Origin: Folioceros fuciformis
Taxonomy: Eukaryota
Reading direction: 5' to 3'
Assembly: GCA_049999805.1 (NCBI GenBank)
Contig: JBNGIO010005430.1
Coordinates: forward strand, 1 to 44,100
Length of the DNA: 44,100 nt
How positions within the stretch are numbered: the stretch's first letter is position 1; every line of letters starts with the position of its first letter. The translations under genes were made by a program, and so were the position numbers. The notes under the pieces are model-generated. The model did not search any database. It was not told the DNA's origin and worked only from the letters and a program-made list of their open reading frames with translations. Positions 1 through 44,100 of this stretch are shown piece after piece.

Positions 1-1206
1 CCAAGTGGATGACGAGGCATCAATTGCTCGAAGACTGGAATCCCACCCACTGCAGGTCCACCACTGTTCCAAAAAAAGGAAATCAGCGACAGGTAGTCCC
101 ATCACCGTCCCGAAATCAGTACGTCCGAGACAGGTAGTCCATCAGTGTGCAGAAATAGAAGACCTTCGTATCAAAGCACACAGAAGCACAATCGACGCAC
201 ATAACTGTACCAGCCAAGTACTCAATAATCTGGAGAAACTTCCACTGCTTGGTGTCCTTCCTGTCAACCTTTGCCACAAAATCAGTGTAAGGTGGACACG
301 ACATGCCTGATGTCTCATTCCGCCTGCCCACTGACTTCGCGACAAGAAAATAGCAGTCACAGGAATAGGGTTGTACACGACATTCTACCTTGCGGTAAAA
401 CACAGGCGCCTGATTGTCTTCGCAGTCTTCTTCAAATTTTTGGCCAAGACCAAAAGCAAGCGTTTCTCTGTTTGTTGCTGTTTCAAATTCAAGTAGCTGG
501 GTTCAGCCATTGCTGGTACCGTGATGATAGTGTCCCTGCTCATGGTCTTGAGCAAAAACTTGAAGAAGGCCATGTCGACATGCTGGGATTTTGGAACCAA
601 AGTTCTGCTTGCGATAGTGTGCCACTATCCTTTCATCAGGATTCAGGAGTTGCAGTGTCCCAGCCCTCTGCAAACCTCGATGCATGCTTCCAAGTTCAAC
701 CTAGAAACATCCATCGAAATGCAATCCCAGAAACCCTTGCCATTTCTCCCGCCTGCCTACTTCATTGTGCCTCCTCCCAAGCGACAATCGCCAGCTACTG
801 AAGCAACAAGCCAGACGGATAGTCTACCTGCAACATTTTTCGGAGAGGCTGAGGCTCAAGGTTGCAGGCTTATGATCGATCCTATCACAGTAGAAACTGA
901 CAGGATTCAGGGACTTATTTGTCATCTCCAAACACATTTGACATGCACATTTTGGCCATACGAATGTATGGCCAAAATGTGAGACCTGAGAAGGAGGTAC
1001 TGCTGTGAACTCCTCAGCAAGAACAGACGAGAAGAAAAGGCTGTGCAACATTGCACCACGGAACGGATGTATGGTAGGCGTTGAGCAAGCTGCAGGTTAA
1101 GTTTCCCTTACATTATCACTAGAAAGAGAGACAAGCTGGCAAGCTGCATACTCCTTGCACCTGGCCCAGGAGAAAAACTGAGCGAATTCGTTCGTTAAGA
1201 TGTCCA

Positions 1207-3680
1207 TCAATGATGACCCCGACATGAACAAGAACCATCTGAGAAATGGTGTACTTGGTGGGCATCTCTGATAATGATCTCGCGCTTCTCAAGCCGTGAC
1301 AACGTCTTCAAGCTACTGTGGCAGTCATTGCACATGCGCAGATTTTTGGTAATCAGCAAAGGTGTGCCATCTGGGGTTTTCAGGAGACCATATGCCAAGG
1401 CCAGTATTTCTGCATGTCCGCATAAGACATCTTCCTTCTCCCCAGCAGAGACAGCCTTGAGCAACAGGCCTGTTTGTGGCATCATGCCCTCTTCCTCCAT
1501 CGTAATCACATCAATATTGCTGAGCAATGCCGGAAACTCACAGCTCTTCTCTCCCACACAAAATTGATGCACCTTGTTCTTTACCTCTATGCATGCCCTT
1601 GCAGACTTCTTCCAAGCACCTGCAGCCTTTCTCAGGTTCTCCACACGTTCTAAATCCTCATACCTACCAGCGTCTGCATACAAGTTGGCCATAAGTACAT
1701 AAGCAGTTGCATTGTCAGGTTCCAGTTCCACGAGATGCTGGAAACACCGGCTGGCACGCTCTGCATCACCATAACTGTTGCAGGCACTAAGCAATGACCT
1801 CCACGATACAGAATGATCGTCAAATGGCTTAGTATTCAGAAAGGTCTCTGCCTCGTCCAGACAGCCCGACCGTCCAAGAAGATCGACCATGCAATTATAG
1901 TGGTAATCCGTGGGCACAATGCCATGCTCCTCCACCATTATCTTAAAATACTCCTGGCCCTCACATACCAGGCCTGCATGGCTACATGCCACCAGCAGAC
2001 AAATAAAAATCGTCTCAGTAGGCTCATGACCTTGCTCACACATCTCTTCAAAACATTCAATTGCAGACTGAGCATCACCATGTTCTGCATAGCCATTGAG
2101 CAGAGCACTCCATGTAACTGCATCTCGTATGGAAAGCCTCTTAAAAACCCTGCGGGCATCATCCAGCCTACCGCATTTAACATACATATCAACCAAGCCA
2201 TTACCGACGAGCAAATCATCTCCCAATCCCTGCTCCTCTATCTGCACATGCAACTGCTTACCCTGAAGCACGGCCCCTACATTAGCGCATGCCTGAAGGA
2301 GGCATACAAATGTGACCTGATTGGCAGGAGTTACACATTGTTGTTGCATGACCACGTACAGATCAAGGGCTTCTTGCGCAAATCCATTCTGAGCGTATCC
2401 TGATACCATGGATGTCCATGTCACCAGATCCCTCGTGGGCAACCTGTCAAACACTCTACGAGCATCCTCTAGACTTCCGCATTTCGCATACATGTCCACA
2501 AGACAGTTCCCGACAACAAGATCAGATTCCAGTCCTCTTCGCTCAATCTGTGCATGCAGCTGCTTGCCTTGGTGCAGCGCTCCAGCCCCAGCACAAGCCC
2601 GGAGGAGACATGCAAAAGTGTAATGATTTCCAGGAGTCATACCTTCCACCTGCATACGTGCATACAGATCAAGAGCTTCTTGCCACATCCCCAGCTGCGC
2701 ATACCCTGTGATTAAGGCAGTCCACGTCACCACATCTTTAGACGTCATACCTTCGAACAGCCTACAAGCATCTTCCAAGCTCCCGCACTTGGCATACATA
2801 TCCACCAGAGCGTTACCAACAAACACGCCTAGCCTCGTCCCACTCTCCACAACATCACCATGAACCTCCTTCCCTGCAGCCAAGTCCGATGCACCAGCAC
2901 AAGCCTTGAGAACTGCCACAAATATATGGTCATCTGCCTGGACAGTCGACTCCCGCATTCTCCGGTACAGCGCTATAGCCTCTGCTGGCTGCCCATGCCG
3001 AGCATACGCTAAAATAATAGAAGACCACATGTACGAATTAGGAACAGCGACGGTGTCAAACACACGTCTTGCTTCGTCCAGCTTCCCATGAGCGGCATAC
3101 ATACCTATAATATGGTTAGCCAAGAACGCGCTCCCCTCATACCCACACCTCAGACAAAGGTCATGCACACGCCTCCCAAGCACGAAAGCCTTCTCCGCTA
3201 CACACCTCTTCAACATCCGGTACAGCAGCGACTCACTTATCACACGACCCTGCTTAACAAGTCGGTCCAACTCCCTAACAGCATCAGCCAGCTCTCCTTC
3301 CTCAGGCCGCCTGCTCAACCGTTCCACCAAAACCCCGCTCACCCNNNNNNNNNNNNNNNNNNNNNNNNNNNNNNNNNNNNNNNNNNNNNNNNNNNNNNNN
3401 NNNNNNNNNNNNNNNNNNNNNNNNNNNNNNNNNNNNNNNNNNNNGCCCCCCTTACAGCCACCTTGGAACCCACGCACAAGGACTTCCCTCTCTCCCGCAG
3501 CTCATCCTCCAAAGTCTTGTACCTGACACCAGGTCCGCCTGGACTCCCCTTCCCCGCCAGGACTGATGAAGGACATGCATGGCAGTCCCAGGCCCATAGC
3601 CAGCTCGGCTGCACCCGAGCAGCTTGCAGTGAAGACTCGGGCAGCACAGCCCGCAGCCCTGGCTGCACCAGCAGCGCCAT
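1207..3680 (-). CDS. PLS-class PPR protein with E1/E2 and a DYW:KP-type deaminase domain (organellar RNA editing factor, U-to-C candidate)
   Basis: ORF 1207..3477 shows repeated P-L-S motifs (LVDMYAKCGSLEDA, VTWTALITGYA, TFACLLRACA). These are followed by WKKSARACIEVKNKVHQF, GHAEILALAYGLL, KNLRMCNDCH and the C-terminus CSCRGHH. The likely true ATG is at 3680 (MALLVQPGLRA..., transit-peptide-like). A 100-N gap at 3345-3444 breaks the frame, so the N-terminus is inferred. Confidence 0.93.
3345..3444. other. assembly gap (100 N) inside the PPR 5' coding region
   Basis: Run of exactly 100 N. Confidence 0.99.
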
Positions 3681-3828
3681 ATTCACGGCCCGTCAGGCCG
3701 TACCCTCGTCCACCTCGGTGCCGCCATGCCGCCGGAATTCTCAGCTCGTCTTCCCGTGAAGCCTGAACGCCGATGTCCAAGCGACACTCTTCGAATCAAA
3801 CAAGGTTGAGAGTGGCCTAGAATTCATT

Positions 3829-4139
3829 TCATCCCATCTCCAGGAGCCAGCTTTCTTCACGACGGAACATCATGTGTCTAGGAGCCTGAAAGGCGCGATT
3901 CGAATTGCTGAACCCGACTCCCAATCTCCGTTGCTCTTGGCCCTTCAATGCCATGTTCCCCTCGAAAATAAATAACGCTTCCATAAGTCTTTCATGTATC
4001 CTATGGTGAAGCCATTCCACGAGGTCGTTTTTCTTCTTTCAATCTTACGATTTATTTCATTCCAAAAGTCTGTAAGATCTCTCTTGCTCTTCAAGGTCTT
4101 TCTCTCAACAATCCTCGATTGTACGTGATGCTTATCCAT
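3829..4139 (-). pseudogene. frameshifted, truncated paralog fragment of the 4199-5110 unknown protein
   Basis: Two overlapping short ORFs (3945..4139 and 3829..4020). The second carries G-x10-RLGV...MFRREESWLLEM, which matches G-x10-RLGV...MFRRSVIFKLEL in the + strand ORF. Confidence 0.45.
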
Positions 4140-4198
4140 CCTCCCTTAGCTCTGCAAGCTCTGTTTTTTTTAACAGCAACACTCTACTTGAGCTTAAT

Positions 4199-5110
4199 GT
4201 GCTATCCTCTCTCCCCGACTTTGAAAGGAATCCTTTATTTTACAATCACCCAACAATTTTTGATGTTGTCGCTTGCAGGCAACTTGTGAGAAGTGTGCAC
4301 ATACAAGTTATGGAATCATCATCTGCAAAATTGGACACTATTGCAATAACTCCATCCTTACCTAACCTTTCTATATTCAAGCTTGATGTTTCCTCAATTT
4401 TCAAAAAAAATCGAATAGAGGTGCACATGCAAGATACAGAAACATGTGTTGATATTCCATTCGGAGGTGGACAGTGGATACACCTCAAGATCAAGAAAAG
4501 CACAAAACATAACGATTTGTTGAAGGACATGTTAGTAAGACAAATGTACCACGACTTGAACTTAGTAAGGCAGCTTAATGGCCCATGGGAGGCTAATGAG
4601 AAGCGACTGGTGCGATTAGGTGTAAGGTATATAAGGACAGAACCTGAGAGTCCTGAAAGAGGAGTAATAATGAAAATGTTTCGAAGGTCAGTGATCTTCA
4701 AGTTGGAGCTGGAACGTTCCATTGTGCGAGCCTTGTCAAGGGACACCACAGTTTTTCAAGTCACCACAAAATGGGATCTTGAACAGAGATTGAACTACAT
4801 TCTACCCATAAGCATTGAAGACTGGACAAAAGAGTTTGCAACAAGTTGGGTGTACGATGGGTTCAAGAACCGTATTAATGACTTTGTTGATTGTCTGATA
4901 GAACTGAGTCATTTAGAGAGGTGGACAGAAAGCATATTATACCACAATGTTGAGTTGATTTCAACATCCGATAAAGAGTGGCTCAAGGACATATTGGCAA
5001 AATTTCGAATGAATAACAAAGTTCTTAGACGCCACTTGGCAGCAACAATACATGAGATGGCCACATCTACGTCATATGTAGATCTTGAAACTTCAGATGA
5101 CAATGAATAG
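4199..5110 (+). CDS. hypothetical protein (303-codon uninterrupted ORF, family not recognised)
   Basis: A 912-nt open frame in AT-richer DNA with globular-protein-like composition. The first in-frame ATG is at 4310. A possible acceptor (gcttgcAG) ends at 4278, so this may be one exon of a spliced gene. Confidence 0.55.
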   Translation: MLSSLPDFERNPLFYNHPTIFDVVACRQLVRSVHIQVMESSSAKLDTIAITPSLPNLSIFKLDVSSIFKKNRIEVHMQDTETCVDIPFGGGQWIHLKIKKSTKHNDLLKDMLVRQMYHDLNLVRQLNGPWEANEKRLVRLGVRYIRTEPESPERGVIMKMFRRSVIFKLELERSIVRALSRDTTVFQVTTKWDLEQRLNYILPISIEDWTKEFATSWVYDGFKNRINDFVDCLIELSHLERWTESILYHNVELISTSDKEWLKDILAKFRMNNKVLRRHLAATIHEMATSTSYVDLETSDDNE

Positions 5111-5168
5111 ACACAAGTTTAGATTCGATAAGGAAGAGAGAGCTTTACACACCAACTAGCAATTGTAG

Positions 5169-5373
5169 TAGTAGTGGATGAGTTGAGATGAGACATTGTT
5201 TGTATTTAGAAAGTTTCTGGAATAAAAGTAGGTGTCACCTTCTAAAACTAGCCCCAACAACATAGGTATGCAATAGTATTGGATAAGTTGAGATGAGACA
5301 TTGTCTGTATCTAAAAGGTTTCTAGGATAAAAGTAGGTGTCACCTTTTAGAACTAGCCCTAACAACATAGGTA
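5169..5373. repeat. tandem duplication, 2 x 105 bp
   Basis: GGATRAGTTGAGATGAGACATTG...TAGGTGTCACCTT...AACAACATAGGTA occurs at 5176 and 5281. Confidence 0.9.
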
Positions 5374-5494
5374 GGATGGCTTGTATGTTTTCAAAGCGAT
5401 AATGATCAGATCCTACAAATCTTCCTGAGTTGTGCATCTGCATAATCTCCCCAGTCTTCCTACTTTTGCAAAGAATGCGGGGAGAAATAATGCC

Positions 5495-6108
5495 AAGCTT
5501 GAATTGTGCATGTGTACTCCCCACTCCTGTGAAACATGGATAAAAACAAAGACAAGCTTGATTTGTGTCCGTGCACTCCTACTCCTACAAGATGGAGATA
5601 GAAACAAAGACAGGCTTGGTTGGTGTGCACTCCCCAATTCTTCCAAGATGGAGATAGAAGCAAAGACCAGCTGGATTCGTGTATCAGCACTTTCCACTCC
5701 TACTAAAAACGGATACAAACAAAGACGACCTTGATTGGTGTGTATGTGCACTCCCCACTCCTGCAGAAGGCCGATAGAAACGAAGACAAGCTTGATTGGT
5801 GTGTACTGAATGTGCACTCCCCACTCCTGCAAAAGGCCGATAGAAACGAAGACAAGCTTGATTGGTGTGTACTGTATGTGCACTCCCAACTCCTGCAAAA
5901 GGCCGTTAGAAACAAAGACAAGCTTGATTGATGTGTGCATATGCAGTCCCTAGTTGAACAAAAAGCGCGTAGAAACAAAAGACATGCTTGATTGATGTAT
6001 GCGTGTACTCTCCCTACTCCTGCAAAAGGCGGATAGAAACAAAGACAAGCTTGATGTCTGTGTGTACAACCCCCGTCCCTTGGAAAGGCGGGTAGAAAAC
6101 GAAAGACA
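5495..6108. repeat. degenerate minisatellite array, ~10 units of ~56-66 bp
   Basis: Consensus approximately AAGCTTGATTGGTGTG(n)GCACTCCCCACTCCTGCAAAAGGCCGATAGAAACAAAGAC, repeated about 10 times. Confidence 0.92.
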
Positions 6109-6193
6109 AAGTGGATTGGGTTTTAGACACCGTTTGTCTGCACGTGCACCGACACACTGTGGAAACGCAGCCAGGAAGATGCCCGATTGGGGT

Positions 6194-8192
6194 TCAGGCC
6201 TTGTGTCTTCGCACGAGGACAGGCATGCCGAACTGTGTTCTGAGAGTCATGATAGCGGCAGGGGTGTGCTTGTAGGTGGGGGACACCTGGAAGGAGAAGC
6301 GTTGGAGCAGGGCGACCAGTATGAGCTTGGCCTCCATGAGAGCGAACGATCCGCCTAGGCATTTTCTGTGGCCGTTGGAGAAGGGAGCGAAGGCTGCAGG
6401 ATGCGTGCAGGCGTTGGCAATCCCGTTGGCGAACCTCTCCGGCTTGAAATCGTCTGCATCAGGTCCCCACACGGCCTTGTTTCTGTGGAGAAGGTGGAGC
6501 GGAATCCACAAACCGACTCCGGCCGGGAACACCACGTCTCCGATCCGGGTGTTGTCCGTGAACAGCTCCCGCACGATTGCGGGAGCAGGGGTGTAGAGCC
6601 GCAGCGCCTCGTTGATCACCATGCTGAGCTGCGTGCGTAGTTGCAGCAGGAGCTGTGAGCGAGCGAGGCGGGGAACGGAGCTTGCGATAATTCAGAAGCT
6701 AGGGGTTTGGCGGAGCGGCTTGACTCACAGTCTTGAGCCGGTTGAGAGCTTCCGGGTTGGTTGGAACGGCGCCCTGGCAGACTTCCGTTGCCTCGTCCCG
6801 GACCAGCTGCTGCCAGTTGGGGTTGAGGGCCAGCAGGAAGATGGTCCAGGTGAGGAGGATGGAGGTGGTCTCCTGCCCGGCCACGAAGAATGTCTTGCAC
6901 TCGTCGACCAGCAGCTGTTTGTCGAACTTGCCCTGACCTTCGGCGGCAGCCAGCATGAGGCCCAGTAGGTCAGTGCCGTAGGGGTGAAGACCGGGAGAGC
7001 TCTCGGCAGCGCTCTTCCTCCGCTGCTCGATGATGTTGAGCAGGGACGAGTTCACCAGTTTCCGCAGCTTCCATACCCTACGGTTGGCAGCCACCGGCAG
7101 CCACCTGCAGGAGCTCACGACGATGTCTTTCATTCACAGTGATGCGGGGGGAGGAGGAGGGGGATTGGGGTGAGTGTGGATTCACTCACGGAGACGGAGC
7201 GATTGTGGGCTGGGAGACGGACTTACTTGTAGCCAGGAATGAGCTCGAAGATGAAGTTGGACATTGAAACGGTCATGAGCTCGGCCAGGGTTGCGAAGGC
7301 TTGCTTCCCCATGTCGTAGCTGGCTCCGAATGCTGTGCGGGCGATGATGTCCCCGGTGGCCCAGGCCAAGTGCTCGGTCAACTCGATTTCCGCGGGCTCG
7401 TTCTGTGCGTCTGCCTCGCTCACCAGCTCGTCGAACTTCTCCGCCAGCTCCACCCCAGTTTTGGCCATGTCCTTCACCATTTCCTGCAAGCTCCATGTTA
7501 GCAGACAGCTTGCAAGCGAGATTGCAGGTCAACGTTGTGCTTGCCTACCTTGAGAGCGTCAGAGTGAAATGCCGGCCCCACGACCATCCTCTGCTCATGC
7601 CAGTCTTGCCCGTTGGCCATGACGATTCCTCGTCCCAAAATCTCCTTCGCCAGTTTCCGACTATTCTCTGCCTTGCCGTTCACTTCACGGGAGGCGAAAA
7701 AAATCTCCCGCACCATCTCCGGGTCTAGGATAGGGACGTAAGGCATGCGTCCTATCCAGTACACCACCTTGGGTCCTGCAACAACTCCACACTCCTGGCT
7801 GGAGAGCACGATACGGAAGGCGGCAACATCGGATTTCCAAATGGATGTGACGGCCTACCGAACTTCCGCAGCCACAGGCACTGGGGAGGCGAGAGCCGGT
7901 CGGTGATGCAGTGCGTGATGGAATCCAGGGGGCCTTTGGACAGAGCCGCCCTGGTGATCCTGGCAGTGTCGAAGGCATTGCCCACCAGAGGAGTGCAGGG
8001 CAGCACGTGATAGCCCTGCGCCTCCAGTTTGGCTTTCACCTGCATCTGCCATCGCCAACTCTTGATGGCGCCAACCACAAATTTCAACAGCTTGGCGCCC
8101 ACCAGGACCACAACGAACGTGATTGCTGTCCGCAACACGAGCCATTCTCCGTTCGATTCCCACAACCATGGCTTCTCTAAATCTGAATCCAT
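6194..8192 (-). CDS. cytochrome P450, CYP72 clan (5 exons)
   Basis: Exons are ~8192-7859, 7775-7549, 7483-7227, 7104-6729 and 6628-6194, with GT-AG introns. Motifs: N-terminal TM anchor, I-helix ECKTFFVAGQETT, EALR (ExxR), PERF and heme motif FSNGHRKCLG. An alternative in-frame ATG is at 8237. Confidence 0.95.
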
Positions 8193-8599
8193 TCTGTACC
8201 CAGTCCTGCTGCCAGAAGTGACTGTAAGAGCTACCATTCCCGGCCGAAGAAAAGGAAGTTGAGGACGATTTCAGATGCCCCGGCCCCTAGGTCCAACAAC
8301 CCGGACCCGGGATTAGCTTGCCGTGGTGCATCGTGATTCGATTTGGTATTCTTGCTTTGTCTTTATTGCACACATACGTGTGCATAGAATATGCTTTTAT
8401 AGCATGCAATCACGAGCAGGAATGTAAGACGTCGGCTTCGCATCTCTGCCATCGTCGACCTGCTTGGGATCAACAAGCTCGCCAGCCTTGTCGTCATCAT
8501 CGCGCCGGAGGTCGAAGCTATGGAGAAGGCGTGAAACTGAAGGCCGCCCTTCTTACTCTACACGAATCTAACCTGCTAGATCCCAATGTATGTTAAAGC

Positions 8600-8910
8600 T
8601 CTTCCCGGATGAGTCTCGGTTCACGAAGAGGTGGCCAGCTGCAGCAATGGCGTTGCTTAGGGCAGGCACAGGAAGCTGTCCACAATCGAAGTCGTTACGG
8701 CTGATGAGCATATCCAGGTGCATTACTGTTCAGGGGATTGCCAGCTTTTCACTGACGAAGGGGATCAGTGGAAAGTCCGATTGCAAGAAAAGCCCCATCA
8801 TGTAGGATCGGAGGACGAGGGAAGCTTCCTCTGCCACCTCTGCCTCGAGAAGATAAGCTTTCCAATGACTCTGCTATGCTAGCAGCTGAGGAATGCAGCA
8901 GGATTTTGAT
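8600..8910 (-). pseudogene. 3' fragment of a duplicated FAD monooxygenase gene
   Basis: 8661-8850 is clearly similar in nucleotide sequence to 9785-9970 (e.g. GGGATC.GTGGAAAGTCCGATTGCA and CTTCCTCTGCCACCTCTG). It carries a 1-bp indel, and no upstream exons are visible. Boundaries are approximate. Confidence 0.8.
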
Positions 8911-9772
8911 TTCCAGTACACTACCTGAGCCTACTAGACAGGTGAGCCAGGTTTTCAACTCAGAGTCGTCACCGATACCTCGAAGGACACATCGAAGCCC
9001 GCATTGGGATCTTGATTTCCAGTACACTCTCTGATGCTTCAGGCTTGAAAGCCCATGACCAGTGTTGCCAGGAAAGGGACACTGGTCAGAGACCTAATCA
9101 TCCAAAAACAACAGATGTAAAATCCTAGTAGTGACGGAGTCAAGAAAACAGCGTCAGTGCCAATTCTGAAACCATCTCCCGCCTCACGAATGTTGTGATC
9201 AATTACCTACGGCCACCGAGACCAAGGCCCATCTACGTACTTACAACTGATGCCATCACACCACACTTGATGCGATCTATACAATATTAAATCACTGTGG
9301 CCGACGTCCCCTGCATGGCAACGCTTACTTGCTGTCCAAACAAAAGCCGCCAACGAGGAATAAGGGGAAATGGATTGTCGTATCTGCCAAAGGGATTTGC
9401 GATCGGGCCAGAACAACTACGTAGGGCTTGTGAAGATAAGTCACTTATGGTCCCATTGCAAGCTAGGAACAACACAGGAGCATATGGACAAGGCACCTTT
9501 ATGCCCTTCGTGGGTGTAGAAGCATATTCTGGATGCTTTCCCTTGTTGCCCAAGGCAAGTCATGCCTATTTCGATTGGTGAGACGAAGGAATGGCAAGAG
9601 TGGCACTTACTGGCTTGATCCTCGTCCTACCCAAACTGCCGAAGGATGAAGTGCAGGAACGCCAATGCCGAGCAGCACAAGCGAGGATGGCAGGAAGGAA
9701 CACTGGGGCTTTCAAGTGTCAAGTTCATTGTTGTGGCTGCGATTATGATGGGTCTCAATAGGAGAGAGCTGG

Positions 9773-11670
9773 CTAGCTGCTTGGGGCAGGGACAGGAAGC
9801 TGCCCGCAATCAAAGAGAGTAGGAGAGGTGATCGTTTCTGGGAACATCAAGGGGATGACCACCTTTTCCCTGACCAAGGGGATCGGTGGAAAGTCCGATT
9901 GCATGAACAGCCCCGCCATGTAGGATTTGAGGACGAGGGGAAACTTCCTCTGCCACCTCTGTCTCGCGAAGCTATCCAAGGACTCTGTTATGCGCGCAGG
10001 AGAGGAATCCTTGGAGGTGAAGGCCTGGTGAATCTGTCTGGCCAGGATGACGCTGTCCTCCAGAGCACAGCACCCTCCTTGCCCTAGGTTGGGTGTCATC
10101 GGGTAGGCCGCATCTCCGGCCACCGTGACACCGTTCCTCACCTGCGACCCGTACAGGAATGTCGTCCATCGGTGCCGCAGTGAACTGCGAGCCAGGTTCT
10201 CTGGTGCTGTGAGATGGACGGCCTCGGAGGTGTAGCTTGGGAAGGCCTGGAGCCGTGCCAGAACCTCCTGCCTGATGAGACTGGGGTCCGAGATCTTGAG
10301 CTCTGGAACAAATGAGGGTTGTGGGATTGTGCGACATGATCCAGTAATTCCAAATGGACGGGCTTGAGAAAGGCACGTGGTCTACCTTCACTGGGGAAAT
10401 CGAAGCAGACGAACCAGTACACTTGGTTTGCGTTGTTGGGTATGTACCCTACTCGAGTCCCTGGGGCCACGAGCATCTGCATCTTGTTATCCGCCTTGTG
10501 GCCGTCTGGATACGTGGCCAGGCCACGGATGGCACACTGACCCACAAAATCGGTTTTACCCAGCTTCATCCACTTGCCAACAACTGAATTTGCACCGTCA
10601 CATCCCAGTAGAACCTGCAGAGCGAGAAGGGTGAGCCCAGGCCCTCTTGGAGCATGCTTCTTCGACCAGCAAGGTTGGTGGACAGATGGAAACCTTGGTA
10701 CTCAGCCGAGAACCATCTTGGAGCTCCACTTGGGTGCAGCCTTCTGACTTCTGCTCGATTGACACCACTTTGGAGTTGGTACGAACGGTCCCAGCGGGTA
10801 ATCCTGCAGCAAGGGCACCGAGAAGCTCGCCTCGCCGCACATTGCGTACCTCATGCGGTCTGCACACCCACCCCACCCCACACGCACACCCACCCAAGAC
10901 GATGCCATTCAGACACCACTGAACACGTCGTGCATCCAGCTGAACTGCAGCGGATGACACAGCCAGAGCCTGCAAACCCGTTGCTCGCATCCGCCAACTT
11001 CAAGTCCTTCAACACCCTCCCTTCAGCGTTCAACAACTGCATACTGCGCAAACAACTGACACAGAGTTCACCAAAAAGCAAGGAGTCACGCATCAAGGAA
11101 CCCAGCTCATCCAATCTTCATGGCTGCCTGCACCAACCCTTCGAGCAGCGTGAACCGGTCACGGAGGCCATCTGCAACCCCCAGTACGTCAAGAGCACGC
11201 CACCCGTTGCTCCATATAGTGATGCTGGTCCCTTCTCTACTCAACGACGGCCTCTGCTCCAAGACCACACATCTTATCCCAACTCTGCATCAGCCACCGC
11301 ACACCGCTCATCTGCTCGTCCCCATCCACCGAAGCCCACAGGAGGCAATAATCAGAACTCCAGCTCGAGAAGCATGACACACTTACTTGTGAAGAGCGAG
11401 CGCTGTGGCCAGCCCACAAATTCCCGCTCCAACAACTACAACGTCTTCATGACCAGGCTGCTCCTGAAACCCATTGCTCACGCTGGCAGATTGAGCGCGG
11501 GCTCGAACCCGCAGGCTGCTCGGGGAAGTTGTCTTCCACCCAAAGCAGCTATGAAGTGGTTGCTTCAATGCTCGTGAAACCTCCGGTTTGCAGAATTCTG
11601 TGACACCCGGTCTGCATTCGGGCATCGCGACAACCACATGGTTCGCTGCCAAGCTGATGGATGTCTGCAT
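9773..11670 (-). CDS. FAD-dependent monooxygenase (plant MO1/CTF2-like aromatic hydroxylase), 6 exons, probable plastid transit peptide
   Basis: VVVVGAGICGLATALALHK (GxGxxG), VLLGCDGANSVV (DG motif) and VTVAGDAAYPMTPNLGQGGCCALED (GD motif) are joined by GT-AG introns. Confidence 0.93.
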
Positions 11671-11684
11671 CCCGCAGGCTGATT

Positions 11685-11980
11685 GCTACTTGGTGCTAGA
11701 AAGCTTGTTTGGTACTTGGTGCTGGGAAGCGTTTTGCTACATGATGCTGGGAGCTTTTGCTACTTCGAGCTGGGAAGCTTTTCTTACTTGGTGCTAGGAA
11801 GCTTCAGGATAGCTGCTAGTTGTGGCAGGTGAACGACGATTACTTTAAGTCCCGCGTTTTGCTACTTGATGCTGGGAGCTCTTTGCTACTTCGTGCTGGG
11901 AAGCTTTTTATTACTTGGTGCTAGGAAGCTTCAGGATAGCTGCTAGTTGTGGCGGGTGAACGACGATTACTTGAAGTCCC
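11685..11980. repeat. nested tandem repeat: ~22-bp subunits within 2 x ~125-bp units
   Basis: CTACTTGGTGCTRGGAAGCTT subunits. The block ...GCTTCAGGATAGCTGCTAGTTGTGGC.GGTGAACGACGATTACTT.AAGTCCC is duplicated at 11731-11853 and 11857-11980. Confidence 0.88.
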
Positions 11981-12046
11981 GGAGTTGTACTTCGTATTAT
12001 TTTCTATTATTAAGAGAGGGACAGTCCCATACACTTCGAAGGTAAC

Positions 12047-12141
12047 GATAGTTGTGCATTGGAGATCAAGGGGATAGTGGTGCATTGGAGATCAAGGAGA
12101 TAGTTGTGCCTTGGAGATCAAGGAGATAGTTGTGCATTGGA
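12047..12141. repeat. tandem repeat, ~3.7 x 26 bp
   Basis: GATAGTTGTGCATTGGAGATCAAGGR units. Confidence 0.9.
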
Positions 12142-13979
12142 AGCTTGATTTCGAGGACCACTTAAACCCGAAGCCACTCCGGTGAGACAGACCGGTTCAT
12201 TTAGCTTGGAAACCCGATACGGCAGCACAAGGCGATGTGACGCGAATTATGATTAGGGATGTGTGATCGAGATGGCATTACGCTGCGAGATTTGCTGGCA
12301 TCACGCTGGCCTACTCGTACTACAAGCTAATCCACTGCAATTACTCGCTACTACAATCGTAGTGCACGCCACTCCACTCGTACTGGAGCTACTCCACCCA
12401 GGGCTCAGCACGAAAAAGGATACGGAGTGGGCCGGAAGAAGATTAAAACTTCGAGTTGCAGGTCCAATTGTACCCGGGACGCATGTCAGTGATTCGAGGA
12501 TCATCGTCTCTGCCTGCCAGGAAGGCAGGCAGCAACAATCATAAGAACATGGAGAGCAGAAAATCATATGCAACAGACACATCCACAAGAGCACACGAGA
12601 GGGAAGAAGGAGGACCTATCACAAACAAGGGTTTGGGGGGACACCAGAGGACGTGAGCAGAGACTCATGAGGAAGACAAACAGACACAGGAAGCAGTGAC
12701 ACCGCAAGGGCGTTAGGAGATCCAACAAATAAAAAGGAAAAAGAAACCAGACAGAAACAAAGGAAGCGGGGCACCCAACGGCGTTAGAAGAAGCAACAAA
12801 AAGAACGAACACCAGATCTGATACAAGGAAAGCACACAGACCACAAAGGCGTTAGTAGAGGCAACAACGAGGACAAGGCGACAGAATTGATGATGTGAAA
12901 GAACGCTAAACGAAGGAGAAGGCAACAACGGATAGGGACGTGGCAGGATACAGTAACCGCAACGGCAGCAGCTGCAGCCTGCTGAAGAGAGACTTGCTGA
13001 ACGTGCAATCGGAAGTGGCTGGAGGAGCTGAGGGAGGCACAGCGGCCCATGCGGCATTCCCGACTCTTGCACCCGGAGTGGCAAAACGAGCGTTGCCCTT
13101 ACGGGTGCAGGTGCCGAAAATGTGGCTATGGCGGCTGAAAGAACAGCGATTGCGCGGAAGCTCAGCGAGAAGAACACCGCATATGCCAAAGCTCACGAGA
13201 GCTGCAACGGGAACAAAAAAAGGAAGGAGCGCGGAAAGCAGTAGCCGAGGGCAGAAGAGTTGGAGCAGCAGAAGAGCAGGAGCAGAAGAAACACAAAACT
13301 GAGAAGATTGAAGAACTGTGACCAGGAGCGAGCTTATATAGTGCCACAAGTAGGTCGAGCGGGAAGGGAGCTTGGGAATGTGGCGCGTGACGATGTGCTC
13401 ATCCGTCCTGCTGTAGCAGCGTGAAGTAATGTCTCAAGCGTGTCGAGAGCTGAAGCGTCTCAATCCGTTCTGCCTCTGACCGTTGGACGCATTCACAGCG
13501 CTCAGGAAATTCATACGGCGCCTCAGCGGCCCGGTCAGCCGGACTTCCCGCACAACCACTCCTATAATTCGTGTGAGCGTCCCTGCAGCGTCCTCCTCCT
13601 GTCTGTACTGGAACTTCCCGGGCCAGTACCCTGAATGTAATGCGCGTCCTACCTACTCTTGACGGATTCATACCGTGACGGTTTTGAAACAACGAAACGC
13701 AACGATTTCGGATCGATCTACTCAATTCATCAAGGTTACGGCACACCAGGCTACGTCTAAGAGAGGTCAGGCCAGGCTTCACCGTCGTGTGAACGATTTC
13801 GTACCCGGACGGCTTTCACACGAACAGCGAAGGTTCGAATTCTCAGTAGACGCGGAGTATGGAAAAGGAGATCCGTGTTTCGCTGTGACAATCGTAAGAG
13901 AAAACAGCAAAACTTCCTCTTCAGGAGACTCCTCTTCGAACAACAGGAGAAAGCATCTTGGCAAGTAAAACTTCCTCTG

Positions 13980-15230
13980 TCATTGACAAGCCACTACTAG
14001 TCTCCACGTGATGAAGGCCATGGCGATGGAAGCACAAACTTCGAAGCCAACTATGTGTGGCATATCCCATCCAAGGCCCAAGCGGAGGTAGCTGGTGCAT
14101 TCCACAAGGGCAGTGAGAAAGCAGAATGAAAGAGGTGAGCAGATTCCAGGGGAAACTAGGATGCAAGCTAATCCGACCTGGTGGTGGTGGGCATGGTTGC
14201 AAGCATAGCAGCACATGCGTATATGATGGGCACGAGCGTCGGGGGCTTCCTCTTCCGTAATGACACAAGATACTCCAGGGCTGCAAGGGAGACGGTGAAG
14301 ATCTGCAGACAAGCAAGTAAGAAGAGCGAAGTGATGTTGTGGGAAGAACTGGGGTGAGGAAAGGTAAGGTTTCAGAGAAGTGGAAGATGGAGTGTACCAG
14401 TGCAGCGTTGGACTCAATGCCCTGCAGTATGTATTCCCATGTGAACTCAGTGCCCCTTGCTCCAACCCAGAGGGGCAAGAGGCGGTGCAGAAGTGAATCT
14501 GCAAAAGCCCATCCTGTGCCATCACAGACGACGACATGTTGGACATGAGAGACTGCTGGCTGGGGCAGAGGTGAGATATTAGAGACACGGGAGGCTTACC
14601 AAGGCCAACAGCTTGGAACTTGTCACTCTTGTTGATGCCCCGGCAAGTCAGGCGGGTGAGTGCGAAGTAGAGGCCCGCTGCATCCAAAAGCCCGATCAGA
14701 GCTTTCAGAAACTCCTGCGAGAGAAACGACACAGACCTGCTGGATCAGACAAGGGAGAGGCATGGCAACCAGACTAGGAGGGAGATGCAACGGGCTCGCT
14801 CACCTGGTAAGGTTGGAAGTTGTCATTATCTGGAATCTGCAAGAAGGTTGCTATGCAACCAAGCTGCCAGACAGCAGCAGAACACGTTACAGGCTTGACA
14901 AGATCTCCACAAGGCTGCACTGCGTATCATCGGACATGAGTGATGGATTCACCTTGACGAGAGTCGTGGCTAAGCACACGAACGCTGTCTTTGCGCATAT
15001 GCCTACCGTATCCAACTCCGACCTGTCGCCCATACGCAAACAATTAGCTGCATTGCAGAAGGCAATCACCCACTGTGCCTGTAAAGCATAGCCGCCATGG
15101 TGGATCACGTGACAGGCAAAATCGTCACAGACGGCGCTCAGAGAAATTCTCACAGTGGAGTGGCCTTGTAGTAGACGGCGTGTGGGCCAAAGGTAAGGGC
15201 AGCGCAGTTGAGGAAGTGGAACAGAGTCAT
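13980..15230 (-). CDS. TMEM147: TMEM147 (BOS complex / multipass translocon subunit), 7 exons
   Basis: Spliced translation: MTLFHFLNCAALTFGPHAVYYKATPL / SELDTVGICAKTAFVCLATTLVK / LGCIATFLQIPDNDNFQPYQ / EFLKALIGLLDAAGLYFALT..KFQAVGLG / WAFADSLLHRLLPLWVGARGTEFTWEYILQG... / ...WRLVVACQ*. This matches the plant TMEM147 sequence as recalled. Confidence 0.92.
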
Positions 15231-15556
15231 CGTTGCAGCAGCGCCGACCGGACCAGCCCAGGAGCGGAAACCTGGCCTGGAGTTTGAACAGGGCGGAAGG
15301 AAGCCTCATGTGCTGTTTTGGGCTCCACTGCGTCGGGCTCCGATTTTGGCATCTTCCTCCTCTACACCATCCGGCCCCGGCTCGGATCCGGTGGGCTCAG
15401 CTATGTGTGGGTTCGGCGGGTCGTCCGTGGCCTGCCCGTTTTAAGGGTGCCCTCTCTGTGCCTGCCAGGACCCGGTCGGAGGCGGGTGGCAAGTCTGGAG
15501 ACATGGTATCTGGGTTGCCCGACCTCTCTGCTGCTCCCTCGTTGCAGCCGGAGAAC

Positions 15557-18213
15557 ATGGTTGTGGACAGAACCCGTTTCGCTGAAGTTGCTTCTCGCTT
15601 TCCTCTTCCTCGAGGTCAGTTTTTCGAGCTTTGGTGGAGCTTGGATCTGAATACGGTTGTGGAAGGGGGCATGAGCTCGTGGTGATGTGATTTGATGCTG
15701 CAGGCTTGAAGTTCTCGTATGGAACGGCTGGGTTTCGGGCAGATGGGTCGCACCTCATGTCCACGGTGTTTAGGTGTGGAGTTCTGGCTGCTTTGCGGTC
15801 TCTTTGTACCAGGCAGGTGACGGGGTTGGTGGTGACGGCTTCACACAATCCGTTGCCGGATAATGGGATCAAGCTGGCGGATCCGGAAGGAGGCATGCTT
15901 GTGATGGAGTGGGAAGGGTATGCAGATGCATTGGCCAATGCAGGGGACGGGGAATGTATGCTACAGGTGAGGCATGATGGAAAATCAGTAGAGGAGGAGG
16001 AGGAGGAGGTGCAGGATCGGTTTTGTTGGACTTAGCTTGGGGTTGGGTTGATTCCAGGTTGTGGATCAGATTGCGAGGAGTGAAGGAATTCGGGGAGGAA
16101 TGAATGCTGGTGGGAGAGTTCTTGTTGCCAGAGATACCAGACCCAGTGGGCAGGCACTGGTTGCTGCAGCAATTCAAGTATGATACAAGCTTTCAGATGC
16201 AGATGCAACAGGCACGTTATGTTTAGGACATCTGGTTTGTGTGCGTGCATGTCTGGAGGAGGCAGAGGGAGTGCTTATTTTCTGATTTGGTTAGTGTTTC
16301 TTGCTTTGGGGTGTAGGGTGTGGAAGCAGTTGCAGGTTGTGTGGCTGAGGATATGGGGGTTCTTGCGACCCCACAGCTTCATTGGATGGTTCGCACTAGG
16401 AATCAGGGTCTGGACAGCTCAGAGACAGCTTACTTCACTCAACTTATGGATGGCTTCAGGTGATTGATCATTGCCTCTTCTTGTGGCATGGGGTGACCGC
16501 GTTGCCCGAGAGAATGGAAGGCAAATGACATTCAATTGCGAATTATTTACTCCAAGGCCTACAGTTTGCTGCCTTTATTTGCAGAGATCTGGTGGAACTG
16601 GGGAATTCCGGGGTCGCGGATGTTGTGCATGTGGGCCCTGTCGTGGATGGAGCGAATGGTGTTGGGGCTCTTAAGCTGGCGGATTTGCAAAGATATCTGA
16701 CGAAGATAAGTTTGGAGGTTCGAAATTCAGGGATGAAAGGGGACGGTGCCTTGAACGAGGGTGTTGGAGCTGACTTCGTGCAGAAGGAGAAGGCAGCTCC
16801 TCGAGGGTTTGGGAGTCCAGGGGACATCGGAATCAGGTTTGTGTTGCGGGGATGATGGGCATTCATTTCAATGTTGTTTGAATGCTTCTTTTTACCAAGG
16901 AATGTGATACACGATCCAGCTAGTGTTGTTCATGGTGGATCAGTCAGCTTTTTTTACAGCAAGTCCATGATTATGATTTGGGGGTTTGATCTTGTCACAG
17001 AGGGTGTTGGCGTGATGAGTTTTTGCTTTGGTTCTTCACAGGTGTGCATCACTAGATGGAGATGCGGATCGACTGGTTTACTTCTACTTGACGAGCTCTC
17101 CAGAAGGAGCCCCAAGTATGCACATTCTGGATGGAGATAAGATCTTAACTTTGTTTGCTTCTTTCATCAAGGACGAGCTCCAAAAGCTCTGCAGCGAGAA
17201 ATCTTCCGGGAGTGGAGTGTTTCTTCTCCCCGGCTATGGCTACGCAAAACTGGGTGTAGTGCAAACTGCTTACGCCAATGGAGCTTCCACGCGATATCTG
17301 AAGCAGAATGTTGGTGTAGAAGTCGCTCTCACCAAAACTGGAGTTAAGCATCTGCACGAGAAAGTAGCTGAGTATGATGTCGGCATATACTTCGAGGCAA
17401 ATGGACATGGCACAATTTTATTCAAAGACGGGTTGTTGGAGTGGCTGAGGACATCCGGAGCAGTCACCCAAGGTGCACTTCCCTTGCCCAAAGAATTGAC
17501 TGGTAGATCGGATGTGCGACTGGAATACCTCATTTCGGAGGTTGTGAGAGCTGAATTGATGCTATATGCTTCCATCACTTCTTACATGCGCAGAGACAGA
17601 AAAACATCAAGCCATTCAAAGACTAATGGCAGTAAGTCAGGTGGTAAATCAGGCAGTGGGTGACGCTATAAGTGGATTGCTGATGGTCGAGGCTGTCCTT
17701 CTACACAGAAACTGGTCTGTACAGGACTGGGATAAGGCGTATATCGATCTGCCAAGCAGGCAGACAAAGGTAAGTCACTGTCCAAGGTGGACATTATGAT
17801 GCAACCTTAAACCGTACTTACCTTCTTTGTTGTGCAGGTGAAGGTTGCAAACCGTGCGTCAATCAAAACTACAGATGCCGAGACACGAGTGGCCTTCCCT
17901 TCTGAACTGCAAGATGCCATTGACATGGAAGTTGGTGAGCACCCTCACACTCTACAATGTGATTCCACATTCTGTATGTCTTATCGTCATCCACCTGAGT
18001 TGTTACTGCTGCTATCCAGCAAGGTATCGTCAGGGGCGTGCCTTCGTTCGACCATCTGGAACAGAGGACATAGTCCGCGTGTACGCAGAAGCAAGTGAGC
18101 AGCAAGATGCTGATTTGCTAGCCGATCGTGTTGCTGCTTTCGTCCATAAGCTCGCTGGTGGAGTCATGCCGAACATTCGTGATGGATTTCCTGTAGGTTG
18201 TGCGGGCTTGTGA
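15557..18213 (+). CDS. DRT101: phosphoacetylglucosamine mutase (PGM3/AGM1/DRT101 family)
   Basis: FSYGTAGFR, catalytic TASHNP, RDTRPSG, TPQLHW, metal-binding DGDADR, YFEANGHG and RPSGTED are spread across GT-AG exons. An alternative in-frame ATG is at 15503. Confidence 0.95.
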
Positions 18214-18920
18214 TTCCTCTTGAAAATCACTGCAGCTTTGGCATCCGGTCTGTAGATCTGTCTTTCCCTCTTCTGCCTTTCGTCATATCTCCCGTCACCT
18301 CAACAATTGCCTGGGAGGAGTGGTCCGCAGAAAAGGCAGGCCCCTGGCAACTGGTACCAACGAACATGAAACATGCTCGTGACTTCACCAGCTTTATGTG
18401 AGCGCATGTACCTTCCTCCACTAGAACTTTGGACTGTGACAGCAAAACGCTGCTTTCATACCGCGCGCTCGAGCAAGTGGCCTGCATCTTTCTCTCGTTG
18501 TCGTCCTCTGCGCCTGCTGTGGCGGCAACGCAGCAGCGAGCCTGGAGACGGTGGTGCGCGCACCGCCTGCAACCTTGGTAGCCTCGGGAAGGCGGAGCGT
18601 CAGGCGACCCGGTCGTACGGTTTCTTGAATTGCTCAGGTGAATCGCAAGGGAGCACGGTACTCGAACAGATTTGTGAGAGTGCATGCCTTTCGCAATCCC
18701 CGGCCGATTACGTAGCAGAATTGAGACTTTTAGGCGGAGGGAGTGCATAATTGTAGGAACCGATAGTGCTCCGGAAAGAGCATTGTCCGCCGGAGAGACC
18801 TGCGCTTGTTGCAGCAAAAGCCGGGGCCGATTGATTGATCAGCGTGGAGCGGTGGTGAGAATCAGAGGTGTAGTTGAGGATTTGAATGTCCTGAGGCCTG
18901 GGGGATTTGCTTCCGGCACA

Positions 18921-21900
18921 ATGCGCTACCGTGTTGCACAGTTGAGCAGGTTGTTGAGGAATTTGGAAAATGCTCGCAGCCGCATTGCTGAGCATCTTCC
19001 TATTCTGAGTTTGATGAAGAAGGAGACAGCGACGGCAGTGCCGCGGGATGAAGAGTATTCGGTGAGATACAGCTTTTTTGGATGCTTGCTTTCTGATAGA
19101 ACTGAAGGAGAAGCATTCGTAAGCAGAGATATCGTTGATGGATTTTGGAAAGGCTGTTGCGGTGCATGGCGCACAATGGTAGTGGCTGTTGTTTGGTGAA
19201 AGGATACTTTGCAGTGTCCGGGAGTTTGTAGCTCGATATTCCAGTACAAATGGAATGCTGATCTGTTGCTTTGTGCTTTTAGGTGCATTGTGGCGAGGCT
19301 CGAATCAGCCGCTTTGAATCGGATACAGGGACATGCTCCTCATCCTCAGTCATACCTACCACTGGTGGCAGGCGCTTTCTGCGATTGGTTGGTTCGGTGC
19401 ACCTTCGCCAGCTGCGTGGAAGTACCTTTGCCGGACCAGCATTGTCGTCCACTGGCTATGGCTCCTATTCCACAGCTTCCGATGTTGCGAGGTTGGATAG
19501 TGGGGAGAAACTTGAGACCTCGGATTCGGCTGTTGACATCCAGGCTAAATCGATGAGTCCAGACTTCTCTGTGACGACGGATGATATTTGCTACAACTGC
19601 TCACTGTCCAGATTCCAACAGGGGAAAAGTGGCAAGTGTCCTGCTCACATTCTGAGGGATATGTCGTCTTCAATGTCTGATGGACTGAATGGAAATGCCT
19701 CAAATGGTGAAATTGATGACCCTACAAGGAAGCTGAAGAGGGAGTTTGAAGCTGCTAGGAGATGCTTCGAGCACATTCCTTCAGCATTGCATGGTTTGCC
19801 GAAAATGGATCCCAACGGTGAGGTCGTTTCTAACCTTGCAGTAGGATCAATCGAGGGCACATCTTCTTGAGGGCTAAATTTTTGTGGCCATGATTGTTTG
19901 TTTTGGTTGCAGGAGTATATGCCAATCACAATCTCAGACTCGATCGCATTGGTGTCTACGGCTTTGATTACGATTACACGTTGGCCCACTACACCCAGAA
20001 CTTGCAACCGCTCATCTACGATTTGGCCAAGGAACACCTTGTCAAGGAGGTGTGCCCAATTTTTGGTCTCTTTGGTTGAAGGCGACATTCATTTAAGCAC
20101 TTGATGCTTAGGGCTATTTTCAAAGTCATCCTTTTTCATACTGGAAGTCGGTTGTTCTGTGTGTGGTGGTGAATTCACAGTACAAATACCCAGCAAGCTG
20201 CTTGAAATTTGAGTATGACGCAGGGTTCCCAATTAGAGGCCTGTTCTATGATAAGAAGAAGGGCTATCTACTGAAGCTTGACTTTTTCCATTATGTTGAG
20301 CCAGCTGGATGCTTCTTTGGCCGTCGCCGGGTAAGAGCCTTTCGCATCCTGCATTTGCCATGTCGGATTTGGTCATATTTTCCATTCGACCTGGAGGAAA
20401 CCAATAATGCTGCCATGCCTGTTATAGATGACTCGAGCAGAAATAGAGGATGCGTACGGGGGGAAGTACATAAACAATGAACACATGCCCAACCTCGTTG
20501 CATTGATGGACCTGTTTTGTCTAAGCGAGGTGGGGTTCGAGCTACATTGCTTGTTTAGGAGGTCTTTTTTTATGCTTCGCTCATTCAAGGGAGATGTGTA
20601 CAGGTTAGGTGGTGCTGCTCAAACTCACTGGGTTGTTGGTACTGTAGGCGTGCCTCATATCAGATGTTATCCAGCATTTCGTGGATCAAGGAATGGAATT
20701 CGACTCAGCTTACGTGTACGAAGATGTGAAACGGTGCATTAGCCATGTCCACCAAAGTGGTCTGATGCACCAGGAGGTTCTACGTGATCCGGCGAAGTAT
20801 CTTGTGAAAAACGTGCGTGCACAATTCTGATCCCCGTGTTTGGAGGTCTGCCTTGTGTATGAAAAGCGCTGAAGTGCAACCTTGGAACTAAGTTGACGGT
20901 GTCCAAGGTTTACAGGGAGCGGTTGTGGAGATGCTTAAAGGCTTGAAGGAGAGGGGCAAGAAGCTTTTCATGTTGACTAACTCTCCCTTTCCATTTGTAG
21001 ATGGAGGCATGAGGTTTCTGTTCCAGGTGAATCCTGTCACGTTGTGACCTTCTAGCTTCGATGCATGACAAGTCCACCTTCAGATTGTGCCAGATTCTAT
21101 CATGCATGGCGTAACCAATGTTGTGGCTTTGTTGGTAGGAGGATGGGCGTGATGGGGAGACATGGAGAGCACTGTTTGATGTTGTCATCGCCTTGGCTGA
21201 CAAGCCAAATTTTTACACGTCTGAACGTCCTTTCAGGTAGTTTACTCTTGATGGGAGTAATTGAGATTGCGGGGAAGTGTTTAGCCCAGAATTGTGCATT
21301 TCCGTTACGCAGGTACTATAACTCAAGAAAGGACATTCTGACATTCAAAAGAGTAGACCAGTTTCAACCGCACAGTGTCTACTATCATGGCTGCCTGCGG
21401 AACTTTCTTGAAATCACGAAGTGGAGAGGGCCTGAGGTACTCTACTGCTCCAAGGTTGTACAGTTATCGCCTCCTTATACGTGCGCCTATAGACCCAAAC
21501 GTAGTTCCGTTCTGTGGACCAACGAGGAGAATGTTTTCTTGTCAACGTTTCAGGTTCTTTATTTTGGAGATCATCTGTACAGCGATCTAAGGGGACCTTT
21601 GAAAGCTGGGTGGCGAACGGCAGCCATAATCCGAGAACTGGAGGTGCTGTACCTACTCCTGCTCATTGATTCATGTGTGATGGATATTTATGTTTTTGTT
21701 GTTTCTTAGTGTCTTACACGTCATAGCGATCGCAAGTTTTGTTACTGTTCGCGGAACATCTCGTTGGGTGTTTGACGTATGTGTTCCGTAATCCTTGCCG
21801 ACCGGCAGAGGGAGATTGAGACCCAAAACAAGAATGAATATCGATTCCAGCAGGTACTGTGCAGCCCGTCCGCCTCTTATCAGATGCATGGTGGAAGTTA

Positions 21901-22426
21901 GCCCTTTCCTGACTGGTGCACTGCAGCCCCGTGAAATCATCTAATTTTGTCCCTGGCTGTTCCTTTCAGGCAAAATATCACATCGTGCAAGAGCTCCTTG
22001 GAAAGTACCACAGTCTGCAAAACCAGGGTGCCTCCATCACAGGTGAATCTGGCCTCCTCACGGCATTGAGACACGAACGACAAGTATCAAGACTGGCCAT
22101 GAAATCTATGTTCAACACATACTTCGGATCAACCTTTCTAACCGACACCGGCAAGGAATCATCATTTTCATACAACGTCCAGAGATACGCAGATGTCTAC
22201 ACCAGCAGACTGGAGAATCTTATGACCTATTCATCCGAAGCCTGGCTCTACACGCCTTTCGACGTAAAGATACTTCCGCACCACATCAAGGTCTGCCCAG
22301 GAGTGTCACCTATCCAAGCATTCTTCCGCACCCATTCCACTTCTCTCTGACCAACTAACTCTGTGCTCCGACTTGCAGGTTGGCCCTTCCAGATTCCTGA
22401 AGGGTCTGGCGGAAAGAACAGCGTGA
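18921..22426 (+). CDS. HAD-superfamily IG 5'-nucleotidase domain protein (NT5DC/cN-II-like) with N-terminal extension
   Basis: VYGFDYDYTLAHY (HAD motif I), FPIRGLFYD, LFMLTNS, VLYFGDHLYSDL..GWRTAAIIRELE and RYADVYTSRLENL across many short introns. The start codon is uncertain (18921, or upstream at 18684). Confidence 0.9.
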
Positions 22427-24042
22427 GATCACTCGTTTGCCTCAAGCCCCTGGACTTCTTATTTATACTCGTGCTAAAGCTTACGGAGCTGCCTTGGTGC
22501 TATGCATACTGTGTGTTCCTCGTGGTGGCCCTCGATGGGGAAGGAGGGTCACCTCCGTCTCTTTACACCGTGGATTCCGTCTATGTGTGCAGAGGCGAGT
22601 ATCACCTGCCAACAGAAGTTAGTGAAGATAGTGCTCAGTCCAAGTAGCATGTTAATGAACCTCTATAATCATCTATATGCTGTGAGAAGTTTCCAAGCTA
22701 TCCAAATCTATTTGGCCCCCTCCTCATCGGGTCAAGGACTGTAGCGGCTGTAGGGTGTCGTGTCGTCCTGGCTGGCTCGCAGTTCTCGGATCTGGTGGAA
22801 GGTACTCCCCCTGCAATTAGGGTTTCTTGAAGGAAACAACTGGTGATTACTCCGTTCGATGGAGGCTAGGCAGTCATTATTCTTTAGATGTGTGCGTTAT
22901 TGCTATTAAGATGTAAAGATGCACAATGCCGAGGTATGTAATTGAAGTCGCACGTGCGATAATTTTCACCCGGCCGGCGTGCCCGGTCCAGAAGTGAGCT
23001 GGCTGGGCAGTCCCTTGTCAGCTGCAGATAACCGTAACTGTGGCGTGACGCCGTGAAAGAAAGTGAAAAAGCCAAACGAGGAAGGAACCACCGTGCGTTG
23101 CATGCCTGGTGCCATGCTACGGGAATCCGAGGCATGCCCTTCGGCGTCGGCCGATGTCCTGAATCAAGCTGCCGCTCCGTTCGCACTGACATCGTCGCAC
23201 CTACGTCATTCCTGGCTTGCGTAGCAGCAGCCCTGCGCGCTCGTTGCTCGAGAGCTTTTGGCTGGTTTCCCCGCAATCTGCGCACGGCAGCTTGCTTTTA
23301 CAGATAGATTAGCAGGAATTTGAGCCCGTAGGAATTTCAGCACCAGGAGGCTATACCTTCGAGAGATCTCCTTTTGTCTCGCAGGAAATTGTTGAGCATC
23401 AGGTCTCCGATTTGGAGTTGCAGCACTGTGTGTGGAGCAGTTTGCGCCTGGCCGCAGGAAAAGAACTTGTGGAGATCAGTTCCGGCTGTGCTTTGAGGCG
23501 TTGGTGTGGATATTAAGTGAGAGACGGAGTGCATTTGTTCTTCTCGTGATCTGGAGGAGTGCTGGAGGTACTGAATAATCGTATAGCTTCTCTCCTGTTC
23601 TGGAAAGTTGTTGTTCACAATTCCGTGCGTGAGGGAAAACACGTTTTCTAGGCTCGTTTGCTCGTGCAACCTTCTCCCTTTTAGTAGCTTGTGAACGCAA
23701 TGTGTCGCAAACGCCGGGAGTTGTGGACATTAGGGGGCCTGTTCTCGGTGGTCTCGGTGGTAGTAATGCATCTCCGGGCCGCCTAACCTCATCACATTGA
23801 GCTCAATCATTTCCGTTATGCAGTTTTGCGCAGAGATCAGGAGCGGGAGGCATTGCCTTCTGCATGCGAAAGGCCTGCGTGCACTGCATACCAAGTCCGC
23901 TATATGGTCGGGGTCAAAATGAGGAGGATTGGAATGCAGAATTGCAGGCTTCACATGGCCAGGGAAAATTTTGAGGCTTGACGTTGCGCTAGCGGAGTCG
24001 TAACTATTTCCTGCTGAAGTTTGTTTCCCACTGTCTAGAAAA

Positions 24043-26347
24043 ATGTGTGGGGCAACGGGATGCTTATGCCAGACATGCCATGGGCCCGGTTCCATGGTGG
24101 CACGGTATCTTTATGGGATCATATTCCTGTTGACAGTGATCATCGCTTGGATGATCCGGGATTACAGCCAAAAGGCCCTGGAAGACATCCACTGTAAGTG
24201 GTGTTGCTGTAACCTGTACGCACATCAGTGCAGAACACTTTGGACGGATAATGACCTGTTTCTTTGATCGCAGATCTGAAAGGATGTGAAGGAGGCCACG
24301 ATTGTCTAGGCACAGAGGGAGTTCTCCGTGTGAGCATGGGTTGCTTTGTATCCTTTCTGTGCATGCCTACGCTTTGACTCCCTGGAACATATCTTTGTGT
24401 CACTCTAGGCCCTGCTCTGCCAGGCCAGCTTCGGGTCGTGTTTTTCTCTTGACCTCAGTGAAGGCATTCTACGCTGTGATGTATCTAACAACTGTGGGTA
24501 CAAAACGGACGGATGATCCCAGAGATGCCTGGCATTCTGGTTTCTGGCCTGTCAAAAGTCTGCTTTGGATCATTTTTATGGTCGTGCCGTTCTTTATACC
24601 ATCTGCGGCCGTACAAATTTATGGTGAGGATCCTACACCCCTCACCAAAATCTGAAATGTTGCAACTTTCCCAAGGATTTCGGATTGAAGGTAAGCCTCG
24701 ATTGATCTGCTGTTAAGAGTTGTTTCTTTTTGTGAGCAGGTGAAATTGCAAGGTTTGGTGCTGGGTGAGTTCGAAAGCCATGGACAACTCTCGTTTGTTG
24801 GCATTGGTAGCCAAGTCTTTCATGCTATCCAAGTTAAGCAGCCAAGATTTTCGAGGCACAGCTCTGATGGCCAGTGATCCATGCAGAATCTTCCTCATTA
24901 TCCAGCTTCTGAGTCTGATAAACTTCATATATTGGTGGAATGAACATTGGCTATCAGAGAAGAATGAGCGCCGCTGGTAAAGAATTGAACTCTGTTGGCA
25001 TTGTTGTTCATATCCTGTGTTGGAGATACAAGTCTTTTAATCCCTTCTGCTCACTTGTGCAGTCGTTTACCGATGGTGGTTGTATCATTCTTGAGTTTCG
25101 GCGTATCGATTTTGGGCATTGTGATTATGTACGTATGGTTTGCTCCACGGCCTTCTTGTGGGACAAACATTTTCTTCGTCACCTGGACGCTAATCCTTGT
25201 GCTGGCGATGACGCTCATTTCTCTACATTCGAAGGTGGGCTTGATCTTGGACTCATTTGTCTCTGTATTGGTTTTAGCTCCTTCGGAACTGTTGCCCCGC
25301 TTGAAAGAATTGGTTTGTCGTTGACCCAGTCGTGACTAGCGTGAGAATCCTTTTTGTGCCCTCAGGTCAATGCGGGCCTCCTGACTTCCTCGTTGGTGTC
25401 TCTCTACATCGTTTTTCTCTGCTATTCGGCAATAATGAGGTAGACAAAGTAAAATAATGCTTTCTTGGGTCAGGGCTTCCCCCAGTGTGTCTTACGGGTT
25501 TCCGTGGCCGAATGTATGACCTGGGCTAACACGCGTCCGTAATTCTCCAGTGAACCAGCAAGTGTGACTTGTAACACCAGACCAAGACAGACCGGGAGGG
25601 GTGATCTTGTGACAATATTTGTGAGTTGAGCAGCCTCTGTTTTTCTTGTTGCACCTGCACTGTGGATTGTTACAACTAACTTCTTTATGCCTGCCTGTGT
25701 CGGTGCCGGTTTCGCAGAGTTTTGGCCTTGCTTTTCTAGCCATCATCATGTCGACCTACTCGACAGGCATTGATTCCAAGTCATTCAAAGTGAGCCATTC
25801 AACTCTTGTCTTGCCTTGAGTGTGTAGTTTATTGCGCTGGCGCTAACACCATCATGCACGCTCTACAGTTTAGGAATACTGTGGAGAAAATTGACGGGGT
25901 TCCGTATGGGTACGGTTTTTTCCATTTTGTTTTCGCGATGGGCGCCATGTACTTCGCTATGCTGTTCATCGGCTGGGATCTGAACCAAACAATCCACAAG
26001 TAAGTGGGTGGTCCTTATGTGGATATGATGAAACCCGTCCCGTCCCGTGCCTGGCCGTGCCGTCCACTCGCTGCTCTTATCCAAGGAACTAACCACTGAT
26101 GGTGAAACAGGTGGAGCATTGACGTTGGGTGGGCCAGCGTGTGGGTGAAAATTGTGAACGAGTGGCTCGCTGCTTTGTTATACAGTAAGTCAATCAGGCC
26201 CACGTTTTTACAAGTTGGAGCTGTCTGGGTATCTTGTCTGGCGATGTTGAATCCCACCTACCAAAGTTCTTGCCCTCACCGGCTCTGTTTGTGGCAGTTT
26301 GGACCATGATTGGACCGTTCATTCTGACGAATAGGGACTTCACGTAG
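24043..26347 (+). CDS. serine incorporator (SERINC/TDE/TMS1 family) membrane protein
   Basis: ARYLYGIIFLL, CLGTEGVLRVSMG, DPRDAWHSGFWPVK, GAGIFLIIQLLSLINF, VPYGYGFFHFVFAMGAMYFAML, WSIDVGWASVWVKIVNEW and C-terminal LTNRDFT*. Confidence 0.93.
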
Positions 26348-27796
26348 TGAGCCGGCATCTTACATCTGGGCAAGCTGTCTCACACTCATCCCCCGTCAGA
26401 TGCCAATGATGGTTCACCGACGAAGGAATCCATTCTGGGCGCATATGTATGTACCTGGGTGTGTCTCATCAAACATCCCTCTCTACAGTCGAGTCGGCTT
26501 GGGACTTGAACCTGCCCGGTATAGCTGTGGATCGTCTGTCATGCTGCTCCTGTGTTGAGGACAGGTCCTCCACCTGCTGCTTTCTTTTTGAGTACAGGCG
26601 GGGAGTTGAACACATCACTCCTGACTTGGGATGTGTGTGAAGCTCCGTTGTCGCTGTTGTTTTGAGCACTCAATCTGTACTTGTTCCTATTCACGAGGAG
26701 GAGCCTCTCCCTGCTGTACTTATGAGAAGAAAACTTTACGAGGGGGCGAGGCCGATGCAAAAGCGGACACGGTAAATCTCTTGCAACGCCTTACCTCACA
26801 TGTGCTCCTGAACACTGTTGGAGTTTGAAGTTTGACCTGACCCTCGGGTAGCAGCCACGCCTCGCTCTGACAGACAGCCGTGGGAATGCAAGTGCGCCAC
26901 CACCTCCTGACGGGCTGCAAGTACTCTCTTCTCTCTCTGCGCTGGCATGGCTTGCTGTGCAGTCCAGTCCGTAACACTCATGGCCATACTGACCAGGGCC
27001 CTTTGCTGCAGCATAGCCAATCTCCTAGACACGGCTCACATCACGCAAGGTATCTGCTGCCGCTACCCTTGCACGGACCTGTGCCAGCTTCTCGTCTGCT
27101 TTCCTTCCCGCCTTCGTCTGGACATCCCGTTGCTGAGATAACGTTGTTAAGTCATTGACTTGTCGCCGGAGGAAAAGCCCAACTCTCCCCTCCCGAGGGA
27201 GTCAACAAGTGGAAGCCTGTCCTGGCAGTGGGCCTACCTCTTTCCATAGGCTGCAGGCAATCTTTCATCATTCCCCTTCTCCCTGCCTGCACCGACCCTT
27301 GGCTTCCGGGGACGGGGGCATCAGCTTTGCATTGCCTTACCTTGCCCTGCGCTGCCTTGCCTCGTCTTGCCTGGGGAACAGTGCCGGCGTGGAAGAGCAG
27401 CTCTGCAGCGACAGACATGGAGGAGAAAGGAGGGGAAAATAATATAGAATAGAAAAGGTGACAGGTGGGGAGGAGGCGCCTCTTCACCTGGCCTCACCTC
27501 ACCTCACCGTTGCGTGCAGTGCAAGCGAGAAAGGAGGCTGAATGGCGGGCAGGACTGAGAGATGTTGTGGCCTGGCTTGGTGGGCTTGCGTCCTGGGGGA
27601 GATGAGAGTTGCTTGAAAGGCGCCAGTTCCCCCTCCCTTCCCCCTTCATGCACTACATGTGCTCTTCCGCTCCCCGTTTCTATTAACGAAGGTGTGTGGC
27701 AACTACGGCATGCGCTCGGTTACGTTGTAAAGAATGTGATGAAGCTATTTCTAACCGAGGTTAAATACCTCAAAGAATGGACGCGGAAGCAGCGCT

Positions 27797-27802
27797 TATA
27801 AA
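27797..27802 (+). promoter_or_regulatory. putative TATA box of the eIF1 gene
   Basis: TATAAA lies ~30 bp upstream of a pyrimidine-rich leader. The leader is followed by a 5'UTR intron (GTGAGT at ~27935 to TGCAG at 28492). Confidence 0.4.
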
Positions 27803-28555
27803 GCTTCAAGCGAAGGCTGATGAGCTGAGGCTGGCTGCTTTTCTCTGCCCGTTCCCCGCTCCCGGTCCCGTGCACACCTCTCCTGCTGTGAGCTCTGTGT
27901 GGGCGTCCTCTCGTCGGTGCTGCAGCTGCAGCGGGTGAGTGAGTGAGTTTCAGTGACTGGCCTGCGCATCTGGTTCGCTCCTGCTGCTTGCGGTGCGACG
28001 GTGGAGGCCCTGCGTCGGCGTCTTGTGCGGCGTCTTGTTGGATTGAGATGTGCTGGCGGAGGAATCGCGGGCGGTGTTTCTGTGTGCTGTTCTTGTTCGA
28101 GTGTTCTGTGCTGTGCGGTGCGGTGTGGTGTGGTGTGGTGTGATGGATTTTGTGCCTGAGGTCTGCGTGCGTTCCCGTTTCGGGAAATCGCGTTGGGTTG
28201 CAGGGTTTCGGTGGGATGGGGCATGGAAATTCTGGTTTAGGGACGCTGATACTCGGTGCCTTAGGGTGCGTTTGTGAGTCCTTGGTGGTGAAGAGAGTTC
28301 TTGTGTTGTACGCTCTGCGTGTACCCCGCTGCGTCGAGGTGACCGGATAGCCTTCCACTCTTGTTTCGACGCGCTGTCCGTGTCGAACGAGGGCATGGGT
28401 TTGTTCGCTGGTGGCTGGAGTGTGCTGGGGTTCCCTCGAGCTGGGGTTTGTATCGTCCGGGTGGAAGGACTGACTGGAAGTCGGTGCTGCAGGTGGGTGA
28501 GGTGTCTGCGGTGGGGAAGGAACCTCCTGTGGGGTCGTCTACTCAACTCAAGTTC

Positions 28556-29227
28556 ATGTCAGATCTAGATATCCCGGGGGCCTTTGGTACGTCGGTGGAG
28601 CGAATTCGTTGGCCCTCGTACCCTGAGGCTATGCTGTGCTGTGTTTGTGGTTGACTCTCGTTGGGGTTCCTTGTAGATCCGTTCGCAGATGCGAATGCAG
28701 AGGATTCAGGCGCAGGATCGAAGGACTATGTGCATGTGCGAGTGCAACAGCGCAACGGAAGAAAAAGTTTGACCACTGTCCAGGGCCTGAAGAAGGAGTT
28801 CAATTACAACAAGATTCTCAAGGACTTCAAAAAGGTGATAACCCGTCGGAGATGGAAGCTCACGTGCTGAAGGAGGAGTTTTTCACCTCCTCTCCTGCTC
28901 ACGATACCCGCACTGTTACGTTTGCAGGATTTCTGCTGCAATGGGACGGTGGTGCAGGACCCTGAGCTGGGTCAGGTGATTCAGCTGCAAGGGGATCAGC
29001 GCAAGAATGTTTCTCAGTTCCTCGTACAGGTGAGAATTGTTCCGGCGGCGATAGCCACCGACTTACTGTCAAATCATGTTGGCAGAGACTGTTCCGAGTC
29101 TGAGCTGTGCTATGCCGTGCTGTGCTGTGCTGACCGAGTCCAAGCTGTGCTGTGCTGACCGAGTCTGAGCTGTGCTGATCAGGCTGGAGTGGTGAAGAAA
29201 GATCTCATCAAGATACACGGGTTCTGA
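28556..29227 (+). CDS. SUI1: eukaryotic translation initiation factor 1 (SUI1), 4 coding exons
   Basis: MSDLDIPGAF / DPFADANAEDSGAGSKDYVHVRVQQRNGRKSLTTVQGLKKEFNYNKILKDFKK / DFCCNGTVVQDPELGQVIQLQGDQRKNVSQFLVQ / AGVVKKDLIKIHGF*. Confidence 0.97.
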
Positions 29228-30105
29228 GGCTCATGTGTCTCACGTCGCAAAGGCATTGGGGTGATCACGCCTGGTCTACCAGCACCAGTGGGCACGCCCG
29301 ATTGGATTTAGTAGCTTGGTGCAAGGGCTGTGGGGTACGGAGGAGGTTGCGAGCTGTCGTAGCACAGTTCTCTTCTCGCCGTTTTTATAATTTAATTTTA
29401 AGGGCATGAGACACCTTATATTGCCACCTGGAAGGTCTTACTTTGACGCTTCAAATTTCATTGCTTTGTATTTCAAATCTCCGTTGCCTTGCTGGCTCGG
29501 ACGAGTTGGATGCAGGCCTTGAGGTTTGATGCTGCAACTCAGTAATCTGATAGTGCGCTACAATCCGATAATCTAATGTTTCCTTGTGGGAGTCTGGAAG
29601 AAATTCTTGTGGTGGATCGCATGAATCGTACGTCTGCAGTCAGTGTCAGGAAACGAAATTATTAACAATTCCTCAGGGTGTTACGATTGAATCACGCGAA
29701 ACAGATGGTCGAAGCCTATCATCGTCCGAGGGGAACGTGAAGGGCTCACGGCAGCAATCATTTGAATCCCGGAATCTTCCTTGCTGCCTATGCATTGCAA
29801 CGACTCTTGTGCACACAGAGCTAGCTATTGGAGTGACCACAGTTGAATGAGACTGACGCAAGTGAGGCACGCTCCAGATTTAACTCGTTTAACTCAAGAA
29901 AATTAATACGGAAGCCGCGAAAATTAAACTTGTCATTTCCCTAACCCCAATTTTCATAGAAATAACACAAGTTCGATTAGGAAAAAGCTCGGGACTGAGA
30001 GACCCACACAATCATCTGTCAAAATGTTAGAGTGGAGATAATGGACGCTGTTATCGGGTGACAAGACAAAACAGTTGAAGAACTTGGAGAGTAGCCCTGG
30101 TGTTT

Positions 30106-31712
30106 CTAGAACGACACTTTGAGACCCAGCAGTGCCATCAGCTGGGCTACGAACTCTGGGTGGGCAGGCCATGCAGGTCCAGTTACCAGATTTCCGTCAG
30201 TGAAGCACTTGGAGATGGGTTCTGGCTCCAGCCACTCTGCTCCTGCAAGAGCTACCATAGGCTTCAGAGCAGGGTAAGCTGTGCACTTCTTTCCCTGCAA
30301 AACCCAATGGAGGGCACCAAACCTGTCAAGACCCGAACTACAGGCAAACATGTCTGTGCGACAAACGAGCTAGCTCATTACCTTCAGCACATGTGCAGCA
30401 GCGAGGATCTGGGGGCCATGGCAGATGGACGCAATAGGTTTGCGGGCTTCATCGAACTCGCGGACTATTTGTAGAACCCTATCATTCAGTGCCAGGTACT
30501 CTGGGGCACGGCCTCCAGGAACCACCAGTGCATCGTAGGCTTCGGGGTTAACATCGTCGAAGGTGGCTGTGAGCTGGAAGTTATGGCCTGGCTTCTCACT
30601 GTACGTCTGTGCTCCTTCAAAGTCGTGGATGGCTGTGGCAACCTTGTCCCCTTTCTGCTTTCCTGGGCACACAGCATCCACTGTGCATCCCACGGTCTGC
30701 AGAGCCTGGAATGGCACCATGGCTTCGTAGTCCTCAACGTAGTCCTGAACACACACAGGCACGACAGAGTTGAGAGTGCAGTGCATTGCAGACATCAGCT
30801 TGTATGGTAGACATGGAGAGTGCATAGATGCCTTACACCGACTATCATCAGGATGGTCTTGGGTCCTCCACTGATCTTCCCCCCGAGAGTCTCGACGAAC
30901 AACCTGAGCCAGTCCGGGTGTCCCGGCCAGGCTGCTGCTGTCACCAGCTTCGAGTCCGTGAAGGCTGCAGAGATGGGCTGTGGGTCTACCCACTTCCCCC
31001 CTGCAAGCTCAACCACTGGCTTGACTGCAGGATATGCTGTGCAGTTCTTTCCATTCAAAACACCTGCAGCAGCAAGAATCAGCTGCCCGTGGCAGACGGA
31101 GGCGATGGGCTTGTCCGCAGCTGCGAAGTTCTTCACGATGTTCAGCACGTTCAGGTCCAGGGAAAGATACTCGGGAGCACGCCCCCCCGGTATCACTAGC
31201 CCATCATAGTCCTCGGGATTCGCATCCTCGAACGATTTGTTAAGGGCAAAGTTGTGGCCCTTCGACTCCGAGTAGGTCTGCAATTCCTCATGCCGGTCAT
31301 CCAATCCAGCCATTCATCCATCCCAGCAGGGTTGAAGGCACACCACAGAAACAGCAACCACGAGAAGGAGAGGCAGGCACCTGATATCCGACAAAGTCGT
31401 GCACAGCTGTGGCCACTGTGTCCCCAGATGCCTTGCCAGGACAGACGGCATCCACCTTCACACCGACAGCCTGCAACGTCTGAAAGGGAACCATGACCTG
31501 CACACACCCAACAGCCTTGAGAGATCGCTGCCCAACCCGACATCATGCGGCTCCTGAGCGGCATGCATGTCATACAGAGAGCTGAACGACTTCAATCCCA
31601 CGAAGCCACGCCTGCATGCAAAGGATGGTGGGCACAGAGTCCACGGACGCTTGACCTCATAATCCTCAACATAGTCACCGGCAATGAGCAGCACCGACTT
31701 AGACGCAGCCAT
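30106..31712 (-). CDS. DJ1D: DJ-1/PfpI tandem-domain protein (DJ-1D / glyoxalase III type)
   Basis: Two PfpI domains: [14 protein letters not shown]...PGGRAPEYL...ASVCHG and [13 protein letters not shown]...PGGRAPEYL...ASICHG. The protein ends [22 protein letters not shown]. Confidence 0.94.
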
Positions 31713-32189
31713 CCTGCGATTCCTGCAACACTGGTAAAGGTTACGCCACCGTCTACCCACCAAAAAAACACATGGCCAAGCTGGACCAAGTGAAATGCTT
31801 GGCGGGCATACGTTGATGCTGACAAACGCAAGCCCCTAATCCCTGTTGTGCGGTCCTTCTAAACAACCCACTTAAACTGGTCACCCAGAAAACGTGCTCG
31901 ACCCCGGTGAACAACCTCTGGGCCCTCCACCTTTCGTCACAGTAGTAGGATCGAGCTCCATAACACTTATGTAGCGATCTGCAACATTTGTCCAGGTCTG
32001 GTTTTGTCTGCTTGCGAAATACCGTCCTGTGTGCTGCCCAAGAGCGATCTGCTTCTAGGTCTGTCTGTCGCTGGTTGGCTTTCTGGATGTCTGTGTTGCA
32101 ATGCTCATGCTTTGGGGTTGAATTCTAGAAGCTGCCTCGTTGGAAGCTCTGATCAGGCCTCGGTCGCTCATCAGCGGGATACGGTCAAG

Positions 32190-34548
32190 ATGGCCAGGAA
32201 GAAGATCAGAGAATACGACTCGAAGCGCATCTTGAAGGAGCAACTTAAGCGCCTGGCAGGAGTTTCTCTCGACTTCAAATCCGCCCAGGTATGACAATGC
32301 GTTGCAGCAGGCCAGTTGTGGAGGAGGATGGCGCTGAGCTACGCTGATGGAGCCCGCTGTGGCAGTACAGATCACTCAGACCACGAATTTCTTGGAATTG
32401 GTGGAGAAGGAACCATGGCTCAATACCACCAGGCTTGTGGTGAAGCCGGATATGCTGTTTGGCAAGCGAGGGAAAAGTGGCTTGGTGAGTTTATTGTATC
32501 TCGTGGACCGTGGTGATCAGAGTCTCGCAGAGTGTGCAGAAACTGATGGACAACGTTGTCTGCAGGTTGCTTTGAACCTGGATTTGGCGGGTGTGGAGAG
32601 CTTTGTGAAGGAGAGGCTGGGGAAGGAGGTGGGGGTGCTGCTTGGACTTGGTTGCTGCTTTTCCTTGGAGAAGAGAGGTTCGGCAGTGGGGAAACGAAGT
32701 TCTGATGTGCTTGTTATCTAGGTTGAGATGGGTGGCTCAAAGGGACCCATCACCACATTCATTGTGGAGCCCTTTGTGCCACATGACGATGAGTATTATC
32801 TGTCCATCACCTCAGATCGGCTGGGTGCAGAAATCAGCTTCTCAGAATGCGGAGGAATTGAGATTGAGGACAACTGGGACAAGGTGAGTGGGCTAATGGA
32901 AGTCTGATGACGTGACACGTGGGACACAACAACGTATCTGACCTTTCTTGTTCCTCTTTTGTGTGGTGAAAGGTGAAAACTGTGTTTGTTCCAACAGAGC
33001 AGCCCTTGACCCAAGAACTCTGCGCTCCGCTCATTGCTACCCTAGGACTAGAGGTATTTGGCTTTGGTTGACTGGGATCAGTAGTGGACATGAGGACTTC
33101 GAGTGATCATTCCCCTTAGTTGCTTTGTCGTGAGATTGGCATTGGCGTTCAATCAATCCTGTGCAGATTCGCCCTGTCATCGAGCATTTCATTCGAGCTG
33201 TGTTCAGTGTGTTCATTGGTATGCAACTGTTTGCTATGCTTGCAATTCTGTCCTTTTCGTAATCTGCAGCTTCCAGTATCTGCTCAGGGTTGGGTACTGG
33301 TCCTCTCTGGCAGATGTGGATTTTACACTAATCGAAATGAACCCATTCACATTGGTGAACGGGCAACCCTATCCCCTTGACATGCGTGGAGAGTTGGATG
33401 ACACCGCTGCTTTCAAGAACTACCAGAAGTACTTCTCAATCAGTTTCTTGAAAGATTTTGTGTCAATTCAACAAAGACCCAACAGGTTTTGAGAGGTTGT
33501 TCCCCTTGGATTGACATACAGGTGGGGTAATGTTGAATTTCCTTTACCCTTCGGTAGAACAATGACTGCAGCGGAAGATAAGATCCACAAGATGGATGAG
33601 AAGGTATGTCTTGTTTGTTTCATTTTTCCTTGCCTCTGTATTGGAGCTGGAAAAATTGAGGCTACATTCGCGCGCGTGTGCACAGACTGGGGCCTCGCTG
33701 AAACTCACCATCTTAAATCCTAAAGGACGCATTTGGACAATGGTAGCTGGCGGTGGCGCAAGTGTGATCTACGCAGACACTGTAAGAAAGCTAAGGGAAC
33801 CTGGGCCGTCTGTAAGAGACTTCTGTCTGCATGCCTTTTCTGTTTACCTACCTGCCTCACCTACGTCCCGTCACAGGTTGGAGACTTGGGCTACGCACAT
33901 GAGCTAGGCAACTATGCAGAGTACAGTGGAGCACCCAATGCAGAGGAAACGCTGCAGTATGCACGAGCTCTGATTGATGTAAGCTGTAGCTTTCTTGCCT
34001 GATTCCTCGCAAAGGAAAAAATCTTGTTGCTCATCAGTTTATCTTGGGCAGTGTGCTACAGCCAATCCTGATGGTAAGAAGAGGGCGCTCCTCGTTGGTG
34101 GCGGGATAGCGAACTTCACTGATGTGGCAGCCACATTTGGTGGCATAATCAAAGCTCTTAGAGAGAAGGTACGTGAGTCCTTGTATGCTTCTGCCAAACT
34201 TCGCTTATCTGGAGACTGTATGTACCGTTTTGTGGGTGTAAACAGCAAAACCAGCTGAACGCAGCCAAGATGGCTATCTATGTGAGAAGAGGTGGTCCAA
34301 ATTATCAGAAAGGTCTGCAGCAAATGAGACAACTGGGCCCAGAAATGGGCATACCAATTGAGGTACGTCAAGCTCGAGATTAAGAACCTAAAGTGACTTT
34401 GTTTGCATCATGTGGAATGTATCACAGTGTTATTGTGCGGGCATATGACGACTAAGTAATTGGACCTTCATCGCAGGTGTATGGACCGGAGTCAAGCATG
34501 ACCTGCATATGCAAAGAGGCCATTGCATATGTGACCAGTGCTGCATAA
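32190..34548 (+). CDS. ACLA: ATP-citrate lyase alpha (A) subunit
   Basis: [95 protein letters not shown] and [10 protein letters not shown]. Confidence 0.97.
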
Positions 34549-34870
34549 GAAGATTCAAGTCTTTCGGAAGTGTCTCCTCCGCGCAGCAAGGGCATTTTGA
34601 TACATCATAATGTAGTGCACTTCTGGACGTCACTCCAGCAACTGTCCGGAGTGGATGCAAGTGCAAAAATATGATCAGAGAAAATGTTGAGTTCGACATT
34701 AGGATAAAATGGGAGCATTTGTGCCACGTTGGTCGTTGTGGGGTCCACTCCAACTTACGTCCTCCGTGAGAACTGACAGCTGGGTTCATAGCTTCTTGAT
34801 GTACTAGTAAGGGATTGTCATCGACTGTCAGTGTCCATAAAGAGTTCACGTTTGGAACATATTTCTCTTC

Positions 34871-37423
34871 TCACGCAAAGAAGTGGCTATTTGCAACTTG
34901 CTTGACTCTCAGATGTCGGACATACCCAACGGAAAAACTGTGAACTAACCCATCCGTGCCGGCCCACCAGCTTTGCCCTGGCTGTTGCTTCCATGCCCTG
35001 CTCCTTCTTCTACTGGCATGGATCTTCTCTGCCTGTTCCCACATCTGGACACTGGTGTATATGTTCAACATCAACACATGTGCTGCAGCATCTTTCATGT
35101 CCAGCTTCACTGCTTCTTCAAAAGCATGGTGTCCAACTTCCAAATTGCTCCACTTTTGACAAGCGCCCAACAGCGTGTGCCAGATTGTAGGATTAGGAAC
35201 TGTGGGCATTGTCCTTACCAGACCCAGTGCCTCATCCAGTAGTCCAGCACGGCCCAGGAGGTCCACCATACATGTGTAATGCTCCACGGTGGGAGTGATG
35301 CCGTACTCTCTGGTCATAGCCTCAAAGTACTCTCGACCCTTGGTCACTAGACCTGCATGACTGCATACCGTTAGCACGCTAAGGAATGTGATGCCCACTG
35401 GTGGTATACCTTCCACTGTCATTGTCTTAACCAAGTCAAAGACTGATTCACTGTCTCCTTGGCAGGTGTAGCCTGCGATCAATGCACTCCAGGCCACAAT
35501 ATCTCTTTTGGGCAATGCATCAAACATCTGCTGTGCGTCAGCCATGCTGCCTGATTTTCCATACATGTTGATCAAACTGCAAGCTAAAAGAACGTCACCT
35601 TGAAGTCCTTGTTCTTCTATCTGGGCATGTAGTTGCCTTCCCAAACTCAAAGCTGCCACATTTGCACAAGCCTGAAGGAGGCACACGAATGTCACGGAGT
35701 CAGGTGCAGTGATGCCCTCTTCTACCATAGCCTTGTAGACAAGAAGGGCTTCCTGGCCCCTGCCCTCCTGGGAATACCCTGAAATCATTGCGTTCCATGT
35801 CACAGAATCCTTTTGACCGAGTCCGTTAAACACTTTCCGGGCATCCTCTAGACTGCCACACTTGGAGTACATGTTTACCAGACTGCTGACCACAAACACA
35901 TCAGCCTGATGTCCGCCTCCTTTAATCTGCGCATGGAGGTGCTTCCCCATCTTCAAAGCTGGGATGCCCACACTTGCACAGGCCTGCAAGAGGCACACAA
36001 ATGTCACAGAATCAGGCGCAGCAATTCCTCCCTCTTGCATAGCACTGTGAAGATGAAGGGCTTCTTGGCCCATGCCGTGCTGTGAATATCCTGCTATCAT
36101 GGCATTCCAAGTCACCACATCTTTCTGACCAAGCCTGTCAAATTCCCTCTGAGCGTCTCCGAGGCTACCACACTTTGCGTACATGTTTACCAAACTGTTA
36201 CATACAAACACATTAGCTTGATACCCTCGGTCTTTAATCTGCAAGTGAAGCTGCCTTCCTTTCTCCAAAGCTGTGAAGCCCACAGTTGCGCATGCCTGCA
36301 GGAGGCACACAAATGTTACAGGATCAGGTGCAGCCGTACCTCCCTCTTCCATAGCACTGTACACACGAAGGGCTTCCTGGCCGAAGCCCATGTTGGCATA
36401 TCCCGCTATCAAGGCATTCCATGCCACGACACTTTTCTGGCCAAGGTCGTCATGCACTCTCTGGGCCTCTTCCAAGCACCCACATTTCGCATACATGTTT
36501 ACCAAACTGCTTGCTACAAAGACATCAACTTCATGTCCTGATTCTGCAAGTTGCGCATGAAGCTCCTTCCCCTTCTCCAAAGCTCCGGCTCCCACATTTG
36601 CACATGCCTGAAAGAGGCAGGCAAATGTAACAGAATCGGGTACAACCTTGCCGTCTTCTTGCATCACAGTGTACAGATGAAGGGCCTCCAGACCCATGCC
36701 CTGCTGAGAATAACCTGCTATCATGGTGTTCCAGGTCACTACATCCTTCTGCACAAGTCCGTCAAACACTCTTTGAGCCTCTTCCAAGCTGCCACACTTA
36801 GCATACATATCCACCAAGCCATTACAGACACACAAATGAGGCTCAACCCCACTGCTCAAGACATCAGCATGCACCTGCTGCCCAGACGTCAAGTCTGCTC
36901 CCCTTGCACAAGCCTGAAGTGCTGCCACAAATACATGGCCGTCTGGCTGCACGCTGGACATTCGCATCCGATGGTAAAGTTCTATGGCCCGCCTATCTTG
37001 CCCATGTCTAACATGAGCAGAAATGATAGACGACCACATGAAAGCATCGGGTTGGGCAACCACGTTGAACACATCCACAGCGTCTTGCAACCTGCCATGA
37101 GATGCATACATCCGCAGGATGTGGTTGCACAGGAATGTGTCCGATTGACACCCTTTTTTCACCGTTAACCCATGGACACGGCGACCAAGAACAAGATCCC
37201 TTTGCACTGCACATTTCTTCAGGATAGCATAGAACAAACACTTGGAGATGCAACAGTCCGTCTGCACCAGAATTCCCAAAGCCTCAACAGCCTCATCGAG
37301 ATGGCCCTGATGGCAAAGCTCGTTCACGGTTCCAGCCACCACTGCCCTAAAGAATCGGGCTGCCAAGGTGCTACACCTGACAGGACCTCTTCCCACAGAT
37401 ATTGTGAACCTCAAGACAGCCAT
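34871..37423 (-). CDS. PLS-class PPR protein with E1/E2 and a WW-type PG box; DYW domain lost or truncated
   Basis: An intronless ~850-codon ORF with about 6 PLS triplets, E motifs (IWHTLLGACQKWSN...), then WKQQPGQSWWAGTDGLVHSFSVG and a stop. The first in-frame ATG is at 37423. An upstream exon is possible (acceptor near 37451). Confidence 0.93.
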   Translation of the reverse strand: MAVLRFTISVGRGPVRCSTLAARFFRAVVAGTVNELCHQGHLDEAVEALGILVQTDCCISKCLFYAILKKCAVQRDLVLGRRVHGLTVKKGCQSDTFLCNHILRMYASHGRLQDAVDVFNVVAQPDAFMWSSIISAHVRHGQDRRAIELYHRMRMSSVQPDGHVFVAALQACARGADLTSGQQVHADVLSSGVEPHLCVCNGLVDMYAKCGSLEEAQRVFDGLVQKDVVTWNTMIAGYSQQGMGLEALHLYTVMQEDGKVVPDSVTFACLFQACANVGAGALEKGKELHAQLAESGHEVDVFVASSLVNMYAKCGCLEEAQRVHDDLGQKSVVAWNALIAGYANMGFGQEALRVYSAMEEGGTAAPDPVTFVCLLQACATVGFTALEKGRQLHLQIKDRGYQANVFVCNSLVNMYAKCGSLGDAQREFDRLGQKDVVTWNAMIAGYSQHGMGQEALHLHSAMQEGGIAAPDSVTFVCLLQACASVGIPALKMGKHLHAQIKGGGHQADVFVVSSLVNMYSKCGSLEDARKVFNGLGQKDSVTWNAMISGYSQEGRGQEALLVYKAMVEEGITAPDSVTFVCLLQACANVAALSLGRQLHAQIEEQGLQGDVLLACSLINMYGKSGSMADAQQMFDALPKRDIVAWSALIAGYTCQGDSESVFDLVKTMTVEGIPPVGITFLSVLTVCSHAGLVTKGREYFEAMTREYGITPTVEHYTCMVDLLGRAGLLDEALGLVRTMPTVPNPTIWHTLLGACQKWSNLEVGHHAFEEAVKLDMKDAAAHVLMLNIYTSVQMWEQAEKIHASRRRSRAWKQQPGQSWWAGTDGLVHSFSVGYVRHLRVKQVANSHFFA

Positions 37424-37949
37424 GGGTTGTAGCACGCCCACGCCCTGAACCTGCAGGGTGCGGAGAGGGCGATGTTGCTACACCGTTGGACGATATACCG
37501 CCCCATGGACGAGCTTCCTGGTGAACACATTCACAGTGCCGTTCTATGTGAATGCACATGCTTAGGGGTGGCCGCAGTTGGGCTTCTCTCGAACACCATG
37601 AATCTGACGTTACCATTTCAGAGTTCCAGGAGTAGACCTGCGAAATAGTCGAAGCAATATCTCTCTTGCCACATTTTCTTCAGAATGAGGTTCATGGCCA
37701 GCAAGTTGCTGGCCCTGCGGAGCATCTGAGAATGGCTTTTGAGGTTGCCGCCGTGTCCAACATTCACTTGATCACTTTGAATGCTATCTCCTCTGCAAAC
37801 TTAAAGACTAGGTGCACAAACGGCTGAGATTGATCCAGCTCTTGGGCAATTCGACTACCCTGCCTGTGAAAAGGGAACACCACGGAATTCCGCACGAGCA
37901 AATGGAACCTGTGAAAATGTATGAACTAAACATGGACAAGGTCACAACT

Positions 37950-39830
37950 TTATCTAATATTTGGCCTGAATATCCATGGCGGCCAGTCCCTAAGAGACTA
38001 CATTTAAGAGCTTTTCACGAGGACATGATTCCCATAACATCTTGCATCAACAGTGTCTTCATAATTCTTGTATGGATATTACGCGGCACCATCAGCTATC
38101 CTGCCTTCACTTTGCGAAGGATGCTAACCTTCGAAGTAATTTGAAGATACTGCAAACCAGACTTGTTACCTCCAAAGTACTAGCTAGATCACTTAGCCCT
38201 AAGAGTATAATTATGGATTGTGCAACCCACAGCATGCATTGTCTTCTTTGCGTCCATGCCATCAGTTGACAGTAACAAACACTTCTGCAGTTGGACATAG
38301 CTTACGGAATCAAATACTTTTTGCAGTTGCTCATAGCTTTTGGAAACCAATGCTTCTGCAGTTTGACATGGCCTTTGCTTTTATCAATTTCTTCCTCTCG
38401 ATTCATTCTCCATGAAGTGCTTCGTAATCTGTACCCATCTGCACGTCAAAGCGAAGAACCACATTAGCCTATCTGCTCAAACGGTCATATGCCAGCGAGT
38501 CAGGGCAAGTATACACGCTTTTTGGACCATGCAACACCGCGAATTACAAGGACATGGTTGACAGTCAGCATAACAGCAATGGATCCTGCACGGCACGACA
38601 TGCAACAGAGCAGACAAAGGACCCGCCACGTCAAGGAAGAGTCTTAAACATACTACGTATCAGGCCCGACATAGACTCCGCGTCGGCGGCCGCGCATGCA
38701 ATGCAGACACAGCATTCCAGCCGGACTGGCGAACTACGGTAATACCAGATCTGGTTTGACAAGATAGAATCAAATCCTGCTATCGGTCCGTTACAGGAGG
38801 CAGACTCGGACACCGGCTGGCCGGCGTCCTTGTCTGCGACTATGTTTGCAAACTGCTTGGCAGGTAGGTGGCAAAGTCGCTCTTTCATCGATCGACTGAC
38901 GGCCTACACACAGCAAAGTCCGCATGCAGTCCCTGCGCCTGCTGAGCTAAGGTGCTATCACCTGCGACCCCCCCGCTCCCTGAATCTGAGGGACATTGGA
39001 CGCCGGCATACCGGAGTCCTCCCCTTTCAATTCAACCCGGCATGACCCCGACTGAGACAAAATATCAGGGTCATGGCCTGCGTCATCTTTGCGCGGGATC
39101 CTCCCCTTTCAATTCACGCAACCAAAACACCGACTGGGGCAAGACAGCAGGACTGGCTGCCAGCTAGTGTGATGCGAATGTTGAACTTCAGTCCGGCGAG
39201 AAAGGAGCAGGTGGAAAACCTGTTTCACTTCGTGATCTTCATGCGCTTTGAGACCTTGACGTGCTTGAAGCTCTCGTCCCAGAGCTTGAGGAAATAGGCG
39301 TATAAAACAAACCGAACACATCTTTCCTCCATAAACCAGCAGTACTTTGTCCAAGCCTCCAGCTTCGAGAAGATGTCCGGGAGATTGTAGACGTCCACGG
39401 TTGGAAGTCTTTCTGCCGTGCGCAAGAATGTATAATCCATCCATGCAATCGCATCGACAGCATGTGAGGGCTGCAGGCGTAAATTTAGCGTGCTCCCATT
39501 CCACGGTACATTACACAGGACTCTGGTTTTCAGCTCTTCGTATCTTGCGTGTCTGATGCAGTAAAGGCGCCGAAATGCTTTCAAACAACAGCGAATCGGC
39601 CATTTCCACATCACATACGTCTGCACTTTCTCTGTTCCTTCCCAACTGCTATCCAGTCTGACTCCAGGAATGTCTCCTGTTCAGACCTCCCCAGTCGCAA
39701 AAATCTGTACCTCTGCTCTTGGAATCCTTCTTTCGAAAGCTTCACCAGGCACGATTTCGAACAGCAAGGTCTTGCAAAGTCCTGCAACACACAGTCGCCT
39801 TCACTTTTCCTCAAGAAAACGCCCGCAGCA
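37950..39830 (-). mobile_element. degenerate DNA-transposase-like relic (Cys-rich N-terminal part plus DGMD motif)
   Basis: Broken frames read CCSKSCLVKL..., CCLKAFRRLYCI...R, AIAWMDYTF..AERLP, YFLKLWDESFKHVKV...NRFSTC, ERKKLIKAKA and LSTDGMDAKKT (38252-38263). The pattern resembles eukaryotic DUF7869-type transposase-like proteins, recalled from memory and not searched. Multiple stops and frameshifts. Confidence 0.55.
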
Positions 39831-40480
39831 CGCCTCTTTTGCATTCGGAAAATAGCTTGCAAGCTTGTAAACAACCATCGAGTATAGTTGATGTTTAATG
39901 TTCCATCGTTTAAAAAAATCATCACATGTCTTTGAAGAACTTCTACCGGAAGGTGAAGACTTTATTGTATATGTAATAGACAGATAAAGTAATTCTTCAC
40001 AACGTTTAAATTTTGTACCCCTATATCGTGGTAGGGATGGCATTGGTACTTCTTCTTCAACCTTATTTGCAAGCTCTTCAACTTGAGGGAATAGTGAATA
40101 CCACCACACTAACCCTTCAATAGGGACAAAACCCTAAACCCTTGATATCTTCCTTTTTCTTAGTACTTTCTACTTCTCCAAGTCTACCATAAAATTTAAA
40201 GTCATTCACTCCTCTTCTTCCATTTACCTACCCCACCTTAGCCGGCTAAATATCATACCTAGTCTGCCACCCAGTGGTAGTCCTTTGTGAAAGAAACGAG
40301 CTTTCTCACATGGCAATTTGTCACACTTCTCTCTTTTGCCCTTTAATCAATGTCTAGTGCATACAAGTATTGTAGCTATATTAAAGCACCAAAGCTCCTT
40401 CTATGGGTAGGAAGCATGCACAGCATTCATCTTAACGTAGCACCAAAGCAAATGCTGAAAATGTAAAGCATGCAAACCAT

Positions 40481-40635
40481 TCATTCAGGGAGAGACTAGT
40501 GATTGCTACTACTTCAATTTCATGGAACACCACTCATTTCAGGATATGCTAGTAATTGCTACAACTTCAATTCCATGGAACGCTAGTCATTTGAGGAGAT
40601 ACTAGTAATTGCTACAATTGTAATGCAATGGAACA
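40481..40635. repeat. tandem repeat, ~3 x 53 bp
   Basis: TCATT..GGA.A..CTAGTRATTGCTAC.AC/TTCAAT..CATGGAAC at 40481, 40534 and 40587. Confidence 0.85.
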
Positions 40636-40942
40636 TAGAGACACCAACTTGTTCCCTTATGGGCTTGCACCATGTTTTATGCTAAAACGTGAAACATTTT
40701 AATCATATTTGTGGACAACTAATAATATATTTTTAAACCCATGGAACGGCGGAGAATGTACCTTTTGAGAAGATCCCAATAACTATTTAGGGAATTCCCA
40801 TTTATCCCATTGTCTACCGTAATAAGAAATGGGAGTAGGGCCGAAGGTCCCATTTAGTAAGGGTTAACTATAGAACCCTATACACAACACATTTCCTTCA
40901 AGGGGGTTGTCCTGTTTTACGTTTCCTAGGTGCTAGCCCCTT

Positions 40943-41189
40943 CAAATATCATTCTCAGAAACTACCTACTGCTCCCAAAATGACATGATGTGGAATAATA
41001 AAAGTCCTACCTACCACCTGTGCTAAAGCAGCCGTTTAAGCTACGCTTGTTATAGTTCTTAAAACCGCATTGGCCAATGCTCGTTGCAAAGCAATGGATA
41101 CGCGTTGTGAAAAGAAGGCCACCACAGAGGAAAGAGGGAGAACATCATTCCTTTTACTCTAATAAACCTTGGCGCACTCCTTGATAAAC
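40943..41189 (-). mobile_element. short 3'-end copy of an RLE-type non-LTR retroelement
   Basis: About 247 bp, similar but not identical to 41571-41818. It encodes remnants FIKECA and QRVSIALQRALANAV. Confidence 0.6.
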
Positions 41190-41224
41190 AAGGAAGCTTT
41201 GAGATGATAATGCATCACTTTGAG

Positions 41225-41358
41225 ATGATGACTCATTACTTTAACATTTAACATGATGACTCATTACTTCAATATTTAAAATGATGACTCATCACTTTAA
41301 CATTTAACATGATGACTCATTACTTCAATATTTAACATGATGACTCATCACTTTCAAA
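41225..41358. repeat. tandem repeat, ~5 x 28 bp, each containing ATGACTCAT
   Basis: ATGATGACTCATYACTTYAAYATTTAAM at 41225, 41253, 41281, 41309 and 41337. Confidence 0.93.
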
Positions 41359-41470
41359 TGATAACAGAATAATTCCTATTATTGAAAAAAAAAGATGGAA
41401 AGTCCCATTTCCTCCAAAGATCAGAGTAACAACTCGAACAAGGCCAAAGGCCAAAATGGGTACTAGCCTN

Positions 41471-41570
41471 NNNNNNNNNNNNNNNNNNNNNNNNNNNNNN
41501 NNNNNNNNNNNNNNNNNNNNNNNNNNNNNNNNNNNNNNNNNNNNNNNNNNNNNNNNNNNNNNNNNNNNNT
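41471..41570. other. assembly gap (100 N)
   Basis: Run of 100 N. Confidence 0.99.
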
Positions 41571-42030
41571 CAAATATCATTCTCAAAAACTACCTACTAC
41601 TCCCAAAATGTCATGATGTGGAATAATAAAAGTTCTACCTACCACCTGTGCCAAAGAAGTCGTTTGAGCTACGCTTGTTGCTGTTCTTAAAATCGCATTG
41701 GCCAATGCTCGTTGCAAAACAATGGATACGCGTTGTCAAAAGAAGGCCACCACAAAGGAAAGGTAGAGAACATCATTCCTATTACTCTAATAAACCCTTG
41801 GCGCACTCCTTGATAAACCTTGAAAAGTCCTTACCCATAGCGCCATGTGTCTCGAGAGCAAGGAGATAAAAGTATGCCCGTTTCGCAGGGGAGAGTACTT
41901 ATGGACTTTGGCACTTGCATAACCCTCTGCTGCCCAACCAGGGATTAATGATGACGTGCTCGTAAATTGAATCCCTAGTTGGCTCCGTAACAACCACATA
42001 AGCAACACAAACATGTTCCCCTAGTGAAAA
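41571..42030 (-). mobile_element. degenerate C-terminal restriction-like endonuclease region of a non-LTR retrotransposon (CRE/R2-group-like)
   Basis: Frameshifted translation: VVVTEPTRDS / GWAAEGYASAKVHKYSPL..GHTFI / LALETHGAMGKDFSRFIKECA / FF*QRVSIVLQRALANAIL. This fits the K..KY / ET.G / R.S..LQR..A..I signature of RLE retroelement C-termini. Confidence 0.65.
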
Positions 42031-44100
42031 AATGATGGGCTCTAAGTGAAACCCCATTGCTTTTATACAAGGGAGGCTTAGAGACCCTTCAACCCTTCCT
42101 TAGACAAGGAGGTGAAAGGAGATAGAGCCTTATGAGCCTCCAAACGTAAAGAATTCCTGGCTTGCGTAAGAGATACCTACAAAGAAAAAACGCCATCTTC
42201 AATGCTTGAGATGAAACCTTCAACAAGAGGAAAATCTTGCAGCATAAAAATGAATGCATGAGATGAGACCTTCAACAAAAGAGAATTCTTGCAAGCAAAA
42301 AACGAGAGGCCAAAATTAGAGCTGAGAAACCAGAGAAAGGCAACTGAGGCATAGGCTTCCATGGCAAAAGCTAACCCCTCTAACCCCTCCAAAGGACTAA
42401 GATCTTAGTCTATACATTAACCCCTCCAAAGCACTAAGCTTAGTCTTAGTCTATACACTGTACCCAACCACTCCAAAAGGCTTTCCCATCATCGATACCC
42501 GATGGCCATTAAGGCAAATACGGTCAGTAGACCCGTGCGGATGCGCAACCTGATGTATCGTGGCTTCATATCGACACATCAACATACGCGACATAGCAGC
42601 AACATCAGTTTCTGGTTCCTATTGCATACTCGGGTTTTTGCACCCGTTCTTTGTACCTCCATTTCCATACCCGACTTTCCATACCCGGGATGGAAGGATT
42701 CCAAACCCGTTGGTTTGAAGTCCAGGTTTCAAATGCACTTCTTATCGCGGGTGAACCGATTTAAAAAGGAAGCGGTGCAGATGCGACAAGACGCCTAATC
42801 TGCTGCCCGCTGCAGATGGAGTCGGCTGGCTTCCTGGTAGTTTTCTTGTCCAAGAGGAGAGTGGCTGTGCTGGTTGAGACTGAGTTTGGGGTTGCGAGGA
42901 TGCGTAAACTCAAGATCTATTTGGTGGCATCAGGGCTGTGCTGCGATTTCTATTAGGATGGCAAAACTCACAATGGTTGCAGCCAAGGTCTTGCTTAAGG
43001 TGGTTTTGCTGGCACACGACTTGTGGGCTCCTAAAAGCCAGAGCTGTCAAGTGGCTGTGGAGCTGAGCCTGCTGGAGAAGAACTTGGAACACCACATGAT
43101 GGCGATGGGCGGCAACCAGTTTTGTTGCAGGAAAACAATAGCTTGGGCTCTTGGCATGTGTCTTGCAAGCAGCTGCCTAATTGTTTGCTGCCTCTGATAC
43201 CGGTGTATGCGGTGCAGTCAATGATGATAGTAAACTTCTGTCAGCCATTTTTGTAGGGGCCTTGGAACAGGAACTTTGGCACGCAATCAAGGATGGGCAC
43301 AAAATTTTGGGCATGGGGTTTCTGGAGGCGCACTGGGACACTAGACAAATACTATCTGAACTCCACTCACTCCGACAGCGTGTGATGATTTTCTTTCAAA
43401 CCACGTTGTTCATTACTTTCCTCGAAGTATGCAGCCTGTGTGTAGCCATTTCATGACAGTGATGCTCCTTTGTAGCACCTTGTTTTTATTTCTCTACTGT
43501 ATGCATGAGGCGTCAGGCCGCAGTGGAGACCATGGCACAGCGGGACGAGCTCCAGTTGGCTTTGTCACAGTTGCAAACTCTGCTCAGAAACCTACACTAG
43601 GACCTCTTCGATAGCAGTTGCCAAATTCTCAGCTTTTAAAACCAGAAGAGTGGATTTTGACCTCTAAGACAAAAAGCATAATTGACCCGATCAAAACTAA
43701 GTGCTATCTGCTATCTTCTCTCAGCACCCTACAAAAGTGGATCGGTCAACTTCTAAAACCAAAAGCCCCCTACAAAAGTGCATCAATCCACTCTTTATCA
43801 ACTAACTATGTTCCACCTCACCGTCTTTTTCTTCTTACACACAACTTCCTCCAAACCAACAAATCGTTTCAGTCTGTTTGTGCCCTCATTCTCAGCAAAA
43901 GTTTCCAACACTTATTTCCGTTGAGGTTGTTCGTATGCTTGTGCTACTAATTGTCTCACCTTCTGTTGAGTTTGCTCCATAATGCAAGCTATCCCAAAAG
44001 CTAAATCTGAATGCTCAAATGTGGTATCACATACTTCAGCACATGCCGTTTTAATAAAATCCAACCGTTTTTCTTTTGCCATCTCCAATTCTGTCTTACA

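Follow-up and report, generated by a model that had tools for sequence, protein, structure and literature searches.

A putative DYW:KP deaminase of the hornwort DRH type, probably crippled by an isoleucine at position 68, in a PPR gene that appears to be maintained

The window analysed here is a stretch of 44,100 nucleotides of Folioceros fuciformis DNA, and it carries a PPR gene on the minus strand close to its left end. The open frame at 1207–3342 (minus strand) comprises 711 codons and translates into a PPR-E-DYW protein, with Pfam matches to PPR families, to E_motif and to DYW_deaminase (E 4.9e-34), and these matches together with motif anchors give the layout PLS-E1-E2-DYW. The C-terminal part of the product reads ...AGAWKKSARACIEV...FCVGE...CGHAEILA...ITKNLRMCNDCH...CSCRGHH, followed by the stop codon. 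The gene is apparently nuclear and intronless, and has the following features:

1207–1608, minus strand: deaminase domain assigned to DYW:KP (DRH-type), 133 aa plus the stop codon (Pfam, alignment)
1405–1407, minus strand: Ile68 (ATA), which replaces the Lys or Arg after the catalytic Glu and is equivalent to KP6 K693 and OTP86 R895
1426–1548, minus strand: gating segment (KP positions 21–61) with the KP-type deletion, strongly diverged (identity comparison)
1582–1608, minus strand: KP box, KSARACIEV, with Ser replacing Pro at position 2 (alignment)
1609–1812, minus strand: E1 and E2 motifs (Pfam E_motif, identity comparison)
1813–3234, minus strand: PLS array of about 14 motifs, L1-S1-(P1-L1-S1)x3-P2-L2-S2 (Pfam PPR families and motif anchors; labels and boundaries set by eye)
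3345–3444, no strand: assembly gap of 100 N inside the 5' part of the PPR gene (sequence)
3445–3680, minus strand: probable N-terminus of the PPR gene, 78 codons from the ATG at 3680, putatively joined to the rest across the gap

The code pairs in the P1 and S1 motifs of the array are N/N, S/D, N/D, T/N, N/D, T/N and N/D, which are canonical under our motif labels. Read with the PPR code, the array would recognise a site of about Y-G-n-U-A-n-U-A-n-U at −16 to −7. The 78 codons that begin at the ATG look, by eye, like an organelle transit peptide. Within the DYW domain the codons (minus strand) lie at 1416–1414 for H65, 1410–1408 for E67, 1407–1405 for I68 (ATA) and 1347–1345 for K88, with the stop at 1209–1207. 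The residues of the Zn1 site (H65/E67/C93/C96) and of the Zn2 site (H97/H120/C127/C129) are all kept; A66 lies between H65 and E67, and M92 is also present, as is K88, the proposed nitrogen donor.

Elsewhere in the window we see a second PLS-type PPR gene at 34871–37477 (minus strand), an 868 aa frame with an E motif and no Pfam DYW match, whose product stops soon after a QPGQSWW...VHSFSVG box and so has a truncated, E+-like form. Exons of neighbouring genes for a cytochrome P450 (6194–6691), a phosphoacetylglucosamine mutase (17019–17663), a 5'-nucleotidase (21056–21709) and a DJ-1/PfpI protein (30795–31313) have no link to the DYW gene. There are also tandem repeat arrays at 5169–6055, 11683–12141 and 40469–42457, with periods of 16–127 bases, and a second 100-N gap at 41470–41569.

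Contigs of run X2, which has the same organism label and comes from another sample and another study and may be RNA, cover 2063 of the 2138 bases at 1207–3344, including the whole DYW domain, with 0 differences, and an X2 contig over 3473–3936 likewise shows 0 differences. The run gives no cover at 4081–5100 and is not counted toward transcription. Because X2 is identical over the DYW domain, the deviant residues are real, and sequencing or assembly error as the source of the odd motifs is ruled out. The translation and these contigs together confirm the motifs to which the first-pass annotation had drawn attention, namely the KKSARACIEV box, HAEI, a short segment and the CSCRGHH end.

The nearest proteins in a homologue search read CGHAEK inside the domain and CGDRH or CGGRP at its end. 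In a quick tree of 181 DYW domains (16 near-duplicate or truncated rows having been dropped), the query falls in a KP clade of 69 rows with an SH-aLRT of 96, apart from 112 PG-type rows, and within that clade it lies inside a 28-row DRH/GRP group with support of 94. In a finished tree of 33 rows it is sister to P0198, which reads HAEK and ends in RDRH, with support of 94/94, just below the strict threshold; as P0198 spans only 101 columns, branch lengths in this tree are not comparable. The terminal branch of the query is 0.50–0.51 long, the medians being 0.32–0.34, and is not flagged as long. Profile HMMs, which we built from the groups of the present analysis and which are therefore not the published ones, score the query at 215.7 bits for DRH/GRP, 173.6 bits for the fern type, 172.2 bits for other KP-like domains and 156.4 bits for PG. 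Counted from the second K of the KK, the domain is exactly 133 aa long and has no xHP of DYW:PG; this length and the absence of xHP are described as standard for DYW:KP, of which DRH and GRP are two hornwort variants (PMC9478123). Both class-defining features, HAE rather than HSE and M92 rather than V95, are present, the published marks of DYW:KP being HAE or HCE for HSE and M92 for V95 (PMC9478123, PMC11845758). The sequence comparisons thus support assignment of the domain to DYW:KP, hornwort DRH type. KP membership had been proposed in the first-pass annotation, together with a phylogeny and HMM comparison as a check, and it is upheld by the tree, the profile scores, the length, HAE, M92 and K88. 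Membership of DYW:PG is rejected, as the PG box, HSE, the 136 aa length and the DYW end are absent and the PG profile gives the lowest score. Homologue and representative searches did not find a close orthologous protein, the best matches being 64% over the full domain and 75% over 70% of it, and a metagenome scan gave four distant loci at 41–62%.

Several of the unusual letters are ordinary among these relatives. The literal Lys-Pro pair is absent, the query having Lys-Ser at its N-terminal box; judged from the alignment, this pair gives the class its name but varies among members. At position 2 of the box, 22 of 27 DRH/GRP-clade rows carry Pro (the other five Leu, Val, Ala or Ser), as do 55 of the 68 KP-clade rows having a residue there, and the box of P0011 reads KRSAKACIEV, that is, Arg-Ser. 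At the C-terminus the 28 clade rows have R130 in 3, G131 in 4, H132 in 3 and H133 in 14; the triplet is DRH in nine, GRP in four, DHH in two and GHH, as in the query, in none. Each letter of RGHH occurs in relatives, and the GHH end is rejected as a novel feature. The shortened segment after FCVGE that the annotation had singled out is present but not unusual: as 133 aa is the usual KP length, it is the known KP deletion and is likewise rejected as a novelty. Equal weight had also been given to KS, HAEI and GHH; a KS-type box and the RGHH letters are variation seen among natural relatives.

On the alignments, and by analogy with the enzymes described below, Ile68 is the one of these deviations that matters. 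Of the 284 homologues, 283 have Lys or Arg at position 68, including all 73 of the HAE type, and every one of the 28 DRH/GRP-clade rows has K there; selection of the homologues by score means that degenerate domains are under-sampled. Among the 284 homologues the sole other non-basic position 68 is that of P0066, a PG-type domain with HSEV. Five conserved lysines have been mutated in KP6, and K693A and K713A abolished U-to-C editing (PMC11713852). KP6 K713 corresponds to Lys88, which gives a numbering offset of 625, so that K693 is position 68; K693 aligns with OTP86 R895, and the equivalents of the four other tested lysines are kept in the query (K1, K51, K58 and K88). In OTP86, R895 bonds a zinc-binding cysteine and offsets the charge of the site, and R895A has no C-to-U activity, but this protein is only slightly soluble (PMC7611903). 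The analogous substitution in a bacterial cytidine deaminase, R56L, lowers kcat/KM about 50-fold, and some natural bacterial cytidine deaminases carry His, Cys or Thr there (PMC9897663). Because I68 replaces a residue required in KP6 and OTP86, the query probably edits poorly or not at all. We found no description of a natural KP protein without Lys68 in the literature searched, where the founding family surveys and image-only supplements may list cases, and a text search for HAEI with DYW gave only unrelated papers among the 10 of 694 matches listed.

The low identity of the DYW domain comes mostly from the gating segment. Against 12 DRH-type relatives, S1-P2-L2-S2 has 57% identity in the query versus 56% among the relatives, and E1E2 has 56% versus 56%, whereas the whole DYW domain has 60% (55–64% individually) versus 63–75%. 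The mean identity of the gating segment is 32% versus 43–62% among the relatives, whereas that of positions 62–133, at 73% versus 71–83%, lies in the normal range. At 10 of 67 clade-conserved columns the query differs from the consensus, against 0–8 for 27 of the 28 members and 17 for P0075, a count that favours the members since the consensus was built from them. An AlphaFold model has pLDDT of 72–91 over residues 71–130, with a core that matches DYW structures, and below 50 over residues 31–71, the gate, which we do not use as evidence. The query carries the U-to-C set C6, A116 and V119 plus two of the C-to-U set, G64 and H133. In KP6, the three residues equivalent to C6, A116 and V119 make a U-to-C-only enzyme, and E64G-F133H gives C-to-U only (PMC11845758). 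These residues are common in the clade (C6 12/27, A116 25/28, V119 26/28, G64 28/28, H133 14/28) and so do not predict the direction of editing.

Pieces from two other organisms, in run X6, which may also be RNA, and in run X7, tile the gene at 89–95% identity and are probable orthologues by sequence; in one X6 contig the DYW end continues into the same 3' flank as in the query. A single low-depth piece of 243 bases from X4 was excluded. Differences from the query amount to 182/2118 (8.6%) in X6 and 162/1926 (8.4%) in X7 in coding DNA, and to 139/937 (14.8%) and 64/470 (13.6%) respectively in the 3' flank, with Fisher p values of 5e-7 (X6) and 1e-3 (X7), although the flank need not be neutral. 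Among the 12 of 17 indel rows listed, the coding indels in X6 and X7 are compensated one-base pairs. From these comparisons the PPR gene appears to be maintained, with decay limited to catalysis and the gating segment. At codon 68, an X7 contig (organism D) lacks the Lys-type letter at 1406; its depth is 61.1 of 780.8, below the 10% listing threshold, and the codon could be of Ile, Arg or Thr type. The change at this codon is therefore probably shared and may be old. All five X6 contigs at 1406 have the Lys-type letter and are probably paralogues.

The 3' flank at 164–1161 is about 85% conserved in organisms C and D, with many small indels; X2 and X6 each have a contig that carries it together with the DYW end, and it is either a long UTR or belongs to an adjacent gene. 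On 1191–3400, X2, X6 and X7 each have 385–477 contigs that match the gene in part at 85% or above, which shows a very large PPR paralogue family in those organisms.

We favour, at somewhat better than even confidence, the view that the gene encodes a catalytically crippled DYW:KP editor of the hornwort DRH branch that is kept as an RNA binder. The sequence, the placement, the rarity of I68 and the conservation are computed here, and the effect of losing the residue is taken from papers on other DYW domains. The protein would enter the plastid or mitochondrion, where its intact PLS array would bind a single transcript immediately 5' of a pyrimidine. The DYW core would still fold and bind zinc, and with no basic residue after the catalytic Glu the Zn-thiolate charge would be uncompensated and the active state unsteady, giving weak or no editing. 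We propose that continued usefulness of RNA binding explains why the gene persists: the protein could mark a site for another deaminase in trans, like E/E+ PPRs in flowering plants, or have an editing-independent RNA role. Against the crippled-editor reading, all eight zinc and catalytic residues, K88, K1, K51 and K58 are kept and positions 62–133 are normal, which is more than an enzyme long inactive would need to conserve. The published mutants are Ala substitutions in other backbones (with the poor solubility of R895A), natural bacterial cytidine deaminases can have His, Cys or Thr at the site, the terminal branch is not flagged as long, and one clade member, P0075, has more departures than the query under a consensus that favours members.

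A possible but unlikely alternative is that the protein is a working U-to-C editor in which other changes compensate, or a slower rate suffices, and Lys88 attacks uridine C4 as proposed for KP6. H65, E67, C93, C96, K88, C6, A116 and V119 are kept, the core fold is confidently predicted over 71–130 and matches DYW structures, and the orthologue in organism D also lacks a Lys-type letter at 1406, so that the change is maybe old and tolerated. However, K693A lost U-to-C editing completely in KP6 (PMC11713852), C6, A116 and V119 are frequent in the clade and give little information, KP1, a DRH-based designer, was inactive in E. coli and HEK cells (PMC9478123), and PMC11845758 calls the activity of natural KP proteins unknown. 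The first-pass annotation had called the protein a natural U-to-C editor; an isoleucine at a site basic in nearly every homologue and needed in KP6, together with the inactivity of KP1, speaks against this, and its other suggestion, early decay, comes closer as far as catalysis and the gating segment are concerned, but not for the gene itself, which looks maintained.

It is improbable that the protein has lost the U-to-C route and retains weak hydrolytic C-to-U editing, or that it edits in both directions. G64 and H133 are present and KP6 E64G-F133H edits C-to-U only, but both are clade consensus residues; KP6 itself is bidirectional (PMC9478123), and hydrolytic deaminases can survive loss of the equivalent Arg at a lower rate (PMC9897663), but R895A kills C-to-U editing in OTP86 (PMC7611903). 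In the portions of PMC11713852 examined we found no report of C-to-U activity for K693A, and K88, which restrains C-to-U editing in KP6 according to the same paper, is kept. We give as little credence to a retrocopy in early decay, with the entire gene functionless or untranslated, although the start codon and the reading frame through the 100-N gap are our reconstruction and hornworts have more than 1400 PPR proteins (PMC10030945), many from retroposition (PMC13386178). Against it are the 711 open codons 3' of the gap, the retained code pairs that we class as canonical, the better conservation of coding DNA than flank in two other organisms and the compensation of the coding indels listed.

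A more specific version of the crippled-editor reading, which we put forward tentatively and think rather improbable as it stands, is that the protein is a naturally inactive KP pseudo-deaminase retained in several hornwort species, which would mark a U-to-C site while another KP protein supplies catalysis in trans. In C-to-U editing recognition and catalysis can sit on separate proteins (PMC9522420), E+ PPRs are enriched in hornworts (PMC13386178), and a lysine cross-link model has been put forward for U-to-C editing (PMC11332814); in the portions of the literature examined we found no trans-acting deaminase for U-to-C editing. If true, it would suit the proposal that the reaction cross-links the lysine of the enzyme itself, and reverse editing would split recognition from catalysis as C-to-U editing does.

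The query resembles the DRH-subtype KP proteins that are the basis of designer KP1 (PMC9478123) in its PLS-E1-E2-DYW layout, KK.A.A.IEV box, CGHAE and terminal His, but differs in having I68 for K, S2 for P, G131 for D and L100 for T, and a strongly diverged gating helix with Pro at 26. The GRP subtype belongs to the same hornwort-type clade and has Gly at 131 in common with the query, but GRP rows group in a supported clade that excludes it, and they keep K68 and change K101 where the query does the opposite. Activity was seen in just three of the seven designers, KP2, KP3 and KP6, the GRP-type KP2 and KP3 being U-to-C editors (PMC9478123). With the other four tested lysines in place, the query is a natural counterpart of the inactive mutant KP6 K693A (PMC11713852), although KP6 has a fern-consensus backbone, the mutant has Ala where the query has Ile, and the comparison is by published description. 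The DYW:PG editors OTP86 and DYW1 (PDB 7o4e/7o4f, 7w86, 9kfx) have the same fold and zinc ligands, but their PG box, HSE, 136 aa length and DYW end are all missing from the query (156 against 216 bits). The E/E+ PPR factors that recruit DYW1, DYW2 or MEF8 in trans (PMC9522420) offer the same proposed mode, recognition without own catalysis, although that model comes from Arabidopsis C-to-U editing and the DYW domain of the query is still full-length.

Judged from its sequence, the protein is a new, probably crippled member of the known DYW:KP family. The mechanism of U-to-C editing is still open, and this protein is a poor candidate for a first natural U-to-C enzyme, better ones being the intact DRH and GRP paralogues; what it offers is a ready natural test of position 68. 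Should I68K revive a dead enzyme, this would show KP editors decaying toward the E+ forms enriched in hornworts and raise the question of catalysis supplied in trans; should the protein be active, the lysine requirement of KP6 would not be general.
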